Shown here: in pieces, positions 1 through 64,000 of the stretch
How positions within the stretch are numbered: position 1 is the stretch's first letter
Layout of the letters: each line of letters starts with the position of its first letter
Source: a virus
Lineage: Duplodnaviria > Caudoviricetes
Virus record (IMG/VR): IMGVR_UViG_3300008113_000019
Location: 32,001-96,000 of that record
DNA length: 64,000 nt
Reading direction: 5' to 3' (one strand)
Translations under genes and position numbers: made by a program
Notes under the pieces: model-generated
Told to the model about the DNA's origin: nothing
The model's database searches: none
Seen by the model: only the letters and a program-made list of their open reading frames with translations

Positions 1-70
1 CATCAGTGACGTTAATTGACGTTTGAAATGTTGTTCCTTGATCGATAACTAAATTAGCTTTAATTGCCAT
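1..70 (-). CDS. 5' part of a virion structural protein (MAIKANLVIDQGTTF...), runs off the window
   Basis: ATG at 70 after a purine-rich RBS; N-terminus resembles T4-like structural proteins with a 'DQG.TF' start. Confidence 0.55.
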   Translation of the reverse strand, partial: MAIKANLVIDQGTTFQTSINVTD

Positions 71-86
71 CTTCTTCTCTTAAGTA

Positions 87-647
87 TTATGGTGTTGCGT
101 ATGCATCCATGGTTACAAGATTATCAGCCAAAACTTCTTGAGTAATCGCATGTCTTATTTGAGCATTGAATGTTGCAGAGGTCCCGCCAATACTATCGGT
201 GACGCTCCACGTACGAGTATCGGTGACGCTCCACGTACGAGTAGAAGAGCAAGATAACCAAGTTCCTGTTACGTCCGATCCACCATCAAAAGATCCTGTT
301 TGAAGATTTACTCGTACTTCATATTGTCCAGTGTTGTCTGAATTTGCACACCAGAGATATTGATCGATAGTATTTCCGGCGTTATTAGTGTATTGAATAT
401 AACCACTAACGGCATGAACTACCCATTGCACTGTTGCAACAATATTACCAGTACTATATGTAACTGCATCATCATTCAGAGTTACATTATCAAGAAAACC
501 TTTCCAGGTAGATCCATTCCATACTTTAGCATTTGCGGCGTTTACCCAAGAAGATCCATTCCATACAACAAGTCCACGGTCAGAAACGTTTCCGCCGTCT
601 TTATTTACTGCTTTCCATGCAGACCCATTCCAAATGTGCATTGCCAT
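87..647 (-). CDS. tail-fibre-associated protein with WNGS.W repeats
   Basis: Start moved to 647 (TAATG overlap with upstream stop); three W-N-G-S-x-W motifs; follows the collagen fibre gene. Confidence 0.7.
   Translation of the reverse strand: MAMHIWNGSAWKAVNKDGGNVSDRGLVVWNGSSWVNAANAKVWNGSTWKGFLDNVTLNDDAVTYSTGNIVATVQWVVHAVSGYIQYTNNAGNTIDQYLWCANSDNTGQYEVRVNLQTGSFDGGSDVTGTWLSCSSTRTWSVTDTRTWSVTDSIGGTSATFNAQIRHAITQEVLADNLVTMDAYATP
194..241. repeat. perfect 24 bp tandem duplication (encodes TRTWSVTD twice)
   Basis: tatcggtgacgctccacgtacgag at 194-217 and 218-241. Confidence 0.95.
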
Positions 648-2125
648 TAGATTTGAATCCAAATGTCGCCTTGGTTAGAGGCTGTTGGCTGCGAACCTTG
701 AACAAAGACTTGCCCACCGTTTGTATAACCAGTAGTTACATGGCGAATAATTGGGGCGGCTGCGGCCGCAGGATCACCTTTTGATCCAGTAAAACCGGTT
801 GTACCCTGCGGACCTTGTGGGCCTGTCGGACCAGTAGGTCCAGTAGGACCGGTAGAGCCCTGACTACCAGTAAAGCCAGTAGTACCCTGAGATCCTGTGA
901 ATCCGATTGGTCCTTGGGCTCCTACAGATCCAGTAAAACCAGTAGTTCCCTGAGGTCCAGTTGGGCCAGTAGGACCTGTTGCACCCTGGCTACCTGTAAA
1001 TCCGATTGGACCTTGAGGACCAGTTGGTCCTGTTATTCCTTGTGGTCCAGTTGGTCCGGTAGGACCTGTTGGACCAGTTGAACCTTGGCTACCAGTAAAT
1101 CCTGTAGTTCCTTGCGGGCCGGTTGGACCAGTTGAACCTTGTGGTCCTTGAGACCCAGTAAATCCAATTGGTCCTTGCGCGCCTGTTGGGCCTTGGGCAC
1201 CTTGTGATCCAGTAAATCCGATTGGACCTTGAGGACCTGTCGGTCCTGTAGATCCGGCAACGCCTTGCGATCCAGTGAATCCAGTAGTTCCTTGAGGACC
1301 AGTCGGTCCTGTTGAACCAGTTGCGCCCTGCGATCCAGTAAAGCCTACATCACCACGAGATCCAGTAAATCCGATTGGACCTTGTGGACCTGTCGGTCCT
1401 GTTGCACCATTCGATCCATTAGTACCAGCAGATCCAGTGAAACCGATCGGCCCTTGTGATCCTTGGGCACCCTGTGATCCTGTAAATCCTGTTGGACCAG
1501 TCGGACCTGCTGTACCATTTGTACCAGCAGATCCGGTAAATCCAATTGGACCGGCGGATCCGGTAAATCCAATTGAACCTTGCGACCCTGTAAATCCTGT
1601 TGGACCAGTAGGACCGGCACCGGCCGACCATTCTGCATCTGTTCCATTTGTTTTTAGAATATATCCGATAACTGCTGCATTTTGTGCTGGTAGCAGATTG
1701 TTAAGGCCGGCCGATCTAGTCGCTGCGTTGGTACCACCTTGAGCAATATTCAAGATGCCGTTGGAAATAGAAGAAGCGTTAACGCTGAAACCGATAGCAT
1801 TTGCAACAATACCAGAACCGGCTCTTAGATTAATCGACGCCGAATTAGCAACGATAATAGAATTTGCTACAGTAATATTATTTGAATATACATCAAAAGT
1901 TCTTGTGGTATTCCCAAGAAATCTTCCATTTGCATTCGGAATCACATCACCAGAAACATTGATGTTACCATTTACCGATACCGCTGAATTAAGAGTAACT
2001 GACCCGTTAACAGTTAAAGTCTGGTTTACTGTTGCGTGTGCATTAACAGCAACATTTGCCTGAAAGAGTGAATCACCGCCTGTTACTAAGAGTCCGTTGT
2101 CTGTTTTAAATGGAGTATTTGCCAT
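647..2125 (-). CDS. collagen-like tail fibre protein
   Basis: Roughly 280 aa continuous Gly-X-Y repeat ([12 protein letters not shown]) between non-collagen ends. Confidence 0.9.
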
Positions 2126-2132
2126 GTCAACC

Positions 2133-4430
2133 TTACTTAATTAGATGAGCTACGACCTTCACGGCCGAGTTTGCAACAGTCTGAACGAGATAGAGATTCA
2201 CATTCGCAGTATCAGTATTTGCAGTAAATGTTCCGAGTGGAGAAGCGCCACCGTTTGAAGCAACAGTACCATACACAGTCACAAAAGCATTGAGTCCGCC
2301 GTCATGAGCAAGAACCAGTTCCGAAAGTTGTGTATTGCCATTTTTTACTTGGACTTCAAACTTCGCCGAAGAATATGTTGCTTTCGGGAATCTGTAAACA
2401 AGTACAGGACCAACAGTAGAACCAATGTCAGCATTTGCTGCCACGTCGATTACATATTCGTTTTGAAGTGTAGTAACACCGCCAACGGTAAGAGATCCAG
2501 CCAGAGATGTGGCACCGCCAACACCAAAGGTGCTAAGTACGTTAGCCGCACCGGTAACTGTAATCGTGTTCGAAAGTGTTGTCGCGCCAGTAACTGCAAG
2601 AGTATTCGCTAATGATGTTGCTCCAAGAACCGTGAGCGTGCCATCAGTTTCAATTGCAGTCGAAGTGATGAATGTATTAACAGTCGAGTTGCCAACATTG
2701 ATTCGTGTCGTCGACAGATTAACATTAGCACCAACATTCAGTGTAGTTACGTTAGCAGTTGTCGCATTCAGAAGACCTAGTGTTGATAGACCAGTTACGT
2801 TCAATGTATTTGAAAGCGTAGCTGCACCAGTTACTGCAATTGTATTCGAAAGCGTTGCAGCTCCAGTCACACCAAGAGTGCTAGAAAGGGTCGTAGCTCC
2901 AGATACACCAAGAGTATTTGAAAGCGTAGCAGCGCCGGTTACACCAAGCGTGTTTGCTAGTGATGTTGCTCCAAGAACCGTGAGCGTGCCGTCTGTTTCA
3001 ATAGCAGTGGATGTAATGAACGTATTAACCGTTGAGTTACCAACGTTAAATCTAGACGTAGTAAGATTAACGTTTGCACCAACATTCAATGCAACTGAAG
3101 CGTTTGCTGTTGTAGTATTTAGCGCACCATTCAGAGATGCCAGTCCAGTCACACTAAGAGTGTTTGACAAAGTAGCAGCACCAAGGACTGCTAGAGTTCC
3201 ATCGGTATCAATAGATGTAGCAGTAATAGACGTATTAACTGTCGAGTTGCCAACATTGATTCGTGTCGTCGACAAGTTAACATTGGCACCAACATTCACG
3301 GCCACAGAAGCATTTGCTGTTGGTGTATTTAAATTACCGGAAGCAGTAGTCAGGCCGGTGACTGAAAGCGTATTTGAGAGAGTAGTAGCACCGAGAACCG
3401 CTAGAGTTCCATCGGTGTCAATTGCTGTAGCAGTAATTGCAGTATTAACTGTTGAGTTGCCAACATTTACAGCGGTTGTTGTTAAATTGACGTTTGCTCC
3501 AACATTCACGGCCACAGAAGCATTTGCTGTCGTGGTATTTAATCCGGCTGCGGCGTTTGCAAGTCCAGATACGGTCAATGTATTCGAGAGTGTTGTCGCT
3601 CCAGTCACACCAAGAGTGCTAGAAAGAGTTGCAGCGCCTGTAACAGCAAGAGTATTTGAAAGCGTTACATTTCCTGTGACTGCAAGAGTATTCGAGAGAG
3701 TTGTTGCTCCAGTAACCGTAACTGTATTTGCAAAATTAGCATTACTTGTAACGTTAGCAGCACCAGTAACTGTAAGATAACCGGTAGGAGTAATTGCAAG
3801 GTTAGCAGTACCCGACCATGTTCCATTTCCGAATGTACTATTCAGTGTAGAGTTACCGACATATACAGAAGTAGCATTGGCATATACATTTGCACCAATA
3901 GCCATCGCAGTAGTATTACCAACAAACAGGCCGGTGCTGAAAGCAGTCGGTGTCATGTTTGCAGTTGACGTACTATTTGCAATTTGAATGCGCGTTGGGC
4001 TAATATTTGTGTTTACAACATTGTTGGATTGTGTTATAATAGCTATGCTGTTAACGACAGTATTAGCAGTACCAAGACCTAAGTGAACGCCAACTGGACT
4101 AAGGAAACTGTTCGAAGTACTGTTGCCTGCTAGCACACGAATGCCAGCATCAGCGGCGACATAAGCAGTAGCATTTGTGGTAATTACCAGGTTGGCAGAA
4201 AGACCGTTGACATTACCGCCACGAAGAGCATCTGTTACTACAAGATTATTAGCACCAAAGGTACCCCATAGTTGAGAGGTACGGCTAATTGTCGAGTTGC
4301 CAGTGTTAGCATATGTGGTATTGGCCGTGATGATTTCACGTGAAAAGGCATGCAGCAGTTCGTTAGTCTGAAGCAACCAAACTTCAAAACTATCAGTAAT
4401 AATGTCTACGTTAGCTACTTGTCTTGCCAT
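2133..4430 (-). CDS. tail fibre / virion structural protein with beta-helix-like repeats
   Basis: Many 12-aa TLSNTLxVTGAx repeats and three to four longer repeats; position in tail module. Confidence 0.75.
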
Positions 4431-4639
4431 TAATTATTCCTATGTACTAACTGTAGTAAAAGTTCTTTGATATCACGAAGATCGTTTTCAACTTCATCTA
4501 TTCTCTTGCACAGATTGTTGTTTCTTTTAATAGATTCTCGTGTTGCCAAGAACTTTTTATATTCTTCTTCATCGTTATTTATGATGACACCGGTATCGGT
4601 ATCTTTTACATAACCATGATGATTTGTTTTTGCTAACAT
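4430..4639 (-). CDS. small conserved T4-like coiled-coil protein
   Basis: 'VKD..TG.IIN' start and leucine-rich end; translationally coupled to neighbours. Confidence 0.75.
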   Translation of the reverse strand: MLAKTNHHGYVKDTDTGVIINNDEEEYKKFLATRESIKRNNNLCKRIDEVENDLRDIKELLLQLVHRNN

Positions 4640-6714
4640 TATGCAGATACCCCAATTACTTGGATTTGTTCTACCTTTGGTACAGTATGTGTATTTTCAG
4701 AAAGTAGAACAACCTTAATCTGCATAGTATTGTACGTATCAAATTCTGTATATGATGAAGTAACATATCTTGCTACATTGTCATTGGCAATATTATTCCA
4801 TGCAACGTTCTTGTACTTCAGCTTTTGAACACCAACATCGCCAACAATATTAGTGTTTGATATTGGCTTGAAGAGAGTAATAGCAGTAGAGTTTGCACTC
4901 GACACTGGGAATACTTCATGATTCTCAGGTGTAAGAACACTATATACACGAACTAAATCACCAGTAGAAACAATAGAAGATTGATCAGTAGAGGTAGCAA
5001 TCGAGTTGCTGCTGAGAGTTGTCAGGAAAGTACCAGATAGAGCGGTATGAACTTCTGGATATTGTGGAAGACCGTAGGTATATTCCCACAGATCCTTTGG
5101 ATCTTCTGTACTGAATCGATCGGTGTTGTTCTTGAGTTCTAACGGTGTCCAGGCTTTATCATCGAACGCTTCCTTGTCAGCAGCGTTGTGCAGCTTTGCA
5201 TACACCTTGATTTGTGTACCGGCTGGACGATATCCTGCAAGATAGACAACTACGTCTTCTGCGTATCTGCCTTCACCAAACGAGATCTTCTTCGAGATAT
5301 ACTTTGATTTTGCAAGACCGTTGCGATCAACTTCGGTGTCGTAGTCCGTAATACTTCCACGAGTTTCTGTATAGGTATTGTTGATATCATTCTGATAGAA
5401 GAAGAAATCAAGTTCATTGGTCTTCAGATAAGGAACAGAGAATCGATTTGCTTCGGTTACGGCCACATTAAATGTAACGTTGACAACCGCAGATTTTCTT
5501 GTCGCGCCATACAGATTGATGTTATCAACTTCTAACGATCTCGAAAGAATATAAGACTCTCTAGTCGCATTATTGAACTTCAGCAATTCAAGATTATTTG
5601 TAGTGGCTGGCATTGCATTCGATGAGTTAGCAATATTGTAAACCATCGAATAATCTGAAGTGGTTGGATTACCAATCAGGAATGTTGGCTTGAAGTTATC
5701 AACCTGGAATCTATCGAGTGAAATTACATTTGCAGAAGCACCGGATCTTGCACCAATAATTCTGGTTCCGGTTGCAAACTTGACAGAACTGTTTGCAGAG
5801 GAATCTACAAGATACACTTTATTCTTTGTATAGTCTGTGAAGTATACTACACCGATCGGTGGAACCTTGAATCCGATTCCGGAAGCACTAAAGCTTGGGA
5901 ATCTATCAACAGTCATGGCAGTAGCATTAATCACATTTGTAATTGTAAGAACATCGCTCACTGTTCCGTTTGAAACAACAAGCTTGTCTTCGATATTATA
6001 TCCGGTGAGAGTTGTACCAGATCCTACAATCGTATTCGATGCAGAAGACACCGTAACAGTACCGGTGGCATTTGCAACATTCTGATAACACCATTCGCCA
6101 CCGATAAATGCTCCGGATGAAGTAGAGTCGATGGTAAAAAACTCATAGTCTTTGTTTACAAGAGGTACTGTCACAGTGTTTGAAATAAACTGCGCTACTT
6201 TGACCTTGAACTTCAGATCTTTGTTGCTGAACTTGTCATAACTATTTGAGTTAGTTGCCTTATAAAGGAAACCATCAAAACGTGATTGTGAACCTGGCGA
6301 AGCAGTATTGGTAACTCCACCCGATCCGATCAGTCTGTCGCCCTGAACATTTGTCCAAATGTCATAAGCAGGATCGTTATACTTGATTACAATCCCGTAA
6401 TATCTGTCTGTTTTGATTAAAACGGGATTTGAAAAGCCAACAACAGTCGGTGTTTGTGCATCACTGCTGATATTGACAGAATCGTAATCAATCGCCTTGA
6501 CAGAATTAACTAGCGAAAGATTTGGGTTTGGATCGCCGTTTTCTACTTCACAAATCCAAACGTTAATGCCTGGCTTTGTTGTACCACTGACATTAGCATT
6601 TTCTGCAGGCTTTGCTTTAAAGAACAGATCTACGGAAGTCAACATGATTTCAGTCGCATTTGCAACCGTATCAGGATTTACATAGAATGTTTGAATATAG
6701 TCAAATGTCGACAT
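4639..6714 (-). CDS. virion structural protein (resembles the C-terminal part of VrlC/DUF4815 proteins)
   Basis: QTFYV, SVDLFFKAKP, DLKFKV, KYISKKI and QIKVVL motifs. Confidence 0.7.
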   Translation of the reverse strand: MSTFDYIQTFYVNPDTVANATEIMLTSVDLFFKAKPAENANVSGTTKPGINVWICEVENGDPNPNLSLVNSVKAIDYDSVNISSDAQTPTVVGFSNPVLIKTDRYYGIVIKYNDPAYDIWTNVQGDRLIGSGGVTNTASPGSQSRFDGFLYKATNSNSYDKFSNKDLKFKVKVAQFISNTVTVPLVNKDYEFFTIDSTSSGAFIGGEWCYQNVANATGTVTVSSASNTIVGSGTTLTGYNIEDKLVVSNGTVSDVLTITNVINATAMTVDRFPSFSASGIGFKVPPIGVVYFTDYTKNKVYLVDSSANSSVKFATGTRIIGARSGASANVISLDRFQVDNFKPTFLIGNPTTSDYSMVYNIANSSNAMPATTNNLELLKFNNATRESYILSRSLEVDNINLYGATRKSAVVNVTFNVAVTEANRFSVPYLKTNELDFFFYQNDINNTYTETRGSITDYDTEVDRNGLAKSKYISKKISFGEGRYAEDVVVYLAGYRPAGTQIKVYAKLHNAADKEAFDDKAWTPLELKNNTDRFSTEDPKDLWEYTYGLPQYPEVHTALSGTFLTTLSSNSIATSTDQSSIVSTGDLVRVYSVLTPENHEVFPVSSANSTAITLFKPISNTNIVGDVGVQKLKYKNVAWNNIANDNVARYVTSSYTEFDTYNTMQIKVVLLSENTHTVPKVEQIQVIGVSA

Positions 6715-6745
6715 TAATTCCTCTTAGTCTTTTCTTTATTTATTA

Positions 6746-9700
6746 TTAGTAAAGCTGCTCGTTAAGACCATTCCAGTCAATGAATCGAACATTATTTCTA
6801 TCCATTGCATCATTGATATACTGTGAAGTAAATCCAACTGGAATTTCTGTTGTAACAGTCGGCGATTCAACAGTGGAAGCCATTGTAGCAGTCTGCGAAG
6901 TATTCAGGCCAACCGGATCGGCGTAACCATATGGAAGGCTTGTGTAATACTTTAGACCAATAGAACCTGTTGTCTTCGAGTTGCCATCATATGACTGGAC
7001 GGTGAAGACCTTAATTCCAGCCTTTGCCGCAGCCAGTTTGTTTTGTTGCTCAAGATCACTGGTAGCTTCATTGATTCCAGCATCAAAGTAGAAATCAAAG
7101 GTGAGCGTACCATTTGCGTCAGTCAGAAGTCCACTTGTATTTGTTGTGGATGTTCTTGACTGCGAGCACTTCGACGTCTGATCCTCGCCGTCAAATACAA
7201 ACTTGTGATATGTATTTGGTTTTAGACCAGTGATTGCAATTGAGAACTTTTGAGCATCAGAGATATATTCTCCGGTTGGAATCGAACCAAAGAAATCGCC
7301 ATAGACATATTGTGTCGATAGAGAAATTGTAAACTCTGATGGAGAAACGTTATGTACCACACCAGTATAACCGAAATTGGCTGGATTTGGTACAATACGT
7401 GTTTCGCGAGTTACAACATCCGATGGGTAGTATAGTTTGTAACCAAAGGTTCCTGCCTTGGCACTCTGGAAGAGACCGCTGTCGAACTTGCCTTTATAGA
7501 TTCTAAACTTATAGTACTGACCATCATTTGGATTGTGTGTCCAAAGAAGCTTGAAGTGATCTTCGATCCAACCACCAACAGGACCATAAGACTTACGTTC
7601 CATAGAACCTGGGTGTTCAATCTTTCTTCCATCATTCAGGACGCTTAGACCCTTAGCCGAGATATCAGCATTTGTAAGAGGAAGAGCGGCTGCCGAAGTA
7701 TATGTGGTTACATATTCACCGCCAGGTGTCTGAGACTGGAACACTTCCAGAGCCAGGTTGTTATCGCGGCCGTTAATGTAGAACTCAACCGGTCCAGCCA
7801 GACTACTGAATGTATAGAAGAACTCTTCGTATACCGTTCCGCTATCGCTCTTCGATGTGCTACGCTGAGACTGGAGAGCAATCGAAGTGGTTTGAGTAAC
7901 AACGGTAACCTCAACAGGTCCTTCGACCGAACCATCAGTTGCATCATTTTGTGATACAATTGTGAATTCGTTGTATGGAAGCGTTACAACACCTACCGAG
8001 TTATCCTGTGGTTTGAACTCCAGATTGAGCTCAGACAGTCTTGGACCAAGTTGATCGTCCTTGATTGTAGCATAGAACTCTGGGTTTCCAAGATCAGAAT
8101 AATTGTAGTCGGTGAATGGATCAACAAAGAATCCGAAACGGAAACGGTCGGTCAGAGCATCAAGCGACGAAGGAATAAATCTTGCCTTAGCCAGCGCCTC
8201 TGCTAGAGTAAACGATACGTAGTATTCAAGATCCTTGATACGCTTCTCGAGAGAAGCAATATCCGACATCTTGTATCCCTTCACTTGGATACGTGAACGG
8301 TCTGTAGCGCTGATCAGAGTAGTGACAGAATAATTCTTTACTCTTCTTCCGAACGATTCGTTAGCAACCTTCGTATCAATGATCTTCGCCATGTCTTCTG
8401 ACAGTGACTGTGGAAGTGAAGGATACGGTGGGATGTTTAGAACCTGAAGAGTCAAGCTGTTCTGTGGTTCGGGTGGAATCTCATTCTGGAATCCATTCTT
8501 GCCGGTACGAACAACAAAGTCGCCGTTGCTATCAACAACAACACGATCCGATCTACCAAGATAGTATTCGATATTTGCTGTCAGATCAGTGTCAGGCGCG
8601 GGGAAATACTTCTCAGAAGCAGTGAAACGGTTTGCAGCACTTGGTTCTGTTGGGTTAATAATAGAAGCAGCATTTGCTCCTGCAGCAACAGAAGAGATAT
8701 CTGTGATCAAGTTGATTGTATTAGCTGAACGAGGACGGAAGTCATACTGATCACGAAGATCATAATAGATTCCGCTTGTTCCCAGGATCTCTGGGATTTC
8801 CATTGTATGGACATTAGCCGACGCAGTAAGAGCAGTAAACCCAAGGCTATCATCAATTGGATAAGAGCTGATTGTTTTTACGCTAGCGTCACCACCGGTG
8901 AAGACGTCATACTGAACAAGTAGAACGTCATTTGTCGACAGAGCAGTTGCACGTGGCTTTCTGTACAGATAAGAAGTATCTAGATAGTCTTCTTTCTGGT
9001 TTGTGTCAATATAGAAATCATTTGTGACATCCAGCACTCCATACGTGTTTCCGGTAAAGAAGATCGCGCGACCGGTGAGCGTATGGTTCTCAGATGTTCC
9101 TGTTGCGGTAAGAGTCAGATTGGCTCCACCACGAGTAGAAGCAAGAGCCATACCGCTACTATTGGCATATACAGCATAGTATGTTCCGCCGTCAGATAGT
9201 CCTGTAATTGTTGTAGCATTGTCCGCGTAAACAAGTGAGTCTCCATTAGCAAATGGATTGTTGGAAATCTGAATAAATGCGTTTGCAGTGCCGGAGTTTA
9301 AAACACCGGTATTGGCATTGAACGTCTTTGCAGTAGAAGCACCGTTGGCTTGATATACTTTTCTGAGACGGAAAGCATCAGATAGACCAAGAGCCCATGG
9401 TCCACGCACACCACCAGCATTGTTAGAGCACACGAGGCGGGTGTGAACTGAGCGGTTTGATGTTTTTACAGCCGAGCTTACATTGTTTCGCGTAGCGTTG
9501 TAGATCACCATTACGTTAGCAGATGACGAACTACCTGTTGAGTTTGCAATATTGTTTGCAAGGTAGATAGTCATGACTTGGCTATTCGAAACGCTTACGT
9601 TCGCCCAACGCGATGTCTTGTTTGTCAGCGAGATAGGAACGTTTGCTGGGAAGTACAGTGTTGCTGTACCACCAGAATATGTTGCTGTAGCATTTGCAGT

Positions 9701-12052
9701 CAGAATCATCGACGACGCACCGGTGACTTGTGCAACCTGACCGATTACAGTTGTGCCGCCTGTGCTATTTGCAAACTTGACGAAGTCCCCTGGGCTGAAT
9801 ACGTTCAGGAAGTTTGTACCACCAGCGCCGGCAACAGTAGTATTCGAATAAATTGAGATCGTTCCTGATGCTGCAGCAGAAGCCTGATAATTGGCTTTTG
9901 GAACAATAAGAAGTTCTCTCTTGGCAGTAGTGCCTAGTGCGCCGGTGTAAGGGAAGTTTTCCCCGGCGCCAAGATTCAGTTCAATGTATCCAGTCGTGTT
10001 CGCAGTTTCTGATTCATTAATTGTACGATATGTGTAAGAAATATTTGCAGCCGACTTCATTGCCGGAACCGAACTATAAAGAAGAGCGGTGCTGCCGGCA
10101 TCTTCTAGCACTGCCGTACCGGTAGCACCAAGAACGATATCTGCAATACCTCTGTTTGTTCCACCATAATAGACAGAACGCACATCACCAAAGTTCTTAC
10201 CACTGCTCATAACGATATCAAACAGATACAGTCTGTATACTGCGTTTGCAGAACCTGGTTCACCAGACTCTAGAGTGATCGAGCGAATTCGTGCTTCACC
10301 AATCTTGGTTCCGGTGGCCGTAATAGTATTACCGGCATTCGATGTAACGTAACCCGCAGCTGCACTCTGGAGATCGATTTGAGCTCCGAGGTTAAAAGCA
10401 AAGTTGCCAGCCAGTTCTTTTACGCGAACATAGTTACCATATCCAAGACGAATCTTGGCCGAACTGTTAGTTGCAGTAGCAATACCCTTGGCGACATTTG
10501 CTCTGTAGTGTTCTGTCTCTACACGAAAACCATTAATGTAAGCTTTACCTGGATCGACATTAATTTTGAAGACAGATGGTGTTTCAGAGAATGTAGAAGA
10601 ATCGCGAGTAGAAAGAATAAACTGGTCTAGAACATAGTTACCAGACTCCTCATATGTTCTCTTAGCAATCTCGTTACCGATAACATTATAGACAGTGCTC
10701 TGTGTCTGCTTATATGGACGCCCATCAGCAAATTCGATAATTGGAAGGAAGTCTGTGTTTGCGTCAGCTTCTTCTTTGTCAAGAACACGAAGTTCTGGAG
10801 TCAGCTTCAGACGGTCTGCACCAGGAGCAGCATAGTTGTATGTGCCAGTAGCGTTGTCTAGAAGAGAAGTATCTTCGTTGCTGTCAATGATGTCTTCTGC
10901 GGTGTAGAATCCAACCGACTTATCAAAGTCTGTGTTCGAGTACTTGCTTACAACAACGAGTTGTGATGAAACGCGAGAGAAGAAACCCTTCTGATAAATC
11001 GTTCCCTCATCAACTGTCACACCATAACCTGTTCCAACCGGTGTCAATGATGAGTTAGCAACAGTGACATCGGCAAGATAGTTAAGAGCAGTCACATCAA
11101 GATCAGCAATTTCAGTTGCTGAAAGTGAAGATGTAGTCTGCTTCATAACGGTTACGTGTGGAGCAACGTAGTATCCACCACCCTGGCCGGTAACAGAGAT
11201 AGAAGTAACCTTACCAAGAGCGTCTGTTACAAGCGAACCAGCTGCACCAGAACCAATGACCGCCACAACATTTGCAGTGTTTGCAGTTGTTGCGTTACGA
11301 ATGGTTTCACCTGCACCAAAACGCCACTTTGTTGTATTTGCAGTCAGAAGGTCAGCAGCAAGCGGCTTCACCTTAAGAATAAGAGCTTGAGTATTTGCTG
11401 TGGTATTTGCTTCAATAATCTGTAGGTTGGCAACACCGTTCTGAATTACTTGACCTGCTACGAATGCCGAACCAGGGAATGTTGCGCCCCCGGTTGAGTT
11501 CTGTACAGCAAGAGCCGAAACGAACACGACTCCATCATTATTACTAAATAGCGATGATCCGTTGATTACGCGTGTCTTAAAGATTGGATAAAGCGGGCTG
11601 AATACAGTGAGTGTATCGCCGGCAGCAAATGTCGAAGTATTCGAATCAGAACCTGACGAATTGTACTTGACATAGAGAGTATTAAGATCAGGTGCGCGCG
11701 ATTCGAACCCGGCAACCGTCTTGACAATATAACCGGTTACGTTCGAACTGTTACGAACGGACATACCTTCGTATGCAGTAACAGCAATTTGTGTTCCGTC
11801 AGTTTCGGTGTCTTTGATCTTGACGAATGGCAGCACTGGATGGCGAACAATGTTACAACCCTCAATGATTGTACCGCGCTTGAAAATATTGTCGCCAAAT
11901 CGTTCGATTTGATTCTGCAGAATAGTCTGTAGCTGATTTAGCTCACGCGCCTGAACGGCCACGCCCGGGCGAAAAAGAACACGATAGAAATTCTTGTTCG
12001 GGTCGTAGTCGTCGTAATATGGAAATACGTTTAGGTCTGTCTGCAGAGCCAT
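6746..12052 (-). CDS. large virion structural protein, DUF4815/VrlC-like
   Basis: N-terminal PYYDDYD...RVLFRPG..VQARELNQLQ, APGADRLK and RTYEESGNY motifs. Confidence 0.85.
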   Translation of the reverse strand: MALQTDLNVFPYYDDYDPNKNFYRVLFRPGVAVQARELNQLQTILQNQIERFGDNIFKRGTIIEGCNIVRHPVLPFVKIKDTETDGTQIAVTAYEGMSVRNSSNVTGYIVKTVAGFESRAPDLNTLYVKYNSSGSDSNTSTFAAGDTLTVFSPLYPIFKTRVINGSSLFSNNDGVVFVSALAVQNSTGGATFPGSAFVAGQVIQNGVANLQIIEANTTANTQALILKVKPLAADLLTANTTKWRFGAGETIRNATTANTANVVAVIGSGAAGSLVTDALGKVTSISVTGQGGGYYVAPHVTVMKQTTSSLSATEIADLDVTALNYLADVTVANSSLTPVGTGYGVTVDEGTIYQKGFFSRVSSQLVVVSKYSNTDFDKSVGFYTAEDIIDSNEDTSLLDNATGTYNYAAPGADRLKLTPELRVLDKEEADANTDFLPIIEFADGRPYKQTQSTVYNVIGNEIAKRTYEESGNYVLDQFILSTRDSSTFSETPSVFKINVDPGKAYINGFRVETEHYRANVAKGIATATNSSAKIRLGYGNYVRVKELAGNFAFNLGAQIDLQSAAAGYVTSNAGNTITATGTKIGEARIRSITLESGEPGSANAVYRLYLFDIVMSSGKNFGDVRSVYYGGTNRGIADIVLGATGTAVLEDAGSTALLYSSVPAMKSAANISYTYRTINESETANTTGYIELNLGAGENFPYTGALGTTAKRELLIVPKANYQASAAASGTISIYSNTTVAGAGGTNFLNVFSPGDFVKFANSTGGTTVIGQVAQVTGASSMILTANATATYSGGTATLYFPANVPISLTNKTSRWANVSVSNSQVMTIYLANNIANSTGSSSSANVMVIYNATRNNVSSAVKTSNRSVHTRLVCSNNAGGVRGPWALGLSDAFRLRKVYQANGASTAKTFNANTGVLNSGTANAFIQISNNPFANGDSLVYADNATTITGLSDGGTYYAVYANSSGMALASTRGGANLTLTATGTSENHTLTGRAIFFTGNTYGVLDVTNDFYIDTNQKEDYLDTSYLYRKPRATALSTNDVLLVQYDVFTGGDASVKTISSYPIDDSLGFTALTASANVHTMEIPEILGTSGIYYDLRDQYDFRPRSANTINLITDISSVAAGANAASIINPTEPSAANRFTASEKYFPAPDTDLTANIEYYLGRSDRVVVDSNGDFVVRTGKNGFQNEIPPEPQNSLTLQVLNIPPYPSLPQSLSEDMAKIIDTKVANESFGRRVKNYSVTTLISATDRSRIQVKGYKMSDIASLEKRIKDLEYYVSFTLAEALAKARFIPSSLDALTDRFRFGFFVDPFTDYNYSDLGNPEFYATIKDDQLGPRLSELNLEFKPQDNSVGVVTLPYNEFTIVSQNDATDGSVEGPVEVTVVTQTTSIALQSQRSTSKSDSGTVYEEFFYTFSSLAGPVEFYINGRDNNLALEVFQSQTPGGEYVTTYTSAAALPLTNADISAKGLSVLNDGRKIEHPGSMERKSYGPVGGWIEDHFKLLWTHNPNDGQYYKFRIYKGKFDSGLFQSAKAGTFGYKLYYPSDVVTRETRIVPNPANFGYTGVVHNVSPSEFTISLSTQYVYGDFFGSIPTGEYISDAQKFSIAITGLKPNTYHKFVFDGEDQTSKCSQSRTSTTNTSGLLTDANGTLTFDFYFDAGINEATSDLEQQNKLAAAKAGIKVFTVQSYDGNSKTTGSIGLKYYTSLPYGYADPVGLNTSQTATMASTVESPTVTTEIPVGFTSQYINDAMDRNNVRFIDWNGLNEQLY

Positions 12053-12056
12053 TTAT

Positions 12057-14462
12057 TTAGAACTCCAAAATTATCTTAATTATTTCTGATTTGTTGCCGC
12101 TTCGAGTAATCGGATCTAGATTTTCAATATATAGAACTTGACCGCTGCCAACAACAAAGTCTCCAGGATATTTATTACTCAAATTCTGAAGGGTAGCACC
12201 AGAAGTTGCACCAACGATATTTCTTACTCCAGCCGGGTCTAGATTATAGATTCCAAATTTATTACTGATATACATGACATCGTCATCAACACCGCCGCCA
12301 AGACTGATAGAGTGGAAAGCACCACGTGGCTTAGCATATTCTACTAGGCTATTCTGTTGAATGGTTTCATCAGAAATAAAGTCTGTACCACCTGAAGGGA
12401 AGTTGCCAACAAGTCTTGATAGTTGAACTGCCGTATCAAAAGATCCTGCAGTTTTATCATTGACTTGAATAGCAGCTTGACCGGCAAGAGCAGTTGTCTG
12501 GATAATGCTAGTCGTATTCGAAGTAAGACCAATGATCTTTGATTCTTCTGTAAACACCCCTGAAACATTTGAAAGTGTAATTTGCCCGGCACTTGTCGAA
12601 GTAACTGTTCCGGATGCCTCTAGAACAAGAGCTGAAATTTCGCAGTTGTCGGCTGTAAATGTAGAATTGGTAGATGCAGTAATCTGATAATCGTAAGGTA
12701 CACTTGCAACAGTCGAAAGATAGTTATTGCTTCCGTTAGTTACTAAAACATAATCGCCAACAGCAAAATTGTCTTTAAATGTCGGGGCCTGCGGGTTTGC
12801 TAGTGCAACCGCAAGTTGACCATTCGAACCGGTAGCTGTACTAATCGAAAGTGTTGGAACCGTAACATAATTATTACCTTGATTGGTTACTGTAACCGAA
12901 GTGATTACACCTGATCCATTATTAGCAAAGGTCGCAGCAAAGCCAGATCCACCTGTGCCGGTGTTGTTTACAGTAATTGTATCAACTGCACTGTTGTATC
13001 CGGTACCGCCATTTGTGATGGTAACAGTTGATGAAATACGTCCCTGGTCTGTTTTCTTAATAGTGCTATTTGATGCGGTTACTGATACGTTTCCGTGTAG
13101 CTTATATTGCTTGAATTGATGTACTGTTTCGCCGATCGTAAAGCTGCCGCCTACAGTATTTGCCGATCTTAAAATAATATCTACATTTGTGAATAAAGGA
13201 TTTTTTACAATTCCGACTTGACGGAAATCATTCTCAACTGGAATAGTTCCGCCTTCGCTATTTGTAAATTTTGTGCTGATGCAAACTCTTCTTGCCCCAA
13301 GTTCTTTAAGAGGATCAGCCCCATGCCCGCCGATTGGCGAAATAATCGGCTGAAGTGTTGCAGCCGTGAAATTAGCATTATTTGCAATAGAAGCAGGGAG
13401 ATCAATAAAGGCACTATTAATCGTAACTGGAATAGTATCTGGTGTTTTACCAGCATATGATTCGCCATAGCGATAACCAGCACCAACATTCAGCATTTCG
13501 ATTTCTATGATGGAATTGGCAGTAGAATCGATAATAGCTCTTCCTTCAGCGGAAGTAGTTTCTGTTCCATCACCCCAAACATAAACATACGGATAGACTT
13601 CATACTCGTCACCAGCAGCGGGTGCTGTCGTAAATGCAGAGTCTAAAGTAAAGATCTTCTGACCACCAACACCACGATAATCAACAATTCGACGATATTG
13701 TCCTGCAGCTCCTACAGAGGAGTTGGTAATCTTGATTACACAACCACGGTAATAGTCATCTTCAGCTTCGGCATCGTCAGGTGCACCATAAACTTCACTC
13801 GATCCTCCGACTGAAAGATCGGTTGTTCTAAACACACCGTTTTCAATATAGTTGTCATAACCACGTCCGCGAGTAATAATATCAATTACTTCAATCGTTC
13901 CGTCAACTGCACCATCCTGTACGGTTGTATTAGCAACAACTGGAATATAATTTCCAGTTGCAAACTTTTCATATTGTGTTTTTGAGATGCTATACATGTA
14001 CTTCCAAATATAACCGTCGCCGGTAATAATTGGATCTAAGGTTTTTGTTGAAGGAGCAACAGTAGAATTTACATTGACTGTAGTATTGCTAGCATTGAAT
14101 AGGCACTTATAAACATTGAACTCTGTGCTATCGTCTACAACAGTATAGAATCTCTTGTCGTAAAGATCACCATCACGATGATCATACTTGTAATAGAAAG
14201 TATTTGAAGTCCAAAGATACTTATTAACAACATGTACAACATCGCTGGAAGAAATTCTCTTGGCGAAGATCATGTTATCATAGACGTCAAGGTTTGTTGA
14301 CTTCAAACTATTATTCGGTGTAGTTAGGTTTGCATCACTTCCAGGATATGGAGTATGCTTACCAGCAAAGACAAAGTAATCGTTGTTTGCAAAAGAGCTC
14401 ACAAAACTTGCGGCGCTTTCTACATTAAAATTTGTTGTTACAAGTTTCTGAGTAACTGACAT
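12057..14462 (-). CDS. gp8: baseplate wedge subunit gp8
   Basis: VYKCLFN, DGYIWKYMY, GGHGAD, NDFRQVGIVKNP and terminal EIIKIILEF; synteny. Confidence 0.88.
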   Translation of the reverse strand: MSVTQKLVTTNFNVESAASFVSSFANNDYFVFAGKHTPYPGSDANLTTPNNSLKSTNLDVYDNMIFAKRISSSDVVHVVNKYLWTSNTFYYKYDHRDGDLYDKRFYTVVDDSTEFNVYKCLFNASNTTVNVNSTVAPSTKTLDPIITGDGYIWKYMYSISKTQYEKFATGNYIPVVANTTVQDGAVDGTIEVIDIITRGRGYDNYIENGVFRTTDLSVGGSSEVYGAPDDAEAEDDYYRGCVIKITNSSVGAAGQYRRIVDYRGVGGQKIFTLDSAFTTAPAAGDEYEVYPYVYVWGDGTETTSAEGRAIIDSTANSIIEIEMLNVGAGYRYGESYAGKTPDTIPVTINSAFIDLPASIANNANFTAATLQPIISPIGGHGADPLKELGARRVCISTKFTNSEGGTIPVENDFRQVGIVKNPLFTNVDIILRSANTVGGSFTIGETVHQFKQYKLHGNVSVTASNSTIKKTDQGRISSTVTITNGGTGYNSAVDTITVNNTGTGGSGFAATFANNGSGVITSVTVTNQGNNYVTVPTLSISTATGSNGQLAVALANPQAPTFKDNFAVGDYVLVTNGSNNYLSTVASVPYDYQITASTNSTFTADNCEISALVLEASGTVTSTSAGQITLSNVSGVFTEESKIIGLTSNTTSIIQTTALAGQAAIQVNDKTAGSFDTAVQLSRLVGNFPSGGTDFISDETIQQNSLVEYAKPRGAFHSISLGGGVDDDVMYISNKFGIYNLDPAGVRNIVGATSGATLQNLSNKYPGDFVVGSGQVLYIENLDPITRSGNKSEIIKIILEF

Positions 14463-17400
14463 TTATTCCTCGATCGTCTTTGTCAAGTAGTGGCCTGATG
14501 TTGCAGCTCCACTTGCTGTAGTATTAGCTGTTATATTTATAGGAGTTCCATTCGCAGTGCTTGCAAGCTTTACTGTAGTTCCGGATGTCTGAACAATATA
14601 ATAATTAGTATTGTTTGCTAGACCCTGGACAATAGTATTTGCTGCAGCTGTAGTATATCTTACAATATCTCCATTCGCAAATGGATTTGGCGTAATATCA
14701 GTATCAATCGTTTCATTCACAGAACTGACATCTGTGGCTGAGTTAAACTGTACTTCTTGACCGGTTGCAATCTCTGAAAGTTCTACTGTTGCCGAGTCTT
14801 CTTCAACAACAACTGCCGACCCGAAGAACTTCGTGCCAGCTGTGTGCATTACCTTCTTGAACATATCGGCATAGCGATCAACCGAGATCTTTGAAAGAAT
14901 CTCATAAGAATATTCTTGATAGTAATCGCCATCATGCACATACATGTCTTCTGAGAGGAAGCCCTTTGTACTTCTGTAATAACCCTTGCCAATCCCGTGA
15001 CCATCAATTACAACCTTGATCGACCCAGCTCTGAGTCCGTCTTCTGATGTATATTGTAGTACATCACCATTCGAATAACCGATACCAGAGTCAACAACCT
15101 GAAGAGATGTGACCTGTCCGTTTGCGGTAATAACATTTGCTTCGATATCTGCATTAAGTCCGATCGGATATAGAACATCTAGATCTTGTGCTACGCCAAC
15201 CACATTTGCAGAAACACCTGAAACATCACCAATCAGCAACGATCCTTCTTGGAATGTGTTTTCGAATGTAAGTCTCTTCACACGAACAACTGATGTGTTT
15301 GCCGACTTGACAATACCCTTTGCAGTCGAGGTGATTTGATACAGCGCAATATTTGAAACGTTTGCGCTTGCGTATGGATTCGAATACGAGTGTAGAGTAT
15401 TTGTTGTAAGTGCACCGGTATTACCAGACACACGAACAAATCCGTTTGCTCCGACGGTATAGATTGATTGCACCGTAACGTTCACAACCGGTGAACTGTT
15501 TACATACAGACGATCTCCTGGTAAGAATCCAGGAACGGTCGAGAATGTATGTGATTCTGCTGCACCGACTGTAGCATTTACAGTCTTGGCCGCACCGCCG
15601 CGAGTATCAGATAGTTGGAATCCAACTGTGTTTGCATTGACAATATAGTACGCAGTGTTATTTGCCAGACCTGCAATCACGGTATTTGATGCTGGTGTTC
15701 TGTACAGAAGTCTCTGGTTGTTGGCAAACTCGTTTGCATACTTTACCAGATTATGCCCGTTTGCATCTGCATTATAATATCTCAGGAAGTGGCCGGAACC
15801 TCCAGGATTGAGAGCGGTAATATCAACGTTTGCTCCAGAAACGGTTTCGGACAGAGCAAGACCGGTGCTGTTTGCGTATCTTACATAGTATAGTGCGTTG
15901 TTCGTCAGGCCGGTAACTACAGTATTTCCGGCGGCAGTCAGATATCTGACTTGTTGGCCGTTTGCAAACAATGTGTTCGCATTCGTAATACTGATAAAGT
16001 TAGCAGTTCCATTTACAGAGGTGTTTGAGTTGAATGTCGCTACGTTCGAAGTCTGTGTAATATTTAGATTTGCGCCGCCGACGGTTGATGAAAGAGTAAC
16101 TCCAGTAGAGTTAGCATACGCAACAAAATAGAACGCGTTATTTGATAGACCAGTTAGTGCAGTATTTCCGGTGTTGGTATAATAACGCACATACGAGTTT
16201 GCTGGATAATTTACGTCTGCATTTGCAATTGTAATAAAGTCGGTATTTGAGTTGACTTCATCTGTAGTATTAAATGTTACAGTGTTTGATGCATACAAAA
16301 TAAAGTCATTTGCACTTTGAATCTCGTCTTTTGTATTCACTGTTGCGATTTTTTCATCAAACGTATTGCTGTATGCACCATCATCTACCTTTAGATCATA
16401 GTACACAAGATTGGCAAGTATTTGATTTACTCTTTCACCTACAACAAACACACCAGTAGAATCAGTAACAGTGATCACAAAGTCTTTTCGATTGAATCCA
16501 GAAATGTATGGCTGGTGTGCAATAACATATGGGTCGACGTTATAACCAGAACCTGGGTCGACACCAGATAGTGATCCGATCGACCCTATCGTAAACTTAT
16601 TAAACGAAAGACACGAGAAGATAGTATTCTTTGAATCACCCTGTGGATTCTTTGGGAATCCAAAAGCAGCGGCCGCAACCGGAAGAGCAGAATATGCCTG
16701 GTTTGCTTGTGTAAGAGTCGTGTATACTGTAATGGAGTTGATAGCGGTATTTGTTGTAGTACCACTATACTTGATCACATTGCTATTTGCATATGTTGTG
16801 GTATTTGCAGTTCCGCCGGTATTTCCAAATGTGTTATGGTTATCTTTTGTTCGGATCACGCCAGAACCGATTTCAAAAACTGTTCCGTGTGCCATTTTAT
16901 ACAGATAATGACCAACTTCATTAACTTTATTATTGGCGAATGTCGAGAAGTTAGTTGAATTGATTTGATCGGATTTGCGATAAGGATACGACAGAATAAT
17001 ACCTGTAGTATTCGCTGCAGCAACGTAATAGTAATCGCCATTAAACAGCCCGGTAAGAGCGGTGTTTCCTGTTGCTACTTCATATCTGACAATGTCGCCG
17101 ACTGTGAATCGTGTATTTGCAGTCGGAAGAGTAATGAATCCGGTTGTTGCATTCACCGAACTGTTTGCGTTAAATCCGATTTTACTTACTTCTTGATAGA
17201 CTCTGTCACCAACAGTAAATCCAGTATTCGATGTTACTGTCAGAACAACACGATCATAATCGAGAGTTCCGACTCCATTTGCAGAGATTAGATCGGTGCC
17301 GATGAAAACATCTTCTGTATCACCAAGAGTTCCGACGTTAAATTCTGCTCCAGATCCAAAGCTAGTAGTTAATGGAACTGCTGTCGTGTTTGTTGTCTGT

Positions 17401-19148
17401 GTGAACAGTCTTGCATGTTCTGACGCAACATAGTCACCGCCAGCATTTGCAACGGTGTATGTTACAACTGTAGCTTGTGATGTATTCGAGTCGGTATAAA
17501 ATCTATCCGTCTCTGTAAAGTATCCCTTCACAGGAATAAATGTAAGGTTACCAGTTCCAGTTCCAGAATCGTGTGAAACCGTCAGCAGAAGACCCTCAGC
17601 GATCTTCTTGCCGGCACTATCATAGCGATAGATTCTGTTACTCACTGGTAATTCGTTGTTATTGGCCGACGAATACTTCAGTGTGTTAATGAACTTTTTA
17701 ATTTCATAAACACCAACTGTAAGATTTACTTCAGCCACATTTGCAGAGACTGCCGAGTTTGTTGAAACTTCAAGTCTCTGGCCAATTGGGAATGTTCCGC
17801 GGGCGGAAGTAAGAACAAGTGTATTGCCACCAGGAACTTGTGTGATACTTTGAACTAGGCCACTGCCAACAATTGCCGATGTGTTCTTGTACAAGACAGA
17901 ATCGCCAACTGTCAGGGTGCCAGTCTGATCGGTAATAGAAATGGTGTATACATCAGGGATACCCATCACCTTTCCGCCAATGGTACGATCTTCAATCGTA
18001 TTGGCGTAAAACGATACGGCGTTTCCGGTTGTATAATAAGTTGTGGTATTCGTAAACACACCATTCACATGTGAGATCATCACTGTACCATTGGTATCAG
18101 TCTGATCTAGATCAATGACTTTACCGGCCCCAGCTAGTTGACCGTTTGCTGCATAACGGAATAGTGTATCACCAATCGCAAGGTTTGCAGTGGCACTGGT
18201 GAATGTGGCATTCACAATTGGCTCTACTGCTTGCTCGAATAGTTTAAAGTATTGGTCGCTATTTGTGTTGGCAACTACATTATCAAGGGTAATTACTTTT
18301 TCAGAGATGATTGATTCAGAGTCAAGAGTGTATCCGTATCCGCCATCAATAAAGATGAAATCAACAATCCCAGTGGCTTCGCTAACTGCTTCAACTCGTG
18401 CTAATCCGCCAGTACCATTCGTCGATCCGGTAAATGTTACAATATCACCAACACGAAAATCACGGCCACGGTCTTGGATCAATACTCTTTTTACAGAACC
18501 AAGTAACTTTGCTCTTTTTGCTCTGTCGTATACCGGTTGATTGTTAACATTCAAGCCGATGAGTTCGCCATTGGTAAACTCGCCTTGTCGACCAGAGATA
18601 TAAAGCAGATCTACATATCCAGCAGAGGTACGACGGCGAATAAACTTCTCGACAAAAGCCTTTGCACCAGACAGTGCACCGACAACTTGCTTGCCTACAT
18701 AATCTACGTTGTATCTGTTATGAGTAATTTCTAGATATTCTGGTCGTTCCCAAACGCCGTCAGACACACGTAGAATGTTGTCAGCAGGATAGCGTACTTC
18801 GGCAGACGTGCCGTATACCAGTTTAAAGAATAGGTCGATAGAACGCTCTGTACCCTTTGAGCGGTACAGGTCAAGCGAGTTCTTGATCAGAAGTTCTTTG
18901 TTTGTAGCAGTATCGAACTGAATATTTTTGAGATACTTCTCTTTGAACTGTACAATAAACTCGTCAACTGTCGTATCGATATCACGATAGTCTGGAAGCT
19001 TACGAGCTTGATACAGAACATTATTAGCAGTTTCCATCCATTCAAAATATGCTTTGGCGAAAGCAATGAACTGCGGGCCCTCTTCCTTATAGAATGAAGG
19101 AAACTGGTTCTCGATGAATGGAGAAATGATTGCTTCTATTTTTTTCAT
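14463..19148 (-). CDS. gp7: baseplate wedge initiator gp7
   Basis: QFPSF...FAKAYFEW, LYRSKGT and C-terminal DGDYYQEYSY...HTAG motifs; lies between gp6 and gp8. Confidence 0.85.
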   Translation of the reverse strand: MKKIEAIISPFIENQFPSFYKEEGPQFIAFAKAYFEWMETANNVLYQARKLPDYRDIDTTVDEFIVQFKEKYLKNIQFDTATNKELLIKNSLDLYRSKGTERSIDLFFKLVYGTSAEVRYPADNILRVSDGVWERPEYLEITHNRYNVDYVGKQVVGALSGAKAFVEKFIRRRTSAGYVDLLYISGRQGEFTNGELIGLNVNNQPVYDRAKRAKLLGSVKRVLIQDRGRDFRVGDIVTFTGSTNGTGGLARVEAVSEATGIVDFIFIDGGYGYTLDSESIISEKVITLDNVVANTNSDQYFKLFEQAVEPIVNATFTSATANLAIGDTLFRYAANGQLAGAGKVIDLDQTDTNGTVMISHVNGVFTNTTTYYTTGNAVSFYANTIEDRTIGGKVMGIPDVYTISITDQTGTLTVGDSVLYKNTSAIVGSGLVQSITQVPGGNTLVLTSARGTFPIGQRLEVSTNSAVSANVAEVNLTVGVYEIKKFINTLKYSSANNNELPVSNRIYRYDSAGKKIAEGLLLTVSHDSGTGTGNLTFIPVKGYFTETDRFYTDSNTSQATVVTYTVANAGGDYVASEHARLFTQTTNTTAVPLTTSFGSGAEFNVGTLGDTEDVFIGTDLISANGVGTLDYDRVVLTVTSNTGFTVGDRVYQEVSKIGFNANSSVNATTGFITLPTANTRFTVGDIVRYEVATGNTALTGLFNGDYYYVAAANTTGIILSYPYRKSDQINSTNFSTFANNKVNEVGHYLYKMAHGTVFEIGSGVIRTKDNHNTFGNTGGTANTTTYANSNVIKYSGTTTNTAINSITVYTTLTQANQAYSALPVAAAAFGFPKNPQGDSKNTIFSCLSFNKFTIGSIGSLSGVDPGSGYNVDPYVIAHQPYISGFNRKDFVITVTDSTGVFVVGERVNQILANLVYYDLKVDDGAYSNTFDEKIATVNTKDEIQSANDFILYASNTVTFNTTDEVNSNTDFITIANADVNYPANSYVRYYTNTGNTALTGLSNNAFYFVAYANSTGVTLSSTVGGANLNITQTSNVATFNSNTSVNGTANFISITNANTLFANGQQVRYLTAAGNTVVTGLTNNALYYVRYANSTGLALSETVSGANVDITALNPGGSGHFLRYYNADANGHNLVKYANEFANNQRLLYRTPASNTVIAGLANNTAYYIVNANTVGFQLSDTRGGAAKTVNATVGAAESHTFSTVPGFLPGDRLYVNSSPVVNVTVQSIYTVGANGFVRVSGNTGALTTNTLHSYSNPYASANVSNIALYQITSTAKGIVKSANTSVVRVKRLTFENTFQEGSLLIGDVSGVSANVVGVAQDLDVLYPIGLNADIEANVITANGQVTSLQVVDSGIGYSNGDVLQYTSEDGLRAGSIKVVIDGHGIGKGYYRSTKGFLSEDMYVHDGDYYQEYSYEILSKISVDRYADMFKKVMHTAGTKFFGSAVVVEEDSATVELSEIATGQEVQFNSATDVSSVNETIDTDITPNPFANGDIVRYTTAAANTIVQGLANNTNYYIVQTSGTTVKLASTANGTPINITANTTASGAATSGHYLTKTIEE

Positions 19149-20944
19149 TATTCTCTAATCTGTTCGACAGTGATATTCACATCTGGCTCGATAATATTTA
19201 AGATCACGTTCTGGATAGCGGTGATATCACGCGATCTTGGTTCAGCATAGATCTTTAGCGATGTACCAGAATAATTTTGAATATTGAAGTTATTTAATCT
19301 AACCACGCCGGTGTCATAATCAACAGTTCCGATATCAACAATCTTCTTATGATTTGCCCCAACTGGTGTCACGATTCGAACAACGCCGTCGCCGTTGTCT
19401 TCTAGAACACAGTTTTGGATTCCGGTATATGTGAACGGTGTTGAAGTAATCGCATGAACGTCAACAATAGGATGTTCATCGCTCAACAAAGGAATCTCTT
19501 GAGTCAGAGGGCACTTGAAATCAATAGTTAAGTTCAGAGGCACACCAAGTTCTGGTGTCAAGTACTTTACAAGATTGATGTCGGTTTCATTGCTGATGAT
19601 GCTAGCGTCTGTAGCATCAATTGCTTGAACTAGCTTCGAGTATCTGAAAGTCTTCGAGAAGCTATTCAGGCTTGTCGAGGCATAATTCAGAATAGAGTCG
19701 ATAACGAATGCACGAAGATCTTCTGGATTCTGCCCAGTTCTGTTGATATTGTATCTTACCGTGCTATCGATCTTCAGGTACGTGTAATCCGGAGTAATAA
19801 ACAGCGGCTCCATCGCTACCGAAGAACGTGAGCGAAGGAATCTCTTGTACTCATCTTCTTTGATCTTTGGTAGACCATCGACATCTGTCAGGTCAACCGA
19901 AACGAAGATGCGACCATACTGCGGAGGTGTAGCATCTTCGCCGCCATATGCAGTCACTGCATTGATCTCCGGGAAGTTTGCCTTGAGAAGATTCTCGTAG
20001 TCCTCTGCAGTTACAGCTCTTTCTTGTGTAGTGAAAGCACGTGGAGCATTGAACTTGATCGAGTTTAGATCTTCGGCAACAGCACCGTCCGCAGCTGCAC
20101 TCACCGTCGTAATTGCCACGTTCGCTTCGTTGTCAATACGACCGGCGTTGATGAATTTAAAGGCACCATTCGGTAATTCGCCGTTTGATACTCGGTATTC
20201 AATAATTACAATTGCATTATTCTTTGGTTTACGACCGACTACGCCATCGCCAAATACTACTTCATACGAGTCGCCAACAGCTGGCTGTAAGAAGAATACT
20301 TTTGAGTTTTCATCATGCCCAAAAAGCGAAGTTGCACGAGAATATTCAAGTGTTGTAGAACCGTTGTCCTCAAGCACTGTAACGCTAATGCTAGAAATGT
20401 CTACATTTCTGTTGCTGATTTTATAGATTAAAGGATTGCTATAGTTAACAACAGAGGTGTCACTTAAGTAATTGCCTTCGTAAATAGTAATGGTTTCACT
20501 TACAAAAGTTCCATTTACTTTATTTGTAATTACTATGTTTTCATTTGTACTAAATGTATACGTAAAATCATCCACACGAGAAATAAATGTGGTTCCCTTT
20601 GGAATAACAATAGAATTTTTATTCGAATCTGTTGGAGTAATTCTCAGTTGGACTTTTGCAGTAGCTGAAGTAAATGATCGAGGAAGATAGTTTAACTCTT
20701 TTGCGTGCGAAACTACACTGTCACGAAGACGTGCACTATCAAGAAACATTTCGTTACCAATCATATTCAGATAAAATGCATTCTGATATGTATTATAAGC
20801 AAGTACATCGAGCAAAACAGAAAGATTGCTTCCATCAAAATCATAATCTTTGAACTCATCTTGTGCAGTAAGATAAGTTTTTAACGAACTTTTGAATTCG
20901 TTAAAGTCAAGTTGTGTAAGAATGATACTTGAATTGGCGGCCAT
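19148..20944 (-). CDS. gp6: baseplate wedge subunit gp6
   Basis: DYDFDGSNLSVLLDVLAYNT, FLDSA.LR.SVVSHAK and RAVTAEDY motifs. Confidence 0.95.
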   Translation of the reverse strand: MAANSSIILTQLDFNEFKSSLKTYLTAQDEFKDYDFDGSNLSVLLDVLAYNTYQNAFYLNMIGNEMFLDSARLRDSVVSHAKELNYLPRSFTSATAKVQLRITPTDSNKNSIVIPKGTTFISRVDDFTYTFSTNENIVITNKVNGTFVSETITIYEGNYLSDTSVVNYSNPLIYKISNRNVDISSISVTVLEDNGSTTLEYSRATSLFGHDENSKVFFLQPAVGDSYEVVFGDGVVGRKPKNNAIVIIEYRVSNGELPNGAFKFINAGRIDNEANVAITTVSAAADGAVAEDLNSIKFNAPRAFTTQERAVTAEDYENLLKANFPEINAVTAYGGEDATPPQYGRIFVSVDLTDVDGLPKIKEDEYKRFLRSRSSVAMEPLFITPDYTYLKIDSTVRYNINRTGQNPEDLRAFVIDSILNYASTSLNSFSKTFRYSKLVQAIDATDASIISNETDINLVKYLTPELGVPLNLTIDFKCPLTQEIPLLSDEHPIVDVHAITSTPFTYTGIQNCVLEDNGDGVVRIVTPVGANHKKIVDIGTVDYDTGVVRLNNFNIQNYSGTSLKIYAEPRSRDITAIQNVILNIIEPDVNITVEQIRE

Positions 20945-21381
20945 TATCTTGCTCTATATAAAGTGATGTTGAGGGCAATAGGAGTGATACTATTTATTAC
21001 TTCAAAAATAATGTATACGTCATAGGTATGAAGATCTTCATTTGGAATAACTTCTACCGTGATTACCCTAGCACGCTTTTCGTGTAGTCTTATTGTTTCT
21101 TCAATAGCATTTTTTAATTGCATCGCTGTAATATCAGACATGTTTTCGAAAAGCAAACTTCTGATTTTGCACCCAATATCTGGTTGAAAAAGTCTTTCGC
21201 CCGGTTCGGTAAGAATTAAATTGCGAACAGCTCTTTTTACAGAATTTTCATTGGTGTATTTTACAAGCCGTTTGTTCTGTGGGTGAGCATTGAAGTTCGT
21301 GTAGAAGTCACTATAATAAGGCTTCTTCTCAGAAGCTTTATCAGTACGCGTTATCTTATCGATACGTGTGATATCTACCAT
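20944..21381 (-). CDS. gp25: baseplate wedge subunit gp25
   Basis: VRNLILTEPGERLFQPDIG motif; upstream of gp6. Confidence 0.92.
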   Translation of the reverse strand: MVDITRIDKITRTDKASEKKPYYSDFYTNFNAHPQNKRLVKYTNENSVKRAVRNLILTEPGERLFQPDIGCKIRSLLFENMSDITAMQLKNAIEETIRLHEKRARVITVEVIPNEDLHTYDVYIIFEVINSITPIALNITLYRAR

Positions 21382-21401
21382 TGAACTCTCTTTTTAAATA
21401 T

Positions 21402-22220
21402 TTATTCAGTCGGTAAACCGGTCTTCGGCGAGTGCTTGTGTTTGGTCAATTTAATTTTATCAGATGTGATCTCGTCAGTAGCATCAAGCTTTCCTTCAAT
21501 CTCAACATCGCCTTCGATGAATAGATTGCCAGTAATTCCAACTTCGGTGCCGGCAATATTCACTACACCTGACTTCGAGACAAGATCAATATCTCCATCA
21601 GAGTTGATTTGAATCTTACCTTCATTTGCTACAATCTGTAGATCGCCTTTCACTACGCTAATCGAGTGATCGTTCATAGTAACGCTCACAGAGTCTTTCA
21701 TCGATTTGGTTACGATTGATCCATCCGGAAAGATCTCTACATAAGCTCCTGACTTGTGATACACATGAATACGTTCTGCTTTTGGCGTATCATCAAGCTC
21801 TAGAACATGACCAGATGTTGTGGTAATAGTCTTATTATGTGGATACTTTGCCGCATATGCCGTTCTCTTTTCACCAAGCTCTTCGATATATTCTTTTTGA
21901 ACTGGACCAACACCTCTGGCATGTCTTGATAAAGAATGGTCTGCTTCATTTGGTACGTAGGCAACAGAGCCTATGACATAGGAAAGAGTTTCGTTGATTC
22001 TAAATCCGATTACCTTGGAATCTTCTGTTAACCCAACTGGCGCAACGCCAGCACCTTTGGCATTTGCTCCGGTTGGCGGCATAAGAACATGTGACCAAAA
22101 CAAATCTTCAGATTCTACTCTGTTGCTATGGCCAAGCGTCTCTCTTACTTTTACACGTCCCAGTTTTTCAGGGTCGTTTACATCTACAATTTCGCCTTCA
22201 AACCACTTTTGAATATTCAT
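21402..22220 (-). CDS. gp5: baseplate central spike gp5 (short, no lysozyme domain)
   Basis: OB-fold start WFEG..VDVNDPEKLGRVKVR, YPHN...SGHVLELDDTP.AERI, C-terminal HKH. Confidence 0.88.
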   Translation of the reverse strand: MNIQKWFEGEIVDVNDPEKLGRVKVRETLGHSNRVESEDLFWSHVLMPPTGANAKGAGVAPVGLTEDSKVIGFRINETLSYVIGSVAYVPNEADHSLSRHARGVGPVQKEYIEELGEKRTAYAAKYPHNKTITTTSGHVLELDDTPKAERIHVYHKSGAYVEIFPDGSIVTKSMKDSVSVTMNDHSISVVKGDLQIVANEGKIQINSDGDIDLVSKSGVVNIAGTEVGITGNLFIEGDVEIEGKLDATDEITSDKIKLTKHKHSPKTGLPTE

Positions 22221-22228
22221 GATATCTC

Positions 22229-23509
22229 CTATTTAGTAGGCCTTGGCATTTCACCGCCATACCCATCTTTCACAATCTCAAGCGCTTGCATATATTCTGC
22301 ACCTTCATTAAAGGAAAGAATATGGCGACACTTAGTTACTAGGTAGTTACCTGCTAGCATTTCATTGCTCTCAACAAATGGTCTTTCCTCACCGAGCGTT
22401 AGTGCAGTGTGTTCAGGAATATCACATGTGATCACATCGCCGATTGTAAGTGTGCTGTCACCATACACGGTGATGTGTGCAACAGTATTAAAAAGAAACG
22501 AAAGATAATATGGTCGAAGCGACTTTGCTTCGGCTTGTTCAACAGTTTCAACCGATGGATCAAAATAAACTAATTCGATTCTGCCTTCATCTTTCGAAAG
22601 TTCTTTCTTTGATGTCAAGTTCTGACTCAATGATCCTTTGTTCAAAGAAACAAATTCTATCTTAGATGAATCTGTTGTAAACGGTTCGATCTCGCCGGTA
22701 ATTATATTCTTTCTCTTAATTAAAACTTTACCGCCGCCCAGCAATCGTGTTACGTTTTGGTTTCCGGACTGAATCACCTTCAACCCAAGAATATTTCTCC
22801 ATCGAGATCCAGTAACAGATACGTCGGCCAGAGCTACTTGAGTGAAATACTTGTCACCAATCTTTTTCTTTCCATCATCAATCAAACCTTCGAAGGTTTT
22901 AAAGTGATAGCCTTTACTGTTTTCATAGAATAAGAAACAGTGTCCATTGTACTTGCTGGACATAGACTTAAGTCTTATTTGATCAATTGCTTCAAATGGA
23001 GTCAGCTCAGTAAAATTACAAGCTTGAAGCCCACGCGTTTTTTCAAAGAAATACTTCTTGTCTGTTTCTACAAGCTGTAAGAGAGCATCAACAATAGTTT
23101 CGCTTTCAATTTTTTTCCTTACAAGAGGAATGTTTTTGATTTGTGTTGATTTGATTGCTTCTTTAGATACACAAGTAAGTTTGTATATGATACCTTTGTC
23201 ATCTGGTAATGTTTCTGCCGGGTCAACAGAAATAGGATATAAAGTATATTTTACACTTGCGTCATCGTTATCTTCATATGTAGTGAACTCAATATTAATA
23301 CGTTGTTCTAAAAAGTTAAAGTGGTTAAAGATTCCTACTTTATCAGTAATAATAAATTCTGCAACGACTGTTGGTTCTAGAACACTCTCATAAATGTCGG
23401 CTCTCGCACAATACGGTGCAAGTTTAAGTGTTTTACAATCGATAGGTGTAGTGAGTTCAAACGTTTTTAGTTTAAACTTTCCTTCACGCATTACAACATT
23501 TGAACTCAT
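22229..23509 (-). CDS. baseplate hub / tail protein (gp27-like position)
   Basis: DIYES, FLFYEN..GYHF and LAGNYLVT..RH motifs; between gp53 and gp5. Confidence 0.65.
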   Translation of the reverse strand: MSSNVVMREGKFKLKTFELTTPIDCKTLKLAPYCARADIYESVLEPTVVAEFIITDKVGIFNHFNFLEQRINIEFTTYEDNDDASVKYTLYPISVDPAETLPDDKGIIYKLTCVSKEAIKSTQIKNIPLVRKKIESETIVDALLQLVETDKKYFFEKTRGLQACNFTELTPFEAIDQIRLKSMSSKYNGHCFLFYENSKGYHFKTFEGLIDDGKKKIGDKYFTQVALADVSVTGSRWRNILGLKVIQSGNQNVTRLLGGGKVLIKRKNIITGEIEPFTTDSSKIEFVSLNKGSLSQNLTSKKELSKDEGRIELVYFDPSVETVEQAEAKSLRPYYLSFLFNTVAHITVYGDSTLTIGDVITCDIPEHTALTLGEERPFVESNEMLAGNYLVTKCRHILSFNEGAEYMQALEIVKDGYGGEMPRPTK

Positions 23510-24336
23510 GATTTAAGTTGCTCTATAAACAATTTTTCTACTTCCGGAAGATACGATTTTTTGATGAGATTGATGTATCTCTTCAGTTCGTTTTTTTCTT
23601 GCTCATAATCATAAGCACTTACCCTACTCCAAAAAGCATTTTCTGTCGTTGGGATATTAACTTTGAGTGTGTTTATTTCTAATAGACCTTCACCAACAGA
23701 AACTTCAAACTCTTCTTCTACGTGCTGGACGATGACAGAATTTCTTGTAGTATCGATAGAAACAACTGTTGCCCGTGCTTCAGTAGATGACTGAGATATA
23801 ATATCACCAGCATCAAAAGCAGCGACATTGGCCGATAAGACTAACTCTAAAATTTTATTAGTACTTACTGTCCAGTCTTCTTTCACTCTTTCATAGCCAG
23901 CAATTTGATTGTTAGCACCAAGGCGTGGTTTCCAATATTTTTTGATTGAAGCTTCAAGAGATTCATAAGTGGCTTCTGTGATTAAGCTTTCGTCTGCAGC
24001 CCAATCGTTTCTATAAAATAAAGTTTTTTCTCTAGCTGATGCCAGTGTTCCATACTTTCCAATAATGTATTTTTCAAAATCGTCTGCGCTCAAATAATAA
24101 TCATGGTATGGATCTATAACGCTATTTGAAAGATAGATCATCCAGTCATATTGTGATGAGTCGTAGTATGTGTAAGAAAGAAAATCAGGCCGAATCAAAT
24201 CGTCTTGAATCACATAATCAAAATTTGAATAGATGTCTCTCTTCGCTTCGTCTGTAAAGTCAACACGTGCTAAAATGTTTTTAGCAGGAGCACCATTATA
24301 ATCTACAAGAGGAAATCTCGAAAAATATCTAGACAT
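23506..24336 (-). CDS. gp53: baseplate wedge subunit gp53
   Basis: YFSRFP start, RPD.LS..YY and YDYE...NE.KR.I motifs. Confidence 0.88.
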   Translation of the reverse strand: MSRYFSRFPLVDYNGAPAKNILARVDFTDEAKRDIYSNFDYVIQDDLIRPDFLSYTYYDSSQYDWMIYLSNSVIDPYHDYYLSADDFEKYIIGKYGTLASAREKTLFYRNDWAADESLITEATYESLEASIKKYWKPRLGANNQIAGYERVKEDWTVSTNKILELVLSANVAAFDAGDIISQSSTEARATVVSIDTTRNSVIVQHVEEEFEVSVGEGLLEINTLKVNIPTTENAFWSRVSAYDYEQEKNELKRYINLIKKSYLPEVEKLFIEQLKS

Positions 24337-25583
24337 TATTGGTTAGCCTTATCTGCTGCTGCGCTGGCTGTGTTTATTAATTTGGTTCCATAATCTACTG
24401 CTTCGCTAATTGCACCGGTCAATCCTGGAAACTTTTCACTTGCCGCGCCTTTTAACTCTTCATAGATTTTGGTTGCTTGGTCATTGCGTTCACCAACTTT
24501 TGTTCCATAATCATATGCAGTTTGAATTTCTGTTTCCATAAAGTCAATTGAAATTTGAATAAACGTTGGCTGTTTAGTTCCTCTAAAGAATGCTGGCAAC
24601 CCCTGTGGAGAATAGTTTACAGAAATATTTTGAATCAAGCATGGTTTGAATACAATAAGATCTTCTCCATTTTTCTTCCATGGATACAATTCAAGATCGA
24701 CCAGAGGCGGATATTGAAGAGCAGCTGTGCCAAGATTGCTAAAAGCAGGAAGTGAATACTTTTTCAGTTCATAGATAATTTGCTGAAGTTGTCGACTCTC
24801 AAGAGCATTTCTTGGCGAAAATGTCCACTGAAAACTGTGTGTTCTCATTTGAACACCGGAGAAAATTGCTTGCAAGTGAGGATTCGGAACTGCTCCGCCA
24901 AACTGACCAAGTAGATCTCCGTACTGGCCAGCCATTTGAACACCTTGTGCATACGCCAGCGCAGCGAGTTGATTCTTAGCTCTGTCTCCTCCACCTTCAC
25001 CGCCTCTAAAGATATCAGTACCGATGTCAGCCAATCCGCCAGCTAAAACACCAGTCCCCTTTGGATCAATATTATTTGCAAACTGTTCTTTTAGTTCTCG
25101 AGGAACCGGAAGAATAAAATTCTTAAGCGCTTTACGAACCGCAACGGTTTGTGGACTTGGTCTAGAGTATTCTGTAAACTTCATAAGCATATAATATTCG
25201 CCAACATCTGGCGGAAATTGAAGGAGACCTTCGTTTGCTTGAACTTTACTATTAATCGATCGTTGCGCATCAACCACAGTTTCAGCACCGCGGTTCAGGA
25301 TATTATCCACGCAGTCTCTTGAAGAAACTCTATTCTGTTCTGCCGTAGATGTTCCAAAGAATCTATCGGCCTGACCAACAGAGAACGCGTCTCCAAATCT
25401 TGCAGAAAGCTCGCCGGCGATATTATCAGAAAGACCAACTTTTTTAAGGCCTTTTGCAAATGCATCTTCTACAGCATTTTCTAGTTTCTGCTCTACTTTA
25501 TTCACAACACTATCAACTAGCCGGTTAGCAATACCACCTAGGTCTTTTTTGAAGTTGTTAATATTGAGTTTGATAAGGGCCAT
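24336..25583 (-). CDS. gp48: baseplate tail-tube cap gp48
   Basis: NPHLQAIFSG..MRTHSFQWTFSPRN..ES and I.FMETEI motifs. Confidence 0.82.
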   Translation of the reverse strand: MALIKLNINNFKKDLGGIANRLVDSVVNKVEQKLENAVEDAFAKGLKKVGLSDNIAGELSARFGDAFSVGQADRFFGTSTAEQNRVSSRDCVDNILNRGAETVVDAQRSINSKVQANEGLLQFPPDVGEYYMLMKFTEYSRPSPQTVAVRKALKNFILPVPRELKEQFANNIDPKGTGVLAGGLADIGTDIFRGGEGGGDRAKNQLAALAYAQGVQMAGQYGDLLGQFGGAVPNPHLQAIFSGVQMRTHSFQWTFSPRNALESRQLQQIIYELKKYSLPAFSNLGTAALQYPPLVDLELYPWKKNGEDLIVFKPCLIQNISVNYSPQGLPAFFRGTKQPTFIQISIDFMETEIQTAYDYGTKVGERNDQATKIYEELKGAASEKFPGLTGAISEAVDYGTKLINTASAAADKANQ

Positions 25584-25611
25584 CAGCTTCTCTTTTTAAA
25601 AGTTCTCTCTT

Positions 25612-25623
25612 TATTTATAAATA
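25612..25623. promoter_or_regulatory. overlapping divergent T4-type late promoters (TATTTATAAATA)
   Basis: Palindrome giving TATAAATA on both strands between divergent gp48 and gp4. Confidence 0.85.
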
Positions 25624-25628
25624 GAATC

Positions 25629-26069
25629 ATGGCATACAAAGGCTTTTTCAAACCATTGAACCCTTCAAAGTATAGAGGCGATCCCACGAACATTGTTTAC
25701 CGTTCGAGATGGGAACTCGTTTACATGTCTCGATTAGATAAAGATCCAAACATAGTCGAATGGGCAAGTGAGGAACACGTAATTCCTTATCGCTCTCCTA
25801 TCGACAATCGAATACACAGATACTTTGTCGACTTTTATATTAAAAAGAAAATGCCAAACGGCAAGACGAAGTGTGCACTGATCGAAATCAAGCCAAAGCA
25901 TCAGACTGTCCCACCGAAGGTAATAAATAAACCAAACAAGCGTTATATCAACGAAGTGATGACGTGGGGCGTAAACGAAGCCAAATGGAAAGCAGCCACA
26001 GAATTCTGTAAAGACCGTGGCTGGGATTTCGAGATACTAACAGAAGATCATCTTAATCTAAAGTTTTAG
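25629..26069 (+). CDS. gp4: head completion nuclease gp4
   Basis: KYRGDPTNIVYRSRWE, RYFVDF, EIKP, NEAKWKAA motifs. Confidence 0.93.
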   Translation: MAYKGFFKPLNPSKYRGDPTNIVYRSRWELVYMSRLDKDPNIVEWASEEHVIPYRSPIDNRIHRYFVDFYIKKKMPNGKTKCALIEIKPKHQTVPPKVINKPNKRYINEVMTWGVNEAKWKAATEFCKDRGWDFEILTEDHLNLKF

Positions 26070-26424
26070 ATGGATATATCCAAGTCCATGAACCATCTGG
26101 TCTTGTATATTTTTTTCTGCCTTTACATGTTTCAGACATTTTTTTCTTAGATTCTTCGTTTCTTTTCCAATTTTTGCCTAATGCACCGCTTGGCCGACCG
26201 GTTCGGCTTTTGCTCATTTTTTCTCTAGAGCTTTTGGTGTGCCTTTTACCATACATATTATTTAAATGGCCAGATTGGTCATTGTATTTTCCAAGTGGCT
26301 CTATTTGCTTACAAAATTCTTCATATGTTAAGTCAAAAACATATTCAGGCGTATTAAAGGCACGATTTTGCGCCTCAACGTCTGCAGACTTGAGATACTC
26401 GTAAAGTTCTTTATAAATATTCAT
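26053..26424 (-). CDS. NUMOD3-motif protein, homing-endonuclease derivative with no recognisable nuclease domain
   Basis: MYGKRHTKSSREKMS and a second NUMOD3-like repeat; own late promoter and RBS; antisense between gp4 and gp2. Confidence 0.75.
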   Translation of the reverse strand: MNIYKELYEYLKSADVEAQNRAFNTPEYVFDLTYEEFCKQIEPLGKYNDQSGHLNNMYGKRHTKSSREKMSKSRTGRPSGALGKNWKRNEESKKKMSETCKGRKKYTRPDGSWTWIYPSKTLD

Positions 26425-26489
26425 ATGCTGATTCCCCTCACAGAATTAGAGTAGTTGGGATGGCGGTCCGCGAACTACAATTATTTATA
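26425..26489 (-). ncRNA. late promoter plus structured 5' leader motif, copy A
   Basis: TATAAATA (26489-26482), then stems GTAGTT/AACTAC, GGA/TCC, TTC/GAA; covaries with copy B at 51410-51473. Confidence 0.7.
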
Positions 26490-26505
26490 TTTACAAAGGT
26501 TTAAA

Positions 26506-27105
26506 GTGGCAACTATATTTGATACAATCATTACTCAAGGCGTTCGTTCCGGACAAATTCCGGCTCGGACACAGGGAGCACGCGATTGGTTTCGTGAAAC
26601 AGCCGGTAAGATGAGAACTGTCAACGAACGTACGATGATGAAGGGCGATCAAAGCCGATTGACAAATCGCCCGATCGTTGGCTCGATGTACATGTTCAAT
26701 TATGATCCAAAGTGGAAAGAGGAACTACCGTACTATGACAGGTTTCCTCTGGTCTTTCCATTTCGTAAAGTTCCTGGTGGATTCTATGGAATCAACCTTC
26801 ACTATCTTCCACCACAGCTCAGAGCAAAGTTAATGGATGCTCTGTATGATTATGCCAACAACACTCGTTATGACGAGTCAACCAAGATCAAATTAAACTA
26901 TCAGCTTCTCACGAGCATTGCAAAGATGCGATTCTTTGCTCCTTGTGTAAAGCACTATCTAGATGAGCATGTACGTTCACGTTTCATGTATGTGTATCCT
27001 TCTGAGTGGGACATTGCTCTCTTCTTACCAACAGAACGTTTTGCCAAGAAGTCAAAGACTCAGGTATGGAACGATTCAAAGAGAATGCTAGGGATTAGAA
27101 AGTAA
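26506..27105 (+). CDS. gp2: DNA end protector protein gp2
   Basis: GTG start at 26506; YDPK.K..LPYYDRFPL and GINLHYLPP motifs; TATAAATA at 26412-26419. Confidence 0.92.
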   Translation: MATIFDTIITQGVRSGQIPARTQGARDWFRETAGKMRTVNERTMMKGDQSRLTNRPIVGSMYMFNYDPKWKEELPYYDRFPLVFPFRKVPGGFYGINLHYLPPQLRAKLMDALYDYANNTRYDESTKIKLNYQLLTSIAKMRFFAPCVKHYLDEHVRSRFMYVYPSEWDIALFLPTERFAKKSKTQVWNDSKRMLGIRK

Positions 27106-28079
27106 TGTCTGAGGCACCACAGAACGAAGAAACAAAAGCTACAGCCGAGTTTAGAACTGATCCGTTTGTCCTAGAAGACGAGATCCTCGTTACTGGCGGA
27201 AGAAAAAGCTTCAACATCGCCAATTTTAGATCAGAACTGAATAAAAACGAAGTTTTGCCGTCACACAGTTATCTGGTGACATTTGCTCCGTTCAGACTGG
27301 GGTCTGAAGCAAATGCTCCACTATCAGAATTTGTAAGGTATAATTCTAATAAGTTAATTTTCCGTTGTGAATCTGTTATACTTCCGACCATACAAGTTTT
27401 AGAAGAAGAAAACATTAGACGATATGGATATGGCCCAGTAGAAAAAGTTCCGTATGGAATGCAGTTTAACGATTTGACTCTTACTTGGCTAGTCGATAAA
27501 AGATCCGAACTAATTGACTTCTTCCATCAGTGGATGAATACAATTGTATTGTATGAAACTTCCGGAATTAGCAGTTTAAAAAATGTAAGTGATCGCCCAG
27601 GATTAAACAACTACCTTGGCTATGAAGTAGGATACAAGGACGAATATACTTGTCCTAACGTACGTATTAGAGTTTATGATCGTGAGTTAAATACGGTTAC
27701 TGAGTATATTCTTTATGATGTGTTTCCAATGAATATTCAATCTCAAAATTTGGCTTGGACACAAGAAAACGAAGTACAAAAGCTTACTGTGACATTTGCA
27801 TTTACTAATATGACGACACTTACTCCGCGAGCACTAAACGGAAAACTAGAAACAGTCCTTGAAGCACAAGCTGCAGCCGACGCAGCTGCATCAGCTGCAG
27901 AAAAACAAAAGCAAAAGAAAAACAAAAAAGACTATAGTCGCCGTGTTGGATTGAATCCTCAAAATTCTATAGGAGCAACTTCACCAGACGCTATAAACAA
28001 CCGAGCACAAAAATCTACAGGCGCAAGCAATTTAACCGGAACAATAACTACTAAAAATCTTAGTGGAACTGAAATTTAA
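27105..28079 (+). CDS. tail-tube-like baseplate protein (gp54/gp19 family)
   Basis: FRCESV.LP, FF.QWMN.I, DVFP and KLTVTFAF tube-fold motifs; synteny. Confidence 0.7.
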   Translation: MSEAPQNEETKATAEFRTDPFVLEDEILVTGGRKSFNIANFRSELNKNEVLPSHSYLVTFAPFRLGSEANAPLSEFVRYNSNKLIFRCESVILPTIQVLEEENIRRYGYGPVEKVPYGMQFNDLTLTWLVDKRSELIDFFHQWMNTIVLYETSGISSLKNVSDRPGLNNYLGYEVGYKDEYTCPNVRIRVYDRELNTVTEYILYDVFPMNIQSQNLAWTQENEVQKLTVTFAFTNMTTLTPRALNGKLETVLEAQAAADAAASAAEKQKQKKNKKDYSRRVGLNPQNSIGATSPDAINNRAQKSTGASNLTGTITTKNLSGTEI

Positions 28080-28098
28080 TTAATGGAGTATTTTTGAA

Positions 28099-28806
28099 AT
28101 GACTTTGCCAAAAATTGATCAACCTCTTTTTGATGCTGTAATTCCTTCGACTCAGCAAAAAGTTATGTTTAGACCATTCCTAGTAAAGGAAGAGAAAATC
28201 TTGCTGGTTGCTCAGCAGAGTGGAAACGATTCTGAAATTATTAGGGCAATCAAGCAAATTCTTGGAAACTGTATTCAGAGTGAAGTGAATATCGATAATC
28301 TTGCTATCTTTGACTTAGAATATTTGTTCTTAAAGTTGAGATCGCGATCGGTGAATAACATCATCAAGCTATCTTATAAAGATACTGAAGACGAAAAGAT
28401 TTATGATTTTGAATTAAATCTGGATGATGTAGAAGTAAGTATGCCAGATCAAGTAAATTCTAAGATTGAAATTAATGATGACGTAGGAATGATGATGCGG
28501 TACCCTACTGCAGACATCACCGATAAAATGGGCAATATCACAAACGAGGTAGAGCTCATGACCTTCTTCATTGTCAATTGCATCGACGTGATCTACGACG
28601 CGGACAATGTATATCCAGCAACAGATTATTCAGAGAAAGAAATTTCTGAGTTCCTAGATAACTTGGACGTCTCGACGTTTGAAAAGATCAGAAAGTTCTT
28701 TGAAAGCATTCCAAGACTTCATCACACTATCAAGTATAAAAATTCCCTAGGGAATGATAGGGAGATTGAGTTAACAAATCTCAAGGATTTTTTTATGTGG
28801 GGCTGA
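28099..28806 (+). CDS. gp26: baseplate hub assembly protein gp26
   Basis: LPKI..P, FRPFLVKEEKILL, FDLEYLFLKLR..SV. Confidence 0.92.
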   Translation: MTLPKIDQPLFDAVIPSTQQKVMFRPFLVKEEKILLVAQQSGNDSEIIRAIKQILGNCIQSEVNIDNLAIFDLEYLFLKLRSRSVNNIIKLSYKDTEDEKIYDFELNLDDVEVSMPDQVNSKIEINDDVGMMMRYPTADITDKMGNITNEVELMTFFIVNCIDVIYDADNVYPATDYSEKEISEFLDNLDVSTFEKIRKFFESIPRLHHTIKYKNSLGNDREIELTNLKDFFMWG

Positions 28807-28979
28807 GCCATACAAACCTAGCAAGATACTACTCGATGGTATTTTCTCTGGCTCAGCATCATAAATATTCTATTACAGAGATTGAAAATTTGATTCCTTA
28901 TGAAAGAGATCTTTATGTCGATATGCTCATGGAATTTTTAGATAAGCAGAGACAAGAAATAGAGAGTAGAAAGAAGTAA
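28797..28979 (+). CDS. gp51: baseplate hub assembly catalyst gp51-like
   Basis: L.QHHKYS.TEIENLIPYERD.Y motif immediately after gp26. Confidence 0.85.
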   Translation: MGLSHTNLARYYSMVFSLAQHHKYSITEIENLIPYERDLYVDMLMEFLDKQRQEIESRKK

Positions 28980-30805
28980 TGGCAGGATTATTAGACGCCG
29001 TACAAGGTGCTCTTACAGGCGGATCTAAAGCAGTAACTGGCCTGGCGTCGGGTGTTTCTGCTATGCTCTCTTCAAAAGATAAGATAAGCCAAGAAAACTC
29101 GAATGTAATTTATGCTAGTTTCGGATTGGCCGGTACCGCCGCCAAACAGCGGGTTTCCGGGTCTGGAACACTACCAGCGGCTCAGGCTAAAAGCACGTAC
29201 AAAGCAAAAACGAATGATACTGAAAAGCTTCTGACCGATGTTGTGAAGTATTTAGTATCAATCAACGGTACTCTAAAGAAGCAAATTGACTTTGACAGAA
29301 GAGTATATGAAGAAAATGCTCTTGCTGCCAGAGAAGCAAAAGTTGAACAAAACAGTACGTTCGAAGAACTTGGAAAGCGATACGGTGCAGCAAACGATAA
29401 CCAAAAACCCGGTGGCGGCATCGTAGCCGGTATTCTAAGTGCGCTTGGCAGTCTTGGAAAATTAGGACTAGATGCATTACTCAAGGGGTTGGTCACAGCC
29501 TTTGAAGCGTTTTCTTCAGCCTGGAAATGGCTACGAGGAATTTCTTTCTTAAAGAATATAAAGAGTTTATTAGGACTTGCACGAGCACTTCCGATCGGAC
29601 CAATTGCCGCTGCGCTGGCCGCGGCTGGTGCTATTGTGTGGGGTGTTGACAAGTTCATGAAAAATACTGCGATGGAACCGTTGCAGGCAAGAAAAGAATT
29701 GGAACAGATGTATGGCATGAAACCGGTTCTTGATGAATCTGGCAGATGGACTACAGGCTATACTCTTCCCGATGGCAAAACATATAAACCAAACGCGCTT
29801 CCTTCAAAATACCAAGATATTTTAAATGCGTATGGTCCTGGCGATAAAAGAAACGCCGCTGCTGTTGAAGCAACAAAAAGAATACAAGCAGATCCTGGGG
29901 CCTATGAACCATCTAAGATGGCTGAAGAGTTAAAGGGAGGACAACAAGTTGCTGCACCTACTCCATCAGGAACTCAATCAGCCTCTACAGCTGGCCAGTC
30001 GCCATACGATGTCGTATTGGGTTATGGCAAATTTGGAAAACCAGAAGACTACTTCAATGGTAGAAAGCTATCACAACTTACTGTTGCCGAGGCATTATGG
30101 TTCGGAAGAAACGTTTTAATTCCTAATTCTGGAAGTATGAATTCTAGTGCCATGGGCGCTTATCAAATTGTGTCAAAAACACTACAAGGTCTGGTTGATC
30201 AAGGCGTAGTTAAATTAACTGATACTTTTAATGCGGCAACACAAGATAAAGCTGCTAAGGCGATTTATGATCAAGCCAATAAAGCAGGTACTCTAAATAA
30301 GCAATGGGCTTACTATATTCCGTCATATGGAGGTACAGGACAAAGATCCGATCCTCGTTCTTTTGAAGAAGCAAGAATGGATATCCTGAAAAAGGAAGGA
30401 ACTCTTAAAGGAACTAATAGTGTTCCAATGAGTCCAGCTGCTTCATCTGATAGTCCATTACAACAAGCTGCTGATACTGCTGCAGATGCTGCCGATAAAA
30501 TGTTAACAAGCGTCGCCGAGTTTATTGGAACTCTTGGCGGGAAAATCTTAGGCCCAGGGAAAGTAAGAAATCTTACTACAACCGGACCAGATTTTGCAAA
30601 ACTCATTTCTGAAGAGTCTAGTAAAATTCAAAATCAAATTGCGATGGGTGAGAAAAAGACTAACACCGCAGCTGCCAATATACCGCCGGCTGCTCGTGCT
30701 TTAAAGTCTATTTCTCCAAACGGATCTATTTCTGTTGTTGATCCAAACTATCCTGGTACTGGCGGGATTGAAAAATATCTCGGGCACTATAGACTGGCAT
30801 CATAA
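28979..30805 (+). CDS. tape-measure/hub-like protein with lysozyme-like domain
   Basis: YD.V...SSAMGAYQIV..TL...F...TQDKAA lysozyme-like pattern; gp29 position. Confidence 0.65.
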   Translation: MAGLLDAVQGALTGGSKAVTGLASGVSAMLSSKDKISQENSNVIYASFGLAGTAAKQRVSGSGTLPAAQAKSTYKAKTNDTEKLLTDVVKYLVSINGTLKKQIDFDRRVYEENALAAREAKVEQNSTFEELGKRYGAANDNQKPGGGIVAGILSALGSLGKLGLDALLKGLVTAFEAFSSAWKWLRGISFLKNIKSLLGLARALPIGPIAAALAAAGAIVWGVDKFMKNTAMEPLQARKELEQMYGMKPVLDESGRWTTGYTLPDGKTYKPNALPSKYQDILNAYGPGDKRNAAAVEATKRIQADPGAYEPSKMAEELKGGQQVAAPTPSGTQSASTAGQSPYDVVLGYGKFGKPEDYFNGRKLSQLTVAEALWFGRNVLIPNSGSMNSSAMGAYQIVSKTLQGLVDQGVVKLTDTFNAATQDKAAKAIYDQANKAGTLNKQWAYYIPSYGGTGQRSDPRSFEEARMDILKKEGTLKGTNSVPMSPAASSDSPLQQAADTAADAADKMLTSVAEFIGTLGGKILGPGKVRNLTTTGPDFAKLISEESSKIQNQIAMGEKKTNTAAANIPPAARALKSISPNGSISVVDPNYPGTGGIEKYLGHYRLAS

Positions 30806-32460
30806 TGGCATTAAAGGTTCTTATCACTGCCATCGACACAACCAACACGGCTAAATCTTTTGGCATCGTTGGTTCTGTTTTACTTAATGAAAGTGATATT
30901 AAAAGAGCTGCAAAACCAATTGCAGCCAACGACGATGCAGTTTCTTATCAAAAAACAGAATTAAACTCTAAAAAACTAGTTGCCGTTATAGATCAACTTT
31001 CTATAATGGACAACTTGTTTAAACAAAAGCTAACTAATCAAAAAATTGCATATCAAAATAATAAATTGAATGAGCAAGAAGATAGAATAGAGCGACAAAG
31101 CCGATTAGAAAAACTCAAAGACGCAGAAAAAGTTCACGGCTCAGAAGAAGGCGGACTTGGATTTCTGGCGCTTGCAGGTATTGGTTTGTTGGCATATGAT
31201 CCTATTATGAACGCAATTAAAGGTGTTGTAGATTTTACTGTTGAAGCCGGGACGTTCATTTCAGACACTGTAAAAGAGATTACCTCGTTTTTTAATGGTT
31301 TTTTGCCAGACGAACCAGAAGAAGAATCAATAGAAACCACGGCGCTTCCAACAGCATTACCTGCCGGAACTCTCAGAGGTCAAGCGGAAGCCGGTGTTAC
31401 GAACCCTCCACCACCTCCACCGGCTCCCGTTGATGCAAAACCGATTCCGCCGCCTGCTAAACCAGCCGGATCGCTGAGAGGCCAAGCTGAAGCGGGTGAT
31501 TATAAGAAACCGGTTGTAACAGCAGGTCCGACCCAAGAATCTAAACCAGCTACAAGTTCTAAGCAAGTAAAAGATGATAGAAGTTGGTGGGAACGAAATG
31601 CACCAAGTTGGGCGGGCGGGAAATCAGCACCAAGTGCCCAGTCTGGACAACAGGAATCAGCGGCAAAGTCGCCTTCAAGTAAAGTGATTAAAGTTAGCCA
31701 TCCTTCTACTGGAGAAGGATGGGGTATTGCTGGCGCCAACGATCAAAGAGGGCGTCCTGTAGTATTCACTAAAGAAGGCGCTGAAGCTTTTTATAAGATG
31801 ATGATAGATTCGAATGGCGTGGTAAAGCCGAGCGACGTTACGAGCAGTAAAAGAACGCGTGCGTATCAAGAAGAAATGAAAAAGCAGGGTTATAATCCTG
31901 CGACAAGATCACTTCATTTAAGTGGCCTTGCTATGGACATTCATGGTGAATCAAACGCTTGGATAAAAAAGCACGGTGCTAAGTATGGGTGGGTAGAAAA
32001 CAAATATAAAGGCACTCATGGTGGCCACTTTCAGTTCGGCGGAAAGGGTCTTTCTCCTGAACAAGGAGAAGTTACTGCTAGGCAATCGGTGGCTGAAAGA
32101 GTTGTGAATAAAGGCGGCGAGGTTGTCGATAAAACTCTTACAAACATGGCAGAATTTATTGGTACTATTGGCGGAAAGGTTGTCGGACCTGGGGTTGCTC
32201 GCGATCTTACAACCGCCGCTCCTGATTTTGCAAAACTCATTTCAAATGAAGCGGCTGTACAAACTGCAGAAATTGCTAAAATAAAAAGCGATGCAAACAA
32301 ACCTGCACCGCGTTTGACAGTATCTCCACCGAATATCAGCGCGGCTGGTTCGACTGCTGTACAAAATGCACCTACAATGATTGACAGAAATAGTGTGCAA
32401 TACTATCTAAGCCGTTTTGGATATAAAGAAACAAACGCACCAATTAAAGTAGCTAGATAA
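30805..32460 (+). CDS. tail-associated protein with peptidase M15-like (LAS family) domain
   Basis: S..RT...Q, SLHLSGLAMD, HG.KYGW and H..HFQ zinc-ligand pattern; paralog of the upstream gene. Confidence 0.7.
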   Translation: MALKVLITAIDTTNTAKSFGIVGSVLLNESDIKRAAKPIAANDDAVSYQKTELNSKKLVAVIDQLSIMDNLFKQKLTNQKIAYQNNKLNEQEDRIERQSRLEKLKDAEKVHGSEEGGLGFLALAGIGLLAYDPIMNAIKGVVDFTVEAGTFISDTVKEITSFFNGFLPDEPEEESIETTALPTALPAGTLRGQAEAGVTNPPPPPPAPVDAKPIPPPAKPAGSLRGQAEAGDYKKPVVTAGPTQESKPATSSKQVKDDRSWWERNAPSWAGGKSAPSAQSGQQESAAKSPSSKVIKVSHPSTGEGWGIAGANDQRGRPVVFTKEGAEAFYKMMIDSNGVVKPSDVTSSKRTRAYQEEMKKQGYNPATRSLHLSGLAMDIHGESNAWIKKHGAKYGWVENKYKGTHGGHFQFGGKGLSPEQGEVTARQSVAERVVNKGGEVVDKTLTNMAEFIGTIGGKVVGPGVARDLTTAAPDFAKLISNEAAVQTAEIAKIKSDANKPAPRLTVSPPNISAAGSTAVQNAPTMIDRNSVQYYLSRFGYKETNAPIKVAR

Positions 32461-32490
32461 AAAGAAAGGGGACCCGAGAGCCCCCTTTCC
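32461..32490. terminator. intrinsic terminator between convergent genes
   Basis: GAAAGGGG...CCCCTTTC stem with adjacent A-run (U-tail for the gp32 transcript). Confidence 0.75.
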
Positions 32491-32496
32491 CACCAA

Positions 32497-33399
32497 TCAA
32501 TCTTCTTCAGCAAGCCGCTTGAAGAAAGCCAGATCCTCGTCATCATCATCGACGGCTGCCGAAGCAACTGGAGCAGCTGGAGCAGCTGCCGCCTGGAAGG
32601 CTGGGGCCGGAGCCTTATACTCTTCCTCGTCAAGTTCAACACCACGGACCTTTGCCGGAGCATTTAGGGCCAGAACATTGTTGAGACGTGCCTTGAGTTC
32701 GTCATACGACTTAAAGTGCTTTGGATCCACGAGTTCCTGAAGGGAATGCTCCTGTTTCCAAACTGCTTCAAGCTTATCGTCATCATCGAACAGTGGTGCG
32801 GGAGAGTCGAATTCAGACTTATCGTAATTGGGGTAACCCTCAACCTTACGAATCTTAAGCTTGAAGTTTGCACCCGTCCAAAGATCGAAAGGATTTGTTG
32901 GCTTCTCGTCCTCGAACGCAGGGTTCATGAGGTCGTTCAGCTTGTCGAAGATCTTCTTGCCATACTTGTACAAGAAAACCTTACCTTCGTTCTCAGGATT
33001 TGCAGGGTCCTTGACAACATAGATGTTGCTGTAGTAAGCGAGACGACGCTTCTGCTTACGTGCAACTTCCTTGTCGGAGTCAAGTCCTGAATTCCAGAGT
33101 GAACTGTTGAGTTCGCCTACGGGATCGTCCTTACCAAGAGTCGTGAGCGACTTCTCGATGTACCATAGGCCAGTCGGACCCTGAAAACCATGGTCCCAAA
33201 TCTTGACAAATGGAAGGTCTTCACCTTCAGGTGCGGGGAGAAAGCGAATCACTGCATAGCCGTTACCTGCCTTATCCGTGGCACACTTCCAGAGCTTGTC
33301 GTCTCCGGTACGGTCGTATGTGGTGTTCTGCTTGGCGAGTTCCTTGGTGAGCTTCTCAAAAGAAGAGGTCGAGGAACGCTTGAGATCAGCAAATGACAT
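32497..33399 (-). CDS. gp32: single-stranded DNA-binding protein gp32
   Basis: DKAGNGYAVIRFLP, KYGKKIFDK, GANFKLKIR, acidic tail. Confidence 0.97.
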   Translation of the reverse strand: MSFADLKRSSTSSFEKLTKELAKQNTTYDRTGDDKLWKCATDKAGNGYAVIRFLPAPEGEDLPFVKIWDHGFQGPTGLWYIEKSLTTLGKDDPVGELNSSLWNSGLDSDKEVARKQKRRLAYYSNIYVVKDPANPENEGKVFLYKYGKKIFDKLNDLMNPAFEDEKPTNPFDLWTGANFKLKIRKVEGYPNYDKSEFDSPAPLFDDDDKLEAVWKQEHSLQELVDPKHFKSYDELKARLNNVLALNAPAKVRGVELDEEEYKAPAPAFQAAAAPAAPVASAAVDDDDEDLAFFKRLAEED

Positions 33400-33434
33400 A
33401 ATAATTCTCCTTGTATGTCGTTGTGTACGGTGTA

Positions 33435-34319
33435 TTAGTCGTTGTGTTTAATCGAGAGGTACTTTGCTCCACCATCCCAAGGCATGAACGGAATATCAGT
33501 ATATTCAATTGTACTGGATTCCTCGAATTGGGGAACAAATACATCTCGAATGTATTTATCATTATCGATGCCAAAAATTTCGTTGGAATATGCAATAAGC
33601 CAGTTCTTTGTTCCACCGATTTTTGTCATGATTTCATCACGAAGTTCGATTGGCATTTCGGTAAATGACCAAGTACCAATCATAAGATCCGCATCATGCA
33701 GATCATTCACATCAGATGTGTGCACGATGTTGGTATAACCCAACTGATCATGATACCACTTCTGAATTGCACCGACCTCAGGGAAATCGTAGATAATGTA
33801 CTTACCCTTGAAGCCGAGCTTGTAGACGATATCAGCCATGTCGCCGATACCACCGCCAAGTTCTACAATCGTATCCAGCTTAGACAGTGATTCCGGATCC
33901 CATCCATTAATCAATAGATGAGCCAGGTGCTGCACACGATTCATTGTTGTTGTAAAGTCTTCGAACAGGTTATAGATACCACGATCCTGTTCGGTGATTC
34001 CGATTTCCGGATCCTCGAGAGCATAGCGAACCTTGGCATTCTCCTTCCACTGCAGAACTACAGCGAAGTAATCAAGGAACCGTGCTCGAGTCATAAAAGG
34101 AACTGACATCACCGATGCCCAAACCTTGAAGCGTTCCTTCGGAAGCTTTTCAAAGTCCTCGGCAAAGACTTCTCGCATTGTGTTCCAGTAGTTGCCGTCG
34201 TTGACCTGCTTTGCAGACATCATCTTTTCGAATGTTTCACGAGAAGATGCCAGAGGAGCTGGGGCAGTCATTGCCGGATCGGCCGGCTTTGTAGTGTAAC
34301 GAAAATAATCAGTCATCAA
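33435..34319 (-). CDS. SAM-dependent methyltransferase, putative sugar O-methyltransferase
   Basis: IVELGGGIG motif I, YIIYDFPEV..IQ, WSFTEMP. Confidence 0.7.
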   Translation of the reverse strand: MMTDYFRYTTKPADPAMTAPAPLASSRETFEKMMSAKQVNDGNYWNTMREVFAEDFEKLPKERFKVWASVMSVPFMTRARFLDYFAVVLQWKENAKVRYALEDPEIGITEQDRGIYNLFEDFTTTMNRVQHLAHLLINGWDPESLSKLDTIVELGGGIGDMADIVYKLGFKGKYIIYDFPEVGAIQKWYHDQLGYTNIVHTSDVNDLHDADLMIGTWSFTEMPIELRDEIMTKIGGTKNWLIAYSNEIFGIDNDKYIRDVFVPQFEESSTIEYTDIPFMPWDGGAKYLSIKHND

Positions 34320-34894
34320 TCACCCGCAAATTTGTCTTTCAATATCTTGCGACACTTAAACATGTCATAATGAAAGAATGGTTTGTACTTACATAACTTT
34401 TTATATATGCTCGGCCAAAGAATACTATCATCAATCTTCTTATTCCAGTGTCCAAAGAAACCAAGAATATCGTTTAGGATAATAATAGTCTCGATCGAGA
34501 TCTCTCTACGTAAGTATTGCTTTAGTAGATATGGATGTTGTCCATTCTTTACAATAACATTATCGTCAAAATTTGTACACAGTTTATTTAAGTCTTGCTC
34601 AAAAATATAAGTCAAAGACTGTTGCCTCTTCAGCCAATCTGCGTATACCTGTTCGGACTTATCATCGAACAGATCGCCGATCCACTTTAGATCACCATCA
34701 ACAAAGTTGGCAACCAGGTACTGCAGTGGATTCTTATGCTTGGAGAGTCTATAGAACTGGTACTTGTCCTTGCGCGTCTCAAAACTCGATGCACTGGCAG
34801 TCACCTTACCATTGTATTTTACGTAGTCATAATTGTCTGTGGTGAAGTGGCTCTTGACAGCAAGGAAAGTCTTGTAAGACTCAAATGGTGTCAT
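34316..34894 (-). CDS. gp59: helicase loader gp59
   Basis: LAVK.HFT...YDY.KY.GK, F..RKDKY.F, ISIET; upstream of gp32. Confidence 0.92.
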   Translation of the reverse strand: MTPFESYKTFLAVKSHFTTDNYDYVKYNGKVTASASSFETRKDKYQFYRLSKHKNPLQYLVANFVDGDLKWIGDLFDDKSEQVYADWLKRQQSLTYIFEQDLNKLCTNFDDNVIVKNGQHPYLLKQYLRREISIETIIILNDILGFFGHWNKKIDDSILWPSIYKKLCKYKPFFHYDMFKCRKILKDKFAGD

Positions 34895-35142
34895 ACAGGC
34901 AACCGCGCAGACTTAGGAAGGTAGTTCAGATCTTCGGCAGCAGCCTGAATCTTTGATCGGATCTTAATATTATTCTTGATAATCGAGGCAGCAGCTTCGA
35001 TCTCAATGTTATTCTTTTCACAAAGGTGGACGACGGCATCCATATAGTCTAGATTATACTTTGCCACCAATCTTTCAATTTCCCTAATAAACTTATCGTT
35101 TGACATAGTCTTTTGCAGAATAACGTCGTCCACCATAATCAA
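34891..35142 (-). CDS. gp33: late transcription coactivator gp33
   Basis: YMDAVV..CE.NNIEIE...K...A..LNYL; gp33-gp59 synteny. Confidence 0.9.
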   Translation of the reverse strand: MIMVDDVILQKTMSNDKFIREIERLVAKYNLDYMDAVVHLCEKNNIEIEAAASIIKNNIKIRSKIQAAAEDLNYLPKSARLPV

Positions 35143-35721
35143 TTATCCTCGATAAAAAATGTGAGCACCAATTTTAGCAGTGCGATCAAAAACTCTACCC
35201 CATGACGGACTTACATAGTCGGCATGATAGAACTTTGCACCTCTTGTTACGTCTCCGTAATTTCCTAGGTACACATGTTCAGCGATTTCTTTGGCCTTGC
35301 GATACGCGGCCCAATCGCCAATTCGCTTTCCTCCCTCACACTTCCATGAAAACTGGCATACGCCTCTGGCCTTTTGATTAATGACCGCACATGGTGTTTT
35401 TGGGAATCGCTTGTCTTTTACGCGGTTCAACACGACGTTGTTCACCGCAATTCTACCTTTATAGGGTTCATGGCCTGCTTCAAAATATGTATTCTCGGCC
35501 ATGCATTGGATTTGTTGTTTATCGTAAGCACTGAGGTAAACAGGCTTCTTTACGATCTTTTCCTTTTCTATTACTTGAACTTCGGGAACCTTAATCACCT
35601 TGACCTCTGGTTCTTTCTGAGGAGTTGCAAGAGCTACACCAGTAACTGCAATAACACCTAGAAAAAAACCTTCGCCCCAACGTAGATAAGGAAAGTCCTT
35701 TCTGTTTTCGAATAGTTTCAT
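35143..35721 (-). CDS. SleB-like cell wall hydrolase (Hydrolase_2)
   Basis: C.A.N.YFEA..E, V.LNRV...FP...C.V..Q, CQFSW, YHADYV.P.W, IG.HIFY; N-terminal hydrophobic segment. Confidence 0.9.
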   Translation of the reverse strand: MKLFENRKDFPYLRWGEGFFLGVIAVTGVALATPQKEPEVKVIKVPEVQVIEKEKIVKKPVYLSAYDKQQIQCMAENTYFEAGHEPYKGRIAVNNVVLNRVKDKRFPKTPCAVINQKARGVCQFSWKCEGGKRIGDWAAYRKAKEIAEHVYLGNYGDVTRGAKFYHADYVSPSWGRVFDRTAKIGAHIFYRG

Positions 35722-35981
35722 TGTATCCTCTAATCTTAAATGATCCTGGCAACCAGAGACTGCTTCGAAGGCATCTCAGCCTAACAGTTTGTCCGTCGCT
35801 ATGAGAAGATACAAAATGAAATAACGAAGGTATCTTCCATCCATTTCCCTCTTACTGGAAATGCAAAATCATTATGGTTTCGTCGGTAGTATCTTAAAGA
35901 TACTGCTTTCTAGCCCTAAGACTTGAAGCTTTTGTAAGAGTCAATGGAGGTGTCAACCTCCGTCGCGATATAATATTTATA
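35722..35981 (-). ncRNA. long structured late-promoter leader (candidate cis-regulatory RNA or ncRNA)
   Basis: TATAAATA at 35981-35974 followed by ~250 nt with at least six hairpins and no convincing ORF. Confidence 0.5.
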
Positions 35982-35989
35982 CCATTAAG

Positions 35990-36280
35990 TTGCCGGATTC
36001 TGTTTCGAGGCTCCGGCGGGCCCAATGCTAGCCTCAAGCGGCTAGAGCAAAGGCAACGTCATTATCGTTTGCGTTTACGTTTAGTGGCAACTTTGCCAAG
36101 CAATCAGTCTCGAACCGCCTTATTCTGCGTGCATCGATTCCCAGTAACACCCCCATCAACTACACTGCCCGTAACGTCCGCGGTCTATATCTTGTCAATT
36201 CAAGACCACAGTGTAGATGGTGGAGGTGGGGGGATTCGAACCCCCGTCTACTCCGCTTTTATTGTTGATTGTCAACAACT
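35990..36280 (-). ncRNA. ssrA: two-piece (circularly permuted) tmRNA
   Basis: T-arm GGTTCGAATCC plus CACCTCCACCA ending 36218; stem-closed intervening segment 36217-36155; GGGGGTG 5' end at 36154 with G3.U70; tag ANDNDVAFALAA* at 36072-36034; outer ends approximate. Confidence 0.93.
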
Positions 36281-36289
36281 GATAATCTA

Positions 36290-36320
36290 TATATACATCA
36301 ATTTGTTTTTAATGTACACA
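36290..36320 (-). promoter_or_regulatory. early-type promoter for tmRNA
   Basis: GTGTACA-17 nt-TATATA, same family as other copies. Confidence 0.6.
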
Positions 36321-36321
36321 G

Positions 36322-36759
36322 TTATTTGCACCAAGATTGCTTTGCATCACCAAAATATTCACGAGCAAAGCCATTTGCAATCAGTTGAGCACGAAGACTC
36401 TTGCCATCAAGCATCATATCGCCAAGAATACGGCCGCCATATTTGTCCCAATCGTATACGACATATTGGACTTTCTTTGTCTTTGCTACTAGATCCTTTG
36501 TAAAGGCGCTAGCCGCTTGTCCCTTTGCGTCTTCTGCTGGACATTGGGCACGATGGCCTTTTTCTGGAGTATCCACGCCATAGATGCGAACTGAAATCAC
36601 AGGCTTAATTGGAGCAGGAACCCATGGCGCTTCAACCTGCACAGTGTCACCATCAGCAATCTTAATTACCTTGGCGTCATATGTAACACCAACTGGAGTC
36701 TTTTGTGCAGTAACTGGAACAGCTAGCGCAAAAAACGCCAGGGCAATAAACTTCTTCAT
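36322..36759 (-). CDS. thermonuclease (SNase-like) with signal peptide
   Basis: DGDT, R..GVDTPE, DKYGGR.L motifs; start moved to MKKFIALA. Confidence 0.9.
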   Translation of the reverse strand: MKKFIALAFFALAVPVTAQKTPVGVTYDAKVIKIADGDTVQVEAPWVPAPIKPVISVRIYGVDTPEKGHRAQCPAEDAKGQAASAFTKDLVAKTKKVQYVVYDWDKYGGRILGDMMLDGKSLRAQLIANGFAREYFGDAKQSWCK

Positions 36760-36767
36760 GGATATCC

Positions 36768-37094
36768 TTAATTGCAGCGAGTCTGCCAGTAGATATAACG
36801 CTCGCCACGATACCATTCAGTTACCTGTTCACGAACGCAATAACGGCGATCGTAGCGGTTATCAGGCGGATAGTAGCGATTGTCGTATTCTCGATCATGA
36901 CGATCTTCAGAAGCAATGGCACCTACAACGATTCCACCGATAATTGCTCCACAGAGCCATCCACAACCACCACGGTCTCTACGACGTTCATGCTGACTAT
37001 AGTCTCTGTCTCTACTGCGATCGCGATGATCAGCAAGAGCTGGAGTGGTGATTAGCATGCTAGCTACAAGGGCTGATGCAATAAGCTTCTTCAT
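36768..37094 (-). CDS. exported Arg/Asp-rich protein with glycine-zipper-like segment
   Basis: Signal peptide ...PALA, GAIIGGIVVGAIAS; start moved to 37094. Confidence 0.7.
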   Translation of the reverse strand: MKKLIASALVASMLITTPALADHRDRSRDRDYSQHERRRDRGGCGWLCGAIIGGIVVGAIASEDRHDREYDNRYYPPDNRYDRRYCVREQVTEWYRGERYIYWQTRCN

Positions 37095-37095
37095 A

Positions 37096-37278
37096 TTAGA
37101 ACCTTTCATCAATTTCGGCAAACATCACACGTTTTCGTGGATCACCTGGCGTGATACAACGGGTGAGTCTAAGAGCTTCATTATAATTCTTCGTATGAAA
37201 CTTCACCGGAAAGAGAATCTCTTCTTCCTCGGTCTCTAGAAGCATGCCTACGAAGTAAGTGCCATTTTCTTCTTGCAT
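37096..37278 (-). CDS. hypothetical protein
   Basis: ORF tiles the minus-strand gene array. Confidence 0.6.
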   Translation of the reverse strand: MQEENGTYFVGMLLETEEEEILFPVKFHTKNYNEALRLTRCITPGDPRKRVMFAEIDERF

Positions 37279-37282
37279 GCAG

Positions 37283-37648
37283 TTATTTATTCGCAGTAGA
37301 TTTTACCTTTACATAACTAATCGTGTCGTAACCCTTGTATTCTCCAGCCCATTGACTGCGAGGACGTTCTTTGAAACCAATCTTATCGAAATTATCTTCG
37401 AAAAACTTAGCAGCGATCCCACTAAGCTCATATTCGTTTTCAGCCTGTAGCTGAAATGAGTCTGAGCGCCATTCCTTATTAAAGGTGACCTTATAAGTCT
37501 TAAGCCTCTTCGCTCTCTTGGCCTCGTTCTTGATCATCTCCTTGGTACTGCCCTTACGGTTATTCAGGATCTGATTGAACCGATGTTCAGCAACAGATGC
37601 AAGAGGTCCCCAGGATTCTGGGGACCGGTTCTTAATATCAAACAGCAT
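37283..37648 (-). CDS. hypothetical protein
   Basis: ORF overlapping the upstream stop, GGAG RBS. Confidence 0.7.
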   Translation of the reverse strand: MLFDIKNRSPESWGPLASVAEHRFNQILNNRKGSTKEMIKNEAKRAKRLKTYKVTFNKEWRSDSFQLQAENEYELSGIAAKFFEDNFDKIGFKERPRSQWAGEYKGYDTISYVKVKSTANK

Positions 37649-38585
37649 CAGCGAACTCCACTGCAGTCTCGAGAGCCTTGGTCTTCAGGTTCTTGTTAGC
37701 ACCGTACCAAGCCGAAGCAAGACGCGTATCAGCGCTGCGACCGATCATGTGGTCAGTCATGAAGGTAACGGCGTTGAACGCCTGCCACCAGCTGCCTTCA
37801 GCAAACTCAGCGCCGGGCTGCTGATTCATGATCTCGAGAGCAATCTCAGCATTCTTGCTGAGTTCCTTCTTAGAACCAGAAACCGGGAAGATGCGAGTGA
37901 AGTAGTCAACGATCGACTCGTCGTTATAACGCTTCGAACCGAGGTAAGCAGCCATTTCCTTGTACTTGGCAAGCTTTTCCTTAGCAACACCAAGAGTTTC
38001 CTTGACCAGTTCAGCGTCAAACTCACGACGGTGGCTGACCTTGACGATCTTGCTCGATTGAGTATTCAGCGACAGAGTCAGAGTGTTGTTGCAAACCACA
38101 CGAATCGGAGTGAAGCGGACGTCGATCGACCAGCCATACTTGTGCGGATTCGTGAAGAGGAGGTAGGATTCAACGGTATCGCCATTGAACAGTTCGAAGC
38201 TTTCCTTGACCTTCGCAAGGGCCCAGACAAGCTGGCCGTCACGAAGCGAACCGGCAGTGTGCATTTCCATTTCGCCGGCAGCAACGAAGTCGTTGAAGAG
38301 CTCGAAAGCCTTTTCATTCTGGTTCGGAATCCAGTCATTCGTGATCACGTCGAGGACCTTATTGTCGATGTCACGAACCAGAGCCGAACGGCCGATGTCG
38401 ACCTGCTTACCACCGATTTCGGCAAAGGCAGGAATCGGAGTGACGGTCCAGTCAAGACCAGCAGCCTTGAGCATCTGATCCGGAGTCACATCGGCCGGAA
38501 CCTGAGTGCCGAGGCCGTGCCACGGAGTTTCACCAGCATAAGCCATCGAAGCCTTGCCATCGAGGAATTCAATCATATGTGCCAT
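37638..38585 (-). CDS. DUF932-family phage/plasmid protein
   Basis: MAH..E...MAYAGETPWHGLG, TAGSLRDG, TPIRVVCNNTL, W.AFNAVT. Confidence 0.88.
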   Translation of the reverse strand: MAHMIEFLDGKASMAYAGETPWHGLGTQVPADVTPDQMLKAAGLDWTVTPIPAFAEIGGKQVDIGRSALVRDIDNKVLDVITNDWIPNQNEKAFELFNDFVAAGEMEMHTAGSLRDGQLVWALAKVKESFELFNGDTVESYLLFTNPHKYGWSIDVRFTPIRVVCNNTLTLSLNTQSSKIVKVSHRREFDAELVKETLGVAKEKLAKYKEMAAYLGSKRYNDESIVDYFTRIFPVSGSKKELSKNAEIALEIMNQQPGAEFAEGSWWQAFNAVTFMTDHMIGRSADTRLASAWYGANKNLKTKALETAVEFADAV

Positions 38586-38610
38586 AATATAGTTTCCTTT
38601 TCAATTCAGA

Positions 38611-38775
38611 TTAGATAGACAGAGCTTGACGCTGATACTTGATTTCACGCATAAACTGATTCTGAGTTGCTTCGCTGAAGTCGAAGCCGTTGCATTCCAT
38701 TTCATCTTGAATGCGAAGAGCATCTTCGAGGCTGATTTCGAGCAACTTAGCAATTTCACGAGTGTAGTAGTTCAT
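38611..38775 (-). CDS. small early protein
   Basis: Start moved to MNYYTREI after GGAG RBS and early promoter. Confidence 0.7.
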   Translation of the reverse strand: MNYYTREIAKLLEISLEDALRIQDEMECNGFDFSEATQNQFMREIKYQRQALSI

Positions 38776-38799
38776 GACAATCTCCGTTTTGATATTCTC

Positions 38800-38830
38800 A
38801 GTATAGTCTATTTTCGAAATAATGTACACA
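38800..38830 (-). promoter_or_regulatory. early promoter
   Basis: GTGTACA-17 nt-TATACT with upstream A-tract. Confidence 0.8.
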
Positions 38831-38845
38831 ACTTTTTTTAAAAAA

Positions 38846-38947
38846 TTATGCGGGGAGAGTTTGCTGAACTTCCCACATGGTGCAGATGAGGAACACAAAA
38901 GCACCGAAAGCGAGCGAGTAAAGAATGTTAGTCCGAGTCATGTTCAT
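38846..38947 (-). CDS. 33-aa single-pass membrane peptide (MNMTRTNILYSLAFGAFVFLICTMWEVQQTLPA)
   Basis: Below ORF-track cutoff; GGAG RBS and own early promoter. Confidence 0.65.
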   Translation of the reverse strand: MNMTRTNILYSLAFGAFVFLICTMWEVQQTLPA

Positions 38948-38965
38948 CTCCATTCGTTATTATTC

Positions 38966-38996
38966 ACTCTACGATATTTTCGAAATTATGTACACA
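38966..38996 (-). promoter_or_regulatory. early promoter
   Basis: GTGTACA-17 nt-TAGAGT. Confidence 0.78.
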
Positions 38997-39017
38997 GTTA
39001 TTTTCAAAAAAAACGCA

Positions 39018-39197
39018 TTAATATGCATTTAGGCCATGAGAAAATTCAAAACCGATCTCTTCAAGAGCTTCTGGACTCGCGGTCTCAAAGAACTCTTCAG
39101 GATAGCCGATGCAGTCCTCGGCTGGTGCAGCGAATACCTTGTGACCGATTTGGACAATCACAAGACCACTAGCAACGCTGTACTCTACGTGATTCAT
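39018..39197 (-). CDS. 59-aa hypothetical early protein (MNHVEYSVASG...)
   Basis: Read manually; ATGA overlap with the upstream gene. Confidence 0.65.
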   Translation of the reverse strand: MNHVEYSVASGLVIVQIGHKVFAAPAEDCIGYPEEFFETASPEALEEIGFEFSHGLNAY

Positions 39198-39382
39198 ACA
39201 GTCTCGACAATCTCAATTCGTTGAGCCTGCATATAGTACGCTGGTGCAACTGGCGAGGTATTGAAGCTGTTAACGTACTTCATACGCTCTTCAGCTTCTT
39301 CACGAGTATCATAGTCTTCGTGCCAAAAGTCTTGGCCCCAACCGCGTTCAGATTCCATAAGATGAAGTCGATACTTAAACAT
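39194..39382 (-). CDS. hypothetical early protein
   Basis: ESERGWGQ motif; coupled ORF. Confidence 0.75.
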   Translation of the reverse strand: MFKYRLHLMESERGWGQDFWHEDYDTREEAEERMKYVNSFNTSPVAPAYYMQAQRIEIVETV

Positions 39383-39585
39383 TATGCCTTCTCCATATAT
39401 TCAACCATGTTGTCGATGATCTTCTCAAAGTCATCATCCGGATGCAATGCATCATCTACACAAATATCATTGTAGAGGTCGGTCATAGTATCACGGATCT
39501 CTACGCCATAAGCGCCACAGATGGCTTCATAGATATAGGCGTGAGGATCATCCTGAGCAAGGATATATTCATACAACCGAGTCAT
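39382..39585 (-). CDS. hypothetical acidic early protein
   Basis: Coupled ORF (TAATG) with RBS. Confidence 0.72.
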   Translation of the reverse strand: MTRLYEYILAQDDPHAYIYEAICGAYGVEIRDTMTDLYNDICVDDALHPDDDFEKIIDNMVEYMEKA

Positions 39586-39767
39586 TACACTTCCTCCACA
39601 AAACCATGCGCCGCAGCATGATATTCCACGAGCTCTCGAGCTTCAGGAACACGAGAAATAATATCCTCCATCATACTCTCGAGGTATCCGAGTTTAAACG
39701 CAATATTAGCCGATTCAGAAGCTCCAAGTTCCTTAGCAATGTGATCGATAAGCTTTGCAATATACAT
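39585..39767 (-). CDS. hypothetical early protein
   Basis: Coupled ORF with RBS. Confidence 0.7.
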   Translation of the reverse strand: MYIAKLIDHIAKELGASESANIAFKLGYLESMMEDIISRVPEARELVEYHAAAHGFVEEV

Positions 39768-39769
39768 TC

Positions 39770-40060
39770 TTACATCTCCATCATAAGTTCATGAGCATGA
39801 CGCTCGGCAACAGCATTGTAGTTGGTACAGTCGCGGAAGATCACCTTAAACTTCATCATCTCGAGAGCAGGTTCGGCGAGACGAACAATCGAATACTTCG
39901 TCGGCGACTTTTCGTTGTAGTACTCGATGTAGATCCAGTCAATCAGGTCACCGGCAGCATTCCAGTCCTTCATGATCTTGACGACTTCACCACGGATGGT
40001 ACCAGCAGCCGATTCATAGCGGACGCGATCGCCGATGAGGATAGTCTTAGGATAAGCCAT
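39770..40060 (-). CDS. hypothetical early protein
   Basis: Start moved to MAYPKTIL after AAGGA RBS. Confidence 0.72.
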   Translation of the reverse strand: MAYPKTILIGDRVRYESAAGTIRGEVVKIMKDWNAAGDLIDWIYIEYYNEKSPTKYSIVRLAEPALEMMKFKVIFRDCTNYNAVAERHAHELMMEM

Positions 40061-40091
40061 GATCAATTCCTTTTTCACTGTTGATATAATC

Positions 40092-40122
40092 ATTCTACAG
40101 TATTTTAGATATTATGTACACA
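40092..40122 (-). promoter_or_regulatory. early promoter
   Basis: GTGTACA-17 nt-TAGAAT, extended TG. Confidence 0.8.
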
Positions 40123-40136
40123 GTTATTTTTGAAAA

Positions 40137-40322
40137 TTAGAGATAATTTTCGGTTTTAAATTGGAGGAGGATTTCGGGAGTGGTGAAGGTGATGGTGATA
40201 GTGGGAAGGTTGTTGTTGGGATTGTTGTTGTAGTTGATATTGGTGATGTGGGGGTAGTAAGGAGTGAGAGTGGTGAAGATGTTATGGTTATAGTCGAAAT
40301 CGAAGGTGATGGTGTTGGACAT
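40137..40322 (-). CDS. 61-aa Asn/Thr/Ile-rich early protein with a nearly guanine-free coding sequence
   Basis: Only 5 G in 186 nt; AAGGAG RBS, own promoter, upstream terminator. Confidence 0.75.
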   Translation of the reverse strand: MSNTITFDFDYNHNIFTTLTPYYPHITNINYNNNPNNNLPTITITFTTPEILLQFKTENYL

Positions 40323-40348
40323 GTTTTTTCTCCTTAGCTTACTTTACC

Positions 40349-40378
40349 ACCCTACATAGTTTTCAAAATTTTGTACAT
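40349..40378 (-). promoter_or_regulatory. early promoter
   Basis: TGTACA-17 nt-TAGGGT, extended TG. Confidence 0.7.
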
Positions 40379-40413
40379 AAAAAAACGCACTCCAGAAACC
40401 CAGAGTGCGTTTT
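40379..40413 (-). terminator. intrinsic terminator
   Basis: AAAACGCACTC/GAGTGCGTTTT stem followed by a T-run on the minus strand. Confidence 0.8.
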
Positions 40414-40435
40414 AGTTTTCAATGTAAAGAATGAC

Positions 40436-40981
40436 TTAGTATGCGGTATCGAAAAAGAACGTCTGGAACAATCTACCGTCTTCGAAGGTGGATCCAAAAT
40501 AATCTACAGATGCGTGGAACAGATTGCCGCGGTAGAGGATGATCCGGTTGTAGACGTTGCCAATCCTATCTACCTCTTCCCACTTAGTGTAGTCATAGGC
40601 CTCATAATCGGAGTCTACCTTTTCTCGATTGCCTGTGGCCTTGTGACGATATAATGCCGTACCACCGCTTGCTGGTGCATTCGGTGTAAGATAACATACA
40701 CCGGCCCACGTATTGAAGCTGTCAGCATGGATCCAGGTTCTATCCTGTGCCGTACACAACTGGAATGCACCGGTGTATCCGGACTCTTCATGCCAATTTG
40801 TCACCGGTCCTGCAGCTGCAACCAAATGGCTAATGGCATTTTTGATAGAGTCGTTCAACATCGGAGCCGTTCTTACACCAGGATAATTTCCTTTGAAGTT
40901 AAAAGGAAGGTTCAAAGCCATGGCCCGAACGGCATCAGGATCGTCGTAGAAGTTTTCGGCAATGACTAGATTGAGTTTCAT
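40436..40981 (-). CDS. 2OG-Fe(II) oxygenase-like protein (DUF6445-like)
   Basis: NFYDDPD.VR, YPG.RT, HAD (HxD), YL, GGT, FH, RL..TFF. Confidence 0.8.
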   Translation of the reverse strand: MKLNLVIAENFYDDPDAVRAMALNLPFNFKGNYPGVRTAPMLNDSIKNAISHLVAAAGPVTNWHEESGYTGAFQLCTAQDRTWIHADSFNTWAGVCYLTPNAPASGGTALYRHKATGNREKVDSDYEAYDYTKWEEVDRIGNVYNRIILYRGNLFHASVDYFGSTFEDGRLFQTFFFDTAY

Positions 40982-41652
40982 GTGTACAACCTATGATACG
41001 ATTTAACAAGGTCTGCAGCCTTTTCGATGTAGTTCGATGGCCGCTCGACGAAGACCTGAGCATCGATTTCATCGTCAATGCCGATCATGATTACGATGTC
41101 TTTGGCCGAGATACCAGTCATCTCCCAGAGCATATAGGCGTACAGACTTGCCTGTAGGAAGTATCCCTCGATCCATTCCTTCCTCTTACGCTTGGTCGAT
41201 GTCTTATAGTCGATGATTGAAAGTCTACCATCATAGTCAGCAATCAAGTCACACGTGCCAGCGATCTTAAGATGGTGGCTAAAGAGAGTGCACTCAGTAG
41301 CACGGATCATATCAACCTTCTCGTCAAGGACCATTTTGATTTGACGAAACATTGACATGTTGTACGGCATAGAGGTATCAACCTCCTCGCCGAGAATATA
41401 CTTTTCACACATTGTATGGATATTAGTACCGCGTGAAGCAGCTCGAGCCGAAACTCGGGCTGCTTCTTCCTCCCCAACTCTTTTTTTCCATTCGTTGAGT
41501 GCAGTCTTATCAGTCATTCTGCCGAGTACGGTAGTTACTGATGGATAGCGTTCTCCTGTCGGAGTCTCATAAAGCCGAGTTTCACCATCAATACGATTAA
41601 GTTGAGCGAACTCAATCAGATCGTGTTGAAAGTCTTTACGGTTGTAGTCCAA
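40978..41652 (-). CDS. PD-(D/E)XK exonuclease (Cas4/lambda-exo-like)
   Basis: YPSVTTVL, RGT..H, AG.CDLI, IIDYKTS, Q...YA; probable TTG start at 41652. Confidence 0.88.
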   Translation of the reverse strand: MDYNRKDFQHDLIEFAQLNRIDGETRLYETPTGERYPSVTTVLGRMTDKTALNEWKKRVGEEEAARVSARAASRGTNIHTMCEKYILGEEVDTSMPYNMSMFRQIKMVLDEKVDMIRATECTLFSHHLKIAGTCDLIADYDGRLSIIDYKTSTKRKRKEWIEGYFLQASLYAYMLWEMTGISAKDIVIMIGIDDEIDAQVFVERPSNYIEKAADLVKSYHRLYT

Positions 41653-42241
41653 GCTTCTGGCGAGCAATGATGTATTCCTTACAATTATCACCATGCCAGC
41701 GTTTGAAATTGCTGGCATCGACATTTTTACCACAGTGAGAACATGTTTTCTTAGTTCTATTTTTAGCACGTTCTCTTATTAATGTCAAGGTAGAATTTTT
41801 ATGATTTTTACCGTACATAGGATTTTTTTCACCTGACACGTCTGCATGATTTTTTGATATATTAGACTTGTGCTTCTCAGAAAACTTCACACCCTTTTTA
41901 GCCATACTGACCTTTGTTCCTATAATCTTTTTCATTTTATCCTGATTAGGAAGACCAGAAAAAACAAAACCACCTTGGCCGCCTTTGGCTATATTATAGC
42001 ACAGCGGATCTTTTAGGGCTTCTGTTGTTAATAGATTTTTTTCTTCAAAAATCATCTGCTCTTTCGTTTCATGAACAGATAATACTTCTTTTTTAAAATT
42101 TTCTAATCCGTACTTTTTAATAGCATTTTTAATTGCTAAACCAGAACCCATGTAGTTATCATTAAGATCTTGTGTTCCATGCATGCCAATATAGTATCTA
42201 TTGTTAATTAGATTAGTAATTTTATAAATGATGTAGAACAT
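41636..42241 (-). CDS. free-standing GIY-YIG homing endonuclease with NUMOD3 repeats (Seg-like)
   Basis: IIYKITN...YYIG.H, YMGSG, YNI..GG, NPMYGKNH; AT-rich; TATAAATA at 42266-42259. Confidence 0.88.
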   Translation of the reverse strand: MFYIIYKITNLINNRYYIGMHGTQDLNDNYMGSGLAIKNAIKKYGLENFKKEVLSVHETKEQMIFEEKNLLTTEALKDPLCYNIAKGGQGGFVFSGLPNQDKMKKIIGTKVSMAKKGVKFSEKHKSNISKNHADVSGEKNPMYGKNHKNSTLTLIRERAKNRTKKTCSHCGKNVDASNFKRWHGDNCKEYIIARQKLGLQP

Positions 42242-42285
42242 TTTTTCCTCCTACATTCTATTTATAAATTGCATGAACTAGATAC

Positions 42286-43044
42286 TTAGGACATTCCTAA
42301 TTTATGTCTAGCAACAATATATCTTTTAACAATAGAACTTCTTACAATATCTTCTATCTGAAAATCAACAAATTCAAATTCAGGGATGTTTTGCAGAATT
42401 TTCATGAAGTTAATAAGACCAGAATATTCTTTTCTTCTTTCAGAAGAAAGATCGTCTTGCCTAAAATCACCGCAAAAAATAATTCTACAGTTCTTACCAA
42501 TTCGGGTCATGACGCTATGCAATTCTTGATCTGTCATATTTTGACATTCATCTACGATCACATAACAGTTGTTCAATGTAGTACCACGAACAAACGAGGT
42601 ACTCATAAACTCGACTGCGTTCTTCTGCTTCAGGATGTCGTAAGCATCTCCACGTTCGAACAACTCGTTGCAGATAGCGTAGTAAGGTGCTTCATAGACC
42701 TTCATCTTCTCTTTCTGAGATCCTGGCAGGAATCCCATGTCACGAGTCGGAACAACAGAACGAATCACATAGATCTTTTCTTGATCACTCGTACCAGACA
42801 TCAAATCATTAATTGCCAGGTACATAGAAAGAAAAGTCTTGCCGGTACCTGCCATGCCGTGAAGCATCAGATGCTTACCGCGCTGGAAGGCTTCGAATGT
42901 TTTCTTTTGATTGTCTGTAAGTGGATGAACTCGTTTCAAATTAAAATTAGGAGAACTAAACGTAGGTTTATTACTCAGTAGTTCGTGTTCTCCGTTCTGT
43001 CTTAGAATACGCTTCTGTCTCTTGGTAAGTCTTGCCTCAGTCAC
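42286..43044 (-). CDS. phoH: PhoH-family ATPase
   Basis: GMAGTGKT, MGFLPG, RGTT, VDECQN, GD.RQ.DL, DIVRS. Confidence 0.95.
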   Translation of the reverse strand: MTEARLTKRQKRILRQNGEHELLSNKPTFSSPNFNLKRVHPLTDNQKKTFEAFQRGKHLMLHGMAGTGKTFLSMYLAINDLMSGTSDQEKIYVIRSVVPTRDMGFLPGSQKEKMKVYEAPYYAICNELFERGDAYDILKQKNAVEFMSTSFVRGTTLNNCYVIVDECQNMTDQELHSVMTRIGKNCRIIFCGDFRQDDLSSERRKEYSGLINFMKILQNIPEFEFVDFQIEDIVRSSIVKRYIVARHKLGMS

Positions 43045-43053
43045 GAATCATCC

Positions 43054-43353
43054 TTATTTTTTGTTTTTGGCTTTGTTAATGGCTTCGCGGGTTTTAGTAG
43101 CTTTGATACCCTTGTCTCCATACTGTTGACCAAGTGGAGAAGTTGGATTTGCGTTGCCAATCCTATTTAACAGGTCTTTAAATCCACCATCATTCTTGTG
43201 GGTGACACCAGCAATACCAGAGATAAGAGCTGGAGCGCCAATGACCAATTCAGCGTGTGGATTGTTCTTGAGATATTCTTCTCGACCAGATATTGAAAGG
43301 AACTCTTCCCAGGTTTCCCCGGTTTCTTTGTCCCTAAACTCATAGATTGGCAT
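43054..43353 (-). CDS. FmdB-like conserved T4-like protein
   Basis: MPIYEF start; usual position upstream of phoH. Confidence 0.7.
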   Translation of the reverse strand: MPIYEFRDKETGETWEEFLSISGREEYLKNNPHAELVIGAPALISGIAGVTHKNDGGFKDLLNRIGNANPTSPLGQQYGDKGIKATKTREAINKAKNKK

Positions 43354-43520
43354 TAATAATCTTCTTCGATTAGATCAAAAATTGCGTTTTTATTACGAGA
43401 GCGAAGTGCTGAACGAATTCGCTTCTCTTTCAGTTTAGAGCCATGATCTTCGTAATGATCTTCGAAGTGATCATCATCATAGCCATAGTACTTGTTATTA
43501 CGCTTGATTGACTTGCTCAT
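43353..43520 (-). CDS. 55-aa hypothetical protein (MSKSIKRNNKYYG...)
   Basis: Read manually; fills the gap with a coupled stop/start. Confidence 0.6.
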   Translation of the reverse strand: MSKSIKRNNKYYGYDDDHFEDHYEDHGSKLKEKRIRSALRSRNKNAIFDLIEEDY

Positions 43521-43929
43521 TGATTAGCCCTGGAAATGCTAGGTTAACGACTTTGGTGGAAATGGTACGAGGCAGCTTCTTGTCCTTGACTTTAATAAGA
43601 AGTTCGGCATCACGCTTGTCAATGGATTCAAGAAGATTAATAAACAGTGTTTCTCGTTTCAGGCGGGTAAGTTCTGGCTTGTTACCAAGAAGATAGATGT
43701 AGAGGGTACGAGCTTCTTGATGAAGACGGCCTTCAACATCAAGGTACTCACATGGCTTGTACGGAGGAGCTCCTTCTGGAATTTCCCATACAACACCGGG
43801 TGTAAGTGCCAGTTCAAGGATATAACGAAGCGTTGTAGAATCGTTGTCGCGAAGATACTGAGCTCGATCCTCTACGCTTTCGATCTTAGATGCTGTGTCG
43901 ATGATTTGTGCAATTGTTAGTCTTGGCAT
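43498..43929 (-). CDS. conserved T4-like hypothetical protein
   Basis: W.IPEG.PPY and KRE.LFI.LLE motifs; start moved to MPRLT. Confidence 0.8.
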   Translation of the reverse strand: MPRLTIAQIIDTASKIESVEDRAQYLRDNDSTTLRYILELALTPGVVWEIPEGAPPYKPCEYLDVEGRLHQEARTLYIYLLGNKPELTRLKRETLFINLLESIDKRDAELLIKVKDKKLPRTISTKVVNLAFPGLINEQVNQA

Positions 43930-43930
43930 A

Positions 43931-44782
43931 TTAAAACTCATTAATGCTTTCAAGGAGGTTCTTAAGGCGCTTTTCAATAAAGTAGTTGAAGAGCTTACCA
44001 CGTCCCTTGCCAGCCTGAGCCTCATACTCGGTGACAATTTCTGAACGCAGCTTTTCGGGAATGAAGTTCAAATCAACGAGCTGCTGATTGCGAAGATAAC
44101 CACGCAGCATGTTCTCGTCACAGAACTCGCGAGGGTCCATATTGATCCAGCTATCCAGCTTCTTCTGACTGAGTGGCTTCTGCCGACCGCCGATTACAAA
44201 CGTATTGTCGGCAGACAGGAAGTTAGGAATACCGTCACCGGTATCACCGCGCATGATGTGTTCCTTGACGAACCGATCAGGATCGTTAGTGGTACGCCAC
44301 TTCTTCTGAACCGGATCGTACTGCTTGACATTCATGTACTTCTGCAGCTGGACGAAGTCCTTGTCACCAGACATGATCAGGATCTTTTCAGAGGTATCTC
44401 CGAACGCATCGACAAGAGTACCAATGATGTCATCGGCTTCGGCGCCATCAACCTGAATCACACGATAGGGGAAGTATTCCTTGAGTTCCTCACGAACCTT
44501 GCCCAGAGTGTCAAAGATCTGAGCCCAGTTGAGTTCGGACTTCTCACGGTTCTTACGGCGGTTGGCCTTGTAGTACGGAAAGATTTGCTTGCGCCAGTTA
44601 TTACCAGCATCACACGCAATGATCATCTCACCGTATTCGTTCTTGAACTTCTGATTATACGAACGAATCGAGTTAAGGATCATATGACGAAGAAGATCTT
44701 CTTCGAGTTCTGTATTTGTATGGTTTCCAAGTTGAACCATTAGGTTGGAAATCATCACCTGCGACAAATCAACAATAATCAT
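43931..44782 (-). CDS. rnh: T4-type RNase H / 5'-3' exonuclease
   Basis: WRK.IFPYYK.NR, EADDIIG, SGDKDF.QL, GD.GDGIPN. Confidence 0.95.
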   Translation of the reverse strand: MIIVDLSQVMISNLMVQLGNHTNTELEEDLLRHMILNSIRSYNQKFKNEYGEMIIACDAGNNWRKQIFPYYKANRRKNREKSELNWAQIFDTLGKVREELKEYFPYRVIQVDGAEADDIIGTLVDAFGDTSEKILIMSGDKDFVQLQKYMNVKQYDPVQKKWRTTNDPDRFVKEHIMRGDTGDGIPNFLSADNTFVIGGRQKPLSQKKLDSWINMDPREFCDENMLRGYLRNQQLVDLNFIPEKLRSEIVTEYEAQAGKGRGKLFNYFIEKRLKNLLESINEF

Positions 44783-44788
44783 GATAAA

Positions 44789-45139
44789 TTACTCTTCATC
44801 CTTTGGGAATTTATAAGTGTACGAAACGCTATTGTCTTCATTATAATTAAAATCAAAAATAGTATCAACCATCTCATGGAAAGAATGCGGAAGTTTGTAT
44901 TGACGACTTACCATGGACTTGATTGATTCCATGATCATGGCGACGTCTTTAATGTATTCATCTGAGTTGATGTCAAGACCATAAGAACCAAACATATGGA
45001 TGAGATCCGGAATGAGATCCATCATCACACCCTCTACGTGTTCTTTTCGGTTCTGAGTGACCTGATCGACGATCTCTTCTAGAGACTGAGGAGGGGAATC
45101 TTTTTTGAATCCAGGAAAGAGAACAACGTTGTCTGTCAC
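44789..45139 (-). CDS. hypothetical protein
   Basis: GTG start coupled to upstream stop; DNVVLFP motif. Confidence 0.7.
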   Translation of the reverse strand: MTDNVVLFPGFKKDSPPQSLEEIVDQVTQNRKEHVEGVMMDLIPDLIHMFGSYGLDINSDEYIKDVAMIMESIKSMVSRQYKLPHSFHEMVDTIFDFNYNEDNSVSYTYKFPKDEE

Positions 45140-46218
45140 TTGACTACCCTTAGCAGAATGCATTCTTGGTTGAGTCGACCATTAGGCTTGCTTTCCGTGG
45201 TCTTTATATTTGACATAAACGACCTCAGACCAACCTTGCCGGCTGACAAGAGTGCCGTCAGGGATTCTCCGGGCTTTCGTAGAGTCTTCGATGTACTGGA
45301 TTCTACATCCCATCCAGTAAGAGTCGTTCCCTTGACTTGAATACCCGCAGGTCCCACTGCTAGGTACTGAGTCAGCTTGCGATACTTGGTGTTGTACACC
45401 CATAGCTGTTGACATCCAATAATTTCGGCCGGATGAACCGACACAATCTTCAGAGAAGGTTCTTCCTTCTGGAACTTCAGGTTCTTCACCAGGTCGACGG
45501 CCGACTTGACCTTCTTCTCTCGTGGCTTACGGACCTTCACCGCCTTCTTATTATTTATATATCGATCGATTAAAAGTACAAACTCTTCCCAGTACTTTTT
45601 GAGGCGAGCACGAGACTTCTTCATTGCAGGAGTATCATATTCATCCGGCTCATGATCGTCTGCATGCTTTGAGTAGTACTCACGGATTGCGTTTGCTGCC
45701 TGAGGTGACACTTCTTTGGCAACAAGCCAATCATACACATTGAAGTCAGGAACGGTGTCAATGGCTTCTTCGCAGGCAGTAATCAGATTGTGAATCTTAG
45801 ACTGTACACGATCCTGGATGCTCACAGCCGGCTTTGGCGATTCGTCTACTTCCTCACGAATCGCCGATGCCAACCGGACCAGCTCCTTGACGCTATTGTC
45901 AAAGTAGTCGAGATTCTTCTGCGGCAGCTCGTTTCCGTTCATGATGATACGAGCAATATTGCCAAGAGTCTTTGAGATCTTGTACTTTGGAAGCCGACGC
46001 AGAGCAGACACATCACTCTTGGTATACGTCTTCTTGACATACGTGAAGAACCAGTCTCGCGACTGGTCATCATCACTCATATAGTTGTACCAGTTCAGAG
46101 CATCACCAAGGTTGGTTACCTGAATCGGTTCAGGACCGTAAGCCCTTTCATCCAAGGTCTTGATAGCCGACCGAGACATCTGCTTCGGCTTCGGCTTGGT
46201 CTTAATCTTGATAGCCAT
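45136..46218 (-). CDS. conserved T4-like hypothetical protein
   Basis: ALNWYNY, LWVYNTKYRKL, KTLRKP, NGRLN motifs. Confidence 0.8.
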   Translation of the reverse strand: MAIKIKTKPKPKQMSRSAIKTLDERAYGPEPIQVTNLGDALNWYNYMSDDDQSRDWFFTYVKKTYTKSDVSALRRLPKYKISKTLGNIARIIMNGNELPQKNLDYFDNSVKELVRLASAIREEVDESPKPAVSIQDRVQSKIHNLITACEEAIDTVPDFNVYDWLVAKEVSPQAANAIREYYSKHADDHEPDEYDTPAMKKSRARLKKYWEEFVLLIDRYINNKKAVKVRKPREKKVKSAVDLVKNLKFQKEEPSLKIVSVHPAEIIGCQQLWVYNTKYRKLTQYLAVGPAGIQVKGTTLTGWDVESSTSKTLRKPGESLTALLSAGKVGLRSFMSNIKTTESKPNGRLNQECILLRVVK

Positions 46219-46342
46219 CGGTATCCACCTTCTTTACACGACGAAACGATCCCTTGCCTTTCTTGGCAGGGATCGCTTTAGGCTTATTCACCCGGCCGAC
46301 TGCCCGAGCAATAGGATTTCGAGATTTGAGTTTCTGTTTCAT
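46202..46342 (-). CDS. 46-aa ArfA-like basic peptide (MKQKLKSRNPIARAVGRVNKPKAIPAKKGKGSFRRVKKVDTDGYQD)
   Basis: Read manually; KKGKGSFxR matches the ArfA KKGKGSYxR signature; ATG 7 nt after the -10 box. Confidence 0.7.
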   Translation of the reverse strand: MKQKLKSRNPIARAVGRVNKPKAIPAKKGKGSFRRVKKVDTDGYQD

Positions 46343-46349
46343 AATATTC

Positions 46350-46380
46350 AGTATATTACGTAACATAAAAAATGTACACA
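46350..46380 (-). promoter_or_regulatory. early promoter (probably gives a leaderless transcript)
   Basis: GTGTACA-17 nt-TATACT. Confidence 0.8.
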
Positions 46381-46381
46381 A

Positions 46382-46966
46382 CTATTTTTGTCTGATGTAC
46401 TTTGCGATCATGTGCATGATTGCCTGATGGACATCTTCAGTGGCCTCATACTCATCGCAATCAACATGAATAGAAATGTCGGCCAGTCGTGCACACCAGT
46501 TATCTGGCGACATACCAGTCAGAGCAATGGTTTTCATTTTCTTTAGCCGTGCCATTTCAATCGCTTTAACAACATTAGGCGAGTTGCCGCTCGACGAGAT
46601 TGCAACCAACACGTCGCCTTCCTGGCCAAATGACTCAAGCTGAAATGAATAAACATCGTCATAGGAGATATCATTTGAGATTGCCGTCATGAGAGGGATG
46701 TTAGCTGCCAGCGAAATGACTCTTGGAACTACACCGCCCTTACGGCAACCCTTGGTATAGTCACATGCCCAGTGTTGTGCAATCGCTGCTGATGCACCGT
46801 TACCAATAGTATAGATGTTTCTTCTGTGATTTGATAAGCTGGTCAAAAAGAGAAGTTCTGCTGCTCTCTTGAACTGAACAACATCAATACTATCAAAGGC
46901 CTTGAGTACTTTTTCTCTGTGCTCAGTAAGGATATCAGTCGCGGTAAACAACTTTTGCTCCTTCAT
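46382..46966 (-). CDS. gmhA: phosphoheptose (sedoheptulose-7-phosphate) isomerase
   Basis: GNGAS...AQH, TAISND..YD.V, GDVLVAISSSGNSPNV, ED.H. Confidence 0.88.
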   Translation of the reverse strand: MKEQKLFTATDILTEHREKVLKAFDSIDVVQFKRAAELLFLTSLSNHRRNIYTIGNGASAAIAQHWACDYTKGCRKGGVVPRVISLAANIPLMTAISNDISYDDVYSFQLESFGQEGDVLVAISSSGNSPNVVKAIEMARLKKMKTIALTGMSPDNWCARLADISIHVDCDEYEATEDVHQAIMHMIAKYIRQK

Positions 46967-47885
46967 GTGAAATTCCTATGTCTAGACACGTGCGGTCTGA
47001 AAACTCTTTTCGAATTGCATTCTTTGATTCTGTGAGAGCTAGCATATATCCACCGCCACCAGCTCCGAGTAGTTTGGCACCAAGTGCACCTGCGGCTTGA
47101 CACCGTTCGTACATACTATCTATCTCATCATTCGAGATCTCATCAGACATTTGTTTCTTGAGTATCCATGCTGAGTTGAGCAACCGACCATACTCATTTG
47201 GGTTCACCGGTTGCGTGGCTTGCATCTCTGCCATGTGGGCCAATTCACGAATCACAAAGGCCTTGGCTTCAAAGTTAATCGTGTCAAGAATCTTGGCCGC
47301 GTGGTGCTCTATGTTCGTAGGAACCAGAATAAGCCAATTTTCAAGTGCATTCGAATCCAGCCGTTTTACTTCTACACGACCTTTGCCAAGTTCATTCGAA
47401 TAACGAATGTAGTTCATGCCACCGAATGCAGAAGCAAACTGATCCTGCATACCGATCTTCCAACCACAGAGGTCAATCTCGATATGACACGCAGTCTTAG
47501 CAATACCATATGGATTCATATACTCATAGCCAAGATATGCACTCAGAGCTTTGACAAGAGCACAAGTAAAGGCAGACGATCCACCAAGACCATTACCGAT
47601 CGTGGGGATGTCTGCGAATGATGTGATTTCAATGTTGGACTTGATACCAAAGAACTTCAATGCGTTACGGACGATTTCATTCTGAATCTCGTCTACGCGC
47701 TCTACGCACTCTTGCTTTGAATAGGAGACTTTGATATGATTATGAGGTGTGTGCATGACAGCTACATAGACATACTTATCGATAGCAGTCGAGATTGTAG
47801 CTCCACCCCACTGGGCGAAGTGGGCGGGGATATCACTACCCCCGCCAAAGAACGAGACTCTAAGCGGCGCTTTTGCCAAGATCAC
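46935..47885 (-). CDS. hddA: D-glycero-D-manno-heptose-7-phosphate kinase (GHMP kinase)
   Basis: APLRVSFFGGGSD, GLGGSS, G.QDQ, GAKLLGAGGGG. Confidence 0.88.
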   Translation of the reverse strand: MILAKAPLRVSFFGGGSDIPAHFAQWGGATISTAIDKYVYVAVMHTPHNHIKVSYSKQECVERVDEIQNEIVRNALKFFGIKSNIEITSFADIPTIGNGLGGSSAFTCALVKALSAYLGYEYMNPYGIAKTACHIEIDLCGWKIGMQDQFASAFGGMNYIRYSNELGKGRVEVKRLDSNALENWLILVPTNIEHHAAKILDTINFEAKAFVIRELAHMAEMQATQPVNPNEYGRLLNSAWILKKQMSDEISNDEIDSMYERCQAAGALGAKLLGAGGGGYMLALTESKNAIRKEFSDRTCLDIGISHEGAKVVYRD

Positions 47886-48846
47886 GGTGTTGTTCCTTCA
47901 ATGATGCAATCAGTCCCTTCCACTTCGGCATGATCGACTCCCAAGAGAATCGAGTATCGGCATATGCCTTGATGAATGTGAGAAGGTTTGTCAAGTCATT
48001 ATTCTGTACGTTTTCAATAGCATACATCAGTGTATGAGCAAAGATGTTGGCATGAAGGTTCATGTCTTCATGATCACCATCATACTGAACAGTTAGCCCG
48101 GCTGAAGTATCAGTAAGAGCAGAGAAGTTAGGGTGAACAGCCAAACAACCAGCAGACATAGCTTCGATAAGAGATCTGCATGACGTTTCAGGCCAGATAC
48201 AAGGGTACGCAAAGATATGAGCCTTTTGATAAGCAGCGCGGACAGTCTCTTGGTCTGCCCAACCGTGATAATTGATTTGTGGATGGTCTCTCATCTTCTG
48301 GAAGAGAGGTTCATACTGTGCATCTCGACCTTCCCAGTTCTTACCATAGATACCAAACGAAGAGAACACATCGAGTTCAATATTAGGATACTTTTCAGCT
48401 AGAGCGCAAAAAACAGGAACCAGAATCTCCAGTCCACGATGAGGTGTGGACGTATAAATGAGGCGTATCTTGTCCTTTGGCTTTTCAACGAGAGGAATTG
48501 GTTCGACACCTGTTTCAATAACGCACGATTGGTGGCTATATGGAACTCCAAGATAGTCACGATATTGCTGATACTGCCAGTTGCTGCTAAAGACCAACTT
48601 GTGGAAGCGAGCTCGAGAAGCTGGGTCTTTAAGGTGTTCAGCTTCTGGATCGAGAGCAAGATCATGTAGGTGGTAGATTCTAATTCGCTCAGGATCCAAC
48701 TCGCGGACGCGAGCAGTGATAATTTGGATTCCATCGAGCTCATCACGAGTAAGTCGGTGGAAGAGATTTCGAGTGGTGAGTTCTGTTCCACCGTTCGACT
48801 CCTTGTTGAGCTCATTCAATTCAATTAGGTCTTGATTATTCATCAT
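47860..48846 (-). CDS. glycosyltransferase (GT-B, family 4-like)
   Basis: GGTE, YTSTPHRGL, YP..WPETSC....EAM.AG; start moved to MMNNQD. Confidence 0.88.
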   Translation of the reverse strand: MMNNQDLIELNELNKESNGGTELTTRNLFHRLTRDELDGIQIITARVRELDPERIRIYHLHDLALDPEAEHLKDPASRARFHKLVFSSNWQYQQYRDYLGVPYSHQSCVIETGVEPIPLVEKPKDKIRLIYTSTPHRGLEILVPVFCALAEKYPNIELDVFSSFGIYGKNWEGRDAQYEPLFQKMRDHPQINYHGWADQETVRAAYQKAHIFAYPCIWPETSCRSLIEAMSAGCLAVHPNFSALTDTSAGLTVQYDGDHEDMNLHANIFAHTLMYAIENVQNNDLTNLLTFIKAYADTRFSWESIMPKWKGLIASLKEQHRDLGKSAA

Positions 48847-49183
48847 TGTATCCAGTAAGTTCAAAATCGTGGTCTGCATGGAAAAAGAATTCTCTGTCAT
48901 TAAAAGCCTTGTCATCGACCCAAACATCGTATGATGGCTTTCCTAGACGGATTTCGTGGAACTTGCAGCCCCAATCGTTAAGTTGTTTGTGGGTGAGTTC
49001 GGTCCAGTCAATTCCCGATCCTGAACCACGGGCCGTCCAATAAATGATCGTTGCGCCCTGATCGTATAGTTTATTTATATGATCAATACGGTGCTTCATA
49101 GGAGCAGACTGATCATAATGATGAACACCATCAATTAATGGGGTGTAACAGATAGTCTGGTCAATATCTACTATGAAGATCAT
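48836..49183 (-). CDS. small HAD-family phosphatase
   Basis: DIDQT motif I, WTARG, KP..D.WVDDK; start moved to MIFIVD. Confidence 0.85.
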   Translation of the reverse strand: MIFIVDIDQTICYTPLIDGVHHYDQSAPMKHRIDHINKLYDQGATIIYWTARGSGSGIDWTELTHKQLNDWGCKFHEIRLGKPSYDVWVDDKAFNDREFFFHADHDFELTGYNDE

Positions 49184-49461
49184 GTTGTGAACCCAATAAC
49201 AGAGTCGTAACGAAACGATCTCCAACCTTCATTCTCAAGATCCCACACGGCCTGCACATTTGGATTCGAATGTACTGGCTTAAGAGTATCTTCTTTGTGT
49301 GGAAGAAGATCTGGCTTGAGTGTACAACGCATCTTGCGCTCAGTGCCATCCTTCTTTATAAAAAGAACTTCCACCGTTCCATTATGAAGAGCTTCCTTCA
49401 GGAATTCATTCTGCCAGGAAGTGCTGTTCTGGTCTGGCGTAGTATTCAACGAGTCTGTCAT
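49180..49461 (-). CDS. SH3/WYL_2-like (DUF2693) protein
   Basis: F.KKDGT.R.M.CTL and VWDLE..GWRSFR. Confidence 0.85.
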   Translation of the reverse strand: MTDSLNTTPDQNSTSWQNEFLKEALHNGTVEVLFIKKDGTERKMRCTLKPDLLPHKEDTLKPVHSNPNVQAVWDLENEGWRSFRYDSVIGFTT

Positions 49462-49657
49462 AACCACCCACTCTTTCTTCATCAATAATAATAAAAGGAA
49501 CTGTTTTCACGTCTGGAAAGATACTAATAAATTCTTCACGAGTTAGATCAACACCGATCTTCATTTCTTCGTAAGTCTGACCTTTCAAAGAAAACAAGTT
49601 CTTCGCCTGAACACAATATGGACAATTATCTTTTGTGTAGATAACAACCTTATTCAT
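49406..49657 (-). CDS. nrdC: glutaredoxin
   Basis: CPYC, TVP and GGY motifs. Confidence 0.92.
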   Translation of the reverse strand: MNKVVIYTKDNCPYCVQAKNLFSLKGQTYEEMKIGVDLTREEFISIFPDVKTVPFIIIDEERVGGYDRLVEYYARPEQHFLAE

Positions 49658-49916
49658 CTGAACTCTTTCCTCTATAAATGTTTGCTGTTGAACGAGGATC
49701 GCCATAAACTTCGTTGGCACGCTTCTTTACCCAAGCCATGTTCTTAGCAGGACCTGGAACAGTAACCCAAGGATTCAGTCCCTTCTTCCAGGCAACCAAC
49801 TTATTCATAGCCTTCTGGAGAGGACTACGATCAGCCCGTACTTCCTTCACGCCATTTACAATAGAACGACGCTGGCCCTTCGAAGTCAGTGTCTTACGAA
49901 TTCTCTTTTTACCCAT
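49650..49916 (-). CDS. basic hypothetical protein
   Basis: TSKG.RRS and AW.KG.NPW.T motifs; GAGG RBS. Confidence 0.75.
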   Translation of the reverse strand: MGKKRIRKTLTSKGQRRSIVNGVKEVRADRSPLQKAMNKLVAWKKGLNPWVTVPGPAKNMAWVKKRANEVYGDPRSTANIYRGKSSDE

Positions 49917-49925
49917 TATGTAACC

Positions 49926-50021
49926 TCACTTACTATTCTTGCGCGCAGCACGTGCTTTACGCTTTGTCGATCCGATTTTACGGCGTCCCTTACGAGGACG
50001 ATTCTTTGAAGGATGTGGCAT
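49926..50021 (-). CDS. 31-aa very basic peptide (MPHPSKNRPRKGRRKIGSTKRKARAARKNSK)
   Basis: Read manually; GAGGTG RBS; fills the gap. Confidence 0.65.
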   Translation of the reverse strand: MPHPSKNRPRKGRRKIGSTKRKARAARKNSK

Positions 50022-50028
50022 ATTCACC

Positions 50029-50382
50029 TCAGCTATTTAGTAATGATAAAGCGATAATTATTAAAATAGTCCAACCAAAAACCCCAAGTGATGCATTCTT
50101 AGAACTTCTGCGCCTAGGCATTTTTGCCTTTGGTGGTTTTTTGGTTTTTGATATTGGATTTAAGAGGGTGGTTTTTCTCATGCCGGCTACATTTCTAGTA
50201 ACGTAGTGCTTTGTTCTACCACCAGAATTTAAATTAGTACTGGACGTTAACCTAGAACCGCCCTTCGTTCCGGACGATCTAGATGTGGTATACTGAGTCG
50301 ACCCCTTATTGGTAATAGTTTTGGTGCTAGTGGTCCTAGAACCCTTGCCGGTCGATCGAGTAGTTCTTTTTGTATAAGCCAT
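50029..50382 (-). CDS. basic Thr/Ser-rich protein with C-terminal TM helix
   Basis: ORF composition; hydrophobic tail. Confidence 0.6.
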   Translation of the reverse strand: MAYTKRTTRSTGKGSRTTSTKTITNKGSTQYTTSRSSGTKGGSRLTSSTNLNSGGRTKHYVTRNVAGMRKTTLLNPISKTKKPPKAKMPRRRSSKNASLGVFGWTILIIIALSLLNS

Positions 50383-50422
50383 GATATAGTACCTAATATG
50401 GTTTCACATAATTCATTATATA

Positions 50423-50803
50423 TCACGTTTTCTGAATTAAAGACAATTCTTTTTCTCTGTCAATATACTTATACTCAACTTTTGTAGGATTCCAGGATTC
50501 CATTGCTGCAAACACATCTTCAATATTCAGCGCGCTGCAAGTATAGACATCCAGTTGAGCAAGTGCTGGTTCACACTCATCCCAAACATGAAGAGCAATA
50601 TGACTGGTTTCAATAATAGTGACTGCGGTCAATCCGCGGTTGCCAACCATATCTGAATAAACTGAATATGGACCCATGAGGATCTTCATATCAATTGCTT
50701 CGACGAGCTTTCGCATCCACACATCAATGGCTGTAGTGCATTGCGGAGGATTATCTAATTCTGCTCTTACGATTAAGTGCTTGTGTTCTAGTACCTTACC
50801 CAC
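50423..50803 (-). CDS. speD: S-adenosylmethionine decarboxylase proenzyme-like protein
   Basis: HKHLI, G.T....IETSHIALHVW, LDVYTC; GTG start. Confidence 0.82.
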   Translation of the reverse strand: MGKVLEHKHLIVRAELDNPPQCTTAIDVWMRKLVEAIDMKILMGPYSVYSDMVGNRGLTAVTIIETSHIALHVWDECEPALAQLDVYTCSALNIEDVFAAMESWNPTKVEYKYIDREKELSLIQKT

Positions 50804-50804
50804 C

Positions 50805-51224
50805 TCATAAAGTCTCCTGTTCGGGGTTAAAGAGTAGAGCCTTGACATGACTCGCTTGAATCTTACAACTTACCCAGTTATTGTAAAATTTTGGATCTAG
50901 TATTGCATCATGATCAAAAATATACTTTGTTTCAAAGTAATTGCACTCACCACGAGATTTACATAAACGAAGAATAGTTCGTTTGAAGTTCTCTTTGCCA
51001 AGCTTTTCTATGTCTGCCTTTAAGGCGGGAGAAGACCCGTAATAGTCGTCCCAATCGGACTCTACACGGATCTTCTTCCTTTTACCTTTGACAGTCTTGT
51101 ATCCAGCTTTTGTAAGATACTTACGACCTATGTATTTCTTACCATTAGTCAGATTTTCAATAAGGTATACGAAGCCATACCATTCATCAGTATTTGTAAA
51201 TTCTTTGCCTTCGTATATCCACAT
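50805..51224 (-). CDS. small GIY-YIG nuclease (conserved near nrdB in T4-like phages)
   Basis: GFVYLI.N...GKKYIGRK, ESDW..YYGS, F.R.IL, YN. Confidence 0.85.
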   Translation of the reverse strand: MWIYEGKEFTNTDEWYGFVYLIENLTNGKKYIGRKYLTKAGYKTVKGKRKKIRVESDWDDYYGSSPALKADIEKLGKENFKRTILRLCKSRGECNYFETKYIFDHDAILDPKFYNNWVSCKIQASHVKALLFNPEQETL

Positions 51225-51256
51225 AAATCTATTCCATAACAAGCGGAAAGATTTAT

Positions 51257-51394
51257 TTATTCGTCTTCATCTTCATCATCAAGAAGTTCTTCTGGGAGAT
51301 CCTCACCGCAGTAAGGACAGAAGAGAGGAGAAAGTGTGCAGTCTGATACTAATTTAAATTCCTCCTCGCAGGAGGGGCAAGTTGTCCAATCCAT
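51257..51394 (-). CDS. 45-aa zinc-ribbon protein
   Basis: CPSC...CPYC and acidic tail; start moved to MDWTT. Confidence 0.75.
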
Positions 51395-51409
51395 TAAATG
51401 TGTTTTCCT

Positions 51410-51473
51410 TATAAATAAGTGTGGTTCGCGGTCTCGTACACCCAACCACTCTAATGCCATTGGGAGCACCAGC
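51410..51473 (+). ncRNA. late promoter plus structured 5' leader motif, copy B
   Basis: TATAAATA (51410-51417), stems GTGGTT/AACCAC, GGT/ACC, TGC/GCA; covaries with copy A. Confidence 0.7.
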
Positions 51474-52019
51474 ATGAATATTTACTATATATATGCCTAT
51501 TTAAGATCTTCAAATAATACTCCCTATTATATAGGGAAAGGTAAAGATGATAGAGCTTATGCAAAACATAAAGGCATCTCTACTCCAAAAGATCGTTCTA
51601 AAATTGTTATATTAGAATCTAATTTAACTGAAGTTGGAGCATTTGCTTTAGAGCGCCGTTATATCAAATGGTATGGTCGTAAAGATCTAAAAACAGGAAT
51701 ATTATTAAACAAAACAGATGGTGGAGAAGGATCTTCTGGTTTAATTCATTCAAAGGAAACCAAAGCAAAAATATCACAATTAAAAACCGGTTCTAAAACT
51801 AAACCCCGCAGTGAAGAATTTAAAAAATTATTAAGTGAAAAATATAAAGGCAAACCTCTTTCAGAAGAAACAAGAAGAAAGATGAGCGAAGCCGCTAAGA
51901 GACGTAAAACTCAACCAAGATCTGGTTGTAAACATTCAGAAGAAACTAAAGCAAAAATAGCTATAGCTAAAATGGGAAATCAATGCGCTAGAAAATATCC
52001 TAAAGCTGAAAGCCTTTGA
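51474..52019 (+). CDS. free-standing GIY-YIG-like homing endonuclease with NUMOD3 repeats
   Basis: YIYAY...PYYIGKG...RA, E...I..YGR, L.N.TDGGEG, HS.ETKAKI repeats; AT-rich; antisense, overlapping the nrdB stop. Confidence 0.88.
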
Positions 52020-53091
52020 AGGTGTTTTCGTCTACGTCTTTCTTGACTCCGCCAATTACATAACTAGTAATCTCTGTTTCCTGTGGAGCAACCTGAACCT
52101 CTGCACCGGAGATCCACTTCTGCGTCCATGGCAGTGGATTTGCACCCGGCTTACCGCTTAGTCCAATTGCACCCATGCGCTTCGCGGCGATATGATCTAC
52201 ATAGTCACAAAGTAGCTGTTCGTTCAGTCCGATCATAGATCCATTCTTAAAAAGATAATGTGCCCACTTCTTTTCTTGTTCGACAACTTTGTAAAACATG
52301 TCAATGCACTCATGTTGTGTCTCTTGCCGAATTTGTTCAAAGTCCGGATCCTCCTTTGGGAGAATTTTGAGCAGTTGCTGAGTTGAGGCAAGATGAACAT
52401 TCTCATCCCGTGCAATGAGCTTGATGATTTTCGCATTGCCCTCCATTTTCTTAACCTCCGCAAAAGCCCAGCTACATGCAAACGAGACATAGAATCTTAC
52501 CCCTTCAAGAGCATTGACAGCGTTGAGGCACATCCATAGTGCCTTCTTGTGATCATAGTAGTCGAATACGGTCTTGCCAGTGTCAGCTGATACAGGCTTC
52601 GTGTTTAGCTTGATAAGGTCATCGTAATACTTAGAAATGTCCTTAGCGCAGTCTACGATCTCAGGGATCTCCAGCATTTCATCAAAGACTCTGGAAGGAT
52701 CAGAATAGACGTTACGAATGATATGAGTATAGGAACGGGAATGAATGGTTTCAAAAAACGTCCAAGTCTGGATCCAGGTTTCCAGCTCAGGAAGCGAACA
52801 TATAGGTAGAAAAGCTGCAGATGGAGCACGGCCCTGGACAGAGTCAAGGAGGATCTGGCGTTTGAGATTAGACGTGAATATGTGCTTCTCATGCTCGTTC
52901 AATCCTTTGAAGTCCTTGCCGTCTCGCGAAAGGTCAACCTCTTCCGGTCTCCAGAAGAAACCCAGTTGCTTCTCGGTCAGCTTTTCAAACGTACTGTAGC
53001 GTTGCTTATCATAACGAGCAATATTCACCGGCTTCCCGAAGAAGCAGGTCTGTTCAGTAGCATCAAACTTTTCGTTTGAAAAAACGGTCAT
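52000..53091 (-). CDS. nrdB: ribonucleotide reductase class Ia beta subunit
   Basis: [41 protein letters not shown]. Confidence 0.97.
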
Positions 53092-53633
53092 TCAACTCTC
53101 CAAATACTTGTATTCAGTTTCAGGTCTTTCGGCCAATCGCCTTCTGTGTATGATTTATCATGGAATCGAAGTTCATTCGTCGGCATGATAGTCAACCTAC
53201 CATTGTCCAGCTGAATGAACATGAATTCTTTCGATTGAGATGGGTCTTGAGTGAATCCATCATACATTGGAATCACTGTAAAGAGATAACGGCCAAAGAG
53301 GCCGTTGCTTCGAATCTCTGCTCTTTGGCTGTGCAGATAATTATATATCACGACAGAGAACTGATCGCCGTAACAATCCCAGATCTGTGTGTCGTGAAGT
53401 CGCCATTGTTGTTCTGGTACTTGATTGAACGCAAGTGCATGAGGTGGAACGCCACGATAGACGGCTCCACACTCTAGCATAATATGACATCCCCACGAAT
53501 GTCCAGCCTTGGCATGAAGAGCAAACCAGATGCAGGGCTCGTATGTAAATGGCTTAGCATTCTTACGAATGAAAGACGAATCCACCCAACAGTAGATATG
53601 GTGAGGAAGATTTCCCGAGCCGGTGTATAGCAT
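53088..53633 (-). CDS. hypothetical protein
   Basis: 181-aa ORF coupled to nrdB. Confidence 0.75.
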   Translation of the reverse strand: MLYTGSGNLPHHIYCWVDSSFIRKNAKPFTYEPCIWFALHAKAGHSWGCHIMLECGAVYRGVPPHALAFNQVPEQQWRLHDTQIWDCYGDQFSVVIYNYLHSQRAEIRSNGLFGRYLFTVIPMYDGFTQDPSQSKEFMFIQLDNGRLTIMPTNELRFHDKSYTEGDWPKDLKLNTSIWRVE

Positions 53634-53634
53634 C

Positions 53635-53817
53635 CTAGTCCTTTTCTTCTAACCACTCGATTTGGTTTTGTGCAACAGTTCGTGTTTCGATAACACCGGT
53701 CTCGGTGTCCTCAATTGTGAGGGTAACGGCAGTGCTGTTTTCACGTGTTGCATGCTCATGCACGAACCAGGTCTTACCGGAATCTTCCCACTTATCATTA
53801 TCAATTCGAATGTACAT
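53635..53817 (-). CDS. hypothetical protein
   Basis: ORF tiles the array. Confidence 0.65.
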   Translation of the reverse strand: MYIRIDNDKWEDSGKTWFVHEHATRENSTAVTLTIEDTETGVIETRTVAQNQIEWLEEKD

Positions 53818-53819
53818 AA

Positions 53820-53960
53820 TTATCTACCTTGTCCACGATATGGTTTAAACGATCTTTTCTTATGCTTATTCATTGTTGAGAACTTTGGTCGTCTTGTATC
53901 GATTGATGTACCAGTTACAATTTTAACGTGTGCTTGCTTTGACGTAACAGACTTTGCCAT
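53820..53960 (-). CDS. 46-aa basic peptide ending KKRSFKPYRGQGR
   Basis: Read manually; AGGAG RBS directly after nrdA. Confidence 0.75.
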   Translation of the reverse strand: MAKSVTSKQAHVKIVTGTSIDTRRPKFSTMNKHKKRSFKPYRGQGR

Positions 53961-53972
53961 TGAATACTCCTG

Positions 53973-56246
53973 TTAGATTTTACAAGAGTCACAATCCTCA
54001 TCATCTAGTTGCCCTTGTGCTAGTGGTTTTGGTTCTTCAATCTCACCAGCACCGTCAAAGGTGTTGAAATAGTACAGAGTCTTTCCGCCGTACTTATAAT
54101 GCATAAGAAGGTGTTTGATCATCTCAGACATCGGAATCTTCTCGTCCTCATAGTGGCGAGGATTGTAAGAAGTATTGACCGAGATTGCCTGGTCGATGAA
54201 CTTCTGCAGGACCGCAGTGATCTGCAGGTAACCTTCAGGCGACTTTTGATCCCATAGTAGTTCGTATTTATTCTTCAGCTTTCTGAGCTCAGGAACAACC
54301 TGCTTCAGAACACCATCCTTCGACTGCTTGATCGAGATCAGAGCACGAGGCGGTTCGATACCGTTGGTCGAGTTTGAGATCTGTGCAGAGGTCTCAGCCG
54401 GCATCAAAGCCATCAGTGTCGAGTTACGAATGCCATGAGTATAAGCTCTGGAAGAGAGCTCATCCCAATTCATCTTGTATACCGGCTTGACCAGCTCATC
54501 GACATCCTTCTTGTAGGTATCGATCGGCATCAATCCGGCATTGTACTTTGTTTCGATGCTCTTCGGACATGCGCCTGCTTCTTCGGCAAGATCTACCGAG
54601 GCCTTAATAAGATAATAACTCCATGCTTCAGCGTACTCATGAACGAGATCCAGATTAGGAGCGGAATAAGTGGAGTCATTACGAGCAAGCCAATAAGCAA
54701 AATTGATGATACCAATACCGAGAGGGCGGCGATTGTAAGTACCCACTTCAGCGGCTCTAACAGGATAAGACTGATAGTCGAGTAGAGCATCAAGAGCGCG
54801 GACTGCCAGAGTGCAAGGTCGCTCGAAATCTCCTGGCTTTCTAATTTTGCCCCAGTTGATTGCTGCCAGTGTGCAAAGGCTGATTTCACCTTGTTCATCG
54901 TGAATATCCTTTAATGGAGTGGTTGGAAGAGTAATCTCACAACAGAGGTTACTCATCTTGATAGGTGCTGCTGTGACATCAAACGAACCATGATCGTTAG
55001 CATGGTCGACGTTCATCAGATAGATTCGTCCGGTGTCCTTTCGTTCCTGCATGAAGGCTGAGAAGAGATCAATCGCAGGGACGGTCTTTTTTCTGATCTT
55101 GGTTGAGCGTTCGTACTTTTCATAGAGTTCTCTAAACGTGTCAACGCTCGTGTAAAACGCTTCATAGAGATCCGGTACATCACCAGGTGAGAAGAGGGTG
55201 ATATTACCTCCAGATAGAAGTCTCTCATACATTACCTTATTAAACTGGACACCATAGTCCAAATGACGAATACGGTTGTCCTCGGTGCCCTTGTTATTCT
55301 TTAGGACAAGAAGATCCTCCACTTCGAGATGCCAAAGGGGGTAATAGAGTGTCGCTGCTCCACCACGGACACCACCTTGGCTACAAGACTTAACAGCAGA
55401 TTGAAAATGCTTCCAGAAAGGAATAACGCCAGTGTGACTAGCATCACCATTGCGTATAGGAGATCCAATAGCCCTAATACGGCCGCCGCCGATACCAATT
55501 CCAGCTTTCTGGCTAACGTACTTGACGATCGCTGAGGATGTTGCATTTATCGAGTCCAGCGAGTCATCTGTTTCGATAAGTACGCAAGAACTGAACTGAC
55601 GCTGTGGGGTGCGAACGCCTGCCATGATAGGAGTAGGAAGGCTAATGTCAAAAGTACTAATTGCATCGTACAGGTCCTTTACCCATTTGATTCGATCTTT
55701 GGTATAGTTTTGGAAAAGAGTCATGGCAATCAACATGAATGCCATCTGAGGCGTTTCGTAGATATCTCCCGTAACGCGGTTCTTGACTAGATACTTGCCG
55801 CGGAACTGTTCCATAGCAGCATATGTCAGAAGATTGTCGCGGTCGTGATCGATATAGTTTCCCAGCAACTTCCACTCATCTTGAGAGTACTGCTTACCCA
55901 GCGACGCATCATAGTATCCTAGCAGTTTGATACGAATGTAGTGGTTCATCAGATGCGATGGTTCATACTGGCCATACACTTCCTTACGAAGGTTATAGTT
56001 GATCAGACGACCGGCAACATACTGATAGTTCGGTGCTTCTTCTGTAATGAGTTCAGCAGCAGCCTTAATCAGAGTCTCCTGAATGTCAGTCGACTTGATC
56101 TTGTCATAGAACTGAATGTGAGTCTTGATTTCGAGATCAGATACAGAAACGCCGGATAAACCTTCACAGGCATACATTGCAACTTTGTGGAACTTATTAA
56201 TATCGAGTGGTTCGCGCGTTCCATCACGCTTCGTTACTGTGATCAT
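53973..56246 (-). CDS. nrdA: ribonucleotide reductase class Ia alpha subunit
   Basis: ATP cone (VTKRDG), PTP, SSC, SNLCCEI, CTL, MPAETS, C-terminal CDSC. Confidence 0.97.
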   Translation of the reverse strand: MITVTKRDGTREPLDINKFHKVAMYACEGLSGVSVSDLEIKTHIQFYDKIKSTDIQETLIKAAAELITEEAPNYQYVAGRLINYNLRKEVYGQYEPSHLMNHYIRIKLLGYYDASLGKQYSQDEWKLLGNYIDHDRDNLLTYAAMEQFRGKYLVKNRVTGDIYETPQMAFMLIAMTLFQNYTKDRIKWVKDLYDAISTFDISLPTPIMAGVRTPQRQFSSCVLIETDDSLDSINATSSAIVKYVSQKAGIGIGGGRIRAIGSPIRNGDASHTGVIPFWKHFQSAVKSCSQGGVRGGAATLYYPLWHLEVEDLLVLKNNKGTEDNRIRHLDYGVQFNKVMYERLLSGGNITLFSPGDVPDLYEAFYTSVDTFRELYEKYERSTKIRKKTVPAIDLFSAFMQERKDTGRIYLMNVDHANDHGSFDVTAAPIKMSNLCCEITLPTTPLKDIHDEQGEISLCTLAAINWGKIRKPGDFERPCTLAVRALDALLDYQSYPVRAAEVGTYNRRPLGIGIINFAYWLARNDSTYSAPNLDLVHEYAEAWSYYLIKASVDLAEEAGACPKSIETKYNAGLMPIDTYKKDVDELVKPVYKMNWDELSSRAYTHGIRNSTLMALMPAETSAQISNSTNGIEPPRALISIKQSKDGVLKQVVPELRKLKNKYELLWDQKSPEGYLQITAVLQKFIDQAISVNTSYNPRHYEDEKIPMSEMIKHLLMHYKYGGKTLYYFNTFDGAGEIEEPKPLAQGQLDDEDCDSCKI

Positions 56247-56397
56247 CTGATTTCCCTAGTGCTACGGTTCCGTCATCATAGACACGCCATTCAAGAACGG
56301 TGTTCTCGTCCCATCCCATGGCTTCCATCATTTCCTGTGGTAAGTCTATATATAACTCGCCATCAGCCGTTTCTTTGACAATTGAACTATAATTCAT
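56224..56397 (-). CDS. 57-aa AbrB/MazE-like protein (MNYSSIVKETADGELYIDLPQEMMEAMGWDE...)
   Basis: Read manually; G.L.I.LP.E....MGW.E...LEW swapped-hairpin pattern. Confidence 0.7.
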   Translation of the reverse strand: MNYSSIVKETADGELYIDLPQEMMEAMGWDENTVLEWRVYDDGTVALGKSDDHSNEA

Positions 56398-57098
56398 GGA
56401 AGTTTCTTCTCAAACTCTGCCTGAGCAGCCATGCTATCAAGAGCAGCCTTTACATCAGGGAAGTGATGACAGATAATCTCCCAGCACTGCTCAGCAACGA
56501 TACGATGTTCCTTCTGAGTGGCCTTATCCATACGAAGCTGGCAATAGTGTACCCAGCTACGAAGAGAACCAGACATAATCATGACCGATTCGGTACAACC
56601 TTCCGGAAGAACTGCCCGAGCCTGCTCCTTGGCAATACCCCGGTCGGTAGCCCACTGATAAGCAAACTGTGCTGCGTTAATTGCCGACTGCTGGACTATA
56701 CTCCATTCTTCGGCGAGTCGGTTTTCATCAGGTCCGAGTTCCACAGAGTTCTGTCGATTCTTAGCATCCTGGAGTCGGGCTTCCCGTCTAACAAATCCAA
56801 GATCCTTTGTTGGATCAGCGTAACGCTGACTGTACTCTTGGAATGAGAAAGAACGATGCCGCAGAATCTGGCGGGCGATATCTCGTGTAGTACGTATTTC
56901 CATTGAGACATGAACCATCTCCAGTGGCGACCAATGTTGGTTCTTGATAAGATACTGCACGAGCTTTGGTGCAGTGGCGGTATTGTTCTGGTTACTAGGA
57001 TTTGATACTCGAGCGGCCCATGCAATTAGTTCATTTGCAGTATTACAATCGGTGTATGCACTGGGCTTGGTAATACCGATAAGATTCACTTCAGACAT
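56394..57098 (-). CDS. thyX: flavin-dependent thymidylate synthase
   Basis: ARVS, HWSPLE, RHRSFSFQEYSQRY, EQARAVLP, TQKEHR. Confidence 0.96.
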   Translation of the reverse strand: MSEVNLIGITKPSAYTDCNTANELIAWAARVSNPSNQNNTATAPKLVQYLIKNQHWSPLEMVHVSMEIRTTRDIARQILRHRSFSFQEYSQRYADPTKDLGFVRREARLQDAKNRQNSVELGPDENRLAEEWSIVQQSAINAAQFAYQWATDRGIAKEQARAVLPEGCTESVMIMSGSLRSWVHYCQLRMDKATQKEHRIVAEQCWEIICHHFPDVKAALDSMAAQAEFEKKLP

Positions 57099-57235
57099 TA
57101 TATAGCTTTCCTAATTCTTCGATCGTTTGTTCGAGTTTGTTAAGCAGTTCTTTCTTAACAGGATCGTTTGCAATATCTTCTGCTTTTAAGCTTGCAATCT
57201 TTGCTTTGATGAGATCGTATTGACCGAGTAGTATA

Positions 57236-57427
57236 TCACTCACTATCGTTATCCTCTACATGCTGAATATATACCGTATCATCTAGTGCATTCTCTACTA
57301 TTACTTCTGTTTCACGGTCTGAGCCTTTTGGGAATAACTGAATTAGAGTTATTTCTACTCCCTGATCGGCAGTCTTTCTCTTCCAACGAACAACCACCGC
57401 TTTGTCGGTGTTATTAACAATCTTCAT
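57236..57427 (-). CDS. hypothetical protein
   Basis: Coupled ORF. Confidence 0.6.
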   Translation of the reverse strand: MKIVNNTDKAVVVRWKRKTADQGVEITLIQLFPKGSDRETEVIVENALDDTVYIQHVEDNDSE

Positions 57428-57636
57428 TAGTAAACTTCCTTATATACCAACTTAAGAGCTTCAAGGCGATCATTAAGTTCTGCAATCTTATCAAGTTCTA
57501 ATTCAAGTGCACCCATAAAATCAGTATGGTCATGAATAGCCATCGGATTTTCTAGCATAATAGAAATATTCATCACCTGCTGATTAATTCGAGCCTGAAG
57601 TGATTCCTCAAGAGTATCAAGAATTTTGTTTTTCAT
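57427..57636 (-). CDS. hypothetical coiled-coil protein
   Basis: NP.AI.DH.D....E.ELDKIA pattern; start moved to MKNKIL. Confidence 0.7.
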   Translation of the reverse strand: MKNKILDTLEESLQARINQQVMNISIMLENPMAIHDHTDFMGALELELDKIAELNDRLEALKLVYKEVY

Positions 57637-57856
57637 TTTTATAGTCTCCAGCTTCAATGGACATGGCAACCTGTGTCATACCCATTTTTCTAAAATAATT
57701 TGCAATCAAAGCGATCTCAGCATCGATTGAATTCTTGGTTTCAAGATATCGCTGCCCCGCTTCTGCTTCAAGCGGACCGTCAAACCACAAAATATCGTCT
57801 CCATCACGAATCCAATATTTTTCTTCTTTATGACTCCAATGTATTGCAGGCATCAC
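57617..57856 (-). CDS. hypothetical protein
   Basis: ORF overlapping neighbours. Confidence 0.6.
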   Translation of the reverse strand: MMPAIHWSHKEEKYWIRDGDDILWFDGPLEAEAGQRYLETKNSIDAEIALIANYFRKMGMTQVAMSIEAGDYKNEKQNS

Positions 57857-58101
57857 ACTTCCCCTCGTTCGATTGCGTCTGCTAAATCCTCGACCGTAAA
57901 CGATGCGTCACTGTAGTCGCGCTCCCAAAGGCTGTGCGCGGTTTTGCGTAGTTTAGCCACGATCTGCGCGTCACGTTCCTTGATCGCTGCTTGGCGGTGG
58001 CGGGCGAAGGCAAGCGCCAATTCGTTGGTGTTATCCCATACGTTGAACGCAAGATCAGCAGCCTCCCGATCCGCCTGTGTCACTTCAATCTCGTCGGTCA
58101 T
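57853..58101 (-). CDS. hypothetical protein
   Basis: VTQADREAA...AFARHR pattern; GGAG RBS. Confidence 0.7.
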   Translation of the reverse strand: MTDEIEVTQADREAADLAFNVWDNTNELALAFARHRQAAIKERDAQIVAKLRKTAHSLWERDYSDASFTVEDLADAIERGEV

Positions 58102-58110
58102 TGCTGGCTC

Positions 58111-58422
58111 CTAATTCAATTGTAACTTGGGTGGTTCGCGCAGCCTCCCACCCGTCTCGCGCTCGAAGGCTTCAAACTGTTCTGGTTTGAGCCTCACAGA
58201 TGCCATTACTGTTGACAGTCTATAGGACGGCTGGAAGGCGCTAACGCTGCCGATTTCAACGTTGCGCGTTAGGCAGAACTTCAGGAACCGCGCTAGGCTG
58301 GCATTGCTCATATTCAGCCCTTCTTCGCAGTGCATCCAAACTCGACCAAAGGGGTCTGGCTTGGATTGTTCTGCTACCCAGCACTGACAGTAGCCATCTG
58401 GCCAAGAACATGGTTCGGTCAT
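58111..58422 (-). CDS. hypothetical protein
   Basis: Start moved to MTEPC at the repeated GGAGCCAGCAATGACCGA junction. Confidence 0.6.
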   Translation of the reverse strand: MTEPCSWPDGYCQCWVAEQSKPDPFGRVWMHCEEGLNMSNASLARFLKFCLTRNVEIGSVSAFQPSYRLSTVMASVRLKPEQFEAFERETGGRLREPPKLQLN

Positions 58423-59045
58423 TGCTGGCTCCCCTTGAGTGCGGCGCGGGCGATCTCTTGCCGTCTTTCTTCGCAATAGATGCAATCGTCCTCGCAATCG
58501 TCCTCAGCATGGGCTAGCCGCGCCAGCAGCCGCTCATTCTCCTCCCGCGCCTCGGCCAACTGCGCTGCGAGGGATTGAAGCGCCGTGGCGGCTTCGCGAT
58601 ACATTTCGCCCAGACTGTGGTTATCAAAGGCGCGGTCAGTGTATTTTGCCTTCGCGTTCAACCGCCCCACCAGTTCATCCACCCCGGCCAGATCGACCTT
58701 CACTACAACGCGGTCGGCTATGGCGGCGCGGGCGAACTTTTCGTAACGCACAGCTAGATCGGGTGACACGCTGATCGGCACATCTCCTGCTGCAATCGTT
58801 CCAAGGGCATCCCGCAGCCGCTTCACTTCATCTGCCGCGTTGAGGGCGGAGAGGATTGTGGGGAGGTTGTTGACTAAGGCGACGATCAGGGCGGCGTTGT
58901 CCTCATCCGCACTTTCCATCTCTGCAATGGCATACATGGTTAGCTGGTCGAGGCGGTGAAAAATCAAACCACGCAGGCCATCGACCTCCCACGGCCCCGG
59001 CGTTGCCTTCGCAGCCAGCCCAACCAGTTCATCATGCAGGGTCAT
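58419..59045 (-). CDS. Ead/Ea22-like protein
   Basis: L..LAAKATPGPW...A.LI.A..N.LP.IL; start moved to MTLHDE. Confidence 0.7.
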   Translation of the reverse strand: MTLHDELVGLAAKATPGPWEVDGLRGLIFHRLDQLTMYAIAEMESADEDNAALIVALVNNLPTILSALNAADEVKRLRDALGTIAAGDVPISVSPDLAVRYEKFARAAIADRVVVKVDLAGVDELVGRLNAKAKYTDRAFDNHSLGEMYREAATALQSLAAQLAEAREENERLLARLAHAEDDCEDDCIYCEERRQEIARAALKGSQQ

Positions 59046-59253
59046 CGGTGGCCTCCTCAAACATTTCCCATGAAAGGTAGAGCGGCCAAGCAAGGCCAGC
59101 AATGAACCCAGTGGCTGCACTGGCGAAAGCACTGCAAGCGCCTTGTGTGCGGAAGTCGATATTGCACCGATCCGCATTGGCGGCAGCGTGGCCAAAGGCG
59201 AAAATGAAGCCGGTCGCATAGAGCGCGATCACCACTTCTTCCAATTTACGCAT
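59032..59253 (-). CDS. small membrane protein
   Basis: Two hydrophobic segments, AWPLYLSW; GGAGG RBS. Confidence 0.65.
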   Translation of the reverse strand: MRKLEEVVIALYATGFIFAFGHAAANADRCNIDFRTQGACSAFASAATGFIAGLAWPLYLSWEMFEEATDDPA

Positions 59254-59316
59254 TGCTTGCCTCCTGTGCAGAAAGTGCGCTCGGCCCATCGGCCTGTTGC
59301 AGTCGTTCAATCAGCG

Positions 59317-59463
59317 TCATGGCTCAAACCCCTCATCACTCCCCATGATGTATTCAAAGCACAGCTCACAAAGTTCGGTGACGCAATCGACACCAGTGGG
59401 CGGATTGTCGCCGCAGTTTGCGCAAACCACTTCCGGGCAATCTTCATTATCAATCAGCGTCAT
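59317..59463 (-). CDS. small Cys-rich (zinc-finger-like) protein
   Basis: CANC...CELC; GGAGG RBS; start moved to MTLIDN. Confidence 0.55.
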   Translation of the reverse strand: MTLIDNEDCPEVVCANCGDNPPTGVDCVTELCELCFEYIMGSDEGFEP

Positions 59464-59785
59464 GGCTGGCCTCCTTTGCGCGGGCGAGGGTTTCCATGCA
59501 TTTTCTAAGCACGGATGCGACGACCAGCCTCTTGCCCGGCAAAGAAATGTTAGAAAGCATCGGCACCTTGTGTTCAATAACAGCCGCAGCTTCCGTCAGC
59601 GCCTCCACCAGTTCCGCATTGATCGCGGCGAGGGTGGCGAGGTTGGCATTTTGAACCTCGATATGTTCTGCCGCCCGGTCGCACAGTTCGGGCGTTATTG
59701 GCCCTTCTCGCAGAATGCGCGGCATCGGCATTGCGGGATTATCCATCGTGTTGTTCATCATTTTCACCATTGTTTTCATCATCAA
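59450..59785 (-). CDS. hypothetical protein
   Basis: First ORF after the early promoter; start uncertain. Confidence 0.55.
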   Translation of the reverse strand: MMMKTMVKMMNNTMDNPAMPMPRILREGPITPELCDRAAEHIEVQNANLATLAAINAELVEALTEAAAVIEHKVPMLSNISLPGKRLVVASVLRKCMETLARAKEASHDAD

Positions 59786-59792
59786 TAAATTC

Positions 59793-59823
59793 AGTATAAC
59801 CCAAATTGCAAAATATGTACACT
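59793..59823 (-). promoter_or_regulatory. early promoter
   Basis: GTGTACA-17 nt-TATACT. Confidence 0.78.
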
Positions 59824-59827
59824 GTTT

Positions 59828-60193
59828 TTAAACAAAATCTTCTAAAGTTGCAGAGGTCATACCGATATAGTATGGCTTCTTTCGCCGGATCATGTTCTCA
59901 ATCATGTTTCGAGTCCCGCGCGATTGACCATCCCAGATGATAATAGCCGCATCAGCATATTCAGCCATGGCTCTATTGCGTTGTGGTCCTGCAGAATTAC
60001 CATGACGCATCCAATCTGCTGGCATTTCCTTGATAGGAACATCATTTGCACGGGCCCACTGTTCACCAAGCCGGTCAACGCCTACAGCAGTACCACTTAC
60101 CACCTCGGTAATATTATACCCGGATTTACTAATCGTATCGACGACTAGTTTATAGTCATCAATATTACGCGAACCGGCAATAATCACTTTCAT
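59828..60193 (-). CDS. SLOG/YspA-like (DUF2493) protein
   Basis: KVIIAGSR, VVSG.A.GVD..GE.WA, ADW..HG.SAG..RN..MA, WDG.SRGT. Confidence 0.85.
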   Translation of the reverse strand: MKVIIAGSRNIDDYKLVVDTISKSGYNITEVVSGTAVGVDRLGEQWARANDVPIKEMPADWMRHGNSAGPQRNRAMAEYADAAIIIWDGQSRGTRNMIENMIRRKKPYYIGMTSATLEDFV

Positions 60194-60450
60194 TGATCGA
60201 CCTCAAATACCTTTGTCTTCTGGAAACGCGTTTTACGAACAACACCAGAAATCTTTAAATCATTTACACGAGCAATTGCGTCATGATACTCTACATATGA
60301 ACCGTCGTTCCACCACCACCAAGCATCTAGTTTCAGTGGCCAACGAGGGGTTCGCTGATATTCAACAAGCCACTTTCCATCAGTTCGATGCAATCTAACT
60401 CTCTTGACGGCGATCTCGTCAAACTCTACGCCATACTCGTTATCAACCAT
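60190..60450 (-). CDS. hypothetical protein
   Basis: Coupled ORF. Confidence 0.6.
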   Translation of the reverse strand: MVDNEYGVEFDEIAVKRVRLHRTDGKWLVEYQRTPRWPLKLDAWWWWNDGSYVEYHDAIARVNDLKISGVVRKTRFQKTKVFEVDQ

Positions 60451-60730
60451 ACCCGTTTCCTATGTAGTTAAATAAGTTTGGATCAAAATAGATCTTGCCG
60501 GCTCCGCACGAATCGATGTCATCTACATCTCGTGCAGCAACTCTGACATACTTCGAAAAGTACTCGACGCCGCGAAGTTCAATGATCAAGGTTGTGTGTG
60601 CACCAACCATGTTGGCATTATAAACAACCCAAGTAATATCCTCCTCCGGCAAACTGAGGATCGCGTCAACGGTCTTTGCGCCATAACGCGAAATGCAATT
60701 TTGCAGTCGGTCCTGAGTAAGTGTATTCAT
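60443..60730 (-). CDS. hypothetical protein
   Basis: ORF overlapping the primase end. Confidence 0.55.
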   Translation of the reverse strand: MNTLTQDRLQNCISRYGAKTVDAILSLPEEDITWVVYNANMVGAHTTLIIELRGVEYFSKYVRVAARDVDDIDSCGAGKIYFDPNLFNYIGNGYG

Positions 60731-61691
60731 CGATAATTTCCTTCACTTGTTCCGGTGTGTATCCAGCCAAGACCATGTCGTTGATGTCTTTGTGCTCGAT
60801 ATTTCTTGGCCAAATACAAACCCGATAACCTAAGTCAATGGCCTTTTCAATATGTTTGACTGTGTGTTTATTTCTCGGTTCATTGTCGTATACTACAACA
60901 AATCGATCTTTTTGTACATCTAAAAATTGTAGTGGTGTGATAAGATCACCACCTGCCGATGCAATTCCATTTGGCAAAAAGAGTGAGTCAATCGGACCTT
61001 CCACCACATATATATCATAGGACGGATCCATTGTATCGAGACCAAAGAGCTTCGGCTTCTCATCATCAAGAATGATAGTGATGTACCTGACCCCTGTTTT
61101 CTTGAACGAACGCCCTTGAAACCCAAAGAGCTTCTTGTTCTCATCAAGAAACGGAATGATCAACCGCGGTTCGTCATTCTTCAGAGATTCCTCATCAAAC
61201 TTATCAGGAAGCATGGTGTTCACCCACTCCTTAAAGTTTCTTACAAGAAATAGTTTGTGATGTGCCTCTGAAGGAATTAACCGGCGAGATACGTATTGTT
61301 TGACTGGATGATCAGGTTTGAGTTGAGAGACCTTCTTCAAATCCTTCAGGCCGGTTGTCTTCACAAAGACCGGCGGCTTCATCTTCTCGACGAACTCTTG
61401 CGTCTCGTTCCTATGACCCTGCTCGAGCATCCGTTCCTTGAGATACTCAATATACAGAGTCGGGTCAAGAGTCTTAATGAACCATGGAAGACCCATCGAT
61501 GCACTGCAGTTATGGCAAAAGAACTTCAACGCCCCTTTGCGCATGTAGATATAACCACGAGTCTTTCGAGGGTCCTTCTGAGAATCGCCACAGATTGGAC
61601 AACGGAACTTATAGGTGTTTGCGTTGACCCGTGCGAATCTCTCGAGTCTAGATGAAAGAAGATTGACGTATTTGTGTTCTAACCAAAGCAT
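60666..61691 (-). CDS. gp61: DNA primase gp61
   Basis: CPICGDS...CHNC zinc finger, RLIIPF, FQGR, EGPIDS, DNEPRN, KDIND. Confidence 0.95.
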   Translation of the reverse strand: MLWLEHKYVNLLSSRLERFARVNANTYKFRCPICGDSQKDPRKTRGYIYMRKGALKFFCHNCSASMGLPWFIKTLDPTLYIEYLKERMLEQGHRNETQEFVEKMKPPVFVKTTGLKDLKKVSQLKPDHPVKQYVSRRLIPSEAHHKLFLVRNFKEWVNTMLPDKFDEESLKNDEPRLIIPFLDENKKLFGFQGRSFKKTGVRYITIILDDEKPKLFGLDTMDPSYDIYVVEGPIDSLFLPNGIASAGGDLITPLQFLDVQKDRFVVVYDNEPRNKHTVKHIEKAIDLGYRVCIWPRNIEHKDINDMVLAGYTPEQVKEIIDEYTYSGPTAKLHFALWRKDR

Positions 61692-61720
61692 TAGTATACC
61701 TACTGTCGACTGATAGTATC

Positions 61721-61750
61721 ATTATACACAGTCTACGAAATAAGTACACA
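61721..61750 (-). promoter_or_regulatory. early-type promoter for primase
   Basis: GTGTACT-16 nt-TATAAT, extended TG. Confidence 0.65.
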
Positions 61751-61764
61751 AAAAAATGTAGTGA

Positions 61765-62238
61765 TTAGAAGAATTTATCCCACGGGATAATTGCGAGGAT
61801 TGCACCAACAACTGCCGATCCACCGATCACCAGCCACTGCCACTTTTCCATGGTAGTGATTCTCTCGCTCAGGGCAGCATGTTGAGATTGCTGATCGGCT
61901 CTCATGGCTTTGATTTCTAACATCAAATCATCATACTGTTCATCAATTTTTTCTTTGATATCACGCTCACCGGAAGAAATTCTATCATGAAGGATTTGAA
62001 TTTTTTCGTCTGTTTCCACTCTACGGGCTTCCACTAAATCAGAGAGTTGTTTGCTTATGATTTCTTGAGAAGATAGTTTAGTTTCATGCACAGCCAGCAA
62101 ATTGGATACATTACTTGAAATGTCTGTGAGCTTATCAATGGTTGCGTCTAAGCGATCGACAAGTGCTCCGACAACGGCCATATCTTTCAATAGATACGAG
62201 ACGTCCTCGGATAGCTTGTCGAGACTTTGGTTTGACAT
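61765..62238 (-). CDS. coiled-coil protein with C-terminal TM helix
   Basis: LAVHE.K, LH.RI, EKWQW.VIG; lysis-region context. Confidence 0.75.
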   Translation of the reverse strand: MSNQSLDKLSEDVSYLLKDMAVVGALVDRLDATIDKLTDISSNVSNLLAVHETKLSSQEIISKQLSDLVEARRVETDEKIQILHDRISSGERDIKEKIDEQYDDLMLEIKAMRADQQSQHAALSERITTMEKWQWLVIGGSAVVGAILAIIPWDKFF

Positions 62239-62622
62239 TAGAACGGTCCGTAATCTTCGTCTGATTTACGATACTTATCAACAGCCGCCATCATTTTGAT
62301 TTCGTTGTCAGTATGAATTGACTCTGCTTCTGCAATATCTTTGTAGTTGGTTTTACCCATTTCTTGCACTTTGATATTTGGATCAAACTCAGATGTCTTC
62401 ATTCCCATCATAGTAGCAAAAGCACCAACAAAGGCACCAACAATCATTGAGAAAGCCAAAAAATAGTCCGGCTACCATTGCAAGAGCGACAGTGAACATG
62501 ATGAAGGAAAGAGTAACAGCCGCCATTTTCATGACCATGAGCTGTGTACGACCCTTCTCGATCTCTAGTTCACCAAGTGTATCAATCTCTTTTGCAACAG
62601 AGAAGAATTTAAATAAACTCAT
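62238..62622 (-). pseudogene. membrane protein split by an apparent frameshift (possible holin-like)
   Basis: TM-containing 5' ORF 62622-62389 continues in another frame (62459-62238) at CTA TTT TTT G GCT TTC. Confidence 0.55.
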
Positions 62623-62903
62623 GGTTTCTTTTTCCTGCCTGCTCTTGATTTACCCTTAGCAGCATCAACAACATCGCCAGCCTGATTGATCACTTCTTTT
62701 ACTGCTTCATTTACGTCGACTAATTCTTCTTTAACTCTCTTGACACGTTTTTTTGCTTTATTGATTGCTTCATTGGCTTCTTTAATATTCTTTTCAGCAA
62801 TCTCTTTTGCAACGCGCAAATCTTCGGTTGTAACTTTATTATCTTTATTTATATCAAAGATACTGAACCACTTTTTAATTTTTCCCCACATGTTTATCTC
62901 CAT
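62619..62903 (-). CDS. hypothetical basic protein
   Basis: DINKDNKV EF-hand-like loop; coupled ORF. Confidence 0.65.
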   Translation of the reverse strand: MEINMWGKIKKWFSIFDINKDNKVTTEDLRVAKEIAEKNIKEANEAINKAKKRVKRVKEELVDVNEAVKEVINQAGDVVDAAKGKSRAGRKKKP

Positions 62904-63124
62904 TACTTTTTAAGAGTTGTGGCTAGTCTTCTGGCTACAGATAGTGGAAGTCCATCTTTTCCGGTGTTCAATAGACCCAACGCAGCAATGAGTGCTAGCA
63001 TCGTTTTAGAATCATCTTTTCCGCTAACACGATTCAAAGAGTTGGCAATGACGTTCGCAAGATTCTCTCTTGACGGTGCGTCATCTATTTCTTCTGGCTT
63101 GTCAAAATCTTTGAACTTTTTCAT
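62903..63124 (-). CDS. hypothetical protein
   Basis: MKKFKDF start typical of T4-like head-internal proteins. Confidence 0.6.
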   Translation of the reverse strand: MKKFKDFDKPEEIDDAPSRENLANVIANSLNRVSGKDDSKTMLALIAALGLLNTGKDGLPLSVARRLATTLKK

Positions 63125-63630
63125 TTCTTTTTCTTTGCTTCTTCTTCAATTGCCGCCTTGTTGTCAATTATCCATTGTTGGAGCTGTCTGAGCTGCTCTG
63201 CGTTGGCTTGACAGTTGGCGTAGTTGGAGATGATGGTGAGGAGGGCCGTATTGTCTTTAATTCCTGAGGAGGTCGCATCAGAAGCTCTGGCGGGGTCGGC
63301 ATCACCGGCACTGGCACTAGCGTCGTGCGTGTACACCCAGCCGTTAGACAGATTGTACTGGCCAGGAACGTTGTTTTTACCAAGGTCGCGATAGACATAT
63401 TCTTTTTCCCTAATTACATTCACACGATCAATATACTCAGTTACTACATTGTTTGAAATCTCAGCATTCTTCTTTTCTAGTTCTGCAATCTTTGCATTTG
63501 CTTTTGCCGAGAATCTAGCCAACTCTGCTTCAGCGTGAGCGGATCCCTTCATATATCCATAAAAGAAAACGCCAAGAATGAGTGCTAATCCTGCTAGCAA
63601 CTTATATGGAAAAGGAATCATGCTCAACAT
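63121..63630 (-). CDS. inner-membrane spanin (Rz-like)
   Basis: N-terminal TM, coiled coil, N...C......L..LQ.WI end; contains an embedded lipoprotein ORF. Confidence 0.8.
   Translation of the reverse strand: MLSMIPFPYKLLAGLALILGVFFYGYMKGSAHAEAELARFSAKANAKIAELEKKNAEISNNVVTEYIDRVNVIREKEYVYRDLGKNNVPGQYNLSNGWVYTHDASASAGDADPARASDATSSGIKDNTALLTIISNYANCQANAEQLRQLQQWIIDNKAAIEEEAKKKK
63168..63398 (-). CDS. outer-membrane spanin lipoprotein (Rz1-like), fully embedded
   Basis: Signal peptide with lipobox LTAG-C and Pro-rich P.PPELLM.PP..L body, in an alternate frame of Rz. Confidence 0.8.
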   Translation of the reverse strand: MSIATLVKTTFLASTICLTAGCTRTTLVPVPVMPTPPELLMRPPQELKTIRPSSPSSPTTPTVKPTQSSSDSSNNG

Positions 63631-63631
63631 A

Positions 63632-63985
63632 TTATTTTCTCATAAACCTACTAAAAGTCATAATGTTCTTTTTCTTTTTCTTTACACCTGGTTCGCCCTG
63701 TGGACCTACACCAAGACCAGCAACATTACCAGCACCGGCAGCATTCACTGCAACTTCTTCGTGCATCTCGCCATCATTTTCAGAACTCAGTTCTCTAAAC
63801 TTTGTCTGTATACCACGGTGGAAAGAATCAGCAGAATGTTTATGCTTAAACTTAAAAGCTACACCTTTATCAGAAGCATAATGAACCTCACCGCCGTGTA
63901 CTTCAACATGCTTCTTGAACTCTGGCGAATTGAGTTGTTTAGCACCATGAGAATCATATGTTGAAACGTGTACTGAATGAATCAT
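63632..63985 (-). CDS. hypothetical protein
   Basis: N.AG.G.VAGLG...GEPGV.KKK tail seen in T4-like phages. Confidence 0.65.
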   Translation of the reverse strand: MIHSVHVSTYDSHGAKQLNSPEFKKHVEVHGGEVHYASDKGVAFKFKHKHSADSFHRGIQTKFRELSSENDGEMHEEVAVNAAGAGNVAGLGVGPQGEPGVKKKKKNIMTFSRFMRK

Positions 63986-64000
63986 ACCAGCAGCTTCTAC

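Follow-up and report, generated by a model that had tools for sequence, protein, structure and literature searches.

A covarying two-hairpin element at the start of phage homing endonuclease genes, and a predicted antisense RNA that would carry its fold

We analyzed a window of 64,000 nucleotides from a Caudoviricetes virus record (IMGVR_UViG_3300008113_000019, positions 32,001 to 96,000 of 106,898 bp), which contains two copies of an element that occupies the space from the late-promoter box to the start codon in genes for free-standing homing endonucleases (Table 1). Copy A lies on the minus strand, from 26489 down to 26422, and copy B lies on the plus strand, at 51410–51476; re-reading the window's letters returned both sequences exactly as the first-pass annotation had given them. 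The two downstream proteins, HEG A and HEG B, do start with MNIY and match NUMOD3, as had been noticed, and a domain search recognised no catalytic domain in HEG A. Both nuclease genes had also been described as overlapping the end of a core gene. This holds for the 3′ end of HEG A, which overlaps the last codons of a gp4-like gene (25629–26069), and for the end of HEG B, which overlaps the stop codon of nrdB (52000–53091), but the gene that adjoins the copy A leader is gp2, encoding the DNA end protector, and not gp4. Read on the plus strand, the sense box of copy A is an A/U-rich tract immediately before the gp2 ribosome site. Opposite copy B, a zinc-ribbon ORF starts at 51394, 15 nt off, and its AGGAAA site touches the box. 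The window holds 11 perfect late boxes, compared with 2.79 expected, and both the sense box and the inner box of copy A are among them.

Table 1. Positions of the two copies of the element, their nuclease genes and cassette A, counted from the first letter of the window.
Feature	Positions	Strand	Basis
Copy A late-promoter box TATAAATA of the nuclease gene	26482–26489	−	Sequence
Copy A long hairpin	26451–26478	−	Sequence, folding, model R1, family covariation
Copy A linker TCTAA, short hairpin (nuclease ribosome site in loop), TCAGC	26427–26450	−	Sequence, model R1
Copy A inner box, perfect TATAAATA within nuclease codons 2–5	26412–26419	+	Sequence; promoter activity putative
HEG A, 123-aa ORF (MNIYKELY...), one NUMOD3 match	26053–26424	−	ORF and domain search
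Cassette A, as defined by the nuclease-less allele	26052–26505		Public contigs
Copy B late-promoter box TATAAATA	51410–51417	+	Sequence
Copy B long hairpin	51421–51449	+	Sequence, folding, model R1
Copy B TCTAA, short hairpin with ribosome site, CCAGC	51450–51473	+	Sequence, model R1
Copy B inner box, reading AGTAAATA	51479–51486	−	Sequence
HEG B, 181-aa seg-like protein (...PYYIGKGK), two NUMOD3 stretches	51474–52019	+	ORF and domain search

The long hairpin of copy A consists of stem 1 (GTAGTT/AACTAC), a bulged C, a G:C pair, a second bulged C and stem 2 (GGA/TCC) around a loop at 26461–26466. Copy B repeats this arrangement with GTGGTT/AACCAC and GGT/ACC around a loop at 51433–51439. The CGC and C of this hairpin had been taken as unpaired; instead, the G of CGC pairs with that C, the pair covaries to A:T in 2 copies of the family, and two bulged C remain. 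The short hairpin has 3–5 bp and lies wholly downstream of the box. As the earlier reading of this last hairpin held, it contains the ribosome site, which is always in the loop or on the 3′ side at a fixed distance to the ATG. Single-sequence folding energies are unremarkable (sense z = 0.00 for copy A and −0.77 for copy B); the evidence for structure is comparative. A simple scan called no intrinsic terminator at the hairpins on either strand of either copy; on the antisense strand, the tract UAUUUAUA begins 3 nt past a bulged stem.

Within the window, a strict pattern spanning the long hairpin matched copies A and B only, with no match in 100 shuffles, and our covariance model R1 scored them at 74.5 and 71.5 bits, compared with 13.4 bits for the next-best match; the whole virus record likewise contains only these two. 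Across uncultured viral contigs, two loose patterns and the covariance model together found about 200 distinct copies; the observation is real, and the family goes far beyond the two copies of the window. The element is also present in Variovorax phage V45v66 (PV558790.1, 85,994–86,076), with a partial match in Pseudoalteromonas phage XG4; only by searching with proteins first and then applying the covariance model were these two phages identified. There was no match in S-SRM01, ACG-2014f or S-N03, none when 50,697 phage records were searched by blastn with a consensus-like copy, and none to model R1 among the 119 pattern stretches that a scan of prokaryote genomes returned as a negative control. 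The ORFs downstream of the copies encode NUMOD3, GIY-YIG or HNH proteins, which bears out the proposed association with nuclease genes, and by their N-terminal sequences they form at least 12 clusters. Of the domains they share, NUMOD3 is the most frequent (40 of 84 ORFs). In Rfam 15, the window matched only two tmRNA models at the gathering score (35988–36316), and a search of five motif loci at E ≤ 10 gave six weak matches, none of them at the motif coordinates, in agreement with the earlier statement that no known Rfam family covers the element. The family is new material for Rfam-type curation, as well as a sequence tag for locating mobile nuclease cassettes in metagenomes.

Public contigs show that copy A belongs to a mobile cassette, as the first-pass annotation had supposed for the family. 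Contigs of runs X15, X4 and X20 carry a nuclease-less allele that joins 26051 to 26505 with 16 other letters between. Bases 26052–26069 are a recoded copy of the last five gp4 codons and stop, and bases 26490–26505 give gp2 a new ribosome site (AAAGG) before its GTG at 26506; in the nuclease-less allele, gp4 ends in LGLKF-stop and overlaps the gp2 GTG. Therefore, cassette A comprises the nuclease gene, its leader and a new gp2 ribosome site. Nuclease-plus and nuclease-less alleles of the same freshwater phage occur in many public metagenomes, and they form a natural polymorphism. Among the RNA-library contigs of X20, no piece lies on the nuclease-plus leader and one contig joins across, so that only the nuclease-less allele is present there at this site. 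For copy B, the one motif-bearing locus among 80 nrdB-relative loci came from the same phage, and no clean border could be drawn; the nearest other loci are only 88–89% identical and have a 111–140-aa ORF in the place of HEG B.

We quantified covariation in a plain MAFFT alignment of 91 copies (A1) and in 101 further copies fitted to the model (A4); the 102 copies of a third alignment (A3) were likewise fitted to the model. The number of pairs that change on both sides was 13 of 16 in A1 and 14 of 16 in A4, with 94.7% and 93.3% of cells paired. Covariation scores were 0.650 and 0.555, compared with 0.200 and 0.149 in shuffles (0 of 500 reached the observed value) and 0.01–0.13 when the partner columns were slid. 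The compensatory changes first noticed between copies A and B in three stems are thus upheld by the family, and the element is genuine, covarying and structured. A search for further pairing or pseudoknots by corrected mutual information returned only the 16 pairs and one loop-closing position, which alternates between U.G and C.A. The long hairpin has 97–98% standard pairs, with almost no wobble of either kind. In the short hairpin, the outer three pairs are only 77–82% paired on the sense strand, whereas on the antisense strand they would be nearly fully paired. Identical hairpins occur in different ORF clusters in six cases (four short-hairpin and two long-hairpin sequences), and one ORF cluster has 32 distinct hairpins among its 35 members.

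We then compared the two strands. On the nuclease strand, the 16 pairs of A3 contain 1537 Watson-Crick, 70 A.C or C.A and 4 G.U or U.G cells out of 1632, and A4 contains 1494 Watson-Crick, 97 A.C and 9 G.U cells out of 1616, although the copies are related and these counts overstate the number of independent events. An A.C on one strand is a G.U on the other, and therefore the wobbles sit on the antisense strand. The A.C cells of A3 are spread over 7 of the 11 long-hairpin pairs and all five short-hairpin pairs, and the bias is present in both neighbour classes (35:3 in divergent and 12:0 in tandem copies). In all 100 of the 100 copies folded, the antisense core has a lower energy than the sense core (mean −17.8 versus −13.2 kcal/mol), and with composition controlled by 40 shuffles its mean z is −2.11 compared with −1.27 for the sense core, being lower in 82 of 100. 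The pattern of base-pair changes suggests that the folding RNA is read from the strand opposite the nuclease gene, and the selected RNA is probably the mirror image of the nuclease mRNA leader rather than that leader itself, as which the element had been described. Strand-biased mutation pressure could contribute to the A.C excess. The ribosome site and start codon on the nuclease strand are plainly functional, so a sense RNA exists, and the fold may be needed there too.

The MNIY start had been noted for both ORFs; it is largely a nucleotide-level box, TATTTAT, and not a protein feature, as synonymous-site conservation and other-frame cases reveal. The general form MxIY reflects TATTTAT in codons 2–4, which is the reverse complement of the late box ATAAATA and points towards the promoter of the same gene. 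At its third position, codon 2 has T in 87 of 88 ORFs, compared with a 36% background, and in 33 of 33 ORFs where that codon belongs to a fourfold-degenerate family; Ile is encoded by ATT in 63 of 79 cases (49% background) and Tyr by TAT in 77 of 82 (75% background). In six copies the box is kept in a different reading frame. Seg-like relatives without the leader start with MGKYYTYAYLR, MFYTYAYLR or MVNPNRFYTYAYLR, and lack the x-I-Y addition. When the promoter was not forced in sampling, TATTTAT followed the ATG in 101 of 148 copies, with about 37 more having one mismatch; the sense box read NATAAATA in 112 of the 148, and most of the 33 copies counted as having none carry a NNTAAATA-type box, by our reading of the listing. 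The inner box is imperfect in copy B, where it is weaker because Tyr is encoded by TAC, and in about one-tenth of copies (TACTTAT), mostly HNH genes; GTAAATA-type boxes are also found at the sense position of other copies.

The sense and inner boxes vary independently of each other. In 21 copies with a changed downstream six-mer (TATATA in 10, TACTTA in 9, TATCTA in 2) the sense core is still TAAATA, and all 8 copies with a different sense core and an intact downstream six-mer keep TATTTA. No variant pair of boxes is complementary, and the outermost positions form 41 Watson-Crick pairs out of 136, compared with 40 expected. An outer helix between the two boxes was considered and rejected, as about 30 copies with one box varying contain no compensation.

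The T4 late box spans −13 to −6 (PMC2988020). With this spacing, the sense transcript is predicted to begin at base 3 of stem 1, which is a purine in 98 of 102 copies, and two still-covarying pairs are upstream of that point; consequently, the element is not wholly within the late nuclease mRNA, contrary to its earlier placement wholly downstream of the late promoter. The predicted antisense start is the G of a conserved GCUG, with no insertion in 76 of 102 copies; for copy A this places it at 26425, with 81 nt to go to the gp2 GTG. In two samples, 54 of 102 and 35 of 103 copies are accompanied by an ORF of 60 aa or more on the opposite strand. Its start in the first of these samples is 6–40 nt past the box (median 16), often with AGGA or GGAG directly after the box, which leaves no space for another promoter. 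A close divergent host gene was found in only 89 of the 195 copies with enough upstream sequence, and therefore a role as the neighbour's leader cannot be general.

Among the selfish genes of large lytic phages, those for free-standing homing endonucleases are the main ones, and to our knowledge only a few cases in T4 and Aeh1 have shown how such nucleases are kept from harming the phage. Building on the observed family, its covariation, the strand bias of its pairing, the nucleotide-level box, the borders of cassette A and the neighbour geometry, we propose that the element forms the central part of a portable module for late expression in both directions (a two-way module); its antisense transcript would cover the nuclease start and, in about half of the copies, lead into the neighbouring host gene. 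We give this reading a probability of about 0.5. The module would sit at the 5′ end of free-standing homing endonuclease cassettes in T4-like phages. Along the nuclease strand, it would provide the late-promoter box, the start codon and, within a small hairpin, the ribosome site; along the other strand, codons 2–4 would conceal a further late-type box that faces the first, which would be the reason that the proteins share their odd M-x-I-Y start. By the T4 spacing rule, RNA from the second box would start exactly at the conserved GCUG block, traverse both hairpins and be the RNA whose base pairs evolution keeps. Such an RNA would be fully complementary to the nuclease ribosome site and start codon, and through this complementarity it would throttle nuclease synthesis. 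Where a host gene lies a few bases past the box, in about half of the copies, the same RNA would be its leader, with the cassette even supplying the ribosome site, and the insertion would then not silence the neighbour. We infer the firing of the inner box, and the existence and action of the antisense RNA, from sequence.

The two-way module is compact, with about 110 bp common to about 200 cassettes and at least 12 nuclease N-terminal clusters, and it makes predictions that can be tested: late transcription should start at two sites facing each other, the antisense RNA should have a defined 5′ end, and the neighbour should use a ribosome site supplied by the cassette. Tentatively, we also entertain the possibility that a dedicated structured cis-antisense RNA, from a late promoter in the first codons, limits nuclease translation through kissing or duplex contacts with the mirror-image mRNA hairpins, and that promoter, leader and four codons make up a portable module that nuclease families without common origin have each received.

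Other explanations account for parts of these observations. The first-pass annotation placed the fold in the nuclease mRNA as a 5′ leader, which would either bind a protein (for example a NUMOD3 domain, in autoregulation) or present or mask the ribosome site to tune translation. The invariable place of the ribosome site in the short hairpin argues for such a leader, as do the sense-strand pairing, still at 93–95%, the prevalence of NUMOD3 and, in the part of a review drawn on here (PMC2988022), the autoregulation of T4 I-TevI at its own late promoter. We nevertheless regard it as rather unlikely, since the wobble bias runs the wrong way for a sense RNA (167 A.C versus 13 G.U in the two samples together), the predicted late start leaves two covarying pairs outside the transcript, the outer pairs of the short hairpin are less fully paired on the sense strand than they would be on the antisense strand and the nucleotide-level TATTTAT is left unexplained. 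As a whole, that first interpretation is partly supported. It is improbable that the boxes form a T4-style temporal gate, in which UAUAAAUA in upstream read-through transcripts would pair with UAUUUAU(A) of codons 2–4, closing the leader and blocking initiation, and only late transcripts without the 5′ arm would be translated. The boxes are exact reverse complements and are paired with each other in the centroid fold of copy A; such gating is an established mechanism for I-TevI, segB and Aeh1 mobE among T4-type endonuclease genes, according to the same part of the review (PMC2988022), and Dassa et al. interpret their hairpins likewise in the portion of their paper used here (PMC2677866). However, the boxes show neither compensation in the one-box variants nor covariation at their outer positions, the helix would be only 7–8 A:U pairs closing a large multiloop, and 89 of 195 copies have an upstream neighbour that is encoded on the other strand, so that these have no same-strand read-through to gate. 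Such a gate would also leave the antisense wobble bias of the inner hairpins unexplained.

The near absence of wobble in the long hairpin is compatible with a DNA-level element, whether a hairpin or cruciform formed from single-stranded or supercoiled DNA for recombination, homing or promoter opening, or a set of operator sites or PeSL-like homology patches for ORF swapping. The hairpins shared by unrelated ORF clusters point the same way, and G.T is the best-tolerated DNA mismatch, so that the strand bias would fit the folding of one DNA strand. Against this, the spacing of the element to the promoter boxes, the ribosome site and the start codon is tight and fixed on both strands, its stems vary freely and so limit homology patches to 8 nt at most, and no nuclease of the set is known to require a hairpin substrate; we consider a DNA-level role quite improbable. 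To a small ribozyme or nuclease-guiding RNA, both raised at first, we assign next to no weight. Beyond the association with nuclease genes and the invariant unpaired bases, nothing points to either: no Rfam ribozyme or other family matched at E ≤ 10, mutual information located no pairing past the two hairpins and the loop-closing position, and the partners are protein-only homing endonucleases of several unrelated folds.

In IS10, an outward antisense RNA (RNA-OUT) from a promoter just inside the 5′ end of the transposase gene acts on RNA-IN and throttles transposase, and CopA/CopT is a cis-antisense control with bulged stem-loops. The inner box of the two-way module is similarly placed inside the first codons, facing outward, as a predicted promoter at a fixed position with conserved synonymous sites. 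Like RNA-OUT, the predicted antisense RNA would be a stable bulged stem-loop, to judge by its wobble bias and lower energy, and would be complementary to the ribosome site and start codon, a complementarity that follows from its position. Unlike IS10 and CopA/CopT, with which it has no homology, the module would use phage late promoters, and its predicted antisense RNA can run on into a host gene. If the antisense reading is true, transposon-style antisense control extends to homing endonucleases, and the element would be the first conserved antisense-RNA family that governs them, an analogue of RNA-OUT in lytic phages.

Late promoters combined with RNA hairpins control I-TevI, I-TevII, I-TevIII, segB and Aeh1 mobE, as the relevant part of a review describes (PMC2988022). 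The element shares with this T4-type control a TATAAATA box directly upstream of a free-standing or intron endonuclease gene and a structured leader around the ribosome site. Expression is limited to late times in the T4-type systems, and the box predicts the same restriction for the element's genes. Unlike those systems, the element does not bury its ribosome site in a long stem with a 5′ arm from before the late start; it has two defined bulged hairpins in about 200 copies across nuclease families, it maintains its pairing on the strand opposite the nuclease gene, and its first box is faced by a second. For free-standing endonuclease genes located in 'fractured genes' of the GOS metagenomes, from ocean and lake, Dassa et al. 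2009 noted hairpins with TATAAATA and a pair of conserved, complementary motifs in 15 of 16 5′ UTRs, and read them as hairpins that control translation by sequestering the ribosome site, in the part of that paper used here (PMC2677866). Those loci, like ours, belong to environmental T4-like phages, and the hairpins are probably the same or a sister element, matched by description and not by sequence. The claim of novelty, which stands with respect to Rfam, is reduced by these hairpins, noted in 2009; a covariance model, strand analysis, an inner box and the MxIY link are not described in that part of the paper (PMC2677866). The fractured-gene arrangement was rejected for our tandem class, whose upstream same-strand ORFs look complete, judged by their ends.

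The composite cassettes of T4-like phages known as PeSL and PmSL are similarly short, repeated promoter and stem-loop modules that flank variable genes and may mediate shuffling, as far as the portions of the two papers used here go (PMC4122927, PMC2839356). By the same portions, they differ in pairing early (sigma-70) or middle promoters with a terminator-like stem-loop, whereas the element has a late box and no called terminator; neither a late-promoter version nor a link to endonuclease genes appears in the portion of PMC4122927. In the T4-like cyanophage S-PM2, the antisense RNA CfrI, of about 225 nt, extends across a homing endonuclease gene and the neighbour of that gene (PMC2984593). 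CfrI differs from the element in sequence and has no visible shared structure, and in the S-PM2 genome (AJ630128.1) R1 had no match at E ≤ 10 and a loose box-to-ATG pattern gave one unrelated site. In T4, the ORFs of segG (for gene 32), segA, segE, mobB and mobC embed promoters for neighbouring host genes, according to the part of the review cited above (PMC2988022). There too, an endonuclease cassette carries the promoter, here a predicted one, of an adjacent host gene, an arrangement that favours retention and limits harm. The T4 promoters point in the same direction as the endonuclease gene and occur anywhere in the ORF, whereas the box of the element is at fixed codons 2–4, on the opposite strand and within a conserved module.

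The element follows one plan in both window copies, and re-reading the letters of copy A and the plan of copy B bore out how the first-pass annotation had read them. In the long hairpin, a single helix runs from stem 1 (six pairs) through a bulged C, a G:C pair and a second bulged C into stem 2 (3–5 pairs), which ends in a loop of 6–9 nt. The CGC and the single C had been called invariant and unpaired; two C's are indeed bulged, but the G pairs with a C, and two copies (L061:1455 and L054:8408) have A:T instead. The loop ends (columns 29 and 37 of A3, 102 copies fitted to our covariance model R1) alternate between U.G (38) and C.A (37), two isosteric wobble geometries, so that a G.U is always present there on one strand or the other. 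The TCTAA linker leads to a second hairpin of 3–5 bp whose loop and 3′ side contain AGGA or GGAG; (U/C)CAGC, 0–3 nt and the ATG follow. A mutual-information scan found no pairing besides the two hairpins and the loop ends. Copies A and B are the sole matches to a strict pattern in the window (shuffles 0/100). As had been claimed, both nuclease ORFs lie antisense to their neighbours, and each overlaps a core gene, gp4-like or nrdB, at that gene's 3′ end.

Features of the two cassettes and of other sites in the window
Feature	Position	Strand	Details
Copy A, late box	26489-26482	minus	TATAAATA, then ATT
Copy A, long hairpin		minus	stem 1 GTAGTT, CGC, stem 2 GGA, loop CCGCCA, TCC, C, AACTAC
Copy A, 3′ part	ATG at 26424-26422	minus	TCTAA, TTC, loop TGTGAGGG, GAA, TCAGC, AT, ATG
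Copy A, inner box	26412-26419	plus	perfect TATAAATA
HEG A ORF	26053-26424	minus	123 aa; Pfam match to NUMOD3 only
gp4-like head completion gene	25629-26069	plus	match to TnsA-like endonuclease N-terminal family, 1.6e-22
Copy B	51410-51476	plus	plan as in copy A
HEG B ORF	51474-52019	plus	181 aa, seg-like; two NUMOD3 stretches
nrdB	52000-53091		core gene
SegE-type GIY-YIG gene	50805-51242	minus	Pfam 1.3e-35
ORF	24336-25583	minus	415 aa
Back-to-back late boxes	25612-25623		two perfect boxes, overlapping (TATTTATAAATA)
tmRNA gene	35988-36316	minus	permuted (two-piece), alphaproteobacterial type; RF04321 95.2 bits, RF01849 60.2 bits
Late box beside tmRNA gene	35974-35981		perfect TATAAATA

A first loose pattern, in which only TATAAATA, CGC, TCTAA and CAGC were fixed and all stems were free, matched at least 117 viral contigs; by eye, the whole element is present in 113 of the matches listed, and L063, L085, L095 and L102 were dropped. 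Deduplication left 91 distinct copies, aligned with MAFFT without fitting a structure (A1). In A1, 94.7% of cells pair, both partners have changed in 13 of 16 pairs, and covariation scores 0.650, versus 0.200 when shuffled (0/500) and 0.05–0.13 with slid partners. R1 finds 102 copies in 92 of 119 loci, of which 91 match by construction and 11 are new. A second pattern with no promoter fixed yielded 101 new loci, and R1, run on 100 of them (L430 was left out), returned 113 matches, 101 of them distinct and not in the first set (A4). Here the paired share of cells is 93.3%, changes to both partners occur in 14 of 16 pairs, and the score is 0.555 versus 0.149 (0/500), so that the covariation first proposed from two copies extends to the wider search. 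As a negative control, R1 at E ≤ 0.01 had no match among at least 119 first-pattern stretches from 596 billion bases of prokaryote genomes. The family is real and widespread, and covariation in these alignments supports it well. Variovorax phage V45v66 carries the element (R1 66.9 bits), and Pseudoalteromonas phage vB_Psh_XG4 gives a weaker match (39.1 bits) that keeps only the long hairpin and CGC...C; R1 has no match in S-PM2 or in three cyanophages with related seg-like genes. Several contigs (L419, L351, L013 and 12 more loci) have two or three copies inside a few kilobases, and at least three are on the 360-kb contig from which L017 and L362 come.

No Rfam family matches the element, which agrees with its placement outside known families. 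Control of T4-type endonuclease genes by a late promoter and a hairpin is textbook knowledge (PMC2988022). In metagenomes from oceans and lakes, Dassa et al. 2009 (PMC2677866) described hairpins in front of free-standing endonuclease genes, together with TATAAATA and two conserved, complementary motifs; compared by description, these hairpins probably represent this element or a sister to it. PeSL elements are described as early or middle promoter cassettes (PMC4122927), and the main text of a 2023 viral structured-RNA screen (PMC10690425) mentions no such motif. In S-PM2, the antisense RNA CfrI runs across an endonuclease gene (PMC2984593), but it is unrelated by R1. Our literature search found no description of the two-hairpin family, its antisense signature or its inner box. 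The element is a variant of the regulatory leaders of phage homing endonuclease genes, and the antisense reading, drawn from sequence statistics, appears more interesting than the first.

That first reading made the element a leader RNA on the nuclease strand, and the wobbles speak against it. Read on the nuclease strand, the non-Watson-Crick cells comprise 70 A.C/C.A versus 4 G.U in A3, and 97 versus 9 in the new copies of A4. Because A.C becomes G.U when the opposite strand is read, these are RNA-tolerated wobbles on the antisense strand. The bias is clearest in the outer pairs of the short hairpin, where pair 56:102 is C:G in 33 copies, U:A in 30, C.A in 28 and U.G in 2; the long hairpin in A3 has 16 A.C over seven positions and no G.U. 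Split by upstream neighbour, A.C:G.U in A3 is 35:3 beside a divergent ORF (opposite strand, at least 60 aa) and 12:0 beside a tandem one (same strand, ending within −5 to +31 nt). The folding energy of the core is lower for the antisense strand in 100 of 100 copies, and the composition-controlled z is lower in 82 of 100 (means −2.11 versus −1.27 for sense). These statistics indicate that pairing is kept on the antisense strand.

A second signature lies just inside the nuclease gene. Both window ORFs had been seen to begin MNIY; the start is common, M1, I3 and Y4 being the only near-invariant columns over 84 downstream ORFs, but codon usage identifies it as a nucleotide box, TATTTAT, in codons 2–4. 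Codon 2 specifies about a dozen kinds of amino acid, yet ends in T in 87 of 88 ORFs (33 of 33 in fourfold-degenerate families), and the Ile ATT and Tyr TAT codons are used above background; together they spell TATTTAT, the reverse complement of ATAAATA. Seg-like proteins lacking the leader have no x-I-Y add-on, and six copies carry the inner box in another reading frame. ATAAATA is the core of both the T4 late promoter, TATAAATA, where A at −13 is tolerated (9/50 sites; PMC2988020), and the cyanomyovirus late promoter, NATAAATA (PMC2984593). Perfect TATAAATA occurs 11 times in the window versus 2.79 expected. Among 148 copies sampled with no promoter fixed, the sense box is TATAAATA in 68, GATAAATA in 31, CATAAATA in 8 and AATAAATA in 5, the remainder, read by eye, being mostly NNTAAATA; the downstream box is TATTTAT in 101, TATTTAC in 15, TACTTAT in 11 and TATATAT in 9. 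A box at −13 to −6 predicts that sense transcription begins on the third base of stem 1 (purine in 98/102) and antisense transcription on the G of GCUG, where conservation begins on that strand (no insertion in 76/102). In L343, L375, L398 and L430, GTCAACAAAAATGTCC replaces the late box 5′ of the hairpin, and TATTTA after the start codon is kept.

The first sample (n = 102) has 54 divergent neighbours, 19 tandem, 22 neither, 3 both and 4 too short to call; the second (n = 103) has 35, 18, 41, 3 and 6, respectively. Divergent ORFs of the first sample start 6–40 nt beyond the box (median 16), and in four tandem cases the upstream ORF stops at the TAA within the box. A divergent neighbour's AGGA or GGAG often abuts the box, and its mRNA must therefore include the element's antisense. 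SegE-like genes are the element's divergent upstream neighbours in L032, L048, L069 and L098.

The late-type boxes at both ends of this bulged, mobile two-hairpin unit face inward, and the unit is in fixed register with the ribosome site and start of the nuclease gene and, on the antisense side, often with a host gene's ribosome site. We give a probability of roughly 0.5 to a two-way module with an antisense RNA. The inner box would fire late, producing RNA from GCUG through both hairpins, and this RNA, perfectly complementary to the nuclease mRNA's initiation region, would limit nuclease synthesis. RNA-OUT similarly limits IS10 transposase, and the element's mirror-image loops and bulged stems are shared by fast-pairing antisense RNAs such as CopA. 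The transcript would, in about half of the copies, run on into the adjacent host gene, matching the promoters for neighbours described in T4 seg and mob genes (PMC2988022). That the antisense fold is kept better would then be explained by selection acting on the phage and not on the selfish gene.

Several alternatives compete with this antisense module. A leader acting on the sense strand would fit the register with the nuclease start, but the wobble counts place the maintained fold on the opposite strand, and we consider it unlikely. A T4-style gate would close through a helix between the two complementary boxes, and is distinctly unlikely: the outermost box positions pair in 41 of 136 copies versus 40 expected; 21 copies with an altered downstream six-mer (TATATA 10, TACTTA 9, TATCTA 2) still have the sense core TAAATA; and all eight with an altered sense core and an intact downstream six-mer keep TATTTA, four of them with GTCAACAAAAA replacing the late box. 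The lack of covariation leaves a long-range helix unsupported and supports two independent boxes. An element acting as DNA is very unlikely, and a ribozyme or guide RNA is extremely improbable.

Cassette A (window 26052-26505) is delimited directly by a nuclease-less allele, in keeping with the proposal that the element marks mobile cassettes. In contigs of three public sequencing runs, 26051 is followed by 16 other letters and then by 26505, at junction depths of 179 (X15), 33 (X4) and 5 (X20, an RNA library). Depth on the nuclease gene is about 24 in X15 and 7 in X4, so the nuclease-plus allele is minor in both. Read by hand, the nuclease-less gp4 ends L-G-L-K-F plus stop, and the stop and the gp2 GTG (26506) have a G in common. 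The nuclease-plus window has a recoded end of gp4, its last five codons reading L-N-L-K-F with 8/15 bases differing, as a target site across the gp4/gp2 junction would lead one to expect, and cassette bases 26490-26505 provide AAAGG for gp2. Cassette A thus brings a new ribosome site along with the nuclease gene, its leader and the two boxes; it also changes the probable target site.

The association with NUMOD3/GIY-YIG genes persisted when downstream genes were tabulated: the 84 ORFs of at least 100 aa match NUMOD3 (40), GIY-YIG (19), SegE_GIY-YIG (3), HNH (5), HNH_3 (3) and HNH_5 (2). Their residues 7–95 form 12 clusters: classic GIY-YIG (33 ORFs), seg-like (17), NUMOD3-only (12, including copy A's), HNH (9) and 13 others (clusters of 5 and 2, six singletons). 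Identical hairpins precede different ORF clusters in six cases, and one 35-member cluster has 32 different hairpins. ORFs shorter than 60 aa make up 7 of 93 in the first set, with leaders still scoring 76–92 bits, and 13 of 113 in the second. The NUMOD3-only cluster (cluster 3) has NUMOD3-type DNA-binding repeats and no recognisable nuclease domain; its members may be endonucleases that have decayed, or proteins that bind DNA in some other role.

The window genome is that of a T4-like myovirus, bases 32001-96000 of a 106,898-bp record from an uncultured virus. The phage is present in metagenomes of 12 studies, labelled mostly freshwater or lake water. The DNA end protector gp2 shows distant similarity to those of Sinorhizobium phages of the phiM12 group, and the phage's tmRNA hints at an alphaproteobacterial host. 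The SegE-type gene adjoining cassette B has no such leader and keeps its place in nrdB-relative contigs. In two phages with nrdB 87–89% identical to the window's, a 111–140-aa ORF of unknown function (L133 3454-3876, L135 3601-3936) occupies cassette B's place between nrdB and a zinc-ribbon gene. The back-to-back late boxes sit between the gp4-like gene and the 415-aa ORF. Only 5 nt separate the plus-strand box from the gp4 ATG, a spacing for which the T4 rule predicts a leaderless mRNA.

Follow-up and report, generated by a model that had tools for sequence, protein, structure and literature searches.

A putative early gene of freshwater, apparently T4-like phages is nearly guanine-free and rich in cytosine, and its predicted transcript has rut-like properties

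The window analyzed here is a stretch of 64,000 nucleotides (positions 32,001 to 96,000 of IMG/VR record IMGVR_UViG_3300008113_000019), which belongs to a viral contig of 106,898 bp. Its minus strand carries a short gene enclosed by regulatory elements and followed by a second small gene (Table 1). A baseplate/tail protein of the contig matched Sinorhizobium phiM12-type phages, Caulobacter phage Cr30, and cyanomyoviruses at 24–33% identity, PHROG tail and baseplate families were also matched in the contig, and the 24 listed sequencing runs in which the stretch was detected carry freshwater-metagenome labels, with no RNA run among them. The initial annotation had assigned the gene its own early promoter, a ribosome-binding site (RBS), and an upstream terminator. 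All three were located and are present across the related loci, giving the ORF the appearance of an expressed early gene. The terminator hairpin occurs in the window and in all 31 related loci with upstream sequence, and compensatory changes in its stem are visible in the alignment. The motif TGTACA-N17-TAnnnT likewise lies 54–61 nt ahead of the start codon in 31 of 31 such loci; the contig has three strict copies of the promoter, each on the minus strand, and the other early genes behind this promoter type are of ordinary composition. No hairpin terminator was found within 150 nt after the stop codon in any of the 32 sequences with downstream DNA, and a separate promoter for the next gene is present in 24 of these: in the window and 19 loci it has the N17 motif, and in four further loci it is a TGTACA-N16-TATAAT variant, recognized by eye. 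The downstream gene of the window matched no Pfam or PHROG family above threshold. The neighborhood of the cassette changes among loci: the upstream gene encodes a DUF6445 protein in the window and four loci and is a different gene elsewhere, and there are at least three downstream arrangements.

Table 1. Features of the locus, in window coordinates
Feature	Position	Strand	Description
Intrinsic terminator hairpin (14-pair stem, 4-nt loop) and T-run	40382..40413	minus	Ends the transcript of the upstream DUF6445 gene; stem-loop half of a PeSL-type cassette
Early-type promoter TGTACA-N17-TAGGGT	40349..40377	minus	8/12 consensus matches, below the threshold of a generic promoter scan
Shine–Dalgarno sequence AAGGAG	40330..40335	minus	7 nt ahead of the ATG; AAGGAG or AAGAGG throughout the alignment
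61-codon gene, including stop	40137..40322	minus	Coding, under purifying selection; coding strand 2.7% G, 39% C
G-free run of 119 nt	40176..40294	minus (coding strand)	Plus strand without C
C>G bubble of the transcript	40065..40363	minus	78-nt windows; maximum %C-%G 47.4, area 6440 %.bp
Next early promoter TGTACA-N17-TAGAAT	40092..40120	minus	Begins 16 nt past the stop codon; no hairpin terminator between
Downstream small gene (MAYPKT...)	39770..40063	minus	Ordinary composition; internal control; G-ending types 39/148

The near-absence of G that had drawn attention to the ORF was fully reproduced. The coding strand of its 186 nt holds 5 G, 73 C, 64 A, and 44 T, and the five G's lie in the ATG (40320), in two Asp codons (40301 and 40295), and in two Glu codons (40175 and 40151), so that what G remains in the window allele is confined to the start codon and four invariant or nearly invariant Asp/Glu codons. 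Nowhere else in the contig is a single base missing over so long a distance as in the G-free run, the runner-up measuring 48 nt; the number of such runs expected by chance over the entire contig is ~2e-8, and every G:C pair within the run is oriented one way. Plus-strand C per 186-nt window averages 41.2 (SD 7.4) over the contig and reaches its minimum of 4 at the ORF. Among the 117 ORF-called genes, the G fraction of the ORF is 0.027 vs a mean of 0.220 (SD 0.034), and the next-lowest value is 0.156. C-ending codons account for 42 of 60, and the protein of the window allele lacks G, A, V, R, C, W, and internal M, both as initially described. The bias ends at the ORF boundaries: G and C are ordinary in the leader and promoter, and in the alignment the 5' leader retains several G's in and around the RBS. 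An assembly artefact is ruled out for the G-poor ORF, because read-derived Logan contigs from runs of three other studies cover it, two with 0 differences (X2 record 11 and X9 record 17) and one, from what is possibly the source sample, with 1 difference across the whole 1001-base stretch (X6 record 14).

Relatives of the gene comprise 22 protein clusters and 32 viral loci at 59–98% identity. Indels in their alignment are exclusively 3 or 6 nt long, the start codon is ATG in 10 and TTG in 11 of the 22 unique sequences, the remaining one being incomplete at the 5' side, and the median dN/dS is 0.20 at a mean dS of 0.70 (183 pairs, excluding the truncated sequences L032 and L033 and pairs with dS <= 0.05 or >= 5). 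AlphaFold2 predicts a small beta-alpha-beta-beta-alpha fold with a mean pLDDT of 86.2, and the 61-aa product is an acidic domain of this predicted type kept by purifying selection. Judged from sequence, the ORF is a real, conserved, protein-coding early gene in a clade of uncultured freshwater phages that appear to be T4-like. Residues of the relatives include E, D, G, V, A, R, C, and W. As had been anticipated, there are glycine-containing relatives: in 17 of the 22 unique sequences, column 38 is a GGA codon within a P-S-G-N-P loop. The GP(A/G)GGxP motif invoked by the initial annotation was not seen. Beyond the clade, megablast with the ORF nucleotides and tblastn against 50,697 phage records found nothing, the ORF matched 0 families in Pfam and PHROGs, and the ESM Atlas gave no usable match for its product. 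A profile search of 1.84 billion representatives returned three matches, namely the family itself, a 55-aa fragment, and a repetitive 961-aa protein regarded as spurious, and thus no distant, normally composed relatives. In structure comparisons, the best Foldseek E-values (0.06 for pdb and 0.08 for viral structures) reflected a generic ferredoxin-like, RRM, or ACT likeness below significance, and the best VIA-align Z of 6.4 lay inside the tool's stated background of 7–8. At E <= 1, Rfam gave only two sub-threshold chance matches in 39500–41000.

The proposal that selection acts on the nucleic acid, beyond the protein, was borne out at synonymous sites. None of the 27 eligible codons of the window ORF has G as its third base, where 5.3 were expected (P = 0.002), and family-wide only 1 of 101 eligible column-codon types is G-ending vs 19.1 expected (P(<=1) = 5e-9), whereas neighboring control genes of the same loci have 21–33% G-ending types (e.g., 39/148 and 165/575, leaving out tblastn matches covering <70% of a control gene). 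Glu is encoded by GAA in 67 of 67 cases, Lys by AAA in 29 of 29, and Gln by CAA in 17 of 17, whereas the genome uses GAG at 30%, AAG at 58%, and CAG at 44%. Third positions have a C fraction of 0.655 and a G fraction of 0.003 in the family vs 0.198 and 0.166 in the genome; CCC is used at 53% vs 4%, TCC at 90% vs 6%, and CTC at 91% vs 14%, and CTG and CCG are not used at all. In all 32 loci, the gene has a C3 of 0.52–0.83 and a G3 of 0–0.02, whereas the other ORFs of the same loci have a C3 of at most 0.43 and a G3 of at least 0.07, in agreement with the normal G content first noted for the neighbors. The deficit extends to the other codon positions (G1 0.126 in the family vs 0.337 in the genome; G2 0.025 vs 0.165), and in a co-occurring strain none of the 12 differing sites in the ORF adds a coding-strand G. 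The expected conservation of G-depletion in homologs therefore holds at synonymous sites but is not absolute, because the G fraction of the relatives (aligned ORF or matched part) ranges from 2.7 to 9.3%, up to 17 G per 186 nt. Since synonymous sites avoid G family-wide while the neighbors behave normally, the sequences show a constraint, separate from that on the protein, that holds the coding strand poor in G and rich in C, both at synonymous sites and in which amino acids occupy tolerant positions.

RNA of this composition recalls rut sites, of which rutA/rutB of lambda tR1 is an example. The transcript was evaluated with 78-nt windows for an excess of C over G, and the resulting C>G bubble spans 222 consecutive windows and is the largest of ~2,800 over both contig strands, the next maximum being 29.5%. 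According to Nadiras et al. (2018; PMC6144790), whose definition of the bubble is used here, Rho binds C-rich, G-poor single strands via 5'-YC clefts, and all tested E. coli and Salmonella templates with bubbles of >78 bp or an area of >700 %.bp terminated in vitro; the area found here is 6440 vs 700 %.bp. The ORF contains 47 YC dimers in 185 positions, which is the contig maximum (mean 18.1, SD 5.1), and seven matches to the pattern (YC-N9-13)x6, against a criterion of at least four YC dimers spaced 9–13 nt. Its minimum free energy is -3.5 kcal/mol vs a mean of -44.2 (SD 9.8) over 1,722 windows of 186 nt, and the contig's least structured 186-nt window falls on it. In four of five related records the strongest C>G window falls on the gene, and in the fifth the gene ranks first on its own strand. 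Like rut sites as described in PMC6144790, the transcript is thus C-rich, G-poor, unstructured over at least 80 nt, and regular in its YC dimers; the bubble of at least ~80 nt, the YC spacing, and the paucity of structure all restate composition and are thus not independent of the original observation. A further signal comes from the choice of C over T, which has a frequency of 0.82 at third positions that create YC (40 columns) vs 0.64 at NAY codons (20 columns); this contrast is modest (Mann–Whitney p = 0.017 and 0.007), and the columns share phylogeny.

These properties lead us to favor, tentatively and at something short of an even chance, the interpretation that the gene is a translated Rho-loading (rut-like) platform tying early transcription to translation. 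Because the coding strand is G-poor and C-rich, its mRNA would be unable to fold and dense in pyrimidine-C dinucleotides, the type of substrate on which Rho loads, and the gene would then double as a very strong rut site masked by ribosomes. During translation, transcription would continue into the next promoter or gene, since no hairpin terminator follows; if translation of the early message failed or were shut off, Rho would load and read-through would stop. The outcome would be a translation checkpoint or insulator akin to Rho-dependent polarity in the extension from immediate-early to delayed-early transcription in T4. In a variant of this scheme, the abundant early RNA would titrate Rho. 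Support for the underlying principles comes from the review of Hinton (2010; PMC2988021), according to which ribosomes mask coding rut sites and T4 delayed-early RNA needs translation against Rho polarity, and from a recent report (Nat Microbiol 2026; PMC13323073), according to which synonymous pyrimidine recoding suffices to turn a translated B. subtilis gene into a Rho target.

Several observations weigh against the Rho-loading interpretation. The candidate rut tract is a translated-looking ORF (AAGGAG, ATG/TTG) to which Rho access would need uncoupling, and, to judge from the strong RBS and the conserved protein, the RNA is ordinarily occupied by ribosomes. Polarity would cost the next gene little in the 24 of 32 sequences where it is separately promoted. 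Glycine is always encoded by GGA and never by GGC (17 of 17 sequences with Gly), and only 45% of Asp codons are GAC, in addition to the modest size of the YC contrast. Furthermore, Rho specificity varies among species, as stated in PMC13323073, and the Rho of the phage's host may differ in this respect. As for a leader peptide with a Rho attenuator of the tnaC type, the product here is selected as a folded protein (61 codons, dN/dS 0.20, pLDDT 86), but translation may have a second role.

The main rival explanation, which is unlikely but deserves serious weight, is that the composition serves expression only: an open, short message would allow immediate, helicase-independent translation, perhaps robust to cold, of a protein required in large amounts just after infection, with no involvement of Rho. 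The message would stay open because the lack of G leaves no G-C or G-U pairs and the replacement of U by C also removes A-U pairs, so that this explanation accounts for both the avoidance of G and the preference for C over T. It is also consistent with the extreme lack of predicted structure, the strong RBS, the gene's own early promoter, and the freshwater labels of the runs. However, the same promoter type precedes other early genes of ordinary composition, and the late structural genes of the phage, which are presumably highly expressed, favor T/A-ending codons (C3 0.12–0.23). Initiation is governed mainly by the first ~40 nt of a message, and a constraint over the whole ORF is thus not expected from expression alone. 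Moreover, the TTG start codon in half of the unique sequences is contrary to maximal expression, and the stronger C bias at YC-forming positions is not predicted.

We consider it improbable that the avoidance of G represents escape from an agent that acts on G or needs GTP, such as a G-specific endoribonuclease or toxin, a G-directed RNA-modifying defense enzyme, ddhGTP-type chain terminators, or a shortage of GTP. Such escape would fit the avoidance of G throughout the codon, synonymous sites included, as well as the confinement of the window allele's G to the start codon and the four constrained acidic codons. The roles in RNase resistance and GTP limitation suggested initially would nevertheless predict G-avoidance only, with genome-typical T/A endings, and not the observed shift to C-ending codons (C3 from 0.198 to 0.655). 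Protection would also be just partial, considering the G's kept in the relatives and around the RBS in the leader; translation itself needs GTP, and no candidate nuclease or defense system was identified in the analysis.

Similarly improbable is a constraint at the DNA level, in which a nearly C-free template paired with a nearly G-free partner strand would avoid a modified base or lesions made by host enzymes, or would form a strand-specific DNA signal. The shared orientation of all G:C pairs in the 119-bp tract and a glycosyltransferase PHROG match in the contig speak for it. On the other hand, the bias halts at the ORF ends, the relatives keep 8–17 template C's, and the enrichment of C on the non-template strand is left unexplained. 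No thymidylate-synthase/dCMP-hydroxymethylase family, TGT/DpdA, or QueC was found in the contig, and PF00303 and PF01702 were found in 0 of 5 related records; this is a weak point, as all these records are fragments that are 21–63% complete. The G-rich template structure first suggested, a G4 or R-loop, is rejected: canonical G4 or i-motif patterns, defined by four runs of at least three G or C with loops of up to 7 or 12 nt, are present in 0 of 22 unique sequences, in which C3+ runs vary from 1 to 6. Pyrimidine-rich RNA is also a poor case for R-loops.

It is very improbable that nucleotide-level selection is absent and that the pattern is a by-product, either of an odd amino-acid composition with translational codon optimization or of a recently acquired gene whose source genome has other codon usage. 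In favor of this reading, the G deficit lies mostly at codon positions 1 and 2, and NNC, GAA, and AAA count among the textbook optimal codons of certain bacteria. Against it, the synonymous sites alone reject it, the bias endures across a dS of ~0.7, the rise of CCC, TCC, and CTC with zero CTG and CCG corresponds to no known optimal-codon set, the phage's late structural genes have the reverse preference, and we know of no genome combining ~65% C3 with ~0% G3.

Other candidate functions were considered and rejected. A predicted fold pairs the Shine–Dalgarno sequence with an internal CUCCUU, yet this segment is not conserved. Mimicry of the anti-Shine–Dalgarno sequence by AUCACCUUC conflicts with the synonymous variation of those codons (ACC vs ACA/ACT). 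An (AAN)n tract for Hfq is confined to the window lineage, GGA sites for CsrA are absent from the window allele, and, regarding tRNA supply, ARAGORN detected 0 tRNA genes in the window and contig.

Compared with described rut sites, the putative Rho-loading tract of this gene differs in lying not in a leader or 3' region but wholly within a conserved and apparently well-translated gene, and it is more extreme in composition than the rut criteria demand. The likeness to the extension of T4 immediate-early into delayed-early transcription consists of an early promoter unit in an apparently T4-type phage and a read-through that would need a ribosome-masked coding rut site (PMC2988021). The relevant portions of that review describe no T4 gene as compositionally built for the role, whereas a single gene would carry the signal here; unlike in T4 as portrayed there, many of the present loci set a fresh promoter directly behind the gene. 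The locus also resembles the promoter-early stem-loop (PeSL) cassettes of T4-type phages, in which a hairpin and an early promoter precede a small ORF annotated without function (Arbiol et al. 2010, PMC2839356; Comeau et al. 2014, PMC4122927), and the repetition of the motif (three strict copies) and the cargo in changing neighborhoods add to the likeness. However, the abstracts of both papers make no mention of a base-censored cargo gene, and the hexamers TGTACA and TAGGGT of this phage depart from the enterobacterial consensus. The purine bias interpreted in PMC13323073 as Rho avoidance under runaway transcription lies on the same axis, on which synonymous pyrimidine and C content sets susceptibility to Rho. 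The direction here is opposite to that report, as the gene has been driven to the end of this axis where Rho targets lie, in a phage that is otherwise unremarkable (mean coding-strand GC skew of +0.04). There were no base-censored coding genes of phages or bacteria among the matches listed in literature searches for guanine-free or G-less sequence.

The synonymous sites of short phage genes are usually ascribed to mutation bias or weak codon selection. The present gene is a clean natural case in which a function at the RNA level (or DNA level) overrides codon usage in a translated gene and narrows the alphabet of its protein. Should the reader be something other than Rho, phage infection would involve a further factor that recognizes C-rich, G-free RNA. 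A broader idea, which we regard as doubtful, is that aquatic T4-like phages tune the relation of their early transcripts to host Rho through three-letter alphabets: C-free cassettes would be Rho-proof, whereas this G-free, C-rich gene would be Rho bait, as a translation sensor or sponge, encoding a folded protein whose amino-acid alphabet has been reshaped by the RNA-level function. No C-free cassette occurs in the present contig or in five related records, in which base-free runs reach at most 64 nt. If Rho is the reader, the gene would offer a directly testable model for the coupling of early transcription and translation in T4-type phages, a question left open in PMC2988021, and would be the mirror image of the Rho-avoiding purine bias reported in PMC13323073.

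The near-absence of guanine from the coding strand described in the initial annotation was borne out: the G-poor ORF has 5 G in 186 nt, shared among the ATG start codon, two codons for Asp and two for Glu, and contains a 119-nt G-free run. This is the longest run without any one base in the 106,898-bp contig, where the runner-up is 48 nt, and ~2e-8 such runs would be expected by chance anywhere in the contig. The number of plus-strand C residues per 186-nt window across the whole contig averages 41.2 (sd 7.4), with the minimum of 4 at the ORF. Among 117 ORF-called genes the G fraction averages 0.220; the ORF stands at 0.027 and the next-lowest gene at 0.156. Among 126 ORFs of at least 40 aa, its third-position C fraction is 0.70 (mean 0.21, sd 0.08; next 0.43) and its GC skew is -0.87 (next value, -0.26). 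The ORF is a real feature and not an assembly artefact, because it was reproduced in Logan contigs from three other studies: it is identical in sequencing runs X2 and X9 (0 differences), and the contig of run X6, which may be the source sample, has 1 difference over a 1001-base stretch. A second strain, present in two runs (X2 and X11), differs at 12 positions of the ORF, and none of the changes makes a coding-strand G. One 730-base X11 contig of this strain (window 39911-40640) has 44 differing positions; changes on the ORF coding strand involve C, T and A only, and those in the flanks also involve G.

The ORF belongs to a narrow family of conserved early protein-coding genes. A word-indexed search identified 22 protein clusters, 32 family loci (59-98% identity) were confirmed among 51 pattern-matching IMG/VR stretches, and profile searching across 1.84 billion representatives added nothing outside the family. 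The 22 unique nucleotide sequences have many third-position differences, indels of 3 or 6 nt only, and a start codon at the same place (ATG in 10 and TTG in 11; one sequence lacks its 5' end), preceded by a conserved AAGGAG or AAGAGG. The median dN/dS was 0.20, with a mean dS of 0.70 (183 pairs). AlphaFold2, run on the 22-sequence alignment, predicted a beta-alpha-beta-beta-alpha domain (mean pLDDT 86.2), for which Foldseek and VIA-align returned only generic ferredoxin-like, RRM or ACT arrangements, all below significance; Pfam, PHROGs and the ESM Atlas gave no match for the protein. The strand segments of the model at alignment columns 4-7 and 41-47 (window ~40313-40302 and 40202-40182) read T-x-T-x-T. 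Judged from residue alternation along the strands rather than from measurement of the model, one sheet face should be almost wholly Thr, Asn and Asp, which may be no more than a result of pressure towards ACC/AAC codons at surface positions that tolerate it.

The proposal that selection acts on the nucleic acid was upheld by the avoidance of G at synonymous sites and by the normal composition of control genes. In the window ORF, none of the 27 synonymously G-eligible codons ends in G (5.3 predicted from genome usage; P = 0.002), and across the family only 1 of 101 distinct eligible column-codon types does so, against 19.1 expected (P(<=1) = 5e-9); the exception is TCG, in one subgroup. Five neighbouring genes traced across the same loci gave 39/148, 58/196, 13/39, 16/77 and 165/575 G-ending types. 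The family uses GAA in 67/67 Glu codons, AAA in 29/29 Lys codons and CAA in 17/17 Gln codons, whereas the genome uses 30% GAG, 58% AAG and 44% CAG, respectively. The enrichment of C is as strong as the avoidance of G: third-position C is 0.655 in the family and 0.198 in the genome (third-position G, 0.003 and 0.166), and the usage of ACC (76% and 17%), CCC (53% and 4%), TCC (90% and 6%) and CTC (91% and 14%) is shifted in the same way. In all 32 loci, the family gene has a third-position C of 0.52-0.83, a third-position G of 0-0.02 and a G fraction of 2.7-9.3%; the remaining ORFs of these loci have a third-position C of at most 0.43 and a G fraction of at least 0.144. The long structural genes of the phage prefer T/A endings (third-position C, 0.12-0.23), so its ordinary translational selection runs in the opposite direction. 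Relatives use Gly, Glu, Asp, Val, Ala, Arg, Cys and Trp, and the anticipated Gly-containing relatives exist (GGA in 17/22 unique sequences); the Gly-rich motif suggested initially was not supported. The G-poorest members are the window allele and those most closely related to it, in which G is kept only in the start codon and at four acidic residues that are constant or almost so. These data show that selection at the nucleotide level keeps the coding strand poor in G and rich in C, beyond the needs of the protein.

The resulting transcript is structure-free and dense in pyrimidine-C (YC) dimers. Its MFE is -3.5 kcal/mol, against a mean of -44.2 (sd 9.8) for 1,722 minus-strand 186-nt windows, the least structured of which falls on the ORF. 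When C>G bubbles were scored with the 78-nt window method of Nadiras et al. (PMC6144790), the ORF transcript carried a bubble larger than any other in the contig, both strands considered (area 6440 %.bp; maximum %C-%G 47.4, next 29.5). In that study, all tested templates with bubbles >78 bp or with an area >700 %.bp underwent Rho-dependent termination in vitro. The ORF contains 47 YC dimers, the contig maximum (mean 18.1, sd 5.1), and seven matches to (YC-N9-13)x6. The strongest C>G window falls on the family gene in 4 of the 5 related records; in the fifth, the gene has the strongest window of its own strand. Neither the contig nor the five related records contain a cassette free of C. In G002 (L037), one of these records, two strong C>G windows (37-38%; ~3091-3170 and 4505-4585) exceed that of the family gene; they fall on runs of 40 nt without A and 42 nt without T and may represent low-complexity coding repeats. 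The preference for C over T is stronger where YC arises (0.82, 40 columns) than in NAY codons (0.64, 20 columns), with p = 0.017 and 0.007 for columns that share phylogeny. The suggested template-strand G4 was rejected, as G4 or i-motif sequences were found in 0/22 unique sequences.

The RBS, separate promoter and upstream terminator attributed to the ORF are all present. A hairpin terminator and a TGTACA-N17-TAnnnT promoter lie upstream in the window and in all 31 loci with upstream DNA, and no hairpin terminator occurs within 150 nt past the stop in the 32 sequences with downstream DNA. In the window and 19 loci, the next promoter begins 15-28 nt past the stop; four further loci have a spacing-16 variant, judged by eye, seven have the RBS of the next gene directly past the stop, and three have a third arrangement. 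Each strict promoter copy is ~25-30 nt before an RBS, and a hairpin or T-run precedes two of the copies, with none ahead of 40121. The TGTACA hexamer at -35 is palindromic and differs from TTGACA. The unit has the same form as the promoter-early stem-loop (PeSL) cassettes of T4-type phages (PMC4122927, PMC2839356), but the junction behind the family gene lacks the stem-loop.

The contig is estimated to be 63% complete and had no nucleotide match among 50,697 phage records. Its tail/baseplate protein resembles those of Pseudoalteromonas phage XG4, Sinorhizobium phiM12-type phages, Caulobacter Cr30 and cyanomyoviruses (24-33% identity), tail, baseplate and ribonucleotide-reductase PHROG families are present, and the runs containing the stretch are labelled freshwater metagenomes (11 studies). 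We read the source as an uncultured, distant T4-like freshwater myovirus. The tblastn relatives of the upstream DUF6445 neighbour occur in 39 cyanophage and marine-virus records, cyanomyoviruses included, at <60% identity (27-46% among the matches listed) and carry various annotations there. The PD-(D/E)XK nuclease gene is present in 29 of the 32 related loci; in the window, the SegE-type gene overlaps its start. ARAGORN called permuted tmRNA genes in 8 of 17 related loci scanned, ~3-4 kb downstream of the family gene, with the tags ANDNDSFADIRLAA or AANDNSSVEFALAA, and called no tmRNA in the window itself. Given the permuted tmRNA genes, the host may be an alphaproteobacterium.

Locations of the G-poor ORF, its surroundings and the tmRNA genes of related IMG/VR loci
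Feature	Location	Strand	Details
G-poor ORF	window 40322..40137	minus	61 codons, 186 nt; 5 G, 73 C, 64 A, 44 T
G-free run between the G's	window 40176-40294	minus-strand reading	119 nt
Strict promoter copies	window 38995, 40121, 40378	minus	(A/G)TGTACA-N17-TAG(G/A)(G/A)T; three copies, one family
Upstream neighbour, DUF6445 protein	window 40436-40981	minus	E = 1e-14
PD-(D/E)XK nuclease gene	window 40978-41769	minus	
SegE-type GIY-YIG/NUMOD3 homing endonuclease gene	window 41636-42241	minus	
Permuted tmRNA	L004 8896-9330		ARAGORN
Permuted tmRNA	L007 8949-9337		ARAGORN
Permuted tmRNA	L015 8172-8529		ARAGORN
Permuted tmRNA	L022 8664-9058		ARAGORN
Permuted tmRNA	L024 7144-7539		ARAGORN
Permuted tmRNA	L025 5976-6371		ARAGORN
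Permuted tmRNA	L031 7863-8258		ARAGORN
Permuted tmRNA	L010 3376-3770		ARAGORN

A structure-free message that serves expression alone would cover the loss of G and the gain of C alike; we consider this unlikely, because it does not account for a single affected gene and leaves over the TTG start in half of the family and the YC contrast. Evasion of an RNase or defence that targets G, or of GTP shortage, is improbable: it accounts neither for the gain of C nor for the 8-17 G's that relatives keep. A DNA-level cause, namely a template strand without modified or attacked C, is similarly improbable: the bias ends at the ORF boundaries, and no hydroxymethylase-type, DpdA or QueC gene occurs in the contig or the five related records, which are incomplete. 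Protein composition combined with codon optimisation is a highly improbable sole cause, rejected by the synonymous-site controls.

Rho is the best-known reader of structure-free, YC-dense, C-rich RNA, and the reading that we tentatively favour is that the gene doubles as a ribosome-masked Rho utilisation (rut) site. According to a T4 review (PMC2988021), coding rut sites are active only upon translation failure, and T4 delayed-early RNA needs translation to avert Rho polarity. In B. subtilis, synonymous pyrimidine recoding is enough to turn a translated gene into a Rho target (PMC13323073). Against the rut reading, the rut criteria restate composition, the RBS is strong, and the next gene has its own promoter in many loci. 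Of 153 papers matched on guanine-free or G-less sequence, the 25 listed, supplementary files aside, contained no such phage or bacterial genes. We class the feature as a candidate rut-like C>G element inside a translated PeSL-cassette gene, reshaping that gene.
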